Source of the DNA: a virus
IMG/VR virus record: IMGVR_UViG_3300032235_000776
Coordinates: 1-64,000 of that record
Reading direction: 5' to 3' (one strand)
Length of the DNA: 64,000 bases
Positions 1 through 64,000 of this stretch are shown here, in pieces (positions within the stretch are counted from its first letter, which is position 1; the number at the start of each line of letters is the position of its first letter). Under the pieces are notes generated by a model that saw nothing but the letters and a program-made list of their open reading frames with translations, made no database searches and was not told the origin of the DNA. A program made the translations under genes and the position numbers.

Positions 1-54
1 GCCATCATTTGAACATGAGGCTAATAAAATTGCTAAGATGATTATATATTTCAT
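1..54 (-). CDS. putative lipoprotein, 5' end only (runs off window)
   Basis: Reverse strand reads MKYIIILAILLASCSNDG: basic N-terminus, hydrophobic stretch, lipobox LASC. Confidence 0.6.
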   Translation of the reverse strand, partial: MKYIIILAILLASCSNDG

Positions 55-76
55 TTTTAAATTTGTTTAATTTTAA

Positions 77-226
77 AACAATAGCAGTAAGGTTCCGAAT
101 ATTATTCCCTTACTCTTATTCCAGTTTAATATGAACGTCACTGGAAACGTCCTGTCCTATACAAACAGATCAACCTCGGCCTATCAATCCATAGTCTTGC
201 GAACTACTTCATCGGTTACTATTGTT
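77..226 (-). ncRNA. candidate structured RNA A
   Basis: Closing helix 77-84/219-226, internal hairpins 87-92/108-113 and 119-125/140-146, GCAA-capped hairpin on minus strand (191-207); no ORF listed. Confidence 0.4.
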
Positions 227-231
227 ATTTT

Positions 232-340
232 ACCACTCTGCATTCAGTTGTAACCATTTAGCCCTGAGTAATGTGGTATAATCATACCCTCAGTCTGCTG
301 AATCCTGTAAGTGGTTCTTCACACCATTACAACTGCCTAC
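232..340 (-). ncRNA. candidate structured RNA B
   Basis: 9-bp helix CAGTTGTAA(245-253)/TTACAACTG(327-335) enclosing CTGAG/CTCAG and GGTAT/ATACC stems; non-coding; strand assumed from flanking genes. Confidence 0.4.
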
Positions 341-525
341 AAAGTAATAATTTATAAATACTCCCAGATAAACTGGTAGCATTCTGTCTTTAGCTCATCC
401 AATGAGCATTTTAACAGTTCATTTTATATGTGTTTTTAGCTATATGATCATCAATTATACATTTATTTTCAGTGGTTTAGAAAGGTTAAAAGAAAGTAAG
501 AGGACTTTATGCCCTCCTACTAGTC

Positions 526-690
526 TCATTTACAGCGTTTTAGCTTACCATCCATCTGCATGATTCCGACAGGAAGCTCATCTTTTGGAATGATAAATTT
601 GTCATTGGAAACCTTGTCAGGTATTCCTGCAACTCTGTAATCTTTCATGGCTTTCACCACGTTAACCTTTGTTTCTACTGATTTAAACAT
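526..690 (-). CDS. hypothetical protein (54 aa)
   Basis: Manual translation MFKSVETKVN...KLKRCK*, below ORF-track cutoff. Confidence 0.55.
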   Translation of the reverse strand: MFKSVETKVNVVKAMKDYRVAGIPDKVSNDKFIIPKDELPVGIMQMDGKLKRCK

Positions 691-844
691 ATTTTGTTGA
701 ACTTTTATTGTGATTCTTTAAACAAAATGAGATACTTTGTTTAACTTTTCTTAAATTAACGGCTTATAGGACGTACCCTATAGATATATAGAATAAAAAA
801 GTTAAACAAAATGTTTGTGCGTGTAATACTTTGTTTGATTTCAA

Positions 845-878
845 TAAAAAAAGAAAGAGGGTTGCCCCTCTTTTCTTG
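845..878 (-). terminator. intrinsic terminator of ORF 879-1193
   Basis: Hairpin AAAGAGG(G)...CCTCTTT with A-tract on + strand (U-tract on minus), directly after the stop. Confidence 0.75.
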
Positions 879-1193
879 TTAGTCCATATCAACATCTGAC
901 TCAAAGCCAAAGTTAATCATGTAACGGTCGGATTTTTCTGAATAAGAAACTGAAAATTCAGTCTCCAAGTCTAAAGGCTCACCATACATTAAAAACGCTG
1001 GGTAAATTCCAGTTTTTTTGCAGTGGGCATTTAACGAATTGTCTAAAGGCTTTGCACCTATGTAATAGGTTGCAACCTTATTGCCTTCGCTATCTTCATA
1101 GTCTTTAGCCCTTTTAATTTCCTTGCACTTAAACATTGAATTGTCAACGATTTTAAAAGTGCCTTTTTTTGCTGAGATAAATTGAATTGCCAT
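879..1193 (-). CDS. hypothetical protein with acidic tail (possibly SSB-like)
   Basis: 104 aa, beta-rich, ends FESDVDMD, followed by terminator; SSB call is a guess. Confidence 0.6.
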   Translation of the reverse strand: MAIQFISAKKGTFKIVDNSMFKCKEIKRAKDYEDSEGNKVATYYIGAKPLDNSLNAHCKKTGIYPAFLMYGEPLDLETEFSVSYSEKSDRYMINFGFESDVDMD

Positions 1194-1376
1194 AATTTAT
1201 ATATATTTATTTTTAGGTTAAATTTCAAAATAGGGGTATATACACACACTAATATTAAGGTGGGTTTCATAAAGGAGGGACCCCCAAACTCGCAACAAAC
1301 ACAAAACTTGCTTTTACCCGGGGGCCACTTTTCAAAAAAATTTTAGGCCGGGGTTGTTTATATGAGGACTAATACT

Positions 1377-1384
1377 TAACTTTG
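1377..1384 (+). promoter_or_regulatory. Bacteroidetes -7 promoter element TAACTTTG
   Basis: TAnnTTTG 4 nt before ATG 1389 (leaderless mRNA). Confidence 0.6.
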
Positions 1385-1388
1385 CCTT

Positions 1389-1586
1389 ATGGAACATCTT
1401 GTAATTAGATTACTCACTAAGGATTGGAATAAGTTTAGATCTCTTCAAGAAGAGAAGGATTCAGAGATCTATTCGGATAATATTAGTCCCTATCTTAATG
1501 TTCATTACATACATGGTAATGGAACAAATGATCTAATGGATGAGGATGCTTTCCAAAAACTTCAAAACAAGTTGTTTAACTTTTAA
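1389..1586 (+). CDS. hypothetical protein
   Basis: ORF directly after promoter. Confidence 0.65.
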   Translation: MEHLVIRLLTKDWNKFRSLQEEKDSEIYSDNISPYLNVHYIHGNGTNDLMDEDAFQKLQNKLFNF

Positions 1587-1589
1587 ATT

Positions 1590-1817
1590 ATGCCTATCTT
1601 TATAGAGACACATGGTAGTAGATATGAAGTAGTTGCTTGCCTGGATGATAATGAATATTTAGTTCGGGATGTTGATAAGCAAGGAAGACATATACTTACC
1701 AATACTGGGAGGATTATTCATTATACTTTCCATCCAGTAGATAGGATAAGAAATTGGTTATGGGATACAAATATTTGGAGACATGCTTTTAGAAGGAATC
1801 GACTACTACATAGATGA
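1590..1817 (+). CDS. hypothetical protein
   Basis: Tightly packed ORF. Confidence 0.6.
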   Translation: MPIFIETHGSRYEVVACLDDNEYLVRDVDKQGRHILTNTGRIIHYTFHPVDRIRNWLWDTNIWRHAFRRNRLLHR

Positions 1818-1908
1818 TAAAGGTAGATTTGTATTTACCGAAGAATACCATAGGAGAAGAGGATATTGCTGTAAAAATAAATGTAAACATTGCCCATATG
1901 AAAAGTAA
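1783..1908 (+). CDS. DUF5522-like small Cys-rich protein (41 aa)
   Basis: Manual translation MLLEGIDYYIDDKGRFVFTEEYHRRRGYCCKNKCKHCPYEK matches the DYY..G..VFT..YH..RG.CC...C.HCPY pattern. Confidence 0.75.
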   Translation: MLLEGIDYYIDDKGRFVFTEEYHRRRGYCCKNKCKHCPYEK

Positions 1909-1998
1909 AGTAACAAACAAATGTGGAGGAAAATCATCAGGCTGTTGCGCTGATATTATTCTACCCCACGGTACTACACCGATTAGAGTGTCTGACAA

Positions 1999-2217
1999 AT
2001 GAGAAAGGGGAGTAAATCCCCTTTTCCTTTTGGGCCCGGGGATAGAGTTGTAGACTATGATGGAAAGATATTTGTAGTACAATTAGTCTCCGTAAATAAA
2101 ATAGATTTTATGTTATTTGACCCCTATGAAGGTACCTTCAGGCATGTCCCAATGTCAGATTATAGACCCTATACAAAATCAATAATAAAATGCATAATAA
2201 ACTTCCTAAAGAATTAG
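1999..2217 (+). CDS. hypothetical protein (SH3/KOW-like F.PGDRV start)
   Basis: ORF track; ends in TAG. Confidence 0.6.
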   Translation: MRKGSKSPFPFGPGDRVVDYDGKIFVVQLVSVNKIDFMLFDPYEGTFRHVPMSDYRPYTKSIIKCIINFLKN

Positions 2218-2348
2218 AACAAGAAATAATTAAAGAGTTGCGTACCTACTTTAGTAGTGATTTATTCAATGCTACGTGGGAAATGTATTTTCCAAAAAAA
2301 TTAACAATTATTCAGAGAATAGTTGCATTTGTCAAAAATAGCGAGTAA
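2190..2348 (+). CDS. hypothetical protein (52 aa)
   Basis: Manual translation MHNKLPKELEQEII...RIVAFVKNSE*. Confidence 0.5.
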   Translation: MHNKLPKELEQEIIKELRTYFSSDLFNATWEMYFPKKLTIIQRIVAFVKNSE

Positions 2349-2361
2349 CTTTGCCTCAGCT

Positions 2362-2517
2362 ATGAATGACTGGTACGATATACACCAAGCCCATGAGTGG
2401 ATTAGAGTAAGGAAAGAAATAGAAGAGTTATTAATATGGGGTCCTAAAGCAATCATGGATAATAGAACTCCCACTAAAAAAATTAAAGACTTCCTTAAAA
2501 ATTCTTTAGAGAAATAA
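2362..2517 (+). CDS. hypothetical protein
   Basis: ATG 2362 follows TAACTTTG at 2346-2353; in frame with listed ORF 2323-2517. Confidence 0.55.
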   Translation: MNDWYDIHQAHEWIRVRKEIEELLIWGPKAIMDNRTPTKKIKDFLKNSLEK

Positions 2518-2556
2518 AAGTTTTTTATTTGGAAATAATACCCTATCATTATTTAT

Positions 2557-3240
2557 ATGGGTACCAAAAGAAAAACATATGAGGATTCTTTCACTCTCAA
2601 TATAAAGAAAGAACCTACCAAGATCCAGAAACAAGTTGGTAACTTTCTAAGATCCAATCAACTATCAATACTAACAGGAGACCCAGGAACAGCTAAGACA
2701 TTTCTCTCTATTTACTACGGGTTAAATCTACTTAAGGATGGAGCTATAACAGAGATCATTCTTTCCAAACCAATACAGGAAGTAGGTAAATCAATGGGAT
2801 TTCTTCCGGGTACAGAAGAAGAAAAGATTTCAGCTTACATGGACTCATATACTGCTACCTTTGATAAACTCCTTGGAGTGGGTGGATATCAGTATCTAGT
2901 AAAATCCAAGAGAGTTAGATTTGAACCGGTTAACTTTGTAAGAGGAACTACCTTTGAGAATGCATTGGTTATCCTGGATGAAGCACAGGGTTTAACACTC
3001 CATGAATTAATTACATTTGCTACAAGACTATCTGATTCTGCTAAGATGATCATCCTTGGAGATGTATATCAGGCTGATATAAAAAACTCCGGTTTACCCA
3101 CATTCAAGAAGATTACTCAGGATATCCAAGGAATAGGTCAAATGGAACTTGGTGATGAATTCCAAATGAGATCAGGATTAGTATTGGAGATGTACAGAAA
3201 CTATAAAAAACACTTACATGAAACAGGCATATTACTTTGA
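2557..3240 (+). CDS. phoH: PhoH-family ATPase
   Basis: Walker A GDPGTAKT, MGFLPG, RGTTF, ILDEAQ, GDVYQAD motifs. Confidence 0.95.
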   Translation: MGTKRKTYEDSFTLNIKKEPTKIQKQVGNFLRSNQLSILTGDPGTAKTFLSIYYGLNLLKDGAITEIILSKPIQEVGKSMGFLPGTEEEKISAYMDSYTATFDKLLGVGGYQYLVKSKRVRFEPVNFVRGTTFENALVILDEAQGLTLHELITFATRLSDSAKMIILGDVYQADIKNSGLPTFKKITQDIQGIGQMELGDEFQMRSGLVLEMYRNYKKHLHETGILL

Positions 3241-3730
3241 TGCAGAATTTATTGAGGAGGAAATACATAAGGTAATTGCCTTCTTCAATAGTTTACAAGA
3301 AGGGGATGAGGTAGATTTCTACCTTCATTCTCCAGGAGGATATAATCACGTAATGGAAACAATAAAAAGAATCCTTGAGACTTCTAAGTTTCCCATTACT
3401 CTAATTGCTGCAGGTGAAGTACAATCGGCTGCATTTCTATTGTTTTACTTTTCTAAGTTAAATAAGACTATGCTTCCAAATACTGTGGCCATGCTTCATA
3501 CAATGACTAAAGAGTATGAGGATAGGGACATTCGTCAAAATAGTGATTACTACAAGAAGTCAAAGAAACAATTGGATTCTATGAATGATAGCATAATTAC
3601 TATCCTTGAGACATATAGTGTTTTATCCACTAAGGAAATGCAGGACTACATCAATGGAGAGGATATCTTAGTACTCTCTGATGACCTAGATGCTATCATG
3701 CAAAACTGTCCCTATGGAAATTATTTTTAA
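3218..3730 (+). CDS. ClpP-like serine protease
   Basis: YLHSPGG, VQSAA (catalytic Ser), AMLH (catalytic His). Confidence 0.8.
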   Translation: MKQAYYFDAEFIEEEIHKVIAFFNSLQEGDEVDFYLHSPGGYNHVMETIKRILETSKFPITLIAAGEVQSAAFLLFYFSKLNKTMLPNTVAMLHTMTKEYEDRDIRQNSDYYKKSKKQLDSMNDSIITILETYSVLSTKEMQDYINGEDILVLSDDLDAIMQNCPYGNYF

Positions 3731-3736
3731 AAAAAT

Positions 3737-3767
3737 TTTGGAAATCTAAAATAAAGTGTTATCTTTG
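3737..3767 (+). promoter_or_regulatory. promoter of tRNA operon 1
   Basis: TTTG(3737-40)-N19-TATCTTTG(3760-67), Bacteroidetes primary-sigma consensus. Confidence 0.85.
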
Positions 3768-3775
3768 TATTGTAA

Positions 3776-3850
3776 ATGACAATGAATTTCAATATAGCAA
3801 TTAATAAGGTGTGGGGTGATAGACTCATATCTAGGGGCTATATTATGTAA
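3776..3850 (+). CDS. attenuator leader peptide 1 (MTMNFNIAINKVWGDRLISRGYIM)
   Basis: Near-leaderless ORF; codons 6-16 match array-1 tRNAs; overlaps antiterminator 3829-3839. Confidence 0.85.
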   Translation: MTMNFNIAINKVWGDRLISRGYIM

Positions 3851-3868
3851 TTTACAAGATATTACAAG

Positions 3869-3899
3869 AAGCCTCTAGATAAACTCTAGGGGCTTTTTT
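3869..3899 (+). terminator. attenuator terminator 1
   Basis: AAGCCTCTAGA/TCTAGGGGCTT hairpin plus T-tract; 5' arm can instead pair with ATCTAGGGGCT (3829-3839). Confidence 0.9.
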
Positions 3900-3905
3900 G
3901 TTTTG

Positions 3906-3976
3906 GGGGATAGACACAGGCGAAGTACTTTACATTTGCAATGTAATAGTTTAGGTTTCGATTACCTATATCTCCA
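3906..3976 (+). tRNA. tRNA-Ala(UGC), atypical D arm
   Basis: GGGGATA/TATCTCC-A with G3:U70; anticodon arm TTACA-TTTGCAA-TGTAA. Confidence 0.8.
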
Positions 3977-4030
3977 CAAATACTTTTAAATAATTATTGT
4001 ATTTAAAAGCAAATTTTGTATATTTGTAAT

Positions 4031-4480
4031 ATGAAAAAATGTACAATATGCAAAATTGAAAAGGATGAAGTTAATTTTAATAAGAATAAAACTAGGAAGG
4101 ATGGTATATCAAATGTATGTAAAATTTGCAGCAGAGAAAAATCTTCTACCTACTACAATTCTAATTTAGAAAAACATAGAGAAGAAGTAACTAAAAGAAA
4201 TAACGTACAAAGAGGTTTATTAAAAGATTTTATCAAATCAACGTTAATTACCTCAAAATGTAAAGATTGTGGAAATAAAGATTGGAGAGTTTTAGAATTC
4301 GATCATCTTCCAAATTTTAAAAAAAGAAATGATATTTCATATATGGTTAAAGGAGGGTATAGTTTAGAAAGTATAAAGGATGAAATATCTAAATGTGAAG
4401 TGGTGTGTAGAAATTGTCATTGTATAAGAACAATAGAAAGAAGTGAAAAAGATTATAGAAAAGACTCTTCCGTAGCTTAG
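4031..4480 (+). CDS. HNH-type (homing) endonuclease inserted in tRNA array
   Basis: CxxC pairs, LEFDH, KCEVVCRNCH; own TATATTTG at 4019-4026; stop lies within tRNA-Lys. Confidence 0.8.
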   Translation: MKKCTICKIEKDEVNFNKNKTRKDGISNVCKICSREKSSTYYNSNLEKHREEVTKRNNVQRGLLKDFIKSTLITSKCKDCGNKDWRVLEFDHLPNFKKRNDISYMVKGGYSLESIKDEISKCEVVCRNCHCIRTIERSEKDYRKDSSVA

Positions 4481-4539
4481 TTGGTTAGAGCATTGCACTT
4501 TTAATGCAGAGGTCGGTGGTTCAATTCCACCCGGGAGAA
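4466..4539 (+). tRNA. tRNA-Lys(UUU)
   Basis: TCTTCCG/CGGGAGA; loop CTTTTAA. Confidence 0.95.
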
Positions 4540-4545
4540 CAAAAA

Positions 4546-4617
4546 CCACCTATCGTCCAATGGATAGGACATGGGATTTCTAATCCTTGAATGAGGGTTC
4601 GAGTCCTTCTAGGTGGT
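4546..4617 (+). tRNA. tRNA-Arg(UCU)
   Basis: CCACCTA/TAGGTGG; loop TTTCTAA. Confidence 0.9.
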
Positions 4618-4623
4618 CAATAC

Positions 4624-4692
4624 ACATCCTAGGCTATGGTAGCCAAATGGTCTCCAAAACCATAGGAAATTGTTCGATTCAATTAGGGTGTG
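4624..4692 (+). tRNA. tRNA-Trp(CCA)
   Basis: ACATCCT/AGGGTGT-G; ATGGT-CTCCAAA-ACCAT. Confidence 0.9.
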
Positions 4693-4698
4693 CAAAAT

Positions 4699-4772
4699 TG
4701 TCAATTAGCTCATTTGGTTAGAGCATCACACTGATAATGTGAAGGTGCTAGGTTCGAGTCCTAGATTGACAA
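4699..4772 (+). tRNA. tRNA-Ile(GAU)
   Basis: TGTCAAT/ATTGACA; TCACA-CTGATAA-TGTGA. Confidence 0.95.
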
Positions 4773-4777
4773 CATAT

Positions 4778-4850
4778 TGTGGGGTAGTGCAGCGGCAGCA
4801 TACAGGGCTCATAACCCTAGTGGTCAGGGGTTCGAGTCCCCTCCCCGCAA
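4778..4850 (+). tRNA. tRNA-Met(CAU), initiator-like
   Basis: TGTGGGG/CCCCGCA; three G-C pairs GGG-CTCATAA-CCC in anticodon stem. Confidence 0.85.
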
Positions 4851-4856
4851 CAATAA

Positions 4857-4928
4857 GCAAGTGTAGTATAACGGTTAGTACTCTAGCCTTCCAAGCCTGA
4901 GATGCTGGTTCGATTCCAGTCACTTGCT
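4857..4928 (+). tRNA. tRNA-Gly(UCC)
   Basis: GCAAGTG/CACTTGC-T; loop CTTCCAA. Confidence 0.92.
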
Positions 4929-5045
4929 CAAATGCTCCAGACGTGGAGAACGTAGACAGAAAAGGCCTCTTAATAATGCACACTTTCATCCTAATCGTAG
5001 GTAGGCACAGTTAGTAGATCTGTGGTAATCTTAAAATCTACACTT

Positions 5046-5117
5046 ACTCAAGTAGCTCAGTGGGAGAGCATCTGTTTTACATGCAGAGGGTCGAAGGTTC
5101 AATCCCTTCCTTGAGTA
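5046..5117 (+). tRNA. tRNA-Val(UAC)
   Basis: ACTCAAG/CTTGAGT-A; loop TTTACAT. Confidence 0.93.
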
Positions 5118-5123
5118 CAAAAT

Positions 5124-5197
5124 GGACCTTTAGCTCAATTGGTTAGAGCAACTGACTCATAATCAGAAGGTAGGGAGATCATAACTCTCAAGGTCCA
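5124..5197 (+). tRNA. tRNA(CAU), probably Ile2 (lysidine); elongator Met not excluded
   Basis: GGACCTT/AAGGTCC-A; GA-CTCATAA-TC; Ile2-like body; atypical T loop ATCATAA. Confidence 0.8.
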
Positions 5198-5203
5198 CAA
5201 AAT

Positions 5204-5286
5204 TGTGAGTTCGCATAGAGGCCTAGTGCAGCAGACTGTTAATCTGCCGAAGTAATTCATCATTGGTTCGAATCCAATACTCACAG
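5204..5286 (+). tRNA. tRNA-Asn(GUU) with long variable region
   Basis: TGTGAGT/ACTCACA-G; GCAGA-CTGTTAA-TCTGC. Confidence 0.9.
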
Positions 5287-5291
5287 CAAAT

Positions 5292-5364
5292 GGTCCATAG
5301 GTCAAATGGTTAAGATTTCCCACTGTCTCTGGGTAAGGAACGGGTTCGAATCCCGTATGGACCG
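5292..5364 (+). tRNA. tRNA-Asp(GUC)
   Basis: GGTCCAT/ATGGACC-G; loop CTGTCTC. Confidence 0.9.
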
Positions 5365-5400
5365 CTTTTATTATTCAAATATATGTAGTACCTTTGTAGT

Positions 5401-5676
5401 ATGAAATTAGGATTGGATGATGTATATATAAAGTCAGAAGATTTAGGATTAACAAGTGATATTATTAATCAGTTACATGTACTTGATATAATATCAAATC
5501 CCGAAGGTGAGTTTCTTTATTATCAAGGAGATAATAAATTTTACTATATGTCTTTTAAAAAAAGTGGATACTTAAAAAATCCAGATGGTCCCTGGCATTC
5601 ATTATCCAGTTATAAAAAAATAGATACTAGAACTCCAATAGAAAAAATCAAGCAATGGTTATCTTCTATCTCCTAA
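5401..5676 (+). CDS. hypothetical protein
   Basis: Leaderless ORF after TACCTTTG (5389-5396). Confidence 0.7.
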   Translation: MKLGLDDVYIKSEDLGLTSDIINQLHVLDIISNPEGEFLYYQGDNKFYYMSFKKSGYLKNPDGPWHSLSSYKKIDTRTPIEKIKQWLSSIS

Positions 5677-5734
5677 ACGTAATCTGGATAGTACACCACT
5701 TCCCGAATGATTCAAAAGTAAATTTAATAGAACT

Positions 5735-5914
5735 ATGGAAAAAGTATTTACATATTTAATAAATATTATAAAGAGAAAGAAAATTAAATATAGCACAGGA
5801 CTATGGCATCAATTACACAAAGGAAATGTTATTATATATAATAGTCATCGTAATATTACTAAAAAAGAAGTAGATGAAGTTATTAGTAATTTATTAAATG
5901 GAAAAAATCTTTAG
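5735..5914 (+). CDS. small hypothetical protein (59 aa)
   Basis: MEKVFTYLINIIKRKK...GKNL*; N-terminus similar to next ORF. Confidence 0.5.
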   Translation: MEKVFTYLINIIKRKKIKYSTGLWHQLHKGNVIIYNSHRNITKKEVDEVISNLLNGKNL

Positions 5915-6056
5915 ATATTTAATTAACACAATAAGAAGAGATAGGCCTTCCGGAGTACTTTGGGATTCTTTTTCTAAATCTCAAAAAGAAAATTTTTCAA
6001 AAAAAATCCTGACCCATAAAGAATATATTGATATAAGAGACGGAATATTTGGATAA
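5898..6056 (+). CDS. small hypothetical protein (52 aa)
   Basis: MEKIFRYLINTIRRDR...DGIFG*. Confidence 0.5.
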   Translation: MEKIFRYLINTIRRDRPSGVLWDSFSKSQKENFSKKILTHKEYIDIRDGIFG

Positions 6057-6079
6057 TTAAAAATAAAGTATTATATTTG
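6048..6079 (+). promoter_or_regulatory. promoter of tRNA operon 2
   Basis: TTTG(6048-51)-N20-TATATTTG(6072-79). Confidence 0.85.
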
Positions 6080-6086
6080 TAGTATA

Positions 6087-6140
6087 ATGATGAAGCAATA
6101 TTCATATAGTTCACTCTATTTACCTGATTATTCGGGCTAG
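6087..6140 (+). CDS. attenuator leader peptide 2 (MMKQYSYSSLYLPDYSG)
   Basis: Codons 5-12 are only Tyr/Ser/Leu, matching array 2; TAG stop. Confidence 0.88.
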   Translation: MMKQYSYSSLYLPDYSG

Positions 6141-6165
6141 GAGAGAACTGTATGTAAAAATATAG

Positions 6166-6195
6166 AAACCCTGGCCTAATAAGTCAGGGTTTTTT
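6166..6195 (+). terminator. attenuator terminator 2
   Basis: ACCCTGGC/GTCAGGGT plus T-tract; can instead pair with leader 6123-6141. Confidence 0.9.
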
Positions 6196-6199
6196 ATTT

Positions 6200-6273
6200 A
6201 CCTCTGTGGGCAAACGGTAAAGTCACTGGTCTTAGAAACCAGAGTTTTGGGAGTTCGAATCTCCCCAGGGGTA
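6200..6273 (+). tRNA. tRNA-Leu(UAG), short variable arm
   Basis: ACCTCTG/CAGGGGT-A; CTGGT-CTTAGAA-ACCAG. Confidence 0.9.
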
Positions 6274-6277
6274 CAAT

Positions 6278-6359
6278 GCATCGGTGGTGAAACTGGTAGA
6301 CGCAAGGGACTTAAAATCCCTCGACATATGTCATGTGGGTTCGATTCCCACCCGGTGCA
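6278..6359 (+). tRNA. tRNA-Leu(UAA)
   Basis: GCATCGG/CCGGTGC-A; AGGGA-CTTAAAA-TCCCT; long variable arm. Confidence 0.95.
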
Positions 6360-6364
6360 CAAAT

Positions 6365-6450
6365 AGTAGGTATGCTAGTGGCCTAGCAGTCAGTCTTGAA
6401 AACTGATATACATGGTGAAAATCATGGGGGATCGATACCTCTACCTACTG
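6365..6450 (+). tRNA. tRNA-Ser(UGA)
   Basis: AGTAGGT/ACCTACT-G; TCAGT-CTTGAAA-ACTGA; long variable arm. Confidence 0.88.
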
Positions 6451-6455
6451 CATAT

Positions 6456-6538
6456 AGAAAGTAAACTGAACTGGGTTTAGGCTCCCCTGCTAAGGGATGC
6501 GTAGAGATATCTATTTGGTTCGATTCCAATTCTTTCTG
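6456..6538 (+). tRNA. tRNA-Ser(GCU)
   Basis: AGAAAG/CTTTCT-G; TCCC-CTGCTAA-GGGA; variable arm. Confidence 0.85.
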
Positions 6539-6544
6539 CTATAA

Positions 6545-6625
6545 CCCAACGATGGTAAGGTGGTGAAATCAGAGCACTGTAAATGCTTCGCTTCGGCTAT
6601 TTAGGTTCGATTCCTAACGGTGGGA
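6545..6625 (+). tRNA. tRNA-Tyr(GUA)
   Basis: CCCAACG/CGGTGGG-A; GAGCA-CTGTAAA-TGCTT. Confidence 0.88.
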
Positions 6626-6644
6626 CAAAAAAATTTAAAAAATA

Positions 6645-6675
6645 TTTGACAAATAAATAAAAAGTCATATATTTG
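6645..6675 (+). promoter_or_regulatory. promoter of suppressor-tRNA/Pth unit
   Basis: TTTG(6645-48)-N19-TATATTTG(6668-75). Confidence 0.85.
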
Positions 6676-6686
6676 TAGTGATATAA

Positions 6687-6759
6687 GGACTAATGCTAGT
6701 GGTTAGCAACTTCTCTCTAAAAGAAGCGTCTAAGGGTTCGATTCCCTTTTAGTCCTCCA
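6687..6759 (+). tRNA. amber suppressor tRNA(CUA)
   Basis: GGACTAA/TTAGTCC-T-CCA; CTTCT-CTCTAAA-AGAAG; T arm AAGGG-TTCGATT-CCCTT. Confidence 0.92.
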
Positions 6760-7079
6760 TGGCTTAGATTAAAAAACTCGTAACCGTAACCCGTAGAGAT
6801 TTAACTATCTCTCAACAAGCTGTACAATCTACACATGCAGCTTTAGATTTTGTATTTCAAAATCCCATAACAGCTTTGTTATGGCATCAATCAAATTACC
6901 TTATTCAATTAACCGTAGCTGACGAGGAGGAGTTACTGAATTTAAAAGTCAAACTCTCCGATGTCTCTGTAAAGCATACTGCTTTCAGAGAACCAGATAT
7001 GGACAATCAATTAACTGCTATATGTATAGCACCTGGTAAATTAACAAAGGAAATAACAAAAAAATTTAAATTATTATGA
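6759..7079 (+). CDS. Pth2-like peptidyl-tRNA hydrolase with in-frame TAG at codon 3
   Basis: ATG GCT TAG ATT AAA AAA CTC..., in frame with listed 6876-7079; KLVTVTRRDL..QQAVQSTHAA..FREPD..QLTAICIAP motifs. Confidence 0.82.
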
Positions 7080-7405
7080 TCGCAACTCGCATTATATCCG
7101 CAGAAAATGAAATTTATAATGGTAGACTCATTATAAAATTTGACAGACATAGAATAGTGTTACCTAATAACAACAGTAAAAGAATGTATTTAGGTAAAAG
7201 AAGATACAGAGAATTAATGAATTCAGCAGTAAGTAAAGATATACCTTTAAGATATACTGATGAATATCTATATCATTTACCAAAGAAACTAAAAGAAAGT
7301 ATAGTATTCGATGAACCTGTTAAAGTACAACCTGTTAAAACTCAAGTAGTTACAGAAGAACCTATAAAACAAAAAAGATTTTTTCGATCTTTATTTGGTT
7401 TGTAA
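7076..7405 (+). CDS. hypothetical protein
   Basis: ATGA overlap with Pth2-like gene. Confidence 0.7.
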   Translation: MIATRIISAENEIYNGRLIIKFDRHRIVLPNNNSKRMYLGKRRYRELMNSAVSKDIPLRYTDEYLYHLPKKLKESIVFDEPVKVQPVKTQVVTEEPIKQKRFFRSLFGL

Positions 7406-7425
7406 AAATAAAAGTTGTATATTTG
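7394..7425 (+). promoter_or_regulatory. promoter of tRNA operon 3
   Basis: TTTG(7394-97)-N20-TATATTTG(7418-25). Confidence 0.85.
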
Positions 7426-7429
7426 TAGT

Positions 7430-7504
7430 ATGAAAGTAACATTTACACAGCGTCCAGAGCAACATACCCCATGTTTTACATGGAGTGCTAGGGTCATTGT
7501 GTAA
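7430..7504 (+). CDS. attenuator leader peptide 3 (MKVTFTQRPEQHTPCFTWSARVIV)
   Basis: Codons 4-17 use only, and all of, the 8 amino acids of array 3. Confidence 0.9.
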   Translation: MKVTFTQRPEQHTPCFTWSARVIV

Positions 7505-7532
7505 ATGCATATTCAATATGTCAAAGACTTTG

Positions 7533-7559
7533 AACCCTGGCTAAACACCAGGGTTTTTT
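7533..7559 (+). terminator. attenuator terminator 3
   Basis: AACCCTGG/CCAGGGTT plus T-tract; 5' arm can instead pair with GCTAGGGT (7487-7494). Confidence 0.9.
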
Positions 7560-7566
7560 GTTTTAT

Positions 7567-7639
7567 GCTCGGTTAGTTCACATGGTTAAAACAGTGGGTT
7601 TTCACCCCACAGTAACGAGTTCGATTCTCGTACCGAGTA
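7567..7639 (+). tRNA. tRNA-Glu(UUC)
   Basis: GCTCGGT/ACCGAGT-A; GTGGG-TTTTCAC-CCCAC. Confidence 0.9.
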
Positions 7640-7646
7640 CAAAATT

Positions 7647-7734
7647 CGGGGAGTAGGTCTGTAGTCTGGTAGCAGTCCTGCCTTGGAAGCAGGTGGAGTA
7701 AAATCCCTCGTTGGTTCGAATCCAACCTTCCCGA
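7647..7734 (+). tRNA. tRNA-Pro(UGG) with long variable arm
   Basis: CGGGGAG/CTTCCCG-A; CCTGC-CTTGGAA-GCAGG. Confidence 0.88.
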
Positions 7735-7740
7735 CAATAA

Positions 7741-7812
7741 GTTAGGTTGACTGAATGGTAAGGTCACGGTCTGCAAAACCGCTGTTCGTAGGTTCGATTC
7801 CTACACCTAACT
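7741..7812 (+). tRNA. tRNA-Cys(GCA)
   Basis: GTTAGGT/ACCTAAC-T (U73); loop CTGCAAA. Confidence 0.92.
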
Positions 7813-7816
7813 CTAT

Positions 7817-7891
7817 GGTACATGAGCTAGTCTGGTGATTCAGCGCATGCCTGAAGAGCATGAGAATAAGGTTCGATTCCTTGATGTACCA
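7817..7891 (+). tRNA. tRNA-Phe(GAA)
   Basis: GGTACAT/ATGTACC-A; CATGC-CTGAAGA-GCATG. Confidence 0.9.
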
Positions 7892-7898
7892 CAAATAA

Positions 7899-7972
7899 GC
7901 CTCCAAAGCATAATTGGCTTGATGCACCCGGTTTGTACCCGGGATAACTGGGTTCGACTCCTAGTGGAGGCT
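7899..7972 (+). tRNA. tRNA-Thr(UGU)
   Basis: GCCTCCA/TGGAGGC; CCCGG-TTTGTAC-CCGGG. Confidence 0.92.
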
Positions 7973-7973
7973 C

Positions 7974-8045
7974 TAAGATATAGTTCAGTGAATAGAACAT
8001 CTCCCTACGAAGGAGAAGACATAGGTTTGAATCCTATTATCTTAT
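7974..8045 (+). tRNA. tRNA-Arg(ACG)
   Basis: TAAGATA/TATCTTA; TCTCC-CTACGAA-GGAGA; encoded CCA 8046-48. Confidence 0.9.
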
Positions 8046-8047
8046 CC

Positions 8048-8120
8048 ACTCCGGTCTTCTAATCGGCAGGAAATCTAACTTTGAATTAGATAATAGTAGG
8101 TTCGAATCCTCTCTGGAGTA
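8048..8120 (+). tRNA. tRNA-Gln(UUG)
   Basis: ACTCCGG/CTGGAGT-A; TCTAA-CTTTGAA-TTAGA. Confidence 0.88.
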
Positions 8121-8126
8121 CAATAT

Positions 8127-8198
8127 GGTGTTTGAAGCATTAAGGTGATGCGCTTTCTTGTGACGAAAGAGAATACGGCTCAATACCGTACTAACACC
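8127..8198 (+). tRNA. tRNA-His(GUG)
   Basis: G-1:C73; CTTTC-TTGTGAC-GAAAG. Confidence 0.88.
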
Positions 8199-8262
8199 CT
8201 AATCCATATTCCAATCTATCATAAGTAGGATTATTCCTACTATAATACCAACAATAAATCCT

Positions 8263-9990
8263 TTAATTATTAAGGCTTCCATTAATTAAATTATTAAGTA
8301 ATTCTCTATCTTCTGCTGCTTTATACCAACCTTTTTCATAGAGAGCATCCATTTGACCACCTCTTGAAAAGTGATTGTGAATTGTTTTAGTATTCTCTAC
8401 AATTGCAGCTAAACCCTTGCTTCTCATTTGATGCCATAACCAATTGTCACAACCTACGTGATGGAAGCGAGTATCAAAGATTTCTCCATTTGATAAATAA
8501 TCAATTGCACTTCTTTTGATCATGAAGTGTTCGCACTCTTGTACACCGGTGTTAAAGATAAGTAACTCATAACCAACCTTTTGTGATTTAATTACTGCTT
8601 TGATAAAGTCATCTGCATGGAATACTACATCACTTGCAGCAAAGCAAATAAAGTATCCATTACTTTCTTGTACTCCAATTTTTACTTTTTCCGGCACAGT
8701 TTCATCTCCTTCAATAGTATGAATAGAAATTAACTCCTGAGGATAGTTTTGTTTTGCAATGGAAGCCAGGCATTTATCCAATCCTTCATCTCTATAACCC
8801 ACTACATGAGGGATAATAACAGAGATAGTTGGTAATCCATTGTAAAATCTAAAGTCTCTTAGATAATCCGAGTTATTTGGTTGGTATTCTAAGCACTTAT
8901 TAAGGTGCTCCTTAGCTTCATTAATCATTCCCATAAAGCCATATGCAACATATAGTATTCTATGAGGCTCGTCAGTGTAATGACTCATGTTATTTGCATA
9001 ATAATTATTATATGGAATCTCTAAAGCAGCTTTAGCATATGCTACAGCCTGTAAAAGTCTATTATTAAGTAAGTAAAAATTAGCAAATTCAATGTAAGGT
9101 TCTCTTCTTGAGCCATCAGTGTAGATAGATTGGTTATAGTAATCAACCTGTTTATCCGGCATATTGAGAAATCCATAGCATCTACCTATAAAAATCATGC
9201 TTTGAGCATTTTCCATAGGCATTTTACCCATCGTAAGATGTCTTTTTAACTCTCTAATAGCACTTCTATATCTACCGGTAAACATTAATTCTCTACCAAA
9301 GTAGTGAGAGTTACGATCATTCTCAGGATTAAGGTAAGTATCAATTGCAAGACCTCTTAAGTAATGAGATCTGTTAGTTTCTGGGTTTTGAAAGTGCTCT
9401 AACTTGATTACATCCTCTCCAACATACTGTCTTTTTGCATCTCCCTGTAAAACTTCATGAATTACACCTACCCATTTTAAGCATCTTCTATCATATGCCT
9501 TAGAATGCAGGAATTGAATTGCTGGAGATCCATCAGGAAGGTGACTAAATACAAAATTATACTCCAATTGTTGGATATTATCATCAATTAATTTAGAAAT
9601 TAGATCAATATTAAAGGAAGTAAAGATTTCATCACAATCAGGAGTAAAAATAAAGTCTGTATTGGAGAATGTTGCAATGTAATTCCTTGCAGATGAGTAG
9701 TCAAACTGTCTATCTCCTTCTTTAATTACGTTTGCATCTCCATCTACTACATATTTTTCATTAATTTTGGAAGAAAGCTCTTCATCAACCTTAATAAGGA
9801 ACTTATCTCCTACTGTAATGACATTTGCTCCCCAATTTTTAGCTACTTCCACTGTATTATCAGTAGATCCAGTGTCAAGAATATGTACTTCTCCTCCTCT
9901 GGCTTTAAATTCATCCAGGGATTTTAATAATCTTGGTAGAGTCTTAGACTCATTCCTTGCAATTAGGCAAAATGAAAAATTCATGCACAA
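8263..9990 (-). CDS. GT2 glycosyltransferase-TPR-GT2 fusion
   Basis: LIARNE, DTGSTDNT, SARN, DCDE, IHE motifs; TPR-like middle; second ISVIIP GT2 domain. Confidence 0.9.
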   Translation of the reverse strand: MCMNFSFCLIARNESKTLPRLLKSLDEFKARGGEVHILDTGSTDNTVEVAKNWGANVITVGDKFLIKVDEELSSKINEKYVVDGDANVIKEGDRQFDYSSARNYIATFSNTDFIFTPDCDEIFTSFNIDLISKLIDDNIQQLEYNFVFSHLPDGSPAIQFLHSKAYDRRCLKWVGVIHEVLQGDAKRQYVGEDVIKLEHFQNPETNRSHYLRGLAIDTYLNPENDRNSHYFGRELMFTGRYRSAIRELKRHLTMGKMPMENAQSMIFIGRCYGFLNMPDKQVDYYNQSIYTDGSRREPYIEFANFYLLNNRLLQAVAYAKAALEIPYNNYYANNMSHYTDEPHRILYVAYGFMGMINEAKEHLNKCLEYQPNNSDYLRDFRFYNGLPTISVIIPHVVGYRDEGLDKCLASIAKQNYPQELISIHTIEGDETVPEKVKIGVQESNGYFICFAASDVVFHADDFIKAVIKSQKVGYELLIFNTGVQECEHFMIKRSAIDYLSNGEIFDTRFHHVGCDNWLWHQMRSKGLAAIVENTKTIHNHFSRGGQMDALYEKGWYKAAEDRELLNNLINGSLNN

Positions 9991-9995
9991 ATATA

Positions 9996-10499
9996 TTACT
10001 TTTCCAGTAATTCTATTGCATCAATGTTCTCAACTTCTAATTTTAAATTGTCATCTGCCCATTCTTTAAATGGATTCGGCAACATACTGTACCACTTAGA
10101 TAGTCCAAGTACCCAAGCAAGGTACTCATAGCAATAGAATTTCTCTGCTGCCTTTCTTTCATCGGTATAACCATAGTACTTTCCAGTAACTGTGTTTATT
10201 AATTGATAGAAAAGCAAACTTGCAAAGTCATACTTAGTATTACCTACTTTTGATAGGGCTTTTGCTCTATATGACTTAGGTACTTTGTATACTGTTACCT
10301 TTTGTTCTTTAATCCAATCTTTAAAAGGGATTAATATAACTCCATGCATGTCCGCTTCCACTATAAATTGATTTTTATCAATTGTAATAAGGAATGCTGC
10401 GTGGTTGTAATAAGTTTTTGCAAACTTACGAATTGCCCAAGAGATAAATGTCAAGGGTCTTTTCCAATTTAATGGTGTGTGTACTATTAGTGCTTTCAT
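9996..10499 (-). CDS. permuted papain-like NlpC/P60 (YiiX/YebB-like) enzyme
   Basis: N-terminal YNHAA His, KYDF, C-terminal FYCYEY Cys. Confidence 0.75.
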   Translation of the reverse strand: MKALIVHTPLNWKRPLTFISWAIRKFAKTYYNHAAFLITIDKNQFIVEADMHGVILIPFKDWIKEQKVTVYKVPKSYRAKALSKVGNTKYDFASLLFYQLINTVTGKYYGYTDERKAAEKFYCYEYLAWVLGLSKWYSMLPNPFKEWADDNLKLEVENIDAIELLEK

Positions 10500-13400
10500 T
10501 AGTAATCTGTTTCTATATATACTTTTGCTACTTCTAAATTATCTGCTGCAGCTATGGCTCCATTTCTTACTTCTGCTTTAAATGCCATACCTGTATTTGC
10601 AGCTGGTAAATCTGTAGTGTAACTTGTCTCAAGAACTGTAACTCCAGAATGTATGTTTAAAATTCTTACAAATAATTCTGAACCACCTGGGGCCATATAC
10701 ATTATAAGGTCATAACCATGTGTAGTATTGGACCTTAAAGCATTTGCTCCAAGGTCTACTTTTGTTGCAGTTCCTGTACCGTCATTTCTCATAAAGAACC
10801 AGTTGCCGGCACTGTTATCTGCAGCATCATAACCCATTCCACACATATTAGTTAGTGCTGAAGGTTCCCCAGCTAAGGCACCAGTAGATGCACATAGTCC
10901 TACAAACTTTTGACCACCATTTAAGTTTATGTTAGCACCAAGTTGAGCTCTGAAAAAGAATCCTCCAAATCCTGTAGCAGATCCTCTAAACCATTGAGTA
11001 TAAGCTGTTCTCATACCAGTAGCGTTACCAGCCGTAGTAGATGTTTGGAATCTTTTTCTCCACGTAGCTAACCAAGGACTTGAAGATGCAATTGTTTGTT
11101 GAACAGACATAGTTGCAGCTGTAGTAAGAGTTCCTCCTATTGCTGTTGGAGCACTAGTACCTGAAGCAGGAGCTACTAAGAATACTGCATTACCATGAAG
11201 ACCTACTTGAAGAATTGTATCTACACCACTTGGACCTATAATTTTAGGTAAGTGTCTTCCACCAACTATTTTAGAGTATAGTAGTAATCCACCTGTTGGA
11301 GCAGCCGGGTCAGTAGTAGAAACAAGTTTAAGATTATCTCCAAATATCTCAACATTTGCAGCTCCTGATAATCCTCCTACTCCATTATTATATTGAATTT
11401 CTCCTGTTGTTCCTCCTGGAGTTACTGAAGGACCTGTATATCCTGTATACCCAGTTGCTCCAATAGAACCACTTGGACCAGTGTAGCCTGTATATCCGGT
11501 ATATCCAGTAAAATTACCTGGTCCAGTATATCCAGTATACCCAGTAGGACCTATATTTCCTTGTGGACCTGTAAATCCAGTGAATCCAGTTGGCCCTTGT
11601 GGCCCAGTATAACCAGTAAAACCAGTTGCTCCAATTACACCTTGAGGTCCGGTATAACCGGTAAACCCAGTATACCCAGTTGGACCAGTAACATTTGAAT
11701 CTGCTCCGGTATATCCAGTGTAACCTGTGTAACCTGTTGCACCAATTGGACCATCAGGTCCTGTAAAACCTGTGAAACCGATAGGGCCTATTGGTCCGGT
11801 AAAGCCGGTATATCCTGTATATCCTGTGAAATTACCTGGTCCCGTATAACCTGTAGGTCCCGTATAACCTGTAAAATTTCCTGGACCAGTATATCCAGTG
11901 TAACCCGTTGCTCCTTGTGGACCATTAGGTCCAGTGTAACCCGTAGGACCAGTTGGACTAATAACACTAACAGAAGTTACAACAAACGAATAGAATTGAG
12001 TACCTTCAGTGTAGAAGGTAACTGGGTGAGATCCGCCTCCTATGTTTTTAACATAGATTTTAACAATCATTTTGTCTGTTGTTAGAATGGTTGTTGTAGG
12101 TAGTGTAATATCAGTTAGTACTAAAACTGGTGTAACAGCATCGATCCATGTGATTAATACTGAACTAGAAGTTAATATAGTTCCGTAGCCAACCCCTGCT
12201 GAGTTTGCTAACTCTATAGTAACATATGCTTCAAAATTATGACCTGGAGCACCCTTTAATAAATGTAAGTGGAATTGTTGAACACCACCAGGAATTACTG
12301 CAAAACCAAGTTCAGGTGTTAAAAATTCTTGCATTAACCTACTTGTACCCGAACCAATTCCAGTTTGTAACACTGTTTGTTGAACAGCTCCACTAGGTGT
12401 TATTGCTAATACTTTATATGGAGCTACATCAGAGTTTTGTGATTGATTAAAATAATATGTTGCCCCTAATGAAAGTCCATTAGGCCCAGTGTATCCAGTT
12501 GGACCTGTAACATTTGAGGCAGGTCCCGTATAACCCGTATAACCAGTAAAACCTGTTGCCCCATTACTTCCATTTACCCCTGTATATCCAGTATAGCCTG
12601 TTGCTCCTGTTGCTCCTGCACCAGTATAACCTGTATACCCCGTAGGACCAGTTACTGTTGATGCAGCTCCCTGTGGACCTGTATACCCAGTAAAACCTGT
12701 GGGACCTTGACTACCTTGAGGTCCAGTAAAACCAGTTGGACCAGTAAAACCTATAGGACCAGTAAATCCTGTAAATCCTGTTGCACCTCTTGGACCTGTA
12801 AATCCTGTTGGACCAGTTGGTCCAATACTACCATTTGGACCTGTATATCCGGTAGGACCTGTAACTGTTGATGGTAAACCTGTTGCTCCCGTATACCCAG
12901 TATAGCCAGTGTATCCAGTGTATCCAGTACTTCCTTGATTTCCTGTATAACCCGTAAATCCAGTTGGTCCTGTATAACCTGTAAAGTTACCAGGACCTGT
13001 ATACCCTGTATAACCTGTGTGACCAGTATAACCGGTGTAACCAGTAAAATTACCCGGTCCGGTATAACCAGTGGGACCAGTAGGACCATCAATTCCATCA
13101 TAACCAGTATATCCTGTTGGTCCTGTAGGTCCAATAGGTCCACCTGAAGGACCAGTGTATCCAGTAAAACCGGTGTATCCAGTTGATCCAGTATATCCAG
13201 TATGTCCTGTATATCCAGTCATACCAGTATAACCTGTAGGACCGGTAGCACCAATACCAGATATCTTATAATTACCTGAAGCATCGTGTACTCCCCATTC
13301 CTTACCATCAAACATAGCCATTTCACCAGGAACTAAAATAGTTTGAAAAATTACAAATGAAACTCCATTTACATTTTTTCTAAAAATAATAGTACATGGT

Positions 13401-13615
13401 AAAGCTGCATCAGTATTTGATACAACTAAATTATTTATATTTGCTCTTTTAAGACCATCAGGTGGATAGATGGGATTAATAGTAACAGTGCCAGGAACAT
13501 TTACTTTTCCATATGTATTAGTACTATTTAAATAGTCATATGTCAAAGAATATTCAATAACAGCAGCACTGTCAGTAGTTATAGTAAGTGTATCTTTAGG
13601 TGTTATATATAGCAT
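10499..13615 (-). CDS. collagen-like (G-X-T) fibre protein
   Basis: Two long G-[YFPA]-T triplet tracts separated by a globular domain; C-terminal beta domain. Confidence 0.88.
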
Positions 13616-13771
13616 TATATAAGAGGAAGCATAAGGCTCCTATTTAAATATACGAAAAATTAAACAAAATATGTAAATAATAAATTTTGTTTAGCTTTTT
13701 AATAATTTATATTACTATATTTGTAAAAGTAAATATTTTTAATTATATTTATTTAACCAATCCATATTAAG

Positions 13772-14113
13772 ATGGCTACTTTAATTCAAAAAACCCACGT
13801 TCTTCCTAGCTCGTATGATTCTGTAAGATTCCAGATCTACCTGCATGTTTTCTTAACTGACTTCCCCTTAAGTAAAGGTGAAATTAATGCTCTTTCAATA
13901 TTTTATATTAAAGGAATAAATGAAGAAGCAATTGATTCTATTATTTCAGAAAAAATATTTAAAAATAGACAAACAGTTGGAAACTTCATAAGTAAACTTA
14001 CCAAGTTAGGTGTAATCAAAAAGACAACAAAAAAGAAAAAAGAATTTACAAATTTAATTCCAATGGCTGTTGACAGTCAAATTTTAATGAATATTAAGAT
14101 CGGTAATAAATGA
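13772..14113 (+). CDS. hypothetical protein, possible winged-helix DNA binder
   Basis: NRQTVGNFISKLTKLGVI resembles a wHTH. Confidence 0.6.
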   Translation: MATLIQKTHVLPSSYDSVRFQIYLHVFLTDFPLSKGEINALSIFYIKGINEEAIDSIISEKIFKNRQTVGNFISKLTKLGVIKKTTKKKKEFTNLIPMAVDSQILMNIKIGNK

Positions 14114-14517
14114 ACCCTATAAATGCAAAAACCATCAGAGATATATCACAAGGTATAGCTGATAAAAATGGTGTTTCTAAAAAAGGAGTTGAAGAACTAT
14201 TTAGTTATTTCTATCAGAAAGTAGTTAAAAAGAATCTTCAGAGTTTTGAAAAATCTCAATTTTCAATTAGTCACTTTGGAACATTTGCATTAGTCATGAC
14301 TCCAAAGACTTTAAAATCTTTAGAAGACAGATGTAAAAAATCCTATGCTCATTATGAAGAGGAGTTAAAAGACCCAGAATCCCCGGCTTGGGTATTAAAA
14401 ACTTTTGAATCCTATAAGAATATCATAAAGAATATAGAAAGACTTAAGAAAGAAGATGAAGAGGCACTAATAAAAAAGAAACAAATTAAAGAACAAAGAA
14501 AAGTATATGTTGGATAA
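14110..14517 (+). CDS. HU/IHF-like protein
   Basis: IADKNGVSKKGVEE...ISHFGTF; typical of crAss-like late module. Confidence 0.7.
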   Translation: MNPINAKTIRDISQGIADKNGVSKKGVEELFSYFYQKVVKKNLQSFEKSQFSISHFGTFALVMTPKTLKSLEDRCKKSYAHYEEELKDPESPAWVLKTFESYKNIIKNIERLKKEDEEALIKKKQIKEQRKVYVG

Positions 14518-14815
14518 ACTTAAAAAAATCATAGAAAACAGAAGTCAAATTCTTGAGGGAATTAAAAATTCTGTATTCAAGACCGAGCATACTGAAGAAG
14601 TTGCAAAGGCTAGAATGGATATTTGTAAAACAAATGTATGTGGTTATTATGATCCTGAAGGCAAATCTGAAGCAGCAGTTATAAAAGGTCAACCAAGTTG
14701 TGGTGCCTGTGGTTGCTCTTTAGAATTAAAAACTCGATGCATGAGTTGTAAATGTGGTTTGGAGACATTAAACAAAATCCCGTTATGGGTAGAAATGACA
14801 GAAGAAGATGATTAA
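14507..14815 (+). CDS. Cys-rich (Zn-binding) protein
   Basis: RMDIC..C, CGACGCSL..KTRC..C.C..W. Confidence 0.7.
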   Translation: MLDKLKKIIENRSQILEGIKNSVFKTEHTEEVAKARMDICKTNVCGYYDPEGKSEAAVIKGQPSCGACGCSLELKTRCMSCKCGLETLNKIPLWVEMTEEDD

Positions 14816-15560
14816 ATTTTATGATGATACACACTTGTATCTAAATCCGGATAATGTTTCTTATCGAAGCGTGACATCCATACTTAAAAAATTAGAACCC
14901 AAAAAAGATTGGGATAAAATTACTAAAGCCTATGCTAAGAAAAACAACTTAACTGTTGAAGAAGTAAAAGCAATGTGGAAACTTGAAAAGGATAATTCTA
15001 TTATCCGTGGAAAGAAAGCACACACTATGTTAGAGGCTGAAAGTTTATCTCAAGCTGTAGTAATCATTGAGGATAAGGGGGAAATACCGGTGTTTGCTCC
15101 TCAATATGAAGATACAGTCAAAGTAAGTCCAACTATGAAGTTAACCGATGGAGTATATCCAGAGGTTATCTTATGGTTGGATAGTTATAAACTTGCCGGC
15201 CAGGCTGATAGAATTGAAATTATAGACAATACTATCAATGTATATGACTACAAAACCAATAAAAAAATAGATAAAGAAGGCTTTACTAACTACATGGGTG
15301 AGACTGAGAAATTAGTTTTTCCATGTGGTCACTTGGATAATTGTAATTTTAACATATATTCTTTACAACTTAATATGTATGCTTATATGATTAAAAGACA
15401 TAATCCAAAAATGAAAATTGGTAAAATGGAAATTATCCATCTCCTATTTGAAAATCCAGAAGATCCTGAGGAGATTACTAATAGAGTAATTTACGAGGTT
15501 CCTGATCTTCAAAAAGAAATTGGAAATATTTTAAAAGCAATTGAACAAGGAAAAATCTAA
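14808..15560 (+). CDS. PD-(D/E)XK nuclease
   Basis: SVTSIL, AGQADRI...VYDYKT, YSLQLNMY. Confidence 0.88.
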   Translation: MIKFYDDTHLYLNPDNVSYRSVTSILKKLEPKKDWDKITKAYAKKNNLTVEEVKAMWKLEKDNSIIRGKKAHTMLEAESLSQAVVIIEDKGEIPVFAPQYEDTVKVSPTMKLTDGVYPEVILWLDSYKLAGQADRIEIIDNTINVYDYKTNKKIDKEGFTNYMGETEKLVFPCGHLDNCNFNIYSLQLNMYAYMIKRHNPKMKIGKMEIIHLLFENPEDPEEITNRVIYEVPDLQKEIGNILKAIEQGKI

Positions 15561-16057
15561 TGGAAATATTTGAAATTGAAGATGGAAAAGTAAGGATCAA
15601 TACTAATTGTTTAGTAATACCTGAATTAAAAGCTGTAGTAGATAAATATGATGAACCTTTAATGGCATTAAATTTTATTTATAACATGACAAGTCCTAAA
15701 AGTCCATTTTCAAATCTACCTGAAAATGAAAAAGAGGAAGTAATTCTAATGGATTTTCCAGGGGATTACTCTCCTGAAGATCCAGAAATAAGATTGGCTA
15801 TTCTTAAAATGCAAAAGTTATTTCTCACTCCTACACGTAGATTCTTTTTAAATGCAAAAAAAGGATTGGAAACACTTGGTGAATATCTTGCAACTGCCTC
15901 AATTACAGAGGGTAAGGATAGTAACTTCTCTTCTTTTAACATGGCTCTTTCTAGAGTTGGTAAAACAATTGAGGAATTTAAAAAGCTTGAAAAGATTTAC
16001 GAGGAAGAAACGGAGTCTGCAATTCGTGGAGGCCATAGTCAAGGATATGACGAATGA
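15560..16057 (+). CDS. conserved crAss-like protein upstream of TerL (possible small terminase)
   Basis: Position; helical C-terminus ending IRGG. Confidence 0.55.
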   Translation: MEIFEIEDGKVRINTNCLVIPELKAVVDKYDEPLMALNFIYNMTSPKSPFSNLPENEKEEVILMDFPGDYSPEDPEIRLAILKMQKLFLTPTRRFFLNAKKGLETLGEYLATASITEGKDSNFSSFNMALSRVGKTIEEFKKLEKIYEEETESAIRGGHSQGYDE

Positions 16058-16095
16058 GTTCTAGATTATTTGAAATAATTATTGTATATTAATAT

Positions 16096-16860
16096 ATGAA
16101 AGATAAAATAATTTGTATTTACAAAATAGTAAATTTAACAAACAATAAAGTGTATGTAGGACAAACTAAAAATTATAAAAATAGAATTTATGATCATAAA
16201 TATACTTTAAATAAAAATACTTGTAAATGCAGAAAACTTCAAAATACATGGAATAAATATGGTGAAAATAATTTTAAATTTGAAATAATAGAAACATGCA
16301 CCAAAGATATATTAAGTGAAAGAGAAATATATTGGATTAATTTTTATGATTCTATGAAGAATGGTTATAACCTTGAAAATGGAGGTAGATTAAATAAAGA
16401 ATTATCCAAAGAAACTAAAAAACTTATGTCTACAAATAACCCAAGAGCTTGGAAAGGTAAATTTGGAAAAGAACATAATACTAGTAAAACAATACATCAA
16501 TATAGTTTAAAGGGAGACTACATAGCTAGTTATGGCAGTTGCTATGAGGCAGCCAGGATTTTAGGTAAAAATTATAAATCTATTAATTCATGTGTAAATA
16601 ACTCTTGTAAAAGTGCACATGGTTTTCAATGGACCTATGAATTTTATAAAGCAATAGATGTATATTATATTCCAAAAAAACAAAACTATTATCAAGAAAG
16701 AGCAGTTAATATGCTAGATAATAATGGGAATATTATAAAAACTTTTAACAGTGCAGCAGATGCTCAAAGAGAATTACAAAAAAATAAAAATAAAATATTT
16801 GAAGTGTGTAAAGGAAAAAGAAAACATTGGGCAGGATATAAATGGGAATATAAAATATGA
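16096..16860 (+). CDS. GIY-YIG homing endonuclease with NUMOD1-like repeats
   Basis: CIYKIVN..VYVGQT, ERE.YWI, GYN; two S..(E/D)A.R.L...C......G..W.Y repeats. Confidence 0.9.
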   Translation: MKDKIICIYKIVNLTNNKVYVGQTKNYKNRIYDHKYTLNKNTCKCRKLQNTWNKYGENNFKFEIIETCTKDILSEREIYWINFYDSMKNGYNLENGGRLNKELSKETKKLMSTNNPRAWKGKFGKEHNTSKTIHQYSLKGDYIASYGSCYEAARILGKNYKSINSCVNNSCKSAHGFQWTYEFYKAIDVYYIPKKQNYYQERAVNMLDNNGNIIKTFNSAADAQRELQKNKNKIFEVCKGKRKHWAGYKWEYKI

Positions 16861-19037
16861 GTTATTATAGTGCACCTTTATTTGATATAGAAACCGATAC
16901 TTGGTCCAAAAGAGATTTTGAGACTAAGATGGGAACAATTGACTTTGTTAAATCTCACTTTAAATATCCAAGTGAATATAATATTCAACATGCTGCAGGA
17001 GTATGGAATAGTGAAGCAAAAATCTTTTTAAGTAAGGGTTATTATAATGACTACATTACTAATAGTATTGACTTCCGTAGACACTGGGATTTTGAAAAAG
17101 AAAAATGTAGATTGGACGGATTTATCATTTATAAATATGGGGACTATGAGCAAGTAGTCCCTTCTTTGTATTACTGGTATTTAAACTATACTCCTATTTA
17201 TGATAAGGTAAAGAAGCAAATTACCTTTGCCGGCATATGGGACGGAGACCTACATACTTTTATGGCTCTCCTACTTTGTTTATTGACAGGTAGACACTTT
17301 GCTTGTCTAAAGAAAAGACAGTTTGGTATGTCCTTGAAAATCACTGCAGTACTTCTAAATGGAGTATGGTTTGGTGAAGCAGCAAGGGTAAAAATGTTTT
17401 CTTACTCAGGTGTACACACTGAAAACTCATGGGCATTCTTAGAACAATACAGAGACCACATTAATAAACATTGTGGTTGGAAAAGAGGTTTTGATCCTAA
17501 TAAATTCCTTGACTGGCAAGTTAGAAGAAGGAGAACAGATGGGTCCTATGTAGGTAATATGTCAATTCTAAAAGGACTCTCAACTGAAAAGGATGCTTCC
17601 AAACCAGTAGGGGGTGGTATTACATTAGCATTTGGGGAAGAGGCCGGTATTAATCCTAATCTTGATAAAACCCATGAATACGCATTACCTGCCGTAGGTA
17701 TTGGTGGTTTGACTACTGGTTTACTTATGTATTCAGGTTCTGTGGGTGAATTGGATAAATGTGAACCTCTAAAGAAATTCATGTTTAAACCAGAAGATTA
17801 TGGATTCTATTCATTTGATAATGTTTGTGAAGGAGATGAAGACCTTGGTAGAGTTGTAGGATTCTTTGCACCAGAGTGGTGGAACTACATGGATACTGAT
17901 CCTGATACAGGTGGTATTGTACTTTGTTTTGATGAAAATGGAAACACAGATAAAGAAAAGGCCCTAGCTTTAATTGAAAAGAATAGATTAATTGCAGCTC
18001 AAAAAGAACCTGAGATGTATAGATACTATTGTTCTCAAAGACCTTTATCTATTAAAGAGGCATTCTCCTATAGAAAAGAAAGTATATTCCCGGCTAATCT
18101 ATTAACCAGACAGGACTATAGAATTGAAAAAGGAATGTATGAACACAAACATTATGACATTGAAAGAGATGCAAATGGTAAACCAATATTTGTAAAAGCA
18201 AAGCATCTACCTATTGAAGCATTTCCATATCATCCAAAGAAAGATGAAATACCCTATGGTTGTATTAAAGTATGGGAAGATCCTATACCGGATGCTAAGT
18301 TTGGAACTTATTTTGCAGCAGTCGATCCAATTTCTGTAGATATCTCATCAACATCTGAGTCTTTATTCTCAGTTGTAATATACAAGAATTTAGTAGAAGT
18401 ACAGACTCAAGAAGATGATAAGGTAGTTACATCTCTTGAAGGAGATAAAATAGTAGCCGCTTATGTAGGAAGAAAAGAATCCCTACTGAAAACCAATGAG
18501 TTAGGTGAGATGCTAATTGAGAAGTACAATGCTTTCTCTGTAATTGAAAACAACGTAGATAACTTTGTTAAACACATGATTACAAAACATAAACAAAAGT
18601 ACATGGCAACAAAAGCAGATCTACCTTTCTTAAAAGAGCTAGGAACTAACTCAGAATCCTACCAAGAATATGGAGTAAGAACCAATGCTACAATGTGGAC
18701 TCACTACATTAATAAAATTCTTGAGTATCTCAAGGAAGAATTGGGTGTAGAAAACAAAAGTAATGGAGATAAAATAAGAACAATCTATGGAGTAGAAAGA
18801 ATTCCGGATAGACGATTGATAAAAGAATTACTAAACTTTACAGATACAAAGGGTAACTATGACCAAGTTGTAACTTTAGGATTAGTAATTGCCTTAGCAA
18901 AATCCAGACAGGCAAATGGATTAATTACAAAAGTTAAAAAGGACATGCCTGAACTTAAAAAAGTCAGTTATCAAATTGACAGAAACCCATTTAAAAACAT
19001 TAAAAGTACACGAAGTGCTTTTAAAAATCTAAAATAA
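16857..19037 (+). CDS. terL: terminase large subunit
   Basis: KKRQFGMS Walker A, FGEEAG Walker B, AAVDP nuclease, IENN; precedes portal. Confidence 0.9.
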   Translation: MSYYSAPLFDIETDTWSKRDFETKMGTIDFVKSHFKYPSEYNIQHAAGVWNSEAKIFLSKGYYNDYITNSIDFRRHWDFEKEKCRLDGFIIYKYGDYEQVVPSLYYWYLNYTPIYDKVKKQITFAGIWDGDLHTFMALLLCLLTGRHFACLKKRQFGMSLKITAVLLNGVWFGEAARVKMFSYSGVHTENSWAFLEQYRDHINKHCGWKRGFDPNKFLDWQVRRRRTDGSYVGNMSILKGLSTEKDASKPVGGGITLAFGEEAGINPNLDKTHEYALPAVGIGGLTTGLLMYSGSVGELDKCEPLKKFMFKPEDYGFYSFDNVCEGDEDLGRVVGFFAPEWWNYMDTDPDTGGIVLCFDENGNTDKEKALALIEKNRLIAAQKEPEMYRYYCSQRPLSIKEAFSYRKESIFPANLLTRQDYRIEKGMYEHKHYDIERDANGKPIFVKAKHLPIEAFPYHPKKDEIPYGCIKVWEDPIPDAKFGTYFAAVDPISVDISSTSESLFSVVIYKNLVEVQTQEDDKVVTSLEGDKIVAAYVGRKESLLKTNELGEMLIEKYNAFSVIENNVDNFVKHMITKHKQKYMATKADLPFLKELGTNSESYQEYGVRTNATMWTHYINKILEYLKEELGVENKSNGDKIRTIYGVERIPDRRLIKELLNFTDTKGNYDQVVTLGLVIALAKSRQANGLITKVKKDMPELKKVSYQIDRNPFKNIKSTRSAFKNLK

Positions 19038-19055
19038 TTCGTATATTAAATTAAA

Positions 19056-21800
19056 ATGAAAATACTAACCGCTTGGGACTTACAACATGGGCAGAAAGCA
19101 GAACCAAAAAAACTTGGATCTGTTTGGCAACCTATACAAATGGTACCTAAGGCCGAGAAAGACGAAGAGTGGAAAAAAACTAACGTAGACTGGTTTGAAA
19201 GTCTTGGTATTAGACAACTCCGTAAAAAGTATAAGAGAACAATTAAGAACTATAGACTTGCAAAAGGTATTATAGAAACAGAAGATTATGTTACTTCTGA
19301 AGACAATGAATATACCGGCATGCTTGAAAAAGTAAAAGGGGATGACTATGATCCACACGTATTGTCTCTTTCATTTTTCCCAATTATTCCAAATGCTATC
19401 AATGTACTTGTAGGTGAATTCTCAAAAAGAAACACTAAGATTACTGTACAGGCTGTAGATGAGTTTTCAAAGAATGAAAAACTTGATGCTAAGATTGATA
19501 ACATTAGAGAATACATGGAGGCTAAAGCTCAATCTAAATTAGTTCAAAAACTTTTAGCTTCTGGATATCAACCACAATCAGAGGAAGAAGTTGCTCAAAT
19601 GAAGCAACAACTTAATCAACAAGTTAAATCTTTACCTGAAATTCAAGACATTTACAGAAAAAAATACAGATCAATAGTAGAACAATGGGGTCAACATCAA
19701 ATCAATATTGATGATGAAAGATTCAAAATGTTTGAACTTGAGAATACTGCATTCAGGGATTATCTAATTACTGACTCGGAATTCTGGCATATTGACTTAA
19801 GAGAAGATGATTATAAAGTAGAGGTTTGGTCTCCACTTCATACTTTCTATCACAAGTCACCAGATGTTAAATATGTAGCTGATGGTAACTACGTAGGTAG
19901 AATTCTAATGATGTCTATTCCGGATGTAATTGACAGATATGGTTATTCTTTAAAAGATGAGGAAGTAAAATCCCTTGAGTATATTTATAATACAACTTTA
20001 CTTCCGATGCCGGCCGGTACAGAAAATACTTTGTACTATGATCCAGCAAGAGGAGTAAATGATCAATCTCCTAACTCTAAAGCAATGCATGACTTACTTG
20101 CTGCAAGAGATATGGTAAGTGATACTAATCTGACTTCTGAAACTTCATTCCTTGGTTGGCTAAACCAAGCATCTGATACTGACCCTTTTAACAAAGGTAT
20201 GGTAAGGGTAACTGAGGTATATTGGAAGTCACAAAAAAGAGTAGGTTACTTAACTAAAATTAATGATCAAGGTGAGGTTGAAACAGATATAGTTACTGAA
20301 GACTATGTAATTATAAATGAACCTTTATTTGATGAGTCTTTCAAAAAGAAAAGAGATGCTGAAACATTAATATTTGGAGAATACATTGAGTGGTTCTGGA
20401 TTAATGAAGTGTGGAGAGGTAAGAAAATTAATACCTTACTTGCACCGGCATTCACAAAGAACTATTCATTTGAACCAATTTATATAGATGTAGCTCCACT
20501 TCCTTTCCAATTTAAAGCTGAAAATGATTTATGGAATGCTAAACTACCGGTAGAAGGTATTACATGTACAGATACTCGTTTGAATATTCCTACTTCTATG
20601 GTAGACTTAATGAAGCCATATCAAGTAATCTATAATCTAGTAAATAACCAGGTTAAAGATATCCTTATTGATGAAGTAGGTAGTGTTGTACTTTTAGATC
20701 AAAACTACTTACCAAAAAATTCAATGGGTGAAGATTGGGGTCAAAACAACTTAGCAAAAGCTTATGTTGCAATGAAAGACTTCCAGATCCTTCCTTTGGA
20801 TACATCGATGGAAAACCTTGAGGGTAGAGCAGGATTTAATCACTACCAAGTATTAAACCTTGAACAAACACAAAGATTATTCTCTCGTTTAAAAGTTGGT
20901 GAATGGGCTAAAATGGAAGCATTTGCTACAATTGGTATTACCCCACAGAGATTAGGATCAGTAGCTGCTTCAGAAACAGCAACCGGTACACAGGCTGCAG
21001 TTAATAACTCATACTCACAAACAGAAACCTACTTTACAAATCACATTAACTTCATCATGCCAAGAGTAAAAGAGATGATGATTAATGCTGCTCAATATTA
21101 CCAATCAAGTAATCCAAGTCTTAACTTACAATATACTACTTCTGATGAAGAAAATATAATGTTCTCATTGGATGGAGCTAAATTACTTGCAAGAGATATC
21201 CAAGTTTATACTCACTTTAAGCCAGATGCTAGAGCTGTATTGGATCAAATGAAACAATTGATTTTACAAAACAATACTTCCGGGGCAAATATTTATGACC
21301 TATTAAAGATTGTATCTTCAAATACTCCATCTGAGGTTGTTGAAGCTGCTAAGAAATCTGTTGATGACTTTAATGCACAGACTCAACAAAAACAACAGCA
21401 TGAACAAGAAATGATGCAGCAACAAATTCAAGCTAAACAACAAGAGCTTGCTGATCAAAGAAGTTACGAGTCTCAAGAGAATGATAAAGATAGACAAACT
21501 AAACTTGCAGAAGCTACAATTAAAGCAATGGGCTTTGCAAATGAGTCTGATGTTGATCTTAATGCTGTACCGGATGTATTGGAAATTGAAAGATTCAATG
21601 CTCAACTTGGTCAGTTTCAAGAAAAACTATTGATGGACAAAGAAAAGATGAGTAGTCAAAGGGATATTGAAAACAAAAAGATCTCTTTAAAAGAGCAAGA
21701 ATTAATGACTAAGAGAGAAATTGCAGAGAAACAATTAGAGATTGCAAGGGAAAATAAGACCAATGCTGAACTAAAAAGAGATAAAAGCAATAAGAAATAA
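19056..21800 (+). CDS. portal protein
   Basis: 914 aa after TerL; SMVDLMKPYQ..YN, GITPQRLG; coiled-coil C-terminus. Confidence 0.88.
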   Translation: MKILTAWDLQHGQKAEPKKLGSVWQPIQMVPKAEKDEEWKKTNVDWFESLGIRQLRKKYKRTIKNYRLAKGIIETEDYVTSEDNEYTGMLEKVKGDDYDPHVLSLSFFPIIPNAINVLVGEFSKRNTKITVQAVDEFSKNEKLDAKIDNIREYMEAKAQSKLVQKLLASGYQPQSEEEVAQMKQQLNQQVKSLPEIQDIYRKKYRSIVEQWGQHQINIDDERFKMFELENTAFRDYLITDSEFWHIDLREDDYKVEVWSPLHTFYHKSPDVKYVADGNYVGRILMMSIPDVIDRYGYSLKDEEVKSLEYIYNTTLLPMPAGTENTLYYDPARGVNDQSPNSKAMHDLLAARDMVSDTNLTSETSFLGWLNQASDTDPFNKGMVRVTEVYWKSQKRVGYLTKINDQGEVETDIVTEDYVIINEPLFDESFKKKRDAETLIFGEYIEWFWINEVWRGKKINTLLAPAFTKNYSFEPIYIDVAPLPFQFKAENDLWNAKLPVEGITCTDTRLNIPTSMVDLMKPYQVIYNLVNNQVKDILIDEVGSVVLLDQNYLPKNSMGEDWGQNNLAKAYVAMKDFQILPLDTSMENLEGRAGFNHYQVLNLEQTQRLFSRLKVGEWAKMEAFATIGITPQRLGSVAASETATGTQAAVNNSYSQTETYFTNHINFIMPRVKEMMINAAQYYQSSNPSLNLQYTTSDEENIMFSLDGAKLLARDIQVYTHFKPDARAVLDQMKQLILQNNTSGANIYDLLKIVSSNTPSEVVEAAKKSVDDFNAQTQQKQQHEQEMMQQQIQAKQQELADQRSYESQENDKDRQTKLAEATIKAMGFANESDVDLNAVPDVLEIERFNAQLGQFQEKLLMDKEKMSSQRDIENKKISLKEQELMTKREIAEKQLEIARENKTNAELKRDKSNKK

Positions 21801-21900
21801 CAAGAGTTAGCTATAGTTAAAAATTCAAATACAGATAATAATAAAATAAATTATTTTTATTATTTTTTATTGACAGTAAATCATAAAAAACCAAATATAT

Positions 21901-23094
21901 ATGACAGAGAAAGACAACATAGTAAATGAATCCTACGTAGAAAGTTTCTTCGGAGGAGTTGGTGAAACCCAAGTTGCGGCACCCATTACTAAAACAGATG
22001 AAGAAGAGGATACTGATAAAGATAAAAAATCAGAATCTAATTTTTCATTTAAAACAGATGAGACGGAAGTTCCAATCAATAAATTAATTGATGTGGAAAA
22101 AGAAGAACTTGCAATTGAAGAGGATGAAGATATTATCATTCCTTCAGCAAAAGAGACTAAACCAAAATCAGTTTCTACAGATAGCAATTTAAATTCTGCA
22201 GTATCTGAATTAATTAAAGAAGGCTTGATCTTTGGATTTGATGGAGAAGAAGAAATTAAATCTATAGAAGATTTAAAAGAACTTATTCAGGCTAATAAAG
22301 AAGAATGGAAAAAAGAAGCCTTAGAAAATGAACTGGATGAAGTCTTTAGTGCATTACCGGAAGATCTCCAATATGCAGTAGACTATGTAAAGAATGGTGG
22401 TAGAGATTTAAAATCACTATTCAAAGTTCTTGCACAGACTCAAGACATTAAAGGGTTTGATGTAGGTACTGACCAAAAAGAAATTACAAGAACTTATTTG
22501 GAGTATACTAAATTTGGTACTCCAGAAGAAATTGAAGAACAACTATCAGAGTGGGAAGACATGGATTTACTTGATAAGAAAGCAGAACAGTTTAAACCAA
22601 AGTTAGAAAAGCTTCAAGAAAAAGTAGTACAGGAAAAGTTAGCAGAGCAAGAAGAAGTTAAAAAGTATCAGAAGCAATTAATTAAAAATTATTTTGATGG
22701 TGTTACTGAAGCTCTTCAAGACAAAAACTTAAATGGTATTACAATTAATAAAGATGAGCAGGCTTCTATATATGAAGATTTAACTGCTAATAATTATGTG
22801 TCGAGTAGAACCGGCCAACCAATTAACTACCTAGGAAAATTCCTAGAACATATTACTTGGGATGAGCCAAACTACAAAATGCTAGCTGAGTTAACTCTAT
22901 TTGCTAAGAACCCAGAAAAGTACAGAGAAAAAATTAGAGCCTCTGTAAAAGCAAGTGAAGCTGAAAACACAGTTAGAAAATTAAAAACTGCACAGGGTGG
23001 ATTAAAACCATCTACAACTCCAGTTGAAGAAGAACCTAACAAATTTACAATTCCAAAGAAATCTATAACAAGAAACTCAATTTTAAGAAAATAA
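21901..23094 (+). CDS. acidic scaffold-like protein between portal and MCP
   Basis: crAss-like synteny; acidic, coiled-coil. Confidence 0.65.
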   Translation: MTEKDNIVNESYVESFFGGVGETQVAAPITKTDEEEDTDKDKKSESNFSFKTDETEVPINKLIDVEKEELAIEEDEDIIIPSAKETKPKSVSTDSNLNSAVSELIKEGLIFGFDGEEEIKSIEDLKELIQANKEEWKKEALENELDEVFSALPEDLQYAVDYVKNGGRDLKSLFKVLAQTQDIKGFDVGTDQKEITRTYLEYTKFGTPEEIEEQLSEWEDMDLLDKKAEQFKPKLEKLQEKVVQEKLAEQEEVKKYQKQLIKNYFDGVTEALQDKNLNGITINKDEQASIYEDLTANNYVSSRTGQPINYLGKFLEHITWDEPNYKMLAELTLFAKNPEKYREKIRASVKASEAENTVRKLKTAQGGLKPSTTPVEEEPNKFTIPKKSITRNSILRK

Positions 23095-23105
23095 AATAAA
23101 TAACA

Positions 23106-24719
23106 ATGGCAACACCAGTATTAAACAATGGTATATTCCTTAGAGATACCAAGTACGACCCGATGGGTACCCACTTTGACCGTGCCCACTTATCAACTTT
23201 ATCACCTACATCTTCTGATGACATGGGTATTATCGACTTATGGGCTCAAACCCAAAAGAAAGAGATGCCTCTTTACACAATGTCTTCATTTGGTGGTAAA
23301 AACACTATTTACACAGAGAACCAGAAATACAAATGGAAAGTTCCTGTACAATCTGTAATGCCTTACATCGTTGAGGACATTATTCCTGTAGACGTTGAAA
23401 AGCCAGGTGTCGATGGACAAACTTTCCAAATTAAGTTGAACAACAACTATTTTGGTCATAGCTCTATCATCACTTATGACAAATACAACGGTTTAGAAAT
23501 GTATGTAACTGAAGATCCAATTCTTCGTCATGGTGATGGTTATGTATACACTGTTAAGTTGATGAACAACAAAAACAGTCAGTACATTGACAGATCATTC
23601 TTGAAGCCAGGTACACACGTATTCAGAAAAGGTTCTGTAAGAGATGAGCACTCAACAATGTTTGATGACTTCAAATTTGCTGATGGCGGTTACAGAGAAT
23701 TCTTCAACTGGGTAGGTACCGGTAGAGCTAACTCTCATTACTCAGTATCTGATACTGCAGCTCAAATGGGTATGGCTAATGAAGTAGTTGAGTTGATTAA
23801 AATCGACGATTCTATGGATCCTAACGTACAAAAAATTGAAGATCTAGTAGCTTTACGTGGTAAAGACTACATGAAAGGTCTTGCTAAAGATGGTAAATTA
23901 AACTACACTTGGTTACGTAAAGTAGACGCTGCACACATGAAGAAAGTCATGATGGACGTAGAAAACTACTTAATGTGGGGTCAAGGTGGTTGGGTTCGTG
24001 GTAACATGGGTCCAGATGACACCTACTTACCAGTTGGTTTGTGGAAACAGTTAGACAACGGTTACAAAGTTGTTTACACTCGTGACTCTTTCAACTTCAG
24101 TATGTTTGAAAATGAAATTTTCAACTTCTTCAATGGTAAAGTAAACTTTGAAGGTCCAGATTCTGGTCGTAAATTGATCGTTCAAACCGGTAAAGCTGGT
24201 ATGAAGATGATCCACAATGCGATTCAAAGAGAGGTTGCTGCATCAGGTATGTTGTTAAATGCTACTGATGTAGGATCATTGAGCGGTGAAAGAATGAACC
24301 TTGAGTGGGGAATTTCTTACACTAAGATCAAGATTCCTTTCTTGGCTAACCTTGAGTTCGTTTATAACGCTGCATTTGACAACGTTAACCAGAACTCAAT
24401 TGAAAACCCATTGATCGAAGGTTACAACTTGAGTTCTTACTCATTCATTATCTATGACTTCAACTATGCTCAAGGTTCTGACAACATTAAATTGTTAAAA
24501 TGGGCTCCAGGTAAAGATGTAGCTACTTCTGATATGAGATGGTTCTTCCAAAACGGTACCTTTGATTACTTCGGTAAAAAATCAGGTTTCGCTTCAACCG
24601 GTAACTTCTCTGGTTATAAGGTATTCTTCGAAATGAACTACCCTGCTATCTGGGTACAAGACCCCACCAAGGTTCTGAAGTTCGTTATGAAAAACCCTAT
24701 CACTGGCGGTTCACTTTAA
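23106..24719 (+). CDS. major capsid protein
   Basis: Synteny, 537 aa, strong high-expression codon bias (AAC/TTC/CGT), strong terminator after. Confidence 0.85.
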   Translation: MATPVLNNGIFLRDTKYDPMGTHFDRAHLSTLSPTSSDDMGIIDLWAQTQKKEMPLYTMSSFGGKNTIYTENQKYKWKVPVQSVMPYIVEDIIPVDVEKPGVDGQTFQIKLNNNYFGHSSIITYDKYNGLEMYVTEDPILRHGDGYVYTVKLMNNKNSQYIDRSFLKPGTHVFRKGSVRDEHSTMFDDFKFADGGYREFFNWVGTGRANSHYSVSDTAAQMGMANEVVELIKIDDSMDPNVQKIEDLVALRGKDYMKGLAKDGKLNYTWLRKVDAAHMKKVMMDVENYLMWGQGGWVRGNMGPDDTYLPVGLWKQLDNGYKVVYTRDSFNFSMFENEIFNFFNGKVNFEGPDSGRKLIVQTGKAGMKMIHNAIQREVAASGMLLNATDVGSLSGERMNLEWGISYTKIKIPFLANLEFVYNAAFDNVNQNSIENPLIEGYNLSSYSFIIYDFNYAQGSDNIKLLKWAPGKDVATSDMRWFFQNGTFDYFGKKSGFASTGNFSGYKVFFEMNYPAIWVQDPTKVLKFVMKNPITGGSL

Positions 24720-24732
24720 TATTATTCTATAT

Positions 24733-24764
24733 ACTCCCTGCAGAACAAAACTGCAGGGAGTTTT
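24733..24764 (+). terminator. intrinsic terminator after MCP
   Basis: ACTCCCTGCAG/CTGCAGGGAGT plus T-tract. Confidence 0.85.
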
Positions 24765-24765
24765 A

Positions 24766-24813
24766 GTCAAACCTTTAGTAGGAGAGTTCAATGGTTCGAA
24801 TCCATGTTTGACA
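24766..24813 (+). ncRNA. mini tRNA-like element (acceptor + T arm only)
   Basis: GTCAAAC/GTTTGAC-A and ATGG-TTCGAAT-CCAT; no anticodon arm. Confidence 0.6.
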
Positions 24814-24835
24814 CAAATCAAAAACCAAAAAAGTA

Positions 24836-25813
24836 ATGGCAACAGCAACTAAAAAAGCAAAAGTAGATCTAACCCGTAGAGTATCGGTTAGACAATTTGT
24901 AGACTCAGAGATCTTTAACATGGGTCTAGAACAGTATGGACTATCAGTATTCTCAGGTGAGAACGGTAATGGTGGTCACAAAGAATGGTTAGGTTACAAA
25001 GAAATGGGTGATGTATCTGTATATTTAACAGGTCTTGATCCAACTGCAAGTTACATAACCAAAATTGAAAACGAAGAAAAAAGAGAAGCCATGATTGCTC
25101 AAATTAAAGAAATCAAAGGCATCCTTGAAGAACGTTATGGAAAAGATAATCTTGACCCTAAGAATAAAGCATTCTGGTCAAAGATTTTCATCGATGTAAG
25201 AGTTCCTATTCTTGAGTTAGACTTGAAAGAACCAAAGGATTTAATTCTGTATTGTGCAATTAAAGCTATGGGATTTTCAGAAATTGCTCCTTCATATGAG
25301 CATGCTAAGAATTCAAATAAGAATTACAAGTTCTATCTTCATGAAGAAGCTGAGGTAATGAATATTAAAGTAGAAGTTACAAGACTTAGAAATAAAGCTA
25401 AAGTACTTCTGGAAAATATTTATGAGTCAGATGCTGAACATTTATTCTTATTAGCAAAAACATATCTTGCAGTTGAAAGAGGATATAACAGAAAAACTCC
25501 AATTGATACCTTATATGAAGATATCAATAGCATGATTGATGGTGATGCAACAAGAACTAACATCAAAGAAATGCCTAAGTTATTTATTGAATTAGCAAAT
25601 ATGACTAAGGTAGATTTAAGATATAAAGCAATTGTTAAAGAGTGTAGTTACCAAAAAGCTCTTGACAAAGACAAAGATAATAGAATCGTAAACAAACTTA
25701 CTGGTAATACGCTAGGTAAAACTGAAGACGATGCAATTGAATACTTAAAGAATCCATTGCACCAAGAAGATTTACTTGCTCTTACTGAGAAGGCAGACAA
25801 AATTTGGAAGTAA
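24836..25813 (+). CDS. conserved crAss-like protein downstream of MCP
   Basis: Synteny. Confidence 0.65.
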   Translation: MATATKKAKVDLTRRVSVRQFVDSEIFNMGLEQYGLSVFSGENGNGGHKEWLGYKEMGDVSVYLTGLDPTASYITKIENEEKREAMIAQIKEIKGILEERYGKDNLDPKNKAFWSKIFIDVRVPILELDLKEPKDLILYCAIKAMGFSEIAPSYEHAKNSNKNYKFYLHEEAEVMNIKVEVTRLRNKAKVLLENIYESDAEHLFLLAKTYLAVERGYNRKTPIDTLYEDINSMIDGDATRTNIKEMPKLFIELANMTKVDLRYKAIVKECSYQKALDKDKDNRIVNKLTGNTLGKTEDDAIEYLKNPLHQEDLLALTEKADKIWK

Positions 25814-26508
25814 TGAATGTACAGTTAGTATGGATAAAAATTAAAGAAAGACTAAACAAGTTGGATAGCAATGACTATGATAATATTCAATGCTGGCAAA
25901 TTGTAGAGGCTTTCAATAAAGCTCAAAAAGAATGGAGCAGAAGACAACTTCATGGTTATAATACTATGAAAGAGGGTATGGAACAAACTACCCGTAGAGT
26001 CACTGACTTACAAGTCCTACTAGCTGATGTTAACCTTACAGGTTCAAATCAATATAACTATTTTGAAAGCGATAACTTTCCAGTTGACTTTTTAGAGTTT
26101 AACAGAGTATCTGCAGATGCTACTACAAAAGAGTGTCCAGCAAAGAAACTAATAGTAAGATTTTTAGAGAATGGGAACCTTGACGAATGGTTAAGGGACC
26201 CAGCTCTAGATCCTAATTTTGAATGGGGAGAAACTTTTAATACTATCTCTGGTAATAAAGTAAGAATCTACCATGAAAATAAGTTTAACATAATTAACCC
26301 GGTATTAAGTTATTACAGACAACCAAGAAATATTTCTTTAGCAGGTTGTCCTGATATTAACGGTAATGATTTAGGAGATATTGATCCTGAATTTAAAGAT
26401 GATATTGTTGAGTTAATTATCGATGATGCTGCAGCTATATTAGCTGGAGATATTGAGTCTTGGAACCAATCAATGAATAGTAAGAAAAGAGCAGAAGAAA
26501 ATAACTAA
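25813..26508 (+). CDS. putative head-tail ring/adaptor protein
   Basis: Synteny; AFNKAQ, YYRQP motifs; TAATG overlap. Confidence 0.6.
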   Translation: MNVQLVWIKIKERLNKLDSNDYDNIQCWQIVEAFNKAQKEWSRRQLHGYNTMKEGMEQTTRRVTDLQVLLADVNLTGSNQYNYFESDNFPVDFLEFNRVSADATTKECPAKKLIVRFLENGNLDEWLRDPALDPNFEWGETFNTISGNKVRIYHENKFNIINPVLSYYRQPRNISLAGCPDINGNDLGDIDPEFKDDIVELIIDDAAAILAGDIESWNQSMNSKKRAEENN

Positions 26509-26627
26509 TTGGAAATGTATATAGAAATAAATATAGATTTGTTAGAAATTCCCAAAATAGTGAAAAAAATAATTAAAATTTAAAAAATTTACCGTATATT
26601 TAATTATAAAACTTTATTTTAAACACA

Positions 26628-27101
26628 ATGATCAAAAAATATTTATCCCAAGGAGTTGTTCTTGACACCAAAGGAAAAGATGGCGTTCACAATTTTGATT
26701 TAGAAAACTACGTTGTTAGTGTTCTAAACAAAACCGAAACATGCTGCGTAAGAAATATTGTAGCCACCTCAGTTACTGCAACTTCTGGTTTACTTGCTGT
26801 ATTTATTCCAAGTGCTGCACAAAACAATATTACTGCAGGCACTGGTGGTGCAATTGCAATTACTAATTACTTAACTACAATTAATACTGATGCAGGTGGC
26901 GACGCTTTTACATTAGCAAATGGTAGTACTCCAGGTCAACTTAAGAAAATTCTTTTAGTTGCTGATGGTGGTGGTAACGCAACAATTACACTTACTGGTT
27001 ACACCTCAATTGTAATGAATGATGCAGCTGACTACGTAATTTTACAATGGACTGGTACCGCATGGATTGCAATTGAAAATTCAGGCGCTACATTATCTTA
27101 A
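26628..27101 (+). CDS. putative virion decoration protein
   Basis: Gly/Ala/Thr-rich beta domain (LANGSTPGQLKKI...LQWTGTAW). Confidence 0.55.
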   Translation: MIKKYLSQGVVLDTKGKDGVHNFDLENYVVSVLNKTETCCVRNIVATSVTATSGLLAVFIPSAAQNNITAGTGGAIAITNYLTTINTDAGGDAFTLANGSTPGQLKKILLVADGGGNATITLTGYTSIVMNDAADYVILQWTGTAWIAIENSGATLS

Positions 27102-27135
27102 TAAACACTTTAATTTTTAAAAACAAATATAAACA

Positions 27136-28746
27136 ATGAGTTATTTTTCACACGCCTTCCATAAAGTATTTATCGGAAATGGCACAGTTAAAACAACCGG
27201 TACCACTGCAGACTTAACTGCTGGTGACTTAGGTTTTTATGACTACAGTACTTTCAAAGCCTTGACTACAGCTCCGGCTTCAACCTTCAAAAAGATGTTC
27301 ATCATCGCACAAGGTTCTTATCACACAGTTGATTCATTATCTCCATTCTTTGGTGGTTTAAAAGAATCAGTTAAATCAAGAGGCATTAACCCTGCTTTCA
27401 TTGAAAAACTGTATTCTTCTGAAGCTGCTGATCCAATTGCAGATGTATGGACAGTAGGTTACAATGGTGTTACTACCGCTTGTGACTGTTTAGCTGGTAA
27501 ATGTGGTAATGTTTACACCTTGAGAATTGATGTTAAAGGTGATCCTACCTTAAGAACATTTGATAGAAATCTTTACCGTTATATCACTGTAGAAACTCCA
27601 TGCTGTGGAGAAGGTTGTGATGTATGCGTAGACGAAACAGTTGATCCACTTTGGATTGCAACTAAATTCGTTGAAAAGATCAACACTGACATGCAGTTGA
27701 AAAACTTCGTTCAAGCTGAATTGATCTACAGCGTACTTCCTACTTTTGTTGCTGCTGATGTATTAACTTACACTATCACCTTATCTACTTCAGAAGTAAT
27801 TGGTGATGTTGAAGATGAATACCCAACTGCTACAGTTACAGGAAGCGGTACTTCATATACTTTAGTATTTGCAGGTAACAACTACGCAGATCGTCCACAA
27901 AATGGTGACAACGTAACCGGTGCTACAGTTACTGTAACTTCTTCTACTGTACAAATTGCTAGAACCATGTGTGCTACAATTGAAGGTTTAGATGATGTAA
28001 GTGCAGATATTGCTACTTTCTACGAAAACGATACTACTATTAGTGGTGTTGCAGTACAAACAACTGGTACTTCAGCTATCACTTATGAGTTAGTTCAATT
28101 ATCAGCTCCAGTAACCATTACTAATGGTAACTCAATGGGTATTCCAGTATATGCTCCAATCCCTGCCTATGTAGGTGGTGTAACTTGGGGTGTATGTCCA
28201 TGTGCTGCAGCACCTGCTGCTTACACTGGTTGTATTGGTATCAAATTGACTGCTGCTTATATCGACACTAGATTTGGTAACTGTTCTTTCCGTCCAACTG
28301 ACTACTACAATGTTCAACCTTTGAAGATCTATGTATCTAAAGTTGACGATGCACAATACTGCACAGATAACCATACTTCTTGGAGTGTTACTCACAACGT
28401 TGAGTCAAAACAAGCCAATGGTTTAGGTGAAACTGTATTGAGAGATTACTTAGTAGCTCTTAACTACAAACAAGAATACTTCGAATGGGATCCACGTTTC
28501 CGTGAGGTTATGGACCAACAAGTATTCACTGCTGTTGACAGAACTGCACAATATGACGGTTTATACCTGATTCACTCTATTCCAAACTGGGTTAAAGGAC
28601 AGAACGTTAAAGCATATGATGAAAAATATGTATTAGCATTCTACTTTAAAGTTGACCCTGCAACTGGTATTTCTCCAAAAGCTACTTTCCAAACTGCTCT
28701 TGAGAACTACGCAGCATTGAACGGAGTAGATTTAGAAGTACTTTAA
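27136..28746 (+). CDS. abundant structural protein (auxiliary capsid-like)
   Basis: MCP-like codon bias, followed by terminator. Confidence 0.6.
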   Translation: MSYFSHAFHKVFIGNGTVKTTGTTADLTAGDLGFYDYSTFKALTTAPASTFKKMFIIAQGSYHTVDSLSPFFGGLKESVKSRGINPAFIEKLYSSEAADPIADVWTVGYNGVTTACDCLAGKCGNVYTLRIDVKGDPTLRTFDRNLYRYITVETPCCGEGCDVCVDETVDPLWIATKFVEKINTDMQLKNFVQAELIYSVLPTFVAADVLTYTITLSTSEVIGDVEDEYPTATVTGSGTSYTLVFAGNNYADRPQNGDNVTGATVTVTSSTVQIARTMCATIEGLDDVSADIATFYENDTTISGVAVQTTGTSAITYELVQLSAPVTITNGNSMGIPVYAPIPAYVGGVTWGVCPCAAAPAAYTGCIGIKLTAAYIDTRFGNCSFRPTDYYNVQPLKIYVSKVDDAQYCTDNHTSWSVTHNVESKQANGLGETVLRDYLVALNYKQEYFEWDPRFREVMDQQVFTAVDRTAQYDGLYLIHSIPNWVKGQNVKAYDEKYVLAFYFKVDPATGISPKATFQTALENYAALNGVDLEVL

Positions 28747-28772
28747 TCGATAACTATTTAAACACTGCAACG

Positions 28773-28803
28773 AAGGAGAGGGGGCTAACCTCTCTCCTTT
28801 TTT
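28773..28803 (+). terminator. intrinsic terminator
   Basis: AAGGAGAGGGGG/CCTCTCTCCTT plus T-tract. Confidence 0.85.
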
Positions 28804-28818
28804 GCTAAATATAAACCC

Positions 28819-29382
28819 ATGGTATTAAGCAAATTAGGACTACAAGTATATGATGACTTCAACTGTAAAGTTATGAGAGTCATGGACATTTCTACATATA
28901 ACCAATCTTTAGATAAGATTGAATGTGGAAGATTATTAATTACGGTACCAGGTTTTGGTTACCCAATCATGCATGAAGTAGAACCTGGATTTAACAGGTC
29001 TTTCAATGCAATTGATCTAACTTTACAAAGTGGGTTTAATTATGCAGATACAGCGGTACTTCCGGATGGTATCTACAAACTAAATTACTCTATAGCACCC
29101 AATGATCAAGTGTTTGTAGAGTATAATTATTTAAGACAATGCCAAGCTTACTCTTTATATTATGGTAAAGTTTGTGCCCTTGATTTAAATCCTTGCAATA
29201 TGTGTGGGGATAGAAAAGAAAAAATTGATCAACTTCAAGAAATTAAATTCATTCTGGAAGCTGCTAAGGCTTATGCAGAAGAATGTAATGCACCAATTAA
29301 AGGTTTGGAATTACAAAATTATGCTGTATCTTTACTTAAGAAGATGGACATAGGATGTGATTCTTGTAATACATGTAAATAA
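28819..29382 (+). CDS. structural protein (tail hub-like)
   Basis: LPDGIYKLNYS Ig-like strand; synteny. Confidence 0.55.
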   Translation: MVLSKLGLQVYDDFNCKVMRVMDISTYNQSLDKIECGRLLITVPGFGYPIMHEVEPGFNRSFNAIDLTLQSGFNYADTAVLPDGIYKLNYSIAPNDQVFVEYNYLRQCQAYSLYYGKVCALDLNPCNMCGDRKEKIDQLQEIKFILEAAKAYAEECNAPIKGLELQNYAVSLLKKMDIGCDSCNTCK

Positions 29383-29651
29383 TGAGTGCTAAATCAGAAT
29401 TATATAGCAAAGTAAGTTGTTGTTTTGCAAAGCAAGTTTACTACATGTATCAACAAAAAAGATACGGAATAAACTATTGTAATAAAGTAGATAAGGATAA
29501 AATTCATTCAACAAATCGTTTAATGAATTTATTTAAATTTAAAACTGCTTTTCAACCAGAATGCTTCTTGGATAACTTTAACACCTATGATTACAAACCA
29601 GACGATGTTTGTAACATGGCCACAATAATTGAGAAAATAAATACACTATGA
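29382..29651 (+). CDS. small structural protein
   Basis: TAATG coupling; KRYGI.YC motif. Confidence 0.6.
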   Translation: MSAKSELYSKVSCCFAKQVYYMYQQKRYGINYCNKVDKDKIHSTNRLMNLFKFKTAFQPECFLDNFNTYDYKPDDVCNMATIIEKINTL

Positions 29652-31612
29652 ACCCAGTAACAAGTTCTGACCCTAATAAATATACATGCTCTAGTATTAT
29701 AAGTGCTAGCTGCGTACTTTGGAATTATACTTCACCTACAACTGACTGTATCACTACTTGTGCTGGAGATAGCGTAGTTGATGTATTAAATAAAACAATT
29801 ACAAAAGTTTGTGAATTAAATACAACTTTAGATCTAACTAACTTAAACTTAGCTAGTTGTATTTCAGTTCCACAGATTAAAAATTTACCAAATATATTAA
29901 CTTCATTAAGTAATAAGATTTGTGCAATTCAAACTCAAGTAAATAACCTACCTACAGATGGAAGTGGTTCAACTATTTGTGATCCTATTAATGCATTTAC
30001 CTTACCTACTTGTTACGCAGACTTTGGTAAAACCGGTTATAGTATTCCAAGTGACACAACACTTATTAATGGTTACAATGTTCAGTATGTAGCAGATGCA
30101 GTTTGCAGTTTGTATACTTACATGAACGGTAGAATGGATGAACTTTTTGATCAGATTGCTACATGTTGTGGTTCTAGTTCAGGAAGTGGTACTATTCCAA
30201 CTGTAACCTCAGATTGTTTATTTAGTGGTGCAATTGCAGTAAATTTAGCATATGAATACTTGGATACTGCATTCTGTGCTCAGAAAGCTATCTTAGGTAC
30301 TAATATAGATCTTACTGCAGCTTTAAATCCTACAGCTCCATGTGTAACATCAATTAACTCTTATTTAGGAACTACCTTAGGTACTGCCACTACTCTTGAT
30401 GAGTCATTGGTTAATATCTATGATGCACTTTGTAAGATGACAGCTAAAGTATCTGCAATTTCTACTTTACAATCACAATGTTGTGTATTCACTTGTGATA
30501 GTATTGATATTGCTATACTTGGAGAAGTTGTAGATCCAGTTGCAAAAACAGTAGATTTAGTATTTACATTTAATGGTGCTACAAGCTTACCTGCTTCCTA
30601 TGATCCAAAATCAGATACAGGTTCTAAAGTAACGTTCACTGATAAAAATGGTTCTTACATTACTGTAAATATTGATTTATTTGATGATGCTTCATATACA
30701 GGAATTGACTTAACCGGATTAGATTTTAGTGGAAACATTACAATGTCTGCTAATCTTAACTATCAAATTAGTTATGGAGTAGATGGTAGTGGAGATCCAA
30801 TTCCATATAACTGTAACAAATGTCTTTCTGGTACTCTTATTATAGATTCTAATTGTGCAGTATGTTCTATTTCTATATTTGGTGGAACAAATATTAATGT
30901 TAAAATCACTTACACTTTTGAAGGAAGTACTCATATCATTACAACTACAACTAATGGATTGCTTTATATTCCTACTGGTTCTGTAATTACTTCTGTAATT
31001 GATGAATCAGATGTAGCACCTACTATTACAACTGAGTGCCCAGGTACTTCAATACCAACTCCATCTACACTAACATGTTGGAGATTTGCTATTCCAGGTC
31101 ACTTATTTTTAAATTCTACAAGTGGAGGTTCAGGAGTTGCTGAGAATGAAACAACTGATTTTAACCTAACTGGGATTATTTCAAATGGGGTAAGATATAA
31201 TTTAGGTTCTACAATACCTTCTCATTTTGGTGTTAAATCAACAGATAATCCAAATGGATGTGTAAGCTGTGGAGGGGTAGGCTTAAGTAATGCTAATGAA
31301 GCACTTACAACTGTAATAGGAGGTTATCTATCAGGAGGGGTAAATTATAATTACAGCACTGTTATGGCATCATACTTAAATACTTTAAATAGTTACATTA
31401 CAAGTAGTAACCCATATATTAAACAATTTAGTTCTATTTGTACTAATGAGTGTCAGTATTGTTGGAATTATAGATTTGTTCATGTAAAAACATATGGCTC
31501 TACAGCCCCATTACTAGAAATAACTAATGTAGAGGGTGGTATTACAACTGTAGCTCAAATTGTTGCAGAACAAATTACTACTAGTGTGGATTGCAGATGC
31601 GAAGGAGAATAA
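29648..31612 (+). CDS. Cys/Thr-rich fibre-like protein
   Basis: Repeated (I/L)..KIC motifs, many Cys. Confidence 0.6.
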   Translation: MNPVTSSDPNKYTCSSIISASCVLWNYTSPTTDCITTCAGDSVVDVLNKTITKVCELNTTLDLTNLNLASCISVPQIKNLPNILTSLSNKICAIQTQVNNLPTDGSGSTICDPINAFTLPTCYADFGKTGYSIPSDTTLINGYNVQYVADAVCSLYTYMNGRMDELFDQIATCCGSSSGSGTIPTVTSDCLFSGAIAVNLAYEYLDTAFCAQKAILGTNIDLTAALNPTAPCVTSINSYLGTTLGTATTLDESLVNIYDALCKMTAKVSAISTLQSQCCVFTCDSIDIAILGEVVDPVAKTVDLVFTFNGATSLPASYDPKSDTGSKVTFTDKNGSYITVNIDLFDDASYTGIDLTGLDFSGNITMSANLNYQISYGVDGSGDPIPYNCNKCLSGTLIIDSNCAVCSISIFGGTNINVKITYTFEGSTHIITTTTNGLLYIPTGSVITSVIDESDVAPTITTECPGTSIPTPSTLTCWRFAIPGHLFLNSTSGGSGVAENETTDFNLTGIISNGVRYNLGSTIPSHFGVKSTDNPNGCVSCGGVGLSNANEALTTVIGGYLSGGVNYNYSTVMASYLNTLNSYITSSNPYIKQFSSICTNECQYCWNYRFVHVKTYGSTAPLLEITNVEGGITTVAQIVAEQITTSVDCRCEGE

Positions 31613-31635
31613 TAATTAAAATAAAATAAAATAAA

Positions 31636-32814
31636 ATGAGCTCATATATAAACACAAATTGCACCCCATGTACTACTAGTCAAACAGTAATTACTCCATG
31701 CGATGGTTGCGCAATGATTTTATCTGATACTTGTGTAGTTCGCAAGACAGATGCAATTGCATGCTTAGGTATTGCAGTTGATGATACTTTACATACTATG
31801 ATTGACAAGATTGCTACAAAAATCTGTTCAATTGATGGCAATAACTTTGATACTACTTGTTTAAGTGTAACTGGTGTTGTTAACGATACAGCAGCAAATG
31901 CAATCAATCTATTAATTACCGCAGTATGTGATGCAGTAGTAACATTTCCAACCTTTAACACTTCTTGTTTATCAGGTGGTGGAGTAGGTGATTCATTAGC
32001 AGATACTATCAATAGATTAATTTCTGCAGCATGTGCTACACCTGAGGAACTTACTTTTAGTTTAAATTGGACTTGTCTGACTTCTCCGGCTACAACTGGT
32101 CTAGAAGATATCCTTCAGAATCTAGTAAATAACATTAAGGCAAATCAATTAAGCTTTGGTTCTGGATTTACAGTAACTCCGTTATCAAGTGGTTGTGGTT
32201 CTATTGTTACTTATGCCGGCCCAGGTTCTCCAGGAATTACTTTAACTTCTACTAATGGTACTATTACAACTGGTTTACCAGCATCAAGTATTATTGTAAG
32301 TGGTAGTGGTACTTCTTATAATGTCCAACCATCTTTTGCTAATGCAACAAGAGTAGTATTAACACCTTCAACAGCAGGAATTACTAATCCAGGAACATCT
32401 ACTACTGTAGGTTCTTATAGAGTTAGGTGGGATAACCACGTAGACTTTGATGGGTATTTAGCTTTTGGTTCTACAATTGTAAATGCTGCTGCATGGACTA
32501 TTTCAACAGGAACATTTGATTTATTTAATTTGGGATCAGGAACTACTCCGGATAGAGTAAAAATATTCCCTGCTCAATTTGAAATTGATGTACCTACTTT
32601 ACCAAATCCAGGTGATACACTTCCAGAAGATTTTTGCACTTTATTTAATGCAAAAATTATAGTATGGAATTTGGCCGGAGGTAATAAAGTAGAATTAGTA
32701 GTAAATGATTGTAAAGATATGGTAGTAATGCTTGAAGGTTTTGAAGCTGCATATCCTACTGTAGATTTAACAGCTAAAGTTTGGCTTTCACAAGTTCAGT
32801 ATTACACTGTATAA
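31636..32814 (+). CDS. Cys/Thr-rich fibre-like protein
   Basis: Tandem (F/L)NT.CL repeats; N-terminus resembles preceding gene. Confidence 0.6.
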   Translation: MSSYINTNCTPCTTSQTVITPCDGCAMILSDTCVVRKTDAIACLGIAVDDTLHTMIDKIATKICSIDGNNFDTTCLSVTGVVNDTAANAINLLITAVCDAVVTFPTFNTSCLSGGGVGDSLADTINRLISAACATPEELTFSLNWTCLTSPATTGLEDILQNLVNNIKANQLSFGSGFTVTPLSSGCGSIVTYAGPGSPGITLTSTNGTITTGLPASSIIVSGSGTSYNVQPSFANATRVVLTPSTAGITNPGTSTTVGSYRVRWDNHVDFDGYLAFGSTIVNAAAWTISTGTFDLFNLGSGTTPDRVKIFPAQFEIDVPTLPNPGDTLPEDFCTLFNAKIIVWNLAGGNKVELVVNDCKDMVVMLEGFEAAYPTVDLTAKVWLSQVQYYTV

Positions 32815-32852
32815 AATATACTGCATAAGTTTTTTGGTTTCTTATGTAGAAC

Positions 32853-32883
32853 GGGATGCCCTCTTCGGAGGGTATCTTTTTTT
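32853..32883 (+). terminator. intrinsic terminator
   Basis: GATGCCCTC-TTCG-GAGGGTATC plus T-tract. Confidence 0.9.
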
Positions 32884-32920
32884 GGAAAAACCATAAAAAT
32901 GTATAACTTTGTATAACTTT

Positions 32921-34027
32921 ATGAGTAATAACGTAAATAAATTACTGGATCTTTTCAAAAGAAAAGAATCAGTATTCAAACTATCTAACAAAAGAATTGC
33001 CGAAAGGAATCATGTTTCGTTAGAAGATGTATTTGAAGCTAAAGCAATGTTTAAGCTACAAAGACATAAGGCACTAATTGACCACTGTGAAGAAAAGGGT
33101 TTAGATGTAAATTCAGTAAGTTCTTACTGGCATAAGTCTCAACACTTCAGTATTAATCTAAAAATGCAAAAAGATTCTCTTGAGGATCTTCAAGCTAAAT
33201 TTTTAGAGGAAATGAGTAAGTATTCTCCTGTGTATCCTACTTTAAAAAGAAACAAATCAAAAGATGCGCATCTATTAGTAATTGATCCTGCAGATATACA
33301 TGTAGGTAAATTATGTAAAGCATTTGAATCCGGAGAGGATTATAATTCTCAAGTAGCAGTTCAAAGGGTTAAAGAAGGCATTCAGGGATTACTTGATAAA
33401 TCAGCTGGCTATAACATTGATAAGATATTATTAATTATTGGTAATGATATCCTACACATTGATAACCCAAACAGAACAACTACTTCTGGCACTCCTCAGG
33501 ATACTGATGGCATGTGGTATGAGAATTTCCTAATTGCTCAAAAACTATATGTAGATGTAATTGAAATGCTATTACCCCTAGCAGATGTACATGTCCAATA
33601 TGATCCTTCTAATCATGACTATACAAACGGATTCTTCCTGGCCAATACTTTAAAAACTTGGTTTAGAGAGAATAAGAATGTGACCTTCAATACTGATATA
33701 GCACATAGAAAGTATTTTGTATATCATGAAAACATAATTGGAACTACCCATGGGGATGGAGCTAAAGAACAAGATCTTCCATTACTAATGGCTCAAGAAG
33801 CTGCAAAGGATTGGGGAAATTGTAAACATAGATACTTCTATACTCATCACATCCACCATAAGAAATCAAAAGACTATGGTTCTGTATGCGTAGAGTCTTT
33901 AAGAAGTCCATCTGGTACAGATAGCTGGCACCATAGAAAAGGTTTTACCCACGCCCCTAAAGCAGTAGAAGCATTTATTCATCATCCTAATCATGGTCAA
34001 ATTGCTAGGTTTACCCATGTATTTTAA
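32921..34027 (+). CDS. calcineurin-like metallophosphoesterase
   Basis: DIHVG, GNDILH, SNHD, THGD, HHIH; promoter TTTG(32881)-N19-TAACTTTG(32904). Confidence 0.88.
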   Translation: MSNNVNKLLDLFKRKESVFKLSNKRIAERNHVSLEDVFEAKAMFKLQRHKALIDHCEEKGLDVNSVSSYWHKSQHFSINLKMQKDSLEDLQAKFLEEMSKYSPVYPTLKRNKSKDAHLLVIDPADIHVGKLCKAFESGEDYNSQVAVQRVKEGIQGLLDKSAGYNIDKILLIIGNDILHIDNPNRTTTSGTPQDTDGMWYENFLIAQKLYVDVIEMLLPLADVHVQYDPSNHDYTNGFFLANTLKTWFRENKNVTFNTDIAHRKYFVYHENIIGTTHGDGAKEQDLPLLMAQEAAKDWGNCKHRYFYTHHIHHKKSKDYGSVCVESLRSPSGTDSWHHRKGFTHAPKAVEAFIHHPNHGQIARFTHVF

Positions 34028-34076
34028 GAATAATAATAATAAATATGTTAAATTTTTTGAGTATATTTAATTAAGT

Positions 34077-34580
34077 ATGTGGGAGAATAATTTAAAGGCC
34101 CCTAGATTCAGATCTGATGAAGGAAGAGTTTACTTAGACAACAAAGAAATGGCTAAGGAATTCTTAAAAGAAAATCCAGAATTAGGATTTACATCAGAGA
34201 GACAAGTGCTTGATACTCTGAAGGATATACACATGACTATCCGGAATATTGCACAAGAGGAAAGAGATGGATTTGAAATCCCTCACTTTGGAGTTCTCAG
34301 ACATTCTGCAGTTAGTAATCCTAAAATGAAAAAGGATACAGCTAGAGGTATTTCAAAAGAACAATACATTGATTACCAAACTAGTTTTAAACTTAAGAAA
34401 ATGGTTAGGTTTACTAATTTTGATACTGATGGTAAAATATTAAAAATTAGGTTAGAATACGGACTTATAAAATATGCAATGAACTTTAGAAGCAATTGGT
34501 GCTTCAATCCTTGCAGAGATTATAAAAGAGCTGCATCCAAAGCCTTTAAAAAGAACTATAACAAACTAACACAAAAGTAA
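34077..34580 (+). CDS. IHF-like conserved protein
   Basis: GFEIPHFGVL motif; synteny before ring proteins. Confidence 0.55.
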   Translation: MWENNLKAPRFRSDEGRVYLDNKEMAKEFLKENPELGFTSERQVLDTLKDIHMTIRNIAQEERDGFEIPHFGVLRHSAVSNPKMKKDTARGISKEQYIDYQTSFKLKKMVRFTNFDTDGKILKIRLEYGLIKYAMNFRSNWCFNPCRDYKRAASKAFKKNYNKLTQK

Positions 34581-35248
34581 TGGCTCATATATCTATTAGA
34601 GAACATATTTCAAGAATAAAAGCAACTCTAAAGTTAAATAACGCTGATGCAAGATTAACTGATAGACATATCTACGCTTTAATGAAGAAGCACTCTAGCT
34701 TCCTATTAAAGAGAGATTCTAGTTGGTTAAAAGTATCTAGCTCTATTTACCAAACAATGGCTAAGATGGATCTAATAGAAGTGGATACAGTAGAGGCATG
34801 TAATATCGATACTGATTGTAACATTAAAAGATCCAGGTATAAATTACAAAATATAATTGAAAACCAAGATGGCCCTATCATTAGAAGGGTAGCATCTTTA
34901 GATGGTTCTACAATTGTTACTCCTACAGAATCTTCAGCTTACTTCAGGAAAATTAAAAAGGCAACAGCTAAGTATGATAAATCAGTTTACTACTGGTACA
35001 TGAATGGCTATCTTTACTTTCCAAATTTAGAATGGGATGCTGTAAGAATTGAAGCATACTTTGAAAACAAAGTAGAAAACGATTGCTGTGAAGAAAAACC
35101 ATATTGTGGTTATAAGCAAGATGAAATGTTTATTTTACCAGACTTCTTAATATCAGGAATGGATCAATTAATTGTCCAAGACTTATCAGTATACTTAAAG
35201 ATTCCTCAGGATCAATTGATTAACAAATCAGAAAACGATAAAAAATAA
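34580..35248 (+). CDS. tail tubular/ring protein
   Basis: crAss-like synteny; YWYMNGYLYF. Confidence 0.65.
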   Translation: MAHISIREHISRIKATLKLNNADARLTDRHIYALMKKHSSFLLKRDSSWLKVSSSIYQTMAKMDLIEVDTVEACNIDTDCNIKRSRYKLQNIIENQDGPIIRRVASLDGSTIVTPTESSAYFRKIKKATAKYDKSVYYWYMNGYLYFPNLEWDAVRIEAYFENKVENDCCEEKPYCGYKQDEMFILPDFLISGMDQLIVQDLSVYLKIPQDQLINKSENDKK

Positions 35249-36186
35249 TGGCAGAACAACGTTACAATATAAATTATAAAACCTTTGAGACATTCATGTA
35301 TGATGTTGCAGATGATCTATCTGCATATGATGATCAAGGTTACCTTAATAATGACAAGTATATCAAACTTGTTCAGAAAGTAAATGCTGACTTGTCTGTA
35401 AGAATTAATCCTACAAAAGAAACTGCTATTCACGTATCAAATTACAAGGCTCAGTTACCGGATGATTTTAAATTACTTAATGATGCTTACATTTGTTATG
35501 ACTACAAAATTAATAGAGATAATGTAGGTATTCAAATTGAGTATGAAAATGTACCGGTTACTAACATGAATGGTTGCTCTAACTCAATTGGTTGTACATG
35601 TAGTAATTGTGTAGATACTTTAAACACTTGTACACCTTCAATAAATACTTGTTTAAATGCCGTATGCCAAGATAAAGACAATTACCAGTGTACACCATAC
35701 CAAGTATGGAGAAAGTCAACTAAGGATGTTGTAAATATCTATGGAGTATTAAGATTAAGTCTTTCTACAAGAAATTATGCAGCTGAAGGTTGTTACCAAA
35801 AAAATCCATGGGATAAAGCAGTTGATGAAATGTCAATTACCAAAGAAGGCGGTTGTTACTTTATGAATACTTCTTTTAAAGAAGGAGTAGTTTATATTAA
35901 CTACGTATCCCACATGGTAGATGACGATAATAATATTTTACTATTGGATCACCCATTGACAAACGAGTACTACGAATATGAAGTTAAGGCTCGTATTTAT
36001 GAAGATCTTTGGTTAAATGGAATTGAAGAAGTAGCTACAAAACTTAAATATGTAAAAGAAGAACTTCGTAAAGCTAAAATTATTGCAAAGAATTTTGTTA
36101 ATACCTTTGACTTTGCTGAACTTAAACAAGTACACTTTGCTAATAGACACAGAATGGCTCGTAAGTACTTTGATAGAATAATGTAA
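35248..36186 (+). CDS. tail ring protein
   Basis: YKAQLPDDF, GVVYINY; synteny. Confidence 0.65.
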   Translation: MAEQRYNINYKTFETFMYDVADDLSAYDDQGYLNNDKYIKLVQKVNADLSVRINPTKETAIHVSNYKAQLPDDFKLLNDAYICYDYKINRDNVGIQIEYENVPVTNMNGCSNSIGCTCSNCVDTLNTCTPSINTCLNAVCQDKDNYQCTPYQVWRKSTKDVVNIYGVLRLSLSTRNYAAEGCYQKNPWDKAVDEMSITKEGGCYFMNTSFKEGVVYINYVSHMVDDDNNILLLDHPLTNEYYEYEVKARIYEDLWLNGIEEVATKLKYVKEELRKAKIIAKNFVNTFDFAELKQVHFANRHRMARKYFDRIM

Positions 36187-39100
36187 TGGATAGTTTAGAT
36201 AACAGTGTAATAACGACCCTTAATGCCGGCATGATAAAAGATGTCGACCCTCAATTATTAAAAGAGGGCCAATATACTCATGCAATTAATTCTCAATTAA
36301 ACTCACACCTTGGTAACTTTTCTTTTATTCAAAATGAACCAGGTAATAGATTATGTCTTACTTTACCAAATAACCTACAGTTCTTAAATGCTATTGCACT
36401 TCAAAACTCAAGGTTTGCTATTCTGTCAACCAACTCAACTACTTCAGAAATAGGTATTTATGATAGTAGAACATGTACATATACTACAGTAGTTAATGAT
36501 CCATGTTTAAACTTTCAAAAGACAAATATTCCAAAGGGTATATCAAAAGAAAATTATGATTGCTCAGAGACTATTTATTTTGCCGACGATTTAAATCCAA
36601 ATAGATTTTTAAATTTAGGCAACGTACCTTACAAGTATACTTTTGCAGATGATGCATGTAAAACAAAGATTTATACTACAGAGTTAGATTGTGATCAAAT
36701 GTTAATTGATCAATTAATTAATGTCCCATGCGTTACAATATCTAAATCACAAGCCGGTGGTACATTAGTAAATGGTTCATACCAAGTATGTATGGCTTAT
36801 TCTATTAATGGTCAAATTGTTACAAACTATTATAGTACTACAAATCCACAGCCTATATTTACTCATGAGAATCTTGGACAAGCAATTGATGTAGAATTAA
36901 CCAATCTTGATCCTGACTTTTCTGAGTATCAATTATTCTTAATTGCAACTGTAGCTCAACAAACAACTGTTTACAAAGTTGGAACATATAATATTAACAC
37001 TACTGCTGTTACTATATCAAGTATAACAGAGAATACAAACGTTCCCCTATCTGATTTATTTTTACAAAAAGTAGTTTATACTACCTCAAGAGACATTATT
37101 TCTGTAGACAACAGAGCAATGTGGATTGGTGCTAAGACAAAAGTAGAATTAGATTATCAATTACTTGCAAATCAAGTAACTGCTAAATGGGTTGCATATG
37201 CTGTACCGGTAGACTATTATAAGAACGGAGGTTCTATAGTTGGTTACATGAGAGATGAAACCTATGCTTTTGGTCTTCAGTGGTTATATAACACAGGTGA
37301 TTATTCACAAGTATATCCTTTGATAGGTAGAGCTGCTGTTCCAAGTGATAGAACTAAAATAACAAATAAAGATGCATATGAATTTTTTGCAAAAAACTGT
37401 GAACCTGTTAAAGCCGTTGAAAGATGGCAAGCTTACAATACTGCTACAGGAGCCATTCCAGCCATACCTGCTTCAGATTGTAAGGAGTTTGTTGTTGCTA
37501 CCGGCAACATGGCCTATGTAGAATCTACAGAAACCTATCCAAATAATACAGCACTCTATGGTGATTTAGCATGTACACCAATTAGACACTTTAAATTTCC
37601 AGATGAATGTATCGTACCAAGAAAAGTAAATGGTAATGATACTCAGATGATTATACTGGGTATTCAGTTTGAAAATATCAAACACCCGGTAGATAGTAAT
37701 GGAAATCCCCTTACCAATATAGTTGGTTATAGAATTGTAAGAAGTGACAGATCAAATAACAAAACAATCCTTGGAAAAGGATTAATGTTCAATGCTGGAA
37801 AATACGATTTACCTGTATCAGATAAAACTACTATACCAGCTATTTATCCTAACTATCCATTCAATGATTTAAGAACAGATAGTTTTCTTTCTAAGACTCC
37901 GGTAAAAGGAGGAACAAAAGAAAAAGGATACACTCCAATGGGAGAGTATCTTAATGACTACTTCACTTTCCATTCTCCTTCATTCTCATTTGCTAAACCA
38001 TCTTTTGGAACTGAGTTAGTAATTGAAGCAGAAAACTATGGCCAAACTCATAGTCAATTTACAGATGTATATGGTCATCCTAAACATCAAATGCTTACTG
38101 ATGTAGCTTTTATAGTTGCAGCATTACTTGGTATTGCAGAGGGACTATATGCTACAAAAGATAAAGAATGTGAAAGTATTGTACTTAAAATGATTAATAA
38201 CGGTGTAACAGGTACACCCGGAACTAGTGCTGGTAGTCCTGCAATGGGGGCAATTATCACTGGTTTAAATAATACTAAAACAACTTTAGATGCTACAAGA
38301 ACTGCTGGTAATTCAGAGGTAGTTAATAATGCAATTAAATCAGCAGAAAAATCTGCAATTGCAAGTGCTGTAGGTGCATTAATTACTCCAGGTTTAGGAG
38401 GAGAGGTAACATACACAAGTGAAAAATGTGATTCATTACTTTCATCACTTCCGGAAATTTTAAAAATTGCAAATAGTGTTTATCTATTTTCATTTTATTT
38501 TCAACAAGGATTTCAAACTGCACTTAATGCAATTAGAAATTTTGGACAATTTCAACAATATGCTCTACAAGTAAACTCACATTGTTACTACAACAATCAT
38601 GCATGTGCAGTAGAAGGTAATAAAAGAAGATATATTGACAATGCAAATTACTTATATCCGGCAATGCAAGACTTTGAAGGATATAGAGTAAATAACTTTA
38701 GAAGAGAAAGTAGTGTATTATTTAAATTGAATGACACTATTAATCCTCCAAGTAATAAAGATACTTCTAGACAAACTTTAAAAGAATCACAGGCTTGTGA
38801 TACATTTGAATTTAATGCACAAGCAAGTTCTTACTATGGTTCTATAAGACAAAAATTACCTGCACAATATGGTCAAGTAAACTCTATAACTTGGTTAGAC
38901 ACAGGAGCTTGTCATGTAATTGGGACTATTCAAAAATCATATTCAAGTGGACCTGTCTTTGGTGGAGATACATATCTTAATAGATTTTCTGTTAAGAGAC
39001 ATATGCATTACTTTAACCAAAGTGAGTTTATGGAAAATGATGGTCATGAATTTAATTATACAAATTATTATAATTTACCATATGCAAGGTATTGGATGAA

Positions 39101-40925
39101 TACAGAAGCATTTGATATTTCATCATTAATATCTTTGGATCCTAAACTTCCAAATGATTTACATAATTTTAGTAGATGTCATAAGAAGGGTAGAACATCT
39201 CAATTAAACTCTCCATTTATTATAAACAATGAGTATTTTTACTTATCAAATAATTCAGTAATTGATTTCTTTGTAGAGAGTGAAATAAATATTGACTATA
39301 GAGATTGGGAAGAACAACCATACTTAAGACACTATGACAGAGATATTTACAATGATTTAAATACATTATTCAGATCTGATTATCTTGAATATGACAATAG
39401 ATATCTCTATGATAAATCTTTATCAAAGCAATTAACAGAAAACTATTGCATGACTCAGGATATTTATTTTGATAAATCTTTATCACAAACTTGTTTCTCA
39501 AATTATCCTAATAGAGTATATTGGTCATTACCATATTATAAAGAGCAAATTAAAGATAGTTGGGGATTTTATTTACCTGGAAACTATTTTGATTTTCCAG
39601 GTGTAGCCGGTAAATTAACAGGTGCCAAAGCACTTAACAGAACTAATATATTCTTCTTATTTGAAGAGTCTGCTCCTTATTTACATCTTGCTCAGGATAC
39701 GTTAGAATTAGACTCTGGCCTTAAAGTAACAATTGGAGATGGTGGGTTATTTGCAAATCCTCCGGCTCCTATAATGAATACAGATGTTAAATATGGTAAC
39801 TGTGAATCCAGATTTGCATTAACCAATACCCAACATGGATTATTCTATGCATCTATTAGACAAGGTAGAATATTTAATGTACAAGCCGGTGGAGGATTAA
39901 AAGAAATTTCTCTTGGAGGTATGTCATTCTGGTTTAAGAAAAACATGCCTTATAAATTACTTAAGGACTTCCCTAACTACCCATATACCGATAATACTAT
40001 TATTGGTGTAGGATATCAATCGGCATATGACAATACTGATGAAATCTATTATCTAACAAAGAAAGATTATAAATTAAGATCTGACTTAGAAGGAACAGCT
40101 ATCTATGATGTAGCTACCAATAGATTTAGATATACAGTAAGAGGAGTAACTTATACAATTAAACTTAGCGATCCAGATTATTTTGATGATGCATCATGGA
40201 CAATATCTTACTCACCTAAAACAGAGACTTGGATTTCATTTCATGACTGGCACCCAAATTCTTTACTCCAGGAAGAAACTAAATTCTGCAGTATCATAAC
40301 TCCTACAACCGGATCATCAAGTTTATGGAGACATAATGATAGATGCGATGCATACTCTAATTTTTACAATACTCAATATCCATGGGAAGTAGAATACGTA
40401 GTAAATAACGGAATGAAAACTTCTTCTTTACAAAGTATAGAGTACTCATTGGAGTGTTACAAATATTACAATGACTGTGATGATAACCATCACCTACTTG
40501 ATTATAACTTTAATGAAGCTATTATTTCTAATACCGAACAAGTATCTGGTTTATTAAAATTAAACCTCCAGGCAAAAAATCAAATGTCTGCAGTGCTTGC
40601 TTTTCCAAAAATAAATACTAACTTTATAGATATAGAATATAGTAAAGTAGAACAGAAGTATAGATTCAATCAATTCTGGGATATTACCAGAGACAGAGGA
40701 GAATTCACCGGCAATACAATACAGACATTTATTACAGATGCTGATGGATATCACTCAGTAATTAATCCTACTTATGTAGATTACAACAAGGCTCCTTTCC
40801 AAAGAAAGAAATTCAGACATAACTGGCAAAAAGTTATGCTAAGAAGAACTCACACTGCGGATGAAGTACAGCCTAAAATGATTCTTAAATTTAATAATAA
40901 TAAACAAATAATATCACCACGATGA
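36186..40925 (+). CDS. tail stabilization/muzzle protein
   Basis: 1579 aa; GMIKD, YMRDETYAFG, FGGDTY, WTISY..WISFHDWHP motifs. Confidence 0.8.
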   Translation: MDSLDNSVITTLNAGMIKDVDPQLLKEGQYTHAINSQLNSHLGNFSFIQNEPGNRLCLTLPNNLQFLNAIALQNSRFAILSTNSTTSEIGIYDSRTCTYTTVVNDPCLNFQKTNIPKGISKENYDCSETIYFADDLNPNRFLNLGNVPYKYTFADDACKTKIYTTELDCDQMLIDQLINVPCVTISKSQAGGTLVNGSYQVCMAYSINGQIVTNYYSTTNPQPIFTHENLGQAIDVELTNLDPDFSEYQLFLIATVAQQTTVYKVGTYNINTTAVTISSITENTNVPLSDLFLQKVVYTTSRDIISVDNRAMWIGAKTKVELDYQLLANQVTAKWVAYAVPVDYYKNGGSIVGYMRDETYAFGLQWLYNTGDYSQVYPLIGRAAVPSDRTKITNKDAYEFFAKNCEPVKAVERWQAYNTATGAIPAIPASDCKEFVVATGNMAYVESTETYPNNTALYGDLACTPIRHFKFPDECIVPRKVNGNDTQMIILGIQFENIKHPVDSNGNPLTNIVGYRIVRSDRSNNKTILGKGLMFNAGKYDLPVSDKTTIPAIYPNYPFNDLRTDSFLSKTPVKGGTKEKGYTPMGEYLNDYFTFHSPSFSFAKPSFGTELVIEAENYGQTHSQFTDVYGHPKHQMLTDVAFIVAALLGIAEGLYATKDKECESIVLKMINNGVTGTPGTSAGSPAMGAIITGLNNTKTTLDATRTAGNSEVVNNAIKSAEKSAIASAVGALITPGLGGEVTYTSEKCDSLLSSLPEILKIANSVYLFSFYFQQGFQTALNAIRNFGQFQQYALQVNSHCYYNNHACAVEGNKRRYIDNANYLYPAMQDFEGYRVNNFRRESSVLFKLNDTINPPSNKDTSRQTLKESQACDTFEFNAQASSYYGSIRQKLPAQYGQVNSITWLDTGACHVIGTIQKSYSSGPVFGGDTYLNRFSVKRHMHYFNQSEFMENDGHEFNYTNYYNLPYARYWMNTEAFDISSLISLDPKLPNDLHNFSRCHKKGRTSQLNSPFIINNEYFYLSNNSVIDFFVESEINIDYRDWEEQPYLRHYDRDIYNDLNTLFRSDYLEYDNRYLYDKSLSKQLTENYCMTQDIYFDKSLSQTCFSNYPNRVYWSLPYYKEQIKDSWGFYLPGNYFDFPGVAGKLTGAKALNRTNIFFLFEESAPYLHLAQDTLELDSGLKVTIGDGGLFANPPAPIMNTDVKYGNCESRFALTNTQHGLFYASIRQGRIFNVQAGGGLKEISLGGMSFWFKKNMPYKLLKDFPNYPYTDNTIIGVGYQSAYDNTDEIYYLTKKDYKLRSDLEGTAIYDVATNRFRYTVRGVTYTIKLSDPDYFDDASWTISYSPKTETWISFHDWHPNSLLQEETKFCSIITPTTGSSSLWRHNDRCDAYSNFYNTQYPWEVEYVVNNGMKTSSLQSIEYSLECYKYYNDCDDNHHLLDYNFNEAIISNTEQVSGLLKLNLQAKNQMSAVLAFPKINTNFIDIEYSKVEQKYRFNQFWDITRDRGEFTGNTIQTFITDADGYHSVINPTYVDYNKAPFQRKKFRHNWQKVMLRRTHTADEVQPKMILKFNNNKQIISPR

Positions 40926-41446
40926 AAACTTTAAAAAGGATTCTAAAAAATTCATCTACAGTAATCACACCTAAGATTGTAGATTTACTGAATTACAGAA
41001 TTGAACAAGAGGAATATTCTTCTCGTATGTACTTAGCAATGTCTATGTATCTTAATGATAAAGGTTACATGGGTGCTGCAAAACTTTGGAAAAAATACTC
41101 CGATGAAGAAATGACTCATGCACATTTAGCATATGAGTTTCTTTTAGATATGGGTATTCAACCTAAGGTACCGGCACTTAAAGCACCACCACAAGATTTT
41201 GAAGGACTTGTAGATATTGTATACCAATCTTATGATCATGAGATTGAAGTATACAACCAATGTTCTGAATTAGCAAAAGTAGCTATGTCAGAAGGAAACA
41301 TGATGCTATATCCTTTAGCTCTGAGATTAACCGGAGAGCAACAAGAAGAACTTGGTAAATTACAAAACTGGATTGACAAAATTGAAACCTTCGGACAAGA
41401 GCCTATGCTATTAAGAGAACTTGACGAAGAAATGGGTGAAGCATAA
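40922..41446 (+). CDS. ferritin
   Basis: Ferroxidase pattern EEYSSRMYLAM, EEMTHA, HEIEV, EQQEE. Confidence 0.9.
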   Translation: MKTLKRILKNSSTVITPKIVDLLNYRIEQEEYSSRMYLAMSMYLNDKGYMGAAKLWKKYSDEEMTHAHLAYEFLLDMGIQPKVPALKAPPQDFEGLVDIVYQSYDHEIEVYNQCSELAKVAMSEGNMMLYPLALRLTGEQQEELGKLQNWIDKIETFGQEPMLLRELDEEMGEA

Positions 41447-44400
41447 TGAAAAAATTAAAAAGAGAGATCCCAAAAAACTACTCTTTTTTGGATCTAGTAG
41501 CTCCTAGCTATAATCGTGTAAAAATAACTCCTAAATTTGTAGAGGGAGGAGGTACGCCTATTAAAATGACAGAGCCTACTATGTTTATGCCTCCTCAATC
41601 TTTAAACTCAGGTCAGCCAGCATTATTAAATAGTACCAATGAATTTGATTGGAATAAACAACGTTTAATAGATCCAGGCAATGCTTTATGGAATGAACAT
41701 AAAAAGTTATATCCAAATCATAAAGATGGATCAAAATATCATGAGTATTTTTTATGTAATTTAAATCCAGATATGTGTGGAGGACCAAATCCACAATTTA
41801 GAAATATTAGAAATTCACAAAACCCTGAAATCCAACAACTTGTAAATGAGTTAGATCCTTTATTTGATAAACCTGATAAAAATTATAGCTATACTTTAGA
41901 ACAAGCTTTAAGTAGTAGAGCTAGACAATACTATAACAAAGAAGTAGGTTTAGATGCTGATGAAGTTTTAAATAAATTAAATAAAACAAATTTAACAAGT
42001 GATCAACAACAAAAACTACAAAGACTGTATGATTTGTCCCTTAAAGATTCAGGAAATGAAATTGTATATAATCCAAAAGAAACCAATCCTTATGCTCAAT
42101 ATACTGTAAACTGGAAATCACCATCTCAATGGAATTACCAAAACAAAGCTGCTAAATTCTATAATGACCAAGAAGCATTTGCAACAGGAATGGACGCTTG
42201 GAATAATAGGAATTTAAATACTGATACTGTGCCAAATATTCAAGCACCAGTTGTCAATACACCAACTCCGATTACACCAAAGGTAAATCCAATTAATTTA
42301 CCTCAAATGCAGTTTCCAAATATGCAATCTAGTAACTTAGAACCTATAGACGATACTAGAAATACATCTTTAAGAGATTTCAATCCATTTGGAACTCCAC
42401 AAATTACACCACAAGTACCAAATACTATTGCTACTAATAAAACTACATATCCTATATCTTTACCTAATTCTCCATTAAATCCAAATTATAAACCACCTGT
42501 AAACTCCGGATTTAGTATGACAAATCCATATGATTCTAGTAAAACATATGCAGGAGATTGGTTAAATAGATTTAAAGAAACAGAGCGTAATAATAATCCA
42601 GAACTATCTCAGGATGAAATAGATAGAATTACTGCGGAAGATAATGCTTTAAATAATATTATAGATAGTAACTATGGATTTAATTCTTCTAGTATGCCAA
42701 GGGTTAATGAAAATATATCTAATAACCAACTTGCAAATCTTCCTAATCAAAATCAATGGTCAAATTTACAAGAACCATTACCAGTTCAAAGACCTTCTGA
42801 ATATGCAGATCCACAGCAAGCAATTATAGGAAGTATTAAAACTGATTTTAAACCAGCAGATCCTGCAAGTGCAACTTTAGAAAAAACTAAAGACAAAACA
42901 GATTCTACAAAAGGATTCAATTATAAAAGGGCTGCTAGAGTTGGAGCATTTAATGCAGGGTTAAATCTTGCAGGAAACATGTATAACATGTCTAGAATGA
43001 GAAATCAAGAAAACTTTAATAGTTTTATTACTCAACAACCAGAAGCTATTTATCCAAATAAGAGAATGCTCTATGGGGATAAATCTATGTTTGCAGAATA
43101 TGGTGGAGAATTTATAAAATATGAAGGGGGAGGAAGTTGGACTGATTATCTAAATCCAATGAATTGGGGAGTAGAGGATTATAGTGAATATTCTAAATTT
43201 GCTAATGCATATAGAACAGCAAAATCAAATGGTAAGGAAGAATTTCTCTGGAATGGAAAACGTTATAATACTAAATATGCAGGTACTCCAAGACAAGAAA
43301 TAGGAATGTATGGGGCAAATGGAAAAAAAGTAAGTCCTAAACAAATGAATAATCCATATTTAGTTAACTATTACACTCCAAAATTAGGATATTATTTACC
43401 AGGACATATAGAGGCAGCAAATAGAGAAGGGTATGCGGTTAATAATTCATCTAATGGAAATTCTTCATTTGGAATAGATCCTGCATATGAACCACATAAA
43501 GGTAAAAGTTCTTATTTTGTGTATGGGGCTGACTCTGCAAAATTTAGAAACACAGTTAGTAACTTACCAATGGGAGATTATCAATATCTTTTTGATGAAG
43601 AGGAATTAAAAGCTAATAAATTTAATACAGGAAAATCAACATGGAATTTATTAACAAATAACTGCGCTGATGGTGTATGTGATGCTTTTGGAATACCTAA
43701 ATCAGGTAAAGTAACACATCCAGTTTCTACTCTAAGTAAAATATCTAATAAGTATCCTACTTTAAATATAACAGGAAGAGATATGGAAACATATGAAAAT
43801 AAAATAAAAGAATATATAAAAGCAGATAAAAATAATATTTTAAAACAAAGTGAATACTTTTTAGGTATTGTTAACTCTCCAGAATTTGTAAATGGTAACT
43901 CTTCTTATAGAAAGAAAGTTATAAGCGCTATTCAAGATTCTTTACATAAGTCAGGTTATAGTTTACCTAATTCACAAAAATCAAATGGTACATTTGATGG
44001 AATTATGGGACCAGAAACACAGACTGCGTTACAGAAATATAATCAACAAAGTTCAAAGAAAAAAGAAAATGGAGGAGAATACCAGGATGAAGATCTTATA
44101 GATATATCACATTTAATTCAATTCAAAAAAGGTGGTATTTATATTAAGCCGGAAAACAAAGGTAAGTTTACCGCATGGGCCCAATCTCACGGAATGTCCG
44201 TACAAGAAGCAGCTTCTCATGTAATGGCAAATAAAGAAAAGTATTCTTCTACCACGGTTAAACGTGCAAACTTTGCAAAAAATGCATCTAAATGGAAACA
44301 TGAAGATGGTGGACAATATTCTTATGGTGGTCATTATATTCCAATGGATGTTCCATATCTTGCAGGTAAGTTTGTTCCTAACCCAATTGATTTACAAGAA

Positions 44401-44643
44401 TTTAAAAAGGGTGGAATGATTAAGCGTGCAGATGGTTCATATTCTAAAAGAGGATTATGGGATAATATCAGAGCTAACAAAGGTTCCGGTAAAAAGCCAA
44501 CCAAAGAAATGCTTAAGCAAGAAAGAAAAATTAAAAAAGGTTACAAAGCAGGAGGTGAATACATGGAAGGTAATGAGTATGAAATCTCTGGAGTAGAATT
44601 AGAAAGATTAAGATCTTTAGGATACGATGTAGAAATAATATGA
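41446..44643 (+). CDS. mosaic internal virion (cargo) protein with peptidoglycan-binding domain
   Basis: IQDSL...GY...DGIMGPETQTAL PG-binding motif; GHIEA..NNCAD papain-like pair; repeated xxGG motifs. Confidence 0.6.
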   Translation: MKKLKREIPKNYSFLDLVAPSYNRVKITPKFVEGGGTPIKMTEPTMFMPPQSLNSGQPALLNSTNEFDWNKQRLIDPGNALWNEHKKLYPNHKDGSKYHEYFLCNLNPDMCGGPNPQFRNIRNSQNPEIQQLVNELDPLFDKPDKNYSYTLEQALSSRARQYYNKEVGLDADEVLNKLNKTNLTSDQQQKLQRLYDLSLKDSGNEIVYNPKETNPYAQYTVNWKSPSQWNYQNKAAKFYNDQEAFATGMDAWNNRNLNTDTVPNIQAPVVNTPTPITPKVNPINLPQMQFPNMQSSNLEPIDDTRNTSLRDFNPFGTPQITPQVPNTIATNKTTYPISLPNSPLNPNYKPPVNSGFSMTNPYDSSKTYAGDWLNRFKETERNNNPELSQDEIDRITAEDNALNNIIDSNYGFNSSSMPRVNENISNNQLANLPNQNQWSNLQEPLPVQRPSEYADPQQAIIGSIKTDFKPADPASATLEKTKDKTDSTKGFNYKRAARVGAFNAGLNLAGNMYNMSRMRNQENFNSFITQQPEAIYPNKRMLYGDKSMFAEYGGEFIKYEGGGSWTDYLNPMNWGVEDYSEYSKFANAYRTAKSNGKEEFLWNGKRYNTKYAGTPRQEIGMYGANGKKVSPKQMNNPYLVNYYTPKLGYYLPGHIEAANREGYAVNNSSNGNSSFGIDPAYEPHKGKSSYFVYGADSAKFRNTVSNLPMGDYQYLFDEEELKANKFNTGKSTWNLLTNNCADGVCDAFGIPKSGKVTHPVSTLSKISNKYPTLNITGRDMETYENKIKEYIKADKNNILKQSEYFLGIVNSPEFVNGNSSYRKKVISAIQDSLHKSGYSLPNSQKSNGTFDGIMGPETQTALQKYNQQSSKKKENGGEYQDEDLIDISHLIQFKKGGIYIKPENKGKFTAWAQSHGMSVQEAASHVMANKEKYSSTTVKRANFAKNASKWKHEDGGQYSYGGHYIPMDVPYLAGKFVPNPIDLQEFKKGGMIKRADGSYSKRGLWDNIRANKGSGKKPTKEMLKQERKIKKGYKAGGEYMEGNEYEISGVELERLRSLGYDVEII

Positions 44644-46868
44644 AAAAACTTAAGAAACCCAATATTAGAATAGTAGATCACAAGGATGGTGGAATGTCAT
44701 TCTTTGCAGAAGGTGGAGAAACAGAAAATCCTCCTAAATTATATCCTAACCCTAGTTTAACATGGGCAAAAGATGTACAAGAATTTGTAAAATCCCAGGA
44801 TGCTAGAAAAAAAGCTGAAGAAATTGCAAAAGCAGAAGCTGCTAAAACTGCTAATTCTACAGAAAGATTTAAACAAAAACCAATTCTAAAAACAGGTAAA
44901 ACAACAGCATCGGATAATGCAAGAGTAGTGGATCAACAAATAGTAAATCCATATACCCCAGAAGAATTTGATTATTTTAAAGAAAATAATATCCCAAAAG
45001 AATTATATCCATATTATAAAAAACAACTTGATACTTGGAAACAAGGAGATATACAAGAAGCAGCTAATATAGTCCAAAGAAGAAAAGATGTTGCCGAACA
45101 AGCAAAAAAAGATATTGCTAAAGGGCTATATACACAAGCAGTAGCAGAAGATTTATCCAATGCATACAGAGCATTTCCAGATGATGCAAATAGTTTTTTT
45201 GATAATTATATAAATCCTTTTCAACGTGTTTTTAATCCACTTGGAAATATATCTGGACATTTTGCAAGTAATGCAGGACCAATTAATCCATTAGGTTTAG
45301 CAATGGATGTTATACCTGCAGCATTGGATATAGCAGGATTAAAAGGAACACAAAGTTTATTTAAACCACTTGCAAAAGGTATAAAAAATACTACAACAGG
45401 ATTTGGAAAAAATGCAGTTAGGTTTAGAAACAACTTACTATCTAATATGGATAGAAGACTTACAAATTTTGATAGTGATATTAGTGATGCTGTTTCAAGA
45501 TATAATAGAAATAGAGTTACTACTATAAATCAACCTAATTTAGAACAAATAAGAAGTGCATTTCACAATAGAGAAAGAATTTTAAGACCAGAGGAAATAG
45601 AACTTATAAACCGTAATGGAGTTGGAATAAGGAGTAATTATGTTTCTACGGATAATATTCAATATAATCCGGAAGTTTTTAGAACTAGAGAAAACATTCA
45701 TACAAATAATCTAAATCAATTAAATTTAGATTCTATTAGTAGACCATTTAATATTTCAGATGTTATAGATAATGTAAAACCAAAAGTTAGAAATAGATCA
45801 GGATTAACAAAAGATGAAGTATTGGAAAAAGCAAATCCTACCAATAAAGATAATATATCCAAAATGTCTGAATCACAGTTTGAAAAAACTGTATTAAAAC
45901 CAAATGGAGAATTAGAAGAATATCAAAATATTATTGAAAATCCATTTGTTGGGAAAAATAGTATTTATCCTTTAAACAATGATGATTACGTAGAATTATT
46001 TAATTCTAAATTAGATACACTTAATGATATTATAGCTCGTAATAATACATCTGGAATTGAATATAGAGTTTCAAAATTACAACCTCATGGTGTATTACAA
46101 TTTGAAACTCCTGCACAAACAATAAAACAAAACATTCCTAATATTAAATATCAAGAATTACAAAATTTAAATAAAACAAATAAAAACTTATTAGAAGATT
46201 TAAATTACTTAAAAAATAATCCAGATCCTAATGATCCTTGGTATTCAAAAGCACTTGATTCTCTAAATAAAAGAATAGAAAAAAATAATAAACTTGTAGA
46301 AGAACTTAAAAATGAGCCGGAATATTTATTACAAGATGTAAATATTCCTGCTGGAAAAAAAGCATGGGGAGTAAATATAAATCCAGGAGAATGGGAAGGA
46401 AATGTAGAAGATATTACAAACAAAAGCTACTTAAGAAGAATTCCTGGATTAGAAATGAATAATGCTTCTGCTGGGATATTTCCAGATGGTGTAGTAAGAA
46501 GAGGAACAAAAGCATATGATTCTATAAATGAATACCTTAAATTATTTAATTTGGGTAGAGTTAAACCAGGTTTTAATTCTCAGACAGAATATTCTAAAGG
46601 ATTATGGGAAAATGCTATAAAATCAGGAAAAGCAGTAGGATACTTTAATGATCCTAGCACAGTATATGGTTCAATGAAAACAATAGCACCAATTATTGGA
46701 GGAGGTCTAATGTACAATTATTTAAATCCAAGTAATACTCCACAAGAAGAATTAGGAGGAGGAATACAACTTTCAAATAGAATGTATGAGGAAGGCGGAG
46801 AGTATGAACTATCCCAAGAAGAAATAGATAGACTTAAGTCACAAGGGTATGACTTAGAGTTATTATAA
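44640..46868 (+). CDS. putative cargo protein
   Basis: Shares C-terminal GGEY..RL.S.GYD.E motif with preceding gene. Confidence 0.55.
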   Translation: MKKLKKPNIRIVDHKDGGMSFFAEGGETENPPKLYPNPSLTWAKDVQEFVKSQDARKKAEEIAKAEAAKTANSTERFKQKPILKTGKTTASDNARVVDQQIVNPYTPEEFDYFKENNIPKELYPYYKKQLDTWKQGDIQEAANIVQRRKDVAEQAKKDIAKGLYTQAVAEDLSNAYRAFPDDANSFFDNYINPFQRVFNPLGNISGHFASNAGPINPLGLAMDVIPAALDIAGLKGTQSLFKPLAKGIKNTTTGFGKNAVRFRNNLLSNMDRRLTNFDSDISDAVSRYNRNRVTTINQPNLEQIRSAFHNRERILRPEEIELINRNGVGIRSNYVSTDNIQYNPEVFRTRENIHTNNLNQLNLDSISRPFNISDVIDNVKPKVRNRSGLTKDEVLEKANPTNKDNISKMSESQFEKTVLKPNGELEEYQNIIENPFVGKNSIYPLNNDDYVELFNSKLDTLNDIIARNNTSGIEYRVSKLQPHGVLQFETPAQTIKQNIPNIKYQELQNLNKTNKNLLEDLNYLKNNPDPNDPWYSKALDSLNKRIEKNNKLVEELKNEPEYLLQDVNIPAGKKAWGVNINPGEWEGNVEDITNKSYLRRIPGLEMNNASAGIFPDGVVRRGTKAYDSINEYLKLFNLGRVKPGFNSQTEYSKGLWENAIKSGKAVGYFNDPSTVYGSMKTIAPIIGGGLMYNYLNPSNTPQEELGGGIQLSNRMYEEGGEYELSQEEIDRLKSQGYDLELL

Positions 46869-46951
46869 AGAATGCTTGGAATACTGAGGTATTTTCCGTA
46901 TCTTTAATTATAATTATTTACCCATAAAAATAAATAATAAAAATTATTAAA

Positions 46952-48940
46952 ATGAATAAAGTAAAGGTGAAAATAAAGAAACTCCCTATTAGTAATCAGG
47001 GTTCACCAAATTTCAATGAAATGGCTTACCAATATACTAGTAGTAATCCTCTGTCTTTCAAAGACTTAAAGGATTCTACAAGAATGATTGGAGAGGATCA
47101 ATATGAAATAGGAACTAATTATCCTACAGAAAAAGATCCAAAGAAAGCAAATATAGAAGCAGAAAAAGGAGAATTAATTCTCACCAAAGACTTTGAACTA
47201 TATAAAATCAATGGTAAGTCCCATGCAAAAGGAGGTGCTCCATTGTCTGTAAACGAAGGAGACTTTATCTTTTCTAAAAAATTAGAAGGATCCGGTAAGG
47301 ATTTTAATAAAATATTTGGTAATTTTGACGAGAAAAAAAAGTACTCATATGCAGATGTGGCATCACGATTCCTAAAAATGAATGACCACAAAGTTCTTTC
47401 TACAGATTCCAATCCTATTGATAGAAAAACTGGAGTTAGAATGTATGAGGATTACAAAGATAAATTAGGCATGTTAGCATTCTTACAAGAAGTATCAAAA
47501 GGTTTACCAAATGGAATTCCGGCAATTGCTGCTCCTATGATTGAGAGATTAACTCAAGCTCCTATGGGCATGCAACCACAAATGCCACAAGGACCAGTAG
47601 AAGGAATGCAACTTCCAATGATGGAAGGACAAGAACCTCCTATACAAGAAATGCCTACTGCAGGTCAACAAATGATGAAAAGAGGCGGGCCAATTCTTAA
47701 AAAGTATGTAGATGGTGGTGGAGAACAAAAATTAACATCTCAAGAATGGGATAGTAAATATTACAAACCTCTTATTCAGTATTTACAAAAAACTTATCCT
47801 AATCAACAATTTAATATTGGTAACCACGGTGACTATCAAAGATTAGTAACTAATACTCCTGAGACATATAATGTATTAAAGGACTATTACACAACTGATA
47901 AAATGAAAATTACCAATAAGGGTAGAAAAGCTTTAAAGGCGGCCGGTGTAAAAGATGCAGATAAAATTGAGTACTATTCTCAATTACCAGATACTTATAA
48001 AACAGATGATTTTATTAAAGATCAATTTGTAGACGAGTTAGCTGGTTATAGAGGTGCAAACTTTATTCCAGAAGAAATTGTAAAGGCCGAGGAACCAATG
48101 GTCTATAAACAACCAGAACAAGGTCCAGAATATAACGAATTAGAAAATCCTGACACAGGAGGAAAACCCGTAGTATCTAATTACAGAAACTTAGGATACA
48201 ACACAAATGAAAATCTTGCAATGATGAATGCATTACAAGCTATGACTTCTATTCCTTATTATGCCCCTACAAGAATGCAAAACTATGGTTTACAAGAAGG
48301 CATGGGCCTTGCATCTAACATTATGCCTTATAACTATCAATCATTAATTAATGAAGCCAATAGATCCGGTATGAGAGGATTTCAAGCAAACAATGCATTT
48401 GCTGGTAACCCAAATATTGCAGCAGCTCGTAATGCTATGATAGCAGGTCAACTAGGAGAACAAACCTCTAAGATTAAAGGAGAAGAATACAATCAAAATG
48501 CTAACTTGTATAATACTAACCAAATGCAACTTGCACAAATGGCTGGACTAATTGGTCAAGATAAAGAACAACAAGGTGACTTGTATAACACAAGAGTAGT
48601 TCAAGGTAGAGAAAATAAATGGGCAAATCAACAACTTGCTAATAAACAATTTATTCAAGAACTTGTAAATGCAAATAATAATAGAACACTTAGAAATACA
48701 GTAGACTATTTAATGCAATCTCGTGATCCAAATTATAGATTTGCAAATGCAGATTTAATGTCTGGATTTAATCAATTTGCAGATCCATTCTCTTATGTAG
48801 GGTCTTCAACTCCCGACGCAACAGGTAGAACTTCTCAGTACATAAAAGATTTTAAAGCACTTTCTGGAGCAGGCTTAGGATTGACTCCTGCTGATATAGC
48901 AAAAATATTAGGTAATAATTACAAAGACCAAACTCAATAA
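46952..48940 (+). CDS. putative cargo/ejection protein
   Basis: NIEAEKGE..G.SH..GG..FIFS motif; Q/N-rich helices. Confidence 0.6.
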   Translation: MNKVKVKIKKLPISNQGSPNFNEMAYQYTSSNPLSFKDLKDSTRMIGEDQYEIGTNYPTEKDPKKANIEAEKGELILTKDFELYKINGKSHAKGGAPLSVNEGDFIFSKKLEGSGKDFNKIFGNFDEKKKYSYADVASRFLKMNDHKVLSTDSNPIDRKTGVRMYEDYKDKLGMLAFLQEVSKGLPNGIPAIAAPMIERLTQAPMGMQPQMPQGPVEGMQLPMMEGQEPPIQEMPTAGQQMMKRGGPILKKYVDGGGEQKLTSQEWDSKYYKPLIQYLQKTYPNQQFNIGNHGDYQRLVTNTPETYNVLKDYYTTDKMKITNKGRKALKAAGVKDADKIEYYSQLPDTYKTDDFIKDQFVDELAGYRGANFIPEEIVKAEEPMVYKQPEQGPEYNELENPDTGGKPVVSNYRNLGYNTNENLAMMNALQAMTSIPYYAPTRMQNYGLQEGMGLASNIMPYNYQSLINEANRSGMRGFQANNAFAGNPNIAAARNAMIAGQLGEQTSKIKGEEYNQNANLYNTNQMQLAQMAGLIGQDKEQQGDLYNTRVVQGRENKWANQQLANKQFIQELVNANNNRTLRNTVDYLMQSRDPNYRFANADLMSGFNQFADPFSYVGSSTPDATGRTSQYIKDFKALSGAGLGLTPADIAKILGNNYKDQTQ

Positions 48941-48942
48941 AA

Positions 48943-51930
48943 ATGGCATCATTCGTACCACCTCAAGTAGATCATAATTTATATACACCAATTCTGCCAC
49001 AGGATAATGTGATGCAGATATTTAGTTTGTTGGATCAAAAGCAACAATTTTATAATCAAGGTGTTAAAGCAGCTCAGACTAAAATATCTTCAATGCTATC
49101 TCTGGAAAAAGATGTTACATCTGAACCAGTAAAAAACATGGTAACTGATTTTAATACTAAAGCAAATGATCTAATTAAACAATATTCAAATCTTGATTTT
49201 TCATTACAGGGTAATGTACAGTTAATTGATAATATCTACGATCCATTATTAGATAATGAAGTATTTTTAAATGATTACACTGCTACTAAAAATTATAATA
49301 CACAAGCTCAGAGAGCACTTAGTTACAAAGATTCAACAGATGAAAAAACCAGAAATCTTTTTAATCAAAAAAATCTTGACATACTAGATATTAAAAGACA
49401 AGATTTGGCAGGGGCAAAAACTGAAAAAGATATTAAAGTATATTCTGCTAGACTTGCAAATACTTCATATACACCATATTACGATTACAATGCTGAGTTA
49501 ATGGGATATATGAAAGATAACAAGGATATGTTTGAAATGGTAAGAGATGAAAGATCCGGGGGAGTTATAATAAGTCATAAAAATGGACCACAAAGATATG
49601 AGTCCCTTAAATCTTTTGTGGATACTTATCTATCTGATAAAGCCAGAAATCAAATTGAAATTGAAGAAAGTGTGAATTTTGCAAATTCATTAAGATCTTC
49701 AGGATTAACTAAAGAACAATTTTTAAATCAAACTATAACAAATTCCAAAGAGTCTTTAGAACAAGAAACTCTTCAAAAACAAAAAGAAGTTGATCAAGTT
49801 TCTGATTTATTAAAGTCTTATCCTAAAACTAATTTAAATACTAAACAACAAGCTGAAGTAAATCAGTTAAATGAAATGCTTCAAAAGAGAACTAGCCTAC
49901 TTGAAAAAAGTCAATCAGTACTTTCTAACTTTAATAACTTCATGCAAAAAGCTACAAATGGTGAAGTAGAATTATCTAGATATTATGATGTAGCAGAAAA
50001 TCTGGTAGTGACTGATAGTATAGAAAAGAAAATAAATAATCTGGCTTATGGTTTAGTTGGTCCGGAAAGTATTACTATAGCAAGTGATGTAGCATATTGG
50101 GAAGGTGTAAAAGAAAGTAGATTAATGAAAGATCTATTACATACAATTGATAATGATGCTATAAAAAATACTTTAGACGCTAAAAGATTACTTTTAGATG
50201 CAGCTAAAGAAGGATTAGTATGGGATCCTAAAACAGAAAGTTATTTACCATCTACATATGGAATTACTCAAAGTTTTTATGGAGCATCAACAGCTGAACA
50301 AGGTGTAATAACTCCAACAACAACAGACTCTTATAACTCTTCTTTAGAAGAGATAAATAATACTCAAAGAGATAATACTATAGAATCTACTATGAAAATA
50401 GTAGAGGCACAAGCTTTAGCAAAAAACACTCCTTTAAATAATAGTGAGTTATTATTATTAAGAAAAGTAATTACTGAAAATCCTTTAAATACTTCTATTG
50501 TAGAGTTGTATAAAAAATATGCTAATGATCAGAGTATAAGATCAGTGTTAACTAAATCAGGAATAGGCCAAACTAAATTCTTAAAAAATAATTTAGGTGG
50601 AGTTTTATCGGGATTAGTTACAGATGCTGAAAATTATGTAAAAAATACTAGTAGAGATCAATCTGGTAGTAACGCTGGTAATTATGATTTATTAAACAAA
50701 ACTTTATCAGATCATTCTATTAAATCTAAAATGATTGATATTGAAAAAACAATTTTAGTAGATGCATTAAAAAAAGATGTCGAAGAATTTGAAAAACAAT
50801 TTCCGGAATATAAAGGTAATTTAAAAGTTGATGAAAATGGAAAAATAGTTGTACTTGATGAAGATAAAGAAAACGATATAAATCCTATTTTATACTCTCC
50901 AACTCCAGCTTATGAATTAGCTAATACAGCTTTAAATTTTTTATTTCCAAAAATACCAAAAAATACAACTCAAAAATTTAACGAATTCTTAAAAACTCAA
51001 AAAGGAGCACTCGGTAATGTTGGAAAATATATGCAAAATACAATTGCTTCTGAACAAGGTACATTTGATTGGTTAGCTCAAAATAAACAACTATATCTTA
51101 ATAATCCGGAAAACTATCAATTAACTGAAGAAGAGTATAATATAAGTAACTATAAAAAAGATGCAGCAGCCTACTGGGACACTGAGTCTACAGAAAGAAA
51201 TGTATTAAATAGTATTCAAGATCAGTTTTTACAAAGTATTGGCGATGAAAGATTTAAACTTGGAAATAAAAACTTAATGTCTGTAGGTTCAAAAGTTATA
51301 GAAAGATCAGGATCTACAACTGTATACCCTACAATATCTTATTTAAGATATATTTTTGGATTAACAGATGCAGAAGGAAAAGCATTAGACATCGAAAGAA
51401 CTGGAATAGTAGATGATGATAGTTTTGATAAAATGCTGACTGCAGTTTCAAAATATGGTGTTACTATAAAAACCCCGGGAACTAAAAACAAAAATTCTTT
51501 AAATATGCAAACGTATTTAAATGCTGGAAATATAATAGATTTGTCAAAATCTAATGCAGGTTCAACTGTAGATTTTAAATTAGCACAATCTTCAAATAAA
51601 AATAGTTACGCAGTTGAAGGAAAATTTAAATCAGAAGATGACTTTTTCTTTGATAGATCATATTTTTATACTGCGGATCCAAATACTAACACTATAAAAC
51701 CTTATTCTTCACAAGCTAATTATTATAAATTTGATTTAGCTCCTGGACAGTTGGATGAAAGTATTATTCCACCACTTAACGAAGGAATTGATACTCAGTT
51801 ATTTTATAATCAAAAAAAGAATAATACAAATACAGTAAGTAATTTTATTAATTACTTAAAACAAAAAAATATATCTACTGATAAAATTAGTGGAGCAATA
51901 ATTATGGATTATTTAATTTCACTAAAATAA
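48943..51930 (+). CDS. putative cargo/ejection protein
   Basis: 995 aa helical protein before giant genes. Confidence 0.6.
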   Translation: MASFVPPQVDHNLYTPILPQDNVMQIFSLLDQKQQFYNQGVKAAQTKISSMLSLEKDVTSEPVKNMVTDFNTKANDLIKQYSNLDFSLQGNVQLIDNIYDPLLDNEVFLNDYTATKNYNTQAQRALSYKDSTDEKTRNLFNQKNLDILDIKRQDLAGAKTEKDIKVYSARLANTSYTPYYDYNAELMGYMKDNKDMFEMVRDERSGGVIISHKNGPQRYESLKSFVDTYLSDKARNQIEIEESVNFANSLRSSGLTKEQFLNQTITNSKESLEQETLQKQKEVDQVSDLLKSYPKTNLNTKQQAEVNQLNEMLQKRTSLLEKSQSVLSNFNNFMQKATNGEVELSRYYDVAENLVVTDSIEKKINNLAYGLVGPESITIASDVAYWEGVKESRLMKDLLHTIDNDAIKNTLDAKRLLLDAAKEGLVWDPKTESYLPSTYGITQSFYGASTAEQGVITPTTTDSYNSSLEEINNTQRDNTIESTMKIVEAQALAKNTPLNNSELLLLRKVITENPLNTSIVELYKKYANDQSIRSVLTKSGIGQTKFLKNNLGGVLSGLVTDAENYVKNTSRDQSGSNAGNYDLLNKTLSDHSIKSKMIDIEKTILVDALKKDVEEFEKQFPEYKGNLKVDENGKIVVLDEDKENDINPILYSPTPAYELANTALNFLFPKIPKNTTQKFNEFLKTQKGALGNVGKYMQNTIASEQGTFDWLAQNKQLYLNNPENYQLTEEEYNISNYKKDAAAYWDTESTERNVLNSIQDQFLQSIGDERFKLGNKNLMSVGSKVIERSGSTTVYPTISYLRYIFGLTDAEGKALDIERTGIVDDDSFDKMLTAVSKYGVTIKTPGTKNKNSLNMQTYLNAGNIIDLSKSNAGSTVDFKLAQSSNKNSYAVEGKFKSEDDFFFDRSYFYTADPNTNTIKPYSSQANYYKFDLAPGQLDESIIPPLNEGIDTQLFYNQKKNNTNTVSNFINYLKQKNISTDKISGAIIMDYLISLK

Positions 51931-51931
51931 A

Positions 51932-54900
51932 ATGGATTTTTTAGAATTACCAAAAAACAATTCAGGAATTGTAGAGTCAGCTGACAAAAAAGGTTTAGGG
52001 CTAAATGATATACTATCAAAACCTTTAACTAAAGAACAAATACTAAATAACCCTTATGCGGTTATACCTCTAAATAAAATAGAAGGGGTTGGTAGATATT
52101 TAAATTCAAGTACTTATAATAAATTAGGATTTTCATTTGATCCTGATTTAGATACTAAATATTACAAAGAAACTCCTTGGTATAAGCAAGTAGGTAATGC
52201 TACTGGCCAATTTTTTGGACAAGCTGGTGCTGCTTTTGATGCTCAATTCTCAAAATTAGAACAAATAAAGGAAACATTTGGAACTACTGATGGTGACTAC
52301 TTAAAAGATGCATTTCAAGCTTCTGAGGATTTAAGAGAGAAGTATCCCGTATTTAAATCTTCAAATGAAACTTATGGTATACTAGGTTATATTCCTTTTG
52401 TAGGAGATTCATTTTCAAAATGGACAAATTTTATTCCTAATTTAGGTTTTACTGCCGGTACATTAGGAGGTGTATTTTTAGAAAATGCAGTTGCAACTGC
52501 AATTATTGAAGCTACAACTGGTGGATTGGGTACACCATTAGCTACAAGTAAATGGGTAAAAGACTTATATAGTGGAATTAAATCTATTAAAAGTTTTAAT
52601 GACATTAAAAAAATGGCGACTTTCGCTAAGGTTGGAGAAGGAATATATGAAGCTGAAAAAGTATTAGGAAGTGCAGGTAATATTGTTAGGGGAGTAGAAG
52701 CAATTAAAGCAGGTAAATCTCTTAAAGGATCCTTACACTCTATATATGGAAGTTATCAATTATATTCATCTGCAGCTGCAGAAGCATTAATTGAAAATGC
52801 TAACTCAGTAGGTGAAGTTATGAAAGATTTTAAAACTGACTTCATTGATAAAAACGGAAGAGAACCAAATGGAGAAGAACTTGCAAGAATGCAAGAATCT
52901 GCAGAAGGTTTAATATTACCATCTTCACTTGGTAATATAGGTATTTTAATGGCCTCTAACGCATTACAAGAAATGAATGCGTTTAAAGCCGGTAAATCAT
53001 TATCATCATTTGCAATATCAGGTAGTGGTAAAGTTGGAGAAGCAGTTGGTAAAAAAGTAATATTTGATAAAACTACTGGGTTATATAGAGATAGATTAGC
53101 AAGTGAAATTACAAAGGGTAAATGGCTATCAGCTGGTAGATTTTTATTAGGAGTTGGTTCAGAAGGTTTAGAAGAATCTGCACAAGGAGTAGTAGCAGAG
53201 GCTACAAAGAATTATTTTAAAGCAAAGTATTATAATAAACCAATTGGTTGGACCGATGCTCTTGGACAAGGTTTTGCATATGCAGCATCTGATCAAGGTA
53301 TGGAAGAATTTTGGGCCGGTGTAGTAACAGGTGGATTATTTTCTGGAGGAGGTAAAGCAATTAATCAGTATCAATTTAGAAAAGATGAAAAAGCTTTATT
53401 TAAAAAAACTGGAAAAACAATTGATCAGTTAGCTCAAGATGAAAGAAAAGATCTTAATGAAGAAGTAATACCACTTTTAAAATATAGTTTAGCTACATCT
53501 CAATCTTCTGAAAATGTAAAAGTACAAACTGTTGTACAACAAAAAATGAATGAAGCCTATTCTCAAGGAAAACAACTTCAAGGAGATATATACAGAGGAC
53601 AAGGTTTAAATAAAGCAATGTTTACTGCTAAGTATTATGGAAAAGATCAAGAGTTATTAAATCACTACAAAGAGTTAAATAAACTTGAAAGAAGTGATTT
53701 AGCAAAGTATTTAAATGTAGAAGAAAATCAACTAGCTTCACCAGAAGAGTTTGAAGAAACTATAAAAGACCTAGAATTTTTATCAGCCAGTATAGATAGA
53801 GCAGCAAAAAAAGTACCTAACCCTGGAAAGAAAGTCAATATTTCAGATCCTAAATATGCAAATATGGATCCTAAAGAAATGCAAGAAGCTTACATAAAAG
53901 ACAGTGTAATGTTTGAAGCATGGCAAGGTGCTCAAGAATTATTGGTGGCTCAAGAGTTTCTTCTTTATAAAACAAAAAACAAATATAAAAATCTAAAATT
54001 AGATTTAGAATCTACTAATGTATCTTTAGATCTGTTAGCAGCTGTAATGTCTAGAGATGATGAGACTTCTGCTTTACAGAAAAAGTTATTTTTCTTACAA
54101 ACAAGGTTAGAAGAAACAGATGAAAAACTTAAGACGCAAAAAAACAAAAAAGAACTTAAAAATTTAAAAACTGATAAAGAAGAACTTACAAAAGAAATAG
54201 ATGAAATAAAGGAAAAAGTAAAAGGTGATCTTCCAAGTAATCCAACAATAAATTACATTACTGAATTAACAAAAAGAATACAAGAAAAAACTCAATCTTT
54301 ACAATCTCTTAAAGAAGCTGAAAAAACAAAAGATCCTTTATATACACAGTATTTAGAAGAAATAAGAAATCTACAAGAAGAATTTTTAATTGTAGCAGAT
54401 GAACGTTTAAGTCAAGAAGAAAAACTTACTAGAATTAATGAATTAAGACCAGACGATAAAAAGTTTAAATTTAACAGAGAGGACTTACTTAGAGAAAGTA
54501 ATGTAAATAATCTTAATGATGTAATTAATGCATTTGATCTTCTAGGTGAATTAAAAGAAACTATAGATTATTCTGAAGATGTAATTGGAAACCTTAGTTC
54601 TCCAGAAAAAATGCAAAAATATGGTGCATTAATGTTTGATAGAATCTATAGAGCTAGAAAAGAATTATTCAGTAATATATTAGCAGGAAAAACATCTGAA
54701 GATATAGAGGAAGAAGATGAAATTATATCTGAAACAGAAGTAAAAGAAAAAACTAAAGAAAAAAAGAAAGCCCCTTTTAAACCAGGTAATAAAGTTATTT
54801 ATCAGGAAAAAGAATATACTCTTGATAAAATAGAATTTAAAGATGGTGAAAGCACTTATATCTTAAAGGATGAAAAAGATAATGTAGTAAGAGTAACTGA

Positions 54901-57900
54901 TGCTAGTGAACTTAGTACGGTAGAGGATAAAGAAAAACTTTCAGATATAGAAAGTTTAGTTATTACAGAAGAAAATTATAATAATTGGAGTAATGTTAGA
55001 GATAGATCTGATTATGATGCTTTTGTAGAGCAAGTCAAATATACTCTAGGTCAATTTGATAAGGTACAAGATAAGTCTAAGATAACTCCAGAGACTGTAG
55101 AAGAAATGCTTTCATCAGTAAAAGCATTCTCTAATAAAGCAATTAGAGACAAAGTTATTCCTTTAATTGTTGCAAAGTATGGTGCAAAAGAAACTTCTGT
55201 AGAAGAAGAATTAGTCACTTTAGAAAAACAACCTATTGAGACTAAAGAAGAACTTTCTCAAGAAGAGAAAATGCATAATGAGATTTTGTCCGCTCTTGCA
55301 AATGCTTTAGATGAAGCAGCTTTTACTGGAGCAAGAAAGTTGACAGAAGAAGAAAAAGCACTTGAACAAGAAATTATAAAAACTATTCAAGCTAAATATG
55401 GAATAAAAGAAAAAACCCCAGAACAAAAACTTAACTTCTTAAATAATAACGAGGGAAGGGTAGTTAAAATAAATGGCATCCAAGGTGTACTTACAAAAGT
55501 AAATGAAAATCTTTTTGAATTAGAGACTCCTAATAGAATTTATGAATTAAGTCCGGAAGATATAAAAACTTTTGAGCAAGGTTCAAAACCAAAATCATTG
55601 GCTAAGTATAAAGTTAAGAATGTAACTGAAACTGAAGTAGTTGTAAATGATGTTAAGTACAAAATTAATACAGATACTAAAGGAAACATTATATCATTAT
55701 CTCCTGAAAACAAACCAACTCAGGAAATTAAAAATGAAAAATTATTAATTGCAGTAGAGATTGAAAGAAACAAAAAGAAAGTAGCAGATACTACTAAAAC
55801 AAATCAAAGAGTAGATAAATTAGAGAGTTTATATCCTACTTTAAATAAAATGCTGGATAAGATGTGGGATGTAAATATGACTGATACTATTGCAGTTGCT
55901 CTAGATAAGTTATATGACAATAAACCTATAACTGAATCTGAAGCATTACAAACTGCTATTTGGTTAAAAGATGTATTTGAAAGAATTGCAGAATTTATTA
56001 AACCAAGTAATACTAAAGAAGAAAATGATGTAATTCTAGAGGCCTATAACATAGCTGAGGGTATAAACTCTTTGCTTTATGATAATAATAATATTACAAC
56101 CAATTATGAAGAAAACAGTAAAACAGCAACAGATGTTGAAGAAGTTAAAAGTAATGTCTCTACCAAAAGAGATCCTTCAAGAAATCGACGCAAAAATAAA
56201 GTAGAAGAAACTACTGAAAAAGAAAAAGGACAGAAAGAAAAACTAATTGAATCCTTAAAACAAGCTAAGGAGTTAGTAAGTAAAATAAAAGACCTCAAGG
56301 TAGATCTTAAAGAAATATTTACACTTATTAAAAAGAGAAGCTATAATAGTTGGAAAAATAGTTTGGACTCTGATAAATTAACTTTGGATTTAGAAGACGT
56401 AGCTTTACCTTGGAATGACCAAGCTGCTAATGACATAGAAATAACTAAGTATTTAATAAACAGATACATAGAAACTGAGTTAAATATGTTAGGAGAATCT
56501 GGCTTAGGAGAAAAGAAAGAAGAAGAAGTTATTAAAACCGAACCTGGAAATTCTGGAAACTTAAATGTTTCAGATGCTTTAGAAACTTTAGATCCGGTAT
56601 CTAAAGAAGATGAAAAAGAACCTATAAAAACAAAGGAAGATTTTATCCTAGAGCTCGCTCAAAAAATTGCAGATAAAATAGGCCAAGGTAAAAAGTATAG
56701 ATTTACTAAAGTAGAAAAAGAATTCTATGAAAATAACAAGAATGAAATTAACTATTTAGTAGAGCAACTTACAAATCCGGTAATTGAATCAAAAGAAGAA
56801 GAAATAACTAAAGAATCATTTATAGATTTATTTAACAAGTTACTTTTAATCTCTGGAAAAAGCATAGATAAAGATAGTAACCCTATTTATAGTATTCTAA
56901 GAAGAATAAAATTTTCTATTGCAGACTCCTGGTTTAAATTTAAAACTAAAGAAGTATCTTATAACCTTAAGAAAGTATTAGAAAAATTATCAAAGACTTA
57001 TACTAATGTAACCTTTAATAACATTCCTAAGAAATACTTTTCAAAAGGAGAAGAAACACAAGGAGCAGAAACTTATGTAAATAGAATAGTAAATAAAAAT
57101 GTACAAAAAGAATATGATGAATTTAAATTATTTGAACATCAGCATTCTTTACATTTAGATATTACTAAAGAAAATACAGAAGCCATTATGAATATATTAA
57201 TGGACTTTGCAAATAACAATGATGTGTACATACTTATTGGTAGTGCTTACAATATTGCTCGTCCAGATAATATAAGAATTTATTCTAAAGGAGAAAAAAT
57301 CTCAACAGAAAAATTGGATGAGTTATTAAGTAGATTTACTACCCTAACAAGTAGCACAATAGATAATCCAGTTATTAATGATATTCAATATGAAAGACTA
57401 CCAAGTACTCAAGAATTAATTGATTTTTTAAAGACTGTAGATGAGGATATTAAAGAACAAATACTTAATTACTTAGGTCTTTATGAAAAAGACAGAGACT
57501 TTTTAAAGAAGGGATCCCGTAAAGACTATAAAAACGGACTATCATTAAACTCATTAGCATCTGCTAAAATACTAGTAAAAGCCTATAACAAGTTTAAACA
57601 AACCGGTAAACTTAATAATAGAGATATTATAGAACCAGTTATTAAACAACAACTTAAAAAAGCAGCTTTCTATGGTGAGGTATCTGATCTTTATAATGAG
57701 TTATTAAGTAATGACATATTTAAACAAATCAGTAATACTGACTACTTTAAATCTTTAGTAGAAGAAGCAAAAGCTAAAATGGATAAATTATCCGTGTTTA
57801 ATTTTGCAAATCGCACACTATCTATAGGCACTGTTCTTTATGATAAAGACAATGAATATACTATCATAGATAATACAATCCTTGGTAAAAATTTAACTGA

Positions 57901-59857
57901 CTTAAAAAATAAAGACCTTAAGTTTATTAAAGTATTAAAGCTAAGAAACAATCTAACAAAAGAAGAATCTTTTATAAATCAATTTGAATTTAAAAATAAT
58001 TATTCTACAGAACCAATTGTAGCTATTGCAAGTCCGGAAGATTTAAAGAAAGAAAAAGAAAATCAGTCACAAGAAGACGAATTCAATAGATTACCATTTG
58101 ATTTATTTACTACAATAAGTAATGATGATGATATCTTCTTTATACAAGCTGGAGCAAGAAGAGAAAGAAAAGAAGTAGTTGATGAGAATGCTGCAGTAGG
58201 AAGATTAGTAGTTCAAAGATTAGCAGAACAATATAGTACTGAATCAGATAATGATGCTAAAATAAAATTTGAAACTCCTTCTTATGATGACCCTGAATCT
58301 CCATTCTATTTACAGCCAGGTGTTTCAAATCCTAATGTACCGGAAAGAATACAAGAGTTTATACTAGAAAAACTTAATGGTAAGAAATTCAGTGAGTTAA
58401 GTCCCGAGGAATTAAAAGAAATAAAAACATTCTTTGGTAAAACAGGTGCCATGGTAGATAATGTAGGAAACTATATAACCTATGATAAAAATGGTTTCCC
58501 AAATAAAAATGGAATAATTCCAATGTTCTTTGTTCCTAAAGGAGAATTAAAAATATCAGGAGACAGTATTTCTTATGGTGGAAGAGAGTTAGTACCTATT
58601 TCTAAAATGAGTAAGAAATTAGATATGACAGAAGAAGAGGTTAAACAAAGAGCCAAAACACAAGCTGCTTTCTTAGATAAATTGCATTCAAATGAAAAGC
58701 CTGATTATATTACTATATCAAATATATCACAGGGAGTAAAGAACCCTGAAGATACTTTAACATATGAAGATGTAAAAAGATTTGATGAAGAATCAAAACT
58801 AAAATTTGAAATGTCCAGAACTAAAAAGGAAAAAGGACAAATCTATATGAATTTAAATGGAAGTACTACTAAATTAGAACAAAAAGCTATTGGAGAAGAT
58901 GTAGCTCTTGCTATACTTGCATATCTTGGAGTTGAAGATGGTTATTTCTTAAGTAGAGGATTTAAAGTTGGTAAAGGAATAAAATCTCGTTACTCTGAGT
59001 TATTGAAGAAGGTAAATAATGCAAGTAATAACTTAGAGAAATTTAAAGCCAAAAAAGAATATGTAGATTTCTTAAATAGAACCTTATTTACCGGTCTAAA
59101 AAACTTTAACGTATTATTTGATGTATATTTCATGATGGATAGTAATCCAGAAATCTTTGATGCTATTTCTTTAATGGATTATAACACAGATAAAACATCT
59201 AAAGAAGGTATTCCAAATTTATTTGAAATAGGTAATACTTGGAAAAGAGTAAATAATAATAAAAATAATGACGATTATTATTCGTATCTTGATACTGTGA
59301 CAAGTATGCTCTCAAAATTAGTTTTTGATACTAGCCCTGATTTTGTAGAATCAACTTATAATGATAACTTTGTAACTAAGAACGAGACATTAAACATTGA
59401 AAAAGTTTACGTAAAAGAATACCTAATGGAAAAATATTCAGTAAACGGAATCATTGTAAATGACTCTTTATTAAACTCAATGAATAGATATTTATATTTA
59501 AAACCACGTATAGACGAAGAGGTATTACCTACAGAACCAGTTAATTTTGAAGAACTAGATCTTGAATCAATGATCAATAGTCTAATAGATGCAGAAATGA
59601 AATCTGAGTTACCATCAAGAAAAGCTATTTCAAAAGAAGTAAAAACTTCTGCAAGAAATGAAGAATTACCTGCTACAGATGATTTTAAAAATAAAGCAAT
59701 GTCTGAAATTAGAAATGCATTAAAAGCAGTAAATGCTATATTACCAGAAGCAGAATCTAAAAAGATGAAGTCAGAAATTAAGAAGGCTAAGACTATGTCA
59801 GATGTAAACAAAATTAAAATGGAGATTTTTGAAAGATATAATTGTAAAATAAAATGA
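51932..59857 (+). CDS. giant virion-associated protein (2641 aa)
   Basis: Gly/Ala-rich membrane-like N-terminal region (SEGLEESAQG), long coiled coils. Confidence 0.65.
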   Translation: MDFLELPKNNSGIVESADKKGLGLNDILSKPLTKEQILNNPYAVIPLNKIEGVGRYLNSSTYNKLGFSFDPDLDTKYYKETPWYKQVGNATGQFFGQAGAAFDAQFSKLEQIKETFGTTDGDYLKDAFQASEDLREKYPVFKSSNETYGILGYIPFVGDSFSKWTNFIPNLGFTAGTLGGVFLENAVATAIIEATTGGLGTPLATSKWVKDLYSGIKSIKSFNDIKKMATFAKVGEGIYEAEKVLGSAGNIVRGVEAIKAGKSLKGSLHSIYGSYQLYSSAAAEALIENANSVGEVMKDFKTDFIDKNGREPNGEELARMQESAEGLILPSSLGNIGILMASNALQEMNAFKAGKSLSSFAISGSGKVGEAVGKKVIFDKTTGLYRDRLASEITKGKWLSAGRFLLGVGSEGLEESAQGVVAEATKNYFKAKYYNKPIGWTDALGQGFAYAASDQGMEEFWAGVVTGGLFSGGGKAINQYQFRKDEKALFKKTGKTIDQLAQDERKDLNEEVIPLLKYSLATSQSSENVKVQTVVQQKMNEAYSQGKQLQGDIYRGQGLNKAMFTAKYYGKDQELLNHYKELNKLERSDLAKYLNVEENQLASPEEFEETIKDLEFLSASIDRAAKKVPNPGKKVNISDPKYANMDPKEMQEAYIKDSVMFEAWQGAQELLVAQEFLLYKTKNKYKNLKLDLESTNVSLDLLAAVMSRDDETSALQKKLFFLQTRLEETDEKLKTQKNKKELKNLKTDKEELTKEIDEIKEKVKGDLPSNPTINYITELTKRIQEKTQSLQSLKEAEKTKDPLYTQYLEEIRNLQEEFLIVADERLSQEEKLTRINELRPDDKKFKFNREDLLRESNVNNLNDVINAFDLLGELKETIDYSEDVIGNLSSPEKMQKYGALMFDRIYRARKELFSNILAGKTSEDIEEEDEIISETEVKEKTKEKKKAPFKPGNKVIYQEKEYTLDKIEFKDGESTYILKDEKDNVVRVTDASELSTVEDKEKLSDIESLVITEENYNNWSNVRDRSDYDAFVEQVKYTLGQFDKVQDKSKITPETVEEMLSSVKAFSNKAIRDKVIPLIVAKYGAKETSVEEELVTLEKQPIETKEELSQEEKMHNEILSALANALDEAAFTGARKLTEEEKALEQEIIKTIQAKYGIKEKTPEQKLNFLNNNEGRVVKINGIQGVLTKVNENLFELETPNRIYELSPEDIKTFEQGSKPKSLAKYKVKNVTETEVVVNDVKYKINTDTKGNIISLSPENKPTQEIKNEKLLIAVEIERNKKKVADTTKTNQRVDKLESLYPTLNKMLDKMWDVNMTDTIAVALDKLYDNKPITESEALQTAIWLKDVFERIAEFIKPSNTKEENDVILEAYNIAEGINSLLYDNNNITTNYEENSKTATDVEEVKSNVSTKRDPSRNRRKNKVEETTEKEKGQKEKLIESLKQAKELVSKIKDLKVDLKEIFTLIKKRSYNSWKNSLDSDKLTLDLEDVALPWNDQAANDIEITKYLINRYIETELNMLGESGLGEKKEEEVIKTEPGNSGNLNVSDALETLDPVSKEDEKEPIKTKEDFILELAQKIADKIGQGKKYRFTKVEKEFYENNKNEINYLVEQLTNPVIESKEEEITKESFIDLFNKLLLISGKSIDKDSNPIYSILRRIKFSIADSWFKFKTKEVSYNLKKVLEKLSKTYTNVTFNNIPKKYFSKGEETQGAETYVNRIVNKNVQKEYDEFKLFEHQHSLHLDITKENTEAIMNILMDFANNNDVYILIGSAYNIARPDNIRIYSKGEKISTEKLDELLSRFTTLTSSTIDNPVINDIQYERLPSTQELIDFLKTVDEDIKEQILNYLGLYEKDRDFLKKGSRKDYKNGLSLNSLASAKILVKAYNKFKQTGKLNNRDIIEPVIKQQLKKAAFYGEVSDLYNELLSNDIFKQISNTDYFKSLVEEAKAKMDKLSVFNFANRTLSIGTVLYDKDNEYTIIDNTILGKNLTDLKNKDLKFIKVLKLRNNLTKEESFINQFEFKNNYSTEPIVAIASPEDLKKEKENQSQEDEFNRLPFDLFTTISNDDDIFFIQAGARRERKEVVDENAAVGRLVVQRLAEQYSTESDNDAKIKFETPSYDDPESPFYLQPGVSNPNVPERIQEFILEKLNGKKFSELSPEELKEIKTFFGKTGAMVDNVGNYITYDKNGFPNKNGIIPMFFVPKGELKISGDSISYGGRELVPISKMSKKLDMTEEEVKQRAKTQAAFLDKLHSNEKPDYITISNISQGVKNPEDTLTYEDVKRFDEESKLKFEMSRTKKEKGQIYMNLNGSTTKLEQKAIGEDVALAILAYLGVEDGYFLSRGFKVGKGIKSRYSELLKKVNNASNNLEKFKAKKEYVDFLNRTLFTGLKNFNVLFDVYFMMDSNPEIFDAISLMDYNTDKTSKEGIPNLFEIGNTWKRVNNNKNNDDYYSYLDTVTSMLSKLVFDTSPDFVESTYNDNFVTKNETLNIEKVYVKEYLMEKYSVNGIIVNDSLLNSMNRYLYLKPRIDEEVLPTEPVNFEELDLESMINSLIDAEMKSELPSRKAISKEVKTSARNEELPATDDFKNKAMSEIRNALKAVNAILPEAESKKMKSEIKKAKTMSDVNKIKMEIFERYNCKIK

Positions 59858-62800
59858 GTTTAAATTGTATAAGCGCAGATCAGATTAAAGATCTTGAAAT
59901 AAAATATGGAATAACAAATTTAAGTATATTTTCTACTTTAACTCAAATAGAATTACTTGATGATTATTTAGGTAAGGTATCTTTAAAAGATATAAAAGAA
60001 AAAGAAAAAGAAGCAGTAAGAAAAAATCTAAGAGAAGATATACTTGATTTACTTAATGCATTAAATTCTAATGTTGAAGGAGAATCTACATCTATTAATA
60101 AAAATAGTTTTTATGTTCAATTAAAAACAGGAACTGAGGATAAAGATGTAGAAAAAGGATTTAGTAGATTTGATCTAGGTGATTTCTCTGAGATGTTTAA
60201 CTCTGCTTTTATATCTCTATATAATTCAGCATCTTTATTTCAATTGTTAAATGATGAAAAGAAAGCTGCAGGAGTAAAAAGATCAGAGTTTAAAAATGAA
60301 AACTTAACTAAAGTATTTTATAAGTTTTTAAAGCAAATAGATGAAATTACTAAGAAAGAGAATATATTTAGATTAAATGCTATTAAAGAAGTATTTAAGA
60401 ACGAGGATGCTCCCTTTAAAAATTATGAAAAAGATGTTGAGACTAAGATGTTCTATGTAGAACAGGTCTTTCCATTTATGATTGATTTTCTTAGAATGTA
60501 TTATCAAGAATACTTTAAACCAAATATTTGGGCCCCAAAATTTGCAGAAGCAAAAGTGGGTAATGCAGCAAATAGTACTATTGATGAACTTGTAAGAATA
60601 AACCCAGAGTTTGGTGCTTTATCTAGAAGTAAAGATATTCTTGTAGGAACAAATAGAGCCTTTATTGAGTTAGAAGAAGAACTATCTAAAAAGGGTCTAA
60701 CAGTAGAAAAGAAGATAGAAATCATAAACAACTCTCCTTTTAATAAAGTTGCAGATGTATTAATGGAGGCTTTCAGGTATAATGACAAGTCTTTTGGAGG
60801 AATGCAAGATGTTAATAGTGAGGAAATTGCAGAGACAGATGAGGAAAATAATATTCAATCTTCTGATGATACTAAAATTACTAGAGAAGGATTCTCTTCT
60901 TCTGGTAATGAAAAATCAGGTTTTGATTCTGCAAGCAGTGAAACAAAATTAGTATTATCTTCTTTATTTGATATTGGTCCGGAAGGAATGGTTACTGATA
61001 TCTATGGACTTCCAACATTATTAAATGAAGTAGATACTTTTAAACAATTAAGCAAGCTACTGAGAGGTAAAATAGATTACTCAGTTTTCTATAAAACTCT
61101 TCAAGAAAATAGAGAAAAGTATCCATTTATTAAACAATTACTTAGTGATTATTTACCAATTGATCCATCTAAAGATATTGAAGAATTCTTTGATGATCCA
61201 AAATATAATGACAGTAAAAGAAAGTATTTATATAGAGTTAAACAGGCTTTCTTACAGGACCTATCTAAGGATAGATTAGAGGCTAAGGAGATCAATTTAT
61301 TCTTAAAAAAGAAATGGAAGAAAAACGGAACTTCTTATAATGCAATTAGAGCAGAAGTAAATAACGCTAAACAGAAAACACAAGTTTCCATAAAAAGAGA
61401 TGCAACTACTCGTTTCCACCAAAAATATTTTAAAGAGAAACAAAAAGTATTTGGGGAAGCACTAGTAGGTAGTAATCAAAAAATAAGATTAGAGACTTTA
61501 GTAAAAGCGGCTTTAAAGTTTAAAAAAGTAAGTACTCAGTCCCTGGATGACATAAACTTAAAAGATGTGCTAGATATACTAGCTGTTTTTGGTATTGTAC
61601 CTTCTAGAAGTGTAAAATCATTAAGAGGTATAAAGAGATTAATAACCGAAGAGAAAAAGGGTAAAAAAAGCATAGAAAGATTTTTTAGTTTACTACCACT
61701 TGAAGATAACTCCTTGTTTAAAGCAATAGTCACGGATACAAGTAAAAAAAGAATACCAGAAGAAGTAAAGTATTTACAAAAAATAATTTTATCAAAAATA
61801 AAAGAATTTGAGAATAAACCTCAAAGTCTAGAAAATACTCAAGATCTTATTGCTGCCTTAAAGAATCCAGAGTTTATAAATGCAACTCTTAAATCATTAA
61901 AGGTAATAGAAGAAACAAATAATTATACTCTTCAAAATGCAATTAATACAAATAACAAAGTTAAATCATTAGTTGAAGGGTATATAACCTTAATAACAGA
62001 TAGATTTATAGATAGTAAAAAAATATCTTCATCCAAAGAAAAAGGTAAGATATCTTTAACTGCAAAAGAATTAGAAAATAACTTACTTGATGAATTTGAA
62101 GCACTAAATAGAAGAGAGTTAAATGATGAGCTTACAAATAAAATTTCTTCAGCTGAAGAAGCAGACAAACTATTTGATAAACTTACAAACTTAACAGACC
62201 CTATGAATCAATTACAAGACATCATGGATGGATTGTATAAAAGTTATTATGCTTTGGAAGGTGATTACGTATTAGAAGATGATGGTATTACAGATTTTTC
62301 CGGTAAACCAAGGCACTTAATTCAATCTCTTAATAACTTAAAAATTAAAGAAAACGATTTAAATGAAAGAAGTAATAAATTATTAGTTCGTTTCCCTGAG
62401 TTGGACCCTAAAAGAAATCCTTTAATTAAGAGTTCTTTTATATTTAATTTACTTTATGATATTGATGCTGATGGAAATATAAAACCAAAATCCCAAAGCA
62501 ATCTTAAAATAAGTATTAACAGTATCTTAGGGGTTAAATTAGAAAGTAAAGATGTAAACTCTGGAGGATTATCCATTAATAGTCAGTATGAACAGGACCA
62601 AATATTATCTTCAATGATATTATTGTTATTTAATGGTCACGAAGAAAGTATGAACGTAGATAAAGAAGCTGCGTATAACATATTATTTAAAGGATTGAAT
62701 CCTACTGAATATCTTGGTACTACTGAAAAAGTCACAATGACAAAAGACTTTTTACCAATACCTTCTTCTATTATTTCCAATTTTTTTACCGGAGTATCCG

Positions 62801-64000
62801 TGGAAGAATTACAAAGTGATAAAACTATAAAGGTTAAAAAGTATTTAAATTATGCTAAGGGTAACAAAGGGTTAAAAGCAATTGAACCAATTGCAGGATT
62901 GTATAAAAACTACTTAACTCACTATCTATTAATGTATTATAAAATTGAAAAAGGAGATTTACAATATGTTAAAGATGAATATGAAAATTTAGGTAAAAAC
63001 TATAAAGGCTTAGGATTATTCGAAAAAGATAGTTCTAAAGATCCTAAAAACTATATAATTGATGCTAAATTAAAAGAACAACTGAAACAATCAGTACTAG
63101 AATTAAATTTAGAAGGTAAATCTTTAGGTGAGATGACTCAAGAAATTGAGAATGTAATTCTTAATTCAAAAGGTAAAACCAAAACAAAAAGTGGCTACAT
63201 GGATTTCCAACAAGGATTATTTAACCACTTTGTAAATCAAGTAGAAGATTTAGTTGATTCTTTAAGAACATACTCTAAAAATTATAGTGAACTTGACAAT
63301 CTAATAAAACTATTTGAAGGAAATGGAAGTGAAGATGCCAAAAATCCTCTACCATATATAAGCGATCTTATAGATACTGCAGATGGTTTTAGACCGGATA
63401 ATACATCTTTATTAAAAGGATTATTACTAAACTATATAGTTAACTATGAAATATTAGCTCAGGAAAAACTGTTATTATTTTATGGTGACCCAATGTTTTT
63501 AAAAGAGTCATCCTATGTTAAAAGAGCAAGTTCTCCTGGCTCTACAGGTACGTTTGCTAATTTAGATCAATGGGATCTAGATTATTTTAACAATCCTAAA
63601 AATAAATCAGCATTTGCATTTGCTAAAGCATTAAATGAAAAATTAATAAAGGAAAAGAAAACTCCTTTAAATATGGACCTTCATAAACTAGATTATAAGT
63701 TTAGATATGGCCAAGTGGAAGATAATATTATAAAGTCTGCAGTTTATAATCAATTATTAGATGGGTTTAAACAATCCATTAAACAAAGATTTGGTGATAA
63801 ATTTAGTGAAAAAGAAATTGATGAAAAAGCCAAAGTAGCTTTAGCAGCATATAATAAACTAAATGAAGCGGATGGTTATGGAGTTATAACTTTAGATTGG
63901 TATAAGATACTTTCTGAATTAACAAAAACTTGGGGACCAGAACAAGATTATGTTTATGACTTACTAGCAGCCGGAAAAGAAGTTCCTTACTCTTTATTAT
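59854..64000 (+). CDS. virion RNA polymerase-like giant protein (truncated by window end)
   Basis: ATGA overlap at 59854; same frame gives FYGDP...YVKRA and NEADGYGVITLDWYK, resembling crAss-like virion RNAP motifs; catalytic DxDxD not within window. Confidence 0.7.
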   Translation, partial: MSLNCISADQIKDLEIKYGITNLSIFSTLTQIELLDDYLGKVSLKDIKEKEKEAVRKNLREDILDLLNALNSNVEGESTSINKNSFYVQLKTGTEDKDVEKGFSRFDLGDFSEMFNSAFISLYNSASLFQLLNDEKKAAGVKRSEFKNENLTKVFYKFLKQIDEITKKENIFRLNAIKEVFKNEDAPFKNYEKDVETKMFYVEQVFPFMIDFLRMYYQEYFKPNIWAPKFAEAKVGNAANSTIDELVRINPEFGALSRSKDILVGTNRAFIELEEELSKKGLTVEKKIEIINNSPFNKVADVLMEAFRYNDKSFGGMQDVNSEEIAETDEENNIQSSDDTKITREGFSSSGNEKSGFDSASSETKLVLSSLFDIGPEGMVTDIYGLPTLLNEVDTFKQLSKLLRGKIDYSVFYKTLQENREKYPFIKQLLSDYLPIDPSKDIEEFFDDPKYNDSKRKYLYRVKQAFLQDLSKDRLEAKEINLFLKKKWKKNGTSYNAIRAEVNNAKQKTQVSIKRDATTRFHQKYFKEKQKVFGEALVGSNQKIRLETLVKAALKFKKVSTQSLDDINLKDVLDILAVFGIVPSRSVKSLRGIKRLITEEKKGKKSIERFFSLLPLEDNSLFKAIVTDTSKKRIPEEVKYLQKIILSKIKEFENKPQSLENTQDLIAALKNPEFINATLKSLKVIEETNNYTLQNAINTNNKVKSLVEGYITLITDRFIDSKKISSSKEKGKISLTAKELENNLLDEFEALNRRELNDELTNKISSAEEADKLFDKLTNLTDPMNQLQDIMDGLYKSYYALEGDYVLEDDGITDFSGKPRHLIQSLNNLKIKENDLNERSNKLLVRFPELDPKRNPLIKSSFIFNLLYDIDADGNIKPKSQSNLKISINSILGVKLESKDVNSGGLSINSQYEQDQILSSMILLLFNGHEESMNVDKEAAYNILFKGLNPTEYLGTTEKVTMTKDFLPIPSSIISNFFTGVSVEELQSDKTIKVKKYLNYAKGNKGLKAIEPIAGLYKNYLTHYLLMYYKIEKGDLQYVKDEYENLGKNYKGLGLFEKDSSKDPKNYIIDAKLKEQLKQSVLELNLEGKSLGEMTQEIENVILNSKGKTKTKSGYMDFQQGLFNHFVNQVEDLVDSLRTYSKNYSELDNLIKLFEGNGSEDAKNPLPYISDLIDTADGFRPDNTSLLKGLLLNYIVNYEILAQEKLLLFYGDPMFLKESSYVKRASSPGSTGTFANLDQWDLDYFNNPKNKSAFAFAKALNEKLIKEKKTPLNMDLHKLDYKFRYGQVEDNIIKSAVYNQLLDGFKQSIKQRFGDKFSEKEIDEKAKVALAAYNKLNEADGYGVITLDWYKILSELTKTWGPEQDYVYDLLAAGKEVPYSLL

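Follow-up and report, generated by a model that had tools for sequence, protein, structure and literature searches.

A probable ribosome-mediated attenuator in front of a phage tRNA array, with a leader reading frame that lists the tRNAs encoded behind it

The window analysed here is a stretch of 64,000 nt that forms part of a 92-kb IMG/VR virus record. Three proteins of the phage, namely the terminase, the portal and the major head protein, match PHROG families. The terminase shares 24-28% identity with its counterparts in crAss-like phages of Bacteroides, Flavobacterium and Cellulophaga, and the phage is therefore a distant crAss-like one with a Bacteroidota host. All the tRNA genes of the window lie on the + strand between 3.9 and 8.2 kb and are organised as three arrays and a lone amber-suppressor tRNA. 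ARAGORN run with a relaxed threshold adds Ala(UGC) at 3905-3977, Ser(GCU) at 6460-6539 and His(GUG) at 8128-8199, and with these relaxed-threshold tRNAs the three arrays together represent all 20 amino acids. The same layout is found three times in this phage, namely a -7 box, a short ORF, a U-tailed hairpin and a tRNA array. A search of GenBank phage DNA with the whole tRNA region returned generic tRNA matches only and did not reveal a close relative, an exact 22-mer of the unusual tRNA-Pro had no match, and a near-identical genome that could serve for a substitution analysis of the third leader was not found.

The third unit ends with array 3 (7567-8199, + strand; ARAGORN and Rfam), which encodes Glu(UUC), Pro(UGG), Cys(GCA), Phe(GAA), Thr(UGU), Arg(ACG), Gln(UUG) and His(GUG) in this order, eight tRNAs without any protein gene among them. 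With default settings, ARAGORN reports this array from tRNA-Glu(ttc) (7567-7640) through tRNA-Gln(ttg), which ends at 8121. The last gene, tRNA-His(gtg) (8128-8199), escaped both Rfam and ARAGORN with default settings and was called only at the relaxed ARAGORN threshold; visual inspection shows G-1:C73 and a normal anticodon arm, together with a T loop that is atypical. Upstream of the array lies a mini-gene of 24 codons, leader ORF 3 (7430-7504, + strand; MKVTFTQRPEQHTPCFTWSARVIV plus stop, also written TFTQRPEQHTPCFT). It begins with ATG (7430), AAA and GTA, followed at 7439-7480 by 14 codons (codons 4-17) that we call the checklist: ACA TTT ACA CAG CGT CCA GAG CAA CAT ACC CCA TGT TTT ACA. 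The frame then continues with TGG AGT GCT AGG GTC ATT GTG TAA, the stop codon being at 7502-7504. The checklist uses all eight tRNAs of array 3; standard wobble fits 13 of its 14 codons and the remaining one, ACC, requires four-way reading by U34 of tRNA-Thr(UGU). Four amino acids occur in it only once, Arg (7451), Glu (7457), His (7463) and Cys (7472).

Leader 3 is preceded by a promoter, read from the sequence, at 7394-7425 (+ strand), which is located between the upstream gene (ending at 7405) and the leader ORF and consists of the -7 box TATATTTG (7418-7425) with a candidate -33 element TTTG (7394-7397). The consensus of the Bacteroidota -7 element is TAnnTTTG, and we take the box of leader 3 to belong to it. 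The string TATATTTGTAGTATG occurs with 0-2 mismatches at 4019, 5389, 6072 (leader 2) and 7418 (leader 3); the site at 4019 precedes the start of a 149-aa HNH endonuclease (PHROG match) and that at 5389 the start of a 91-aa ORF. The ATG of leader 3 stands 4 nt past the -7 box, the same spacing as for the HNH gene (4031) and the ORF at 5401, and since the string is likewise placed at these two real genes, leader 3 has the normal promoter-to-start arrangement of the phage. Such spacing presumably implies a leaderless mRNA, and the transcript of leader 3 is probably leaderless or near-leaderless. Translation of the leader is inferred, as there are no expression or ribosome-profiling data.

Between the leader and the array, a terminator scan located an intrinsic terminator at 7532-7564 (+ strand), whose stem GAACCCTGG/CCAGGGTTT (9 pairs, 7532-7556) closes a 7-nt loop and is followed by the tail TTTTTTGTTTT. 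It begins 29 nt after the leader stop codon, and the gap from its tail to tRNA-Glu (7567) is only 3-7 nt. Because this gap leaves no room for a promoter, array 3 can be transcribed solely through the terminator.

The agreement between leader 3 and array 3 is observed and lies far beyond chance. The initial annotation had listed array 3 as Glu, Pro, Cys, Phe, Thr, Arg(ACG), Gln and His and had described fourteen consecutive codons restricted to these eight amino acids with all eight present; both statements hold on the sequence and the ARAGORN calls, His being recovered at the relaxed threshold only. Its crude estimate of the chance probability, 3e-6, was too cautious. The array-3 codon set makes up 28.4% (0.284) of the codon usage of the phage, with which a run of at least 14 in 23 codons has an analytic probability of about 2e-7, and a run of 14 was reached by none of 300,000 simulated ORFs. 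When the 64-kb window is read in all six frames (128,000 codons), the 14 codons of leader 3 form the longest run of the eight array-3 amino acids and the next longest is 8. The match is also specific, as 14 of the 23 codons of leader 3 are read by its own array vs 8 and 1 by the other two, and for leaders 1, 2 and 3 the own-array runs are 11, 8 and 14, the runs on other arrays being 1-5.

The two sister units are built alike. Unit 1 (3760-3900, + strand) consists of a promoter, the leader MTMNFNIAINKVWGDRLISRGYIM (3776-3850) and a terminator (3866-3898), and its array contains Ala, an HNH gene and then Lys, Arg(UCU), Trp, Ile, Met, Gly, Val, Met, Asn and Asp. Its run of 11 codons covers 10 of the 11 decoding classes of array 1, and 18 of the 23 codons of leader 1 are read by its own array (3 and 2 by the others). 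In addition, TCTAGGGGCT at 3828-3837 within leader 1 is a repeat of the 3' arm of the terminator. Unit 2 (6072-6196, + strand) consists of a promoter, the leader MMKQYSYSSLYLPDYSG (6087-6140, stop codon TAG) and a terminator, and precedes Leu(UAG), Leu(UAA), Ser(UGA), Ser(GCU) and Tyr; its leader contains YSYSSLYL, encoded by TAT TCA TAT AGT TCA CTC TAT TTA, which uses 5/5 of the array-2 tRNAs.

Three alternative structures are predicted for the RNA of unit 3. The first is the terminator itself. The second is formed by an antiterminator strand, GCTAGGGT (equivalently GCUAGGGU), at 7487-7494 (+ strand), which pairs with ACCCTGGC (7534-7541) in the 5' arm of the terminator. The third, an anti-antiterminator spanning 7440-7507 (+ strand), appears in both the minimum-energy and the centroid folds and pairs 7440-7450 with 7497-7507, thereby enclosing the antiterminator strand. 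In the absence of a ribosome, the leader 3 RNA folds with a z-score of -4.76 relative to shuffled sequences and the terminator forms, while the pairing of 7440-7450 with 7497-7507 encloses an inner hairpin and part of GCUAGGGU. Ribosomes were modelled by masking a 28-nt footprint at each A-site position before folding; this is thermodynamic modelling, not measurement, and it assumes both the size of the footprint and that no pairing takes place across the ribosome. In this footprint-masked folding, the probability of the terminator, P(terminator), is 0.88-0.95 when the RNA is free of ribosomes or a ribosome has reached the final codons or the stop codon, and 0.92-0.95 if only the ribosome-free RNA and a ribosome at the stop codon are considered; the antiterminator strand (7487-7494) lies under the footprint of the ribosome at 7502-7504. 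An A site at 7454-7472 lowers it to 0.01-0.28, as the terminator 5' arm is then paired with GCUAGGGU and adjacent bases. Stalls at the first checklist codons or at the last two have little effect in equilibrium folding, with P(terminator) of 0.5-0.85 at the first ones. A co-transcriptional snapshot, that is, the RNA ending before the terminator 3' arm emerges, gives the terminator 5' arm as already paired at 0.87 for A sites up to 7475, 0.54 at 7478 and 0.18 at 7481; this pairing being lost past 7475-7481, the effective window ends with the checklist. The Arg, Glu, His and Cys codons that are listed only once fall where the predicted suppression of the terminator is strongest. Leaders 1 and 2 respond like leader 3 in footprint-masked folding.

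Considering both the codon content and the predicted folds, we propose that leader 3 is a transcription attenuator of the trp/his/ilv type, mediated by the ribosome, which gates eight tRNA genes and exerts negative feedback on decoding capacity. We regard this reading as probable. It rests on the observed codon match, on structural elements in the observed geometry and on covariation among relatives (below); that the leader is translated, that ribosomes stall on it and that read-through is conditional is inferred. The initial annotation had already pointed to a leader-peptide attenuator, and its reading gains support, without experiment, from the promoter and start, the absence of another entry point for transcription, the three structures, the ribosome-position switch, the match at codon level and the covariation. 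The two elements it had placed, the hairpin CCATGT-TTT-ACATGG (7469-7483, + strand) and the antiterminator GCTAGGGT (7487-7494), are found at these positions, the former as part of the minimum-energy fold and the latter with the capacity to pair with ACCCTGGC at 7534-7541. A role of the hairpin as a pause site is only a suggestion, and the hairpin may do no more than contribute to sequestering the antiterminator.

Briefly, the proposed switch would operate as follows. Transcription would start at the ATG at 7430 or immediately upstream of it, and the leaderless RNA would then be loaded with a ribosome. If decoding is prompt, the ribosome would reach the 3' part or the stop codon of the ORF and cover GCUAGGGU, so that the terminator (7532-7556) would form and the array would remain off. 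An untranslated leader would also leave the array off, since the pairing of 7440-7450 with 7497-7507 would lock the antiterminator. Should any of the eight aminoacyl-tRNAs become scarce, the ribosome would be expected to stall within 7439-7475 and to leave GCUAGGGU free to pair with the emerging 5' arm of the terminator, and RNA polymerase would read through; the eight tRNAs would then be made and the stall relieved. The feedback would be separate for each of the three tRNA sets of the phage. Sensitivity to a mild shortage may be low because the tRNAs for Arg, Glu, His and Cys are each represented by a single codon, and the switch seems, by inference, better suited to a severe depletion, such as host tRNA cleavage, than to a mild one. 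As the host tRNAs read the same codons, the sensor would be blind to the difference between phage and host tRNAs, and it cannot separate a low level of tRNA from a low level of charging.

One alternative, which we consider improbable, is that the element senses the general supply of amino acids, or the charging of tRNAs, and not how many tRNA molecules are present; the phage would then make more tRNA in response to starvation. Indeed, a stalled ribosome reports a missing aminoacyl-tRNA regardless of the cause, and the architecture is that of amino-acid attenuators; extra tRNA, however, is no cure for amino-acid starvation. Moreover, the leader codons are split by the tRNA genes down to synonymous boxes (CGT/AGA, Ser and Leu). 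The Arg codons of the phage are AGA in 82% and CGT in 9% of cases, and leader 3 has CGT with Arg-ACG behind it, leader 1 having AGA with Arg-UCU behind it; leader 2 employs both Ser boxes and both Leu boxes, corresponding to the two Ser and two Leu tRNAs of array 2. An amino-acid sensor would have no reason to respect synonymous boxes, which counts against this alternative, and from the partition by isoacceptor box we therefore argue that tRNA supply is what matters.

Units of the same design were found in two distant crAss-like relatives, G001 and L218, and in a Caulobacter phage. The contig G001, a 112-kb IMG/VR sequence whose terminase is 27% identical, contains three leader/array units: leader A (MIVDNRINAGGENR) before Val, Arg(UCU), Asn, Met, Gly, Glu, Asp, Ile(UAU), Ile(GAU) and Ala; leader B (SYYSLSLLLSSY) before Leu, Leu, Ser, Ser and Tyr; and leader C (QTinTRFFWHQPTPQ) before Pro, Thr, Phe, Gln(CUG), Gln(UUG), His, Arg(ACG) and Trp. 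Their own-array runs are 14, 12 and 11 (A, B and C) vs 0-4 on other arrays. Unit C is the counterpart of unit 3, and the differences between the two arrays are mirrored in the leaders. Glu and Cys are present in array 3 and in leader 3 and absent from array C and from leader C, and the Glu tRNA of G001 is placed in array A, whose leader contains GAA; Trp is found in array C and leader C, whereas in the phage of the window it belongs to array 1 and to leader 1, and leader 3 has its TGG just past the effective window and outside the checklist. For leaders A and B, antitermination is predicted by the co-transcriptional snapshot only, equilibrium folding alone having given no such prediction. In 6/6 leaders (this phage and G001), the antiterminator ceases to be pre-paired no more than about 2 codons away from where the own-codon run ends.

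Two further examples were also identified. A metagenome contig (L218) with a 52% identical Pth2-like gene combines the promoter TATCTTTG, MKRILSYSSYLSLSLQDRLGLLWT, a terminator, an HNH gene, Leu, Ser, Ser and Tyr tRNAs and a suppressor tRNA, and its leader contains LSYSSYLSLSL ahead of Leu, Ser, Ser and Tyr. Caulobacter phage RB23 (GenBank MZ574433) has a leader, MSKSYRQFVRQIQFVRVNRAGRSRMDDGGTRV (RQFVRQIQFVRVNR), before Val, Ile, Val, Gln, Asn, Arg and Phe, and a second one, gp135 (MTRIHTTLTTAKPASTGALTLASWPASSKPLLRHSAVLA), annotated as a hypothetical protein, before Pro, Thr, Lys, three Leu, His, Ala, three Ser and Trp. The codon match is accordingly present in eight leaders of three phages (this phage, G001 and RB23) and in a ninth in L218. 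Leader sequences are not conserved among these relatives; the amino-acid sets alone are kept and change with the array. From the matching units in G001, L218 and RB23 we conclude that the design spans unrelated phage lineages and hosts. A further contig, G002 (= L024), has a 49-aa leader containing all 20 amino acids and a 52-aa ORF between the terminator and the first tRNA, and is suggestive only. The terminator pattern scan yielded mostly unrelated terminators, the relevant ones being L105 (= G001) and L024 (= G002) only. IMG/VR locus hunts based on PhoH, on an alignment of a PD-(D/E)XK-like nuclease and on a terminase alignment gave no further relatives with tRNA arrays; this nuclease is widespread in unrelated phages. 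L221, in which a tRNA-Pro follows a Pth2-like gene, is without a leader, and the crAss-like phage cr273_1, with two tRNAs and a tmRNA only, was uninformative.

The remaining alternatives can be weighed against these observations. The terminator could merely end the upstream transcript or insulate the array, with basal read-through or processing and with an ORF that has no regulatory role. Intrinsic terminators are common between phage genes and expression data are absent for this phage, so the idea is not without basis; nevertheless, we judge it very unlikely, given a dedicated promoter between the end of the upstream gene (7405) and the ORF, a codon match with a probability of about 2e-7 that recurs in the eight leaders and in L218, and an antiterminator geometry that matches the end of the checklist in all six leaders folded. 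That the ORF might encode a functional small protein whose composition is unrelated to tRNAs is harder still to sustain: phages do encode many micro-proteins, and RB23 gp135 is annotated as a hypothetical one, but only the amino-acid sets are conserved among relatives and they shift with the array. Finally, a coincidental match between leader and array, for which nothing speaks except the small size of the ORF, has both the statistics and the covariation among relatives against it and can be regarded as practically refuted.

The attenuator that we favour has clear counterparts in the enterobacterial amino-acid operons. The classical leaders, the multivalent ilvGMEDA (Ile/Leu/Val) and thr (Thr/Ile) ones as well as trp, his, leu and phe, have a short promoter-proximal ORF, regulatory codons and mutually exclusive anti-antiterminator, antiterminator and terminator hairpins, in which stalling leads to read-through. 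Leader 3 shares with them the promoter-proximal ORF, the enrichment in regulatory codons, the three exclusive structures and a stop codon placed in such a way that a terminating ribosome masks the antiterminator; the 1:2 / 2:3 / 3:4 logic of trp-type attenuators matches the folding predicted by our models. In contrast, the phage leaders would gate tRNAs instead of biosynthetic enzymes and list up to 8-11 amino acids, mostly once or twice, whereas the classical ones contain runs of one to three. The mRNA of the phage element is furthermore probably leaderless, and the element has a Bacteroidota-type promoter, is phage-borne and present in triplicate, and its product would directly relieve the stall. 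To our knowledge, the leader-peptide attenuators described so far all regulate amino-acid biosynthesis or related protein genes. Rfam leader families gave nothing above 20 bits on leader 3, and leaders 1 and 2 had only matches below cut-off (Thr_leader, 22-24 bits for a cut-off of 55, and the trpB motif, 32 bits).

T-box riboswitches likewise couple tRNA status to the choice between terminator and antiterminator upstream of translation-related genes, but they bind uncharged tRNA through a specifier loop without ribosomes, whereas the specifiers of the phage would be translated codons; Rfam returned no T-box match at E <=10. The nearest published biology that we found is the trn operon of Anabaena sp. 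PCC 7120, a silent array of 26 tRNAs that is induced by translational stress and is controlled through promoter direct repeats bound by the repressor TrcR (PMC8421152, PMC10272220). Both systems keep an accessory tRNA array off, to be induced under impaired translation; that of Anabaena, however, does not sense particular codons and resides on the chromosome or a plasmid instead of in a phage, and the words leader, attenuator and terminator are absent from the 2021 paper on it. No published account of leader-peptide control of tRNA genes was found by full-text search, which left the subscription literature largely uncovered, so that absence of such an account is unproven.

Ideas on why phages carry tRNA genes, and on when they express them, include compensation of codon usage, replacement of degraded host tRNAs and escape from tRNA-cleaving defences. 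It is conceivable, though we hold it only as a tentative and rather doubtful extension, that the checklists are inducible counter-defence sensors and, taken with the Caulobacter case, reflect a general rule of phage tRNA control that spans lineages. An anticodon nuclease, another tRNA-depleting defence or the phage's own host shut-off would remove particular host tRNAs; ribosomes would then stall on the matching checklist, and only the array with the replacement tRNAs would be switched on.

For annotation, the checklists support doubtful tRNA calls that were missed by the default finders, here His(GUG), Ser(GCU) and Ala(UGC), and a checklist may serve as a practical aid for annotating phage tRNA transcription units. 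The switch, about 135 nt long, lends itself to in vitro assays with defined tRNA pools and has counterparts in a cultured phage-host pair, the phiCbK-like phages of Caulobacter. If the proposal is true, phage tRNA genes would be regulated by demand, set by set, and leader-peptide attenuation would be extended from amino-acid operons to tRNA genes, with a product that acts on its own sensor.

Each of three window tRNAs with atypical bodies, His(GUG) at 8128-8199, Ser(GCU) at 6460-6539 and Ala(UGC) at 3905-3977, was predicted by the content of the leaders, the short ORFs that precede a terminator and a tRNA array. All three are missed by ARAGORN with default settings. Rfam detects the Ala(UGC) tRNA (33.6 bits), gives only a sub-threshold tRNA-Sec hit on Ser(GCU) (29.3 bits) and does not find His(GUG). 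In the array behind leader 1, the Gly and Val tRNAs are separated by a gap of 116 nt (window 4930-5045), in which no tRNA was called and for which Rfam returned only a weak, sub-threshold sRNA hit; it may hold a degenerate tRNA or some other small RNA. The tRNA arrays of the window phage and its relatives also contain HNH homing-endonuclease genes (window 4031-4480; compared loci L124:3614-4015 and 10988-11431, L217, and L218, the contig with a 52%-identical Pth2-like gene), which stand between the leader, or the first tRNA, and the remaining array.

The terminator stems of the leaders have a common CCCTGG/CCAGGG core in phages whose terminases are only about 27% identical. Stems with this core were located at window 7532-7556 (leader 3) and 6167-6191, at L124:3252-3288 and 10312-10340, and at 6246-6279 of L024 (G002, IMGVR_UViG_3300043397_000026). 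Leader 2 stops at a TAG codon, and its frame, if the neighbouring suppressor decodes TAG, extends to a TAA within the terminator loop (window 6138-6180); under that condition, suppression would bring the ribosome into the terminator. The equivalent CTAGG of leaders 1 and 3 is out of frame.

No leader precedes this amber-suppressor tRNA(CUA) (window 6687-6759), which has a promoter of its own. The tRNA is adjoined by a Pth2-like (peptidyl-tRNA-hydrolase-like) ORF, whose codon 3 is TAG; the whole arrangement lies in window 6668-7079. Of 23 metagenome loci (L217-L238) that encode homologues of the Pth2-like protein, roughly 11 have a suppressor tRNA within about 50-700 nt, with the anticodon CUA in most and UUA in one (L232).

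Two further candidate leaders were found in the compared loci. At L024:6071-6280, a 49-aa ORF begins 7 nt downstream of a sigma-70-type promoter (TTGACA-17-TACAAT). Next comes a terminator that is almost the same as the leader 3 terminator, loop included, and beyond it lie a 52-aa ORF and about 23 tRNAs. All 20 amino acids are present in the 49-aa ORF, which may be a checklist of the whole set, that is, a leader whose codons match the tRNAs behind it. The second candidate, a 52-aa ORF (MTQQKRISDGRLQS...) with a terminator upstream of a tRNA array, occurs at L016:9983-10213 and L038:10275-10505. The array comprises Asp, Glu, His, Lys, Met, Gln, Arg and Ser. Counted from the residue behind the initial Met, 10 of the first 13 in the ORF belong to this set, and the arrangement may represent a weaker example of the same leader-array design in another phage.
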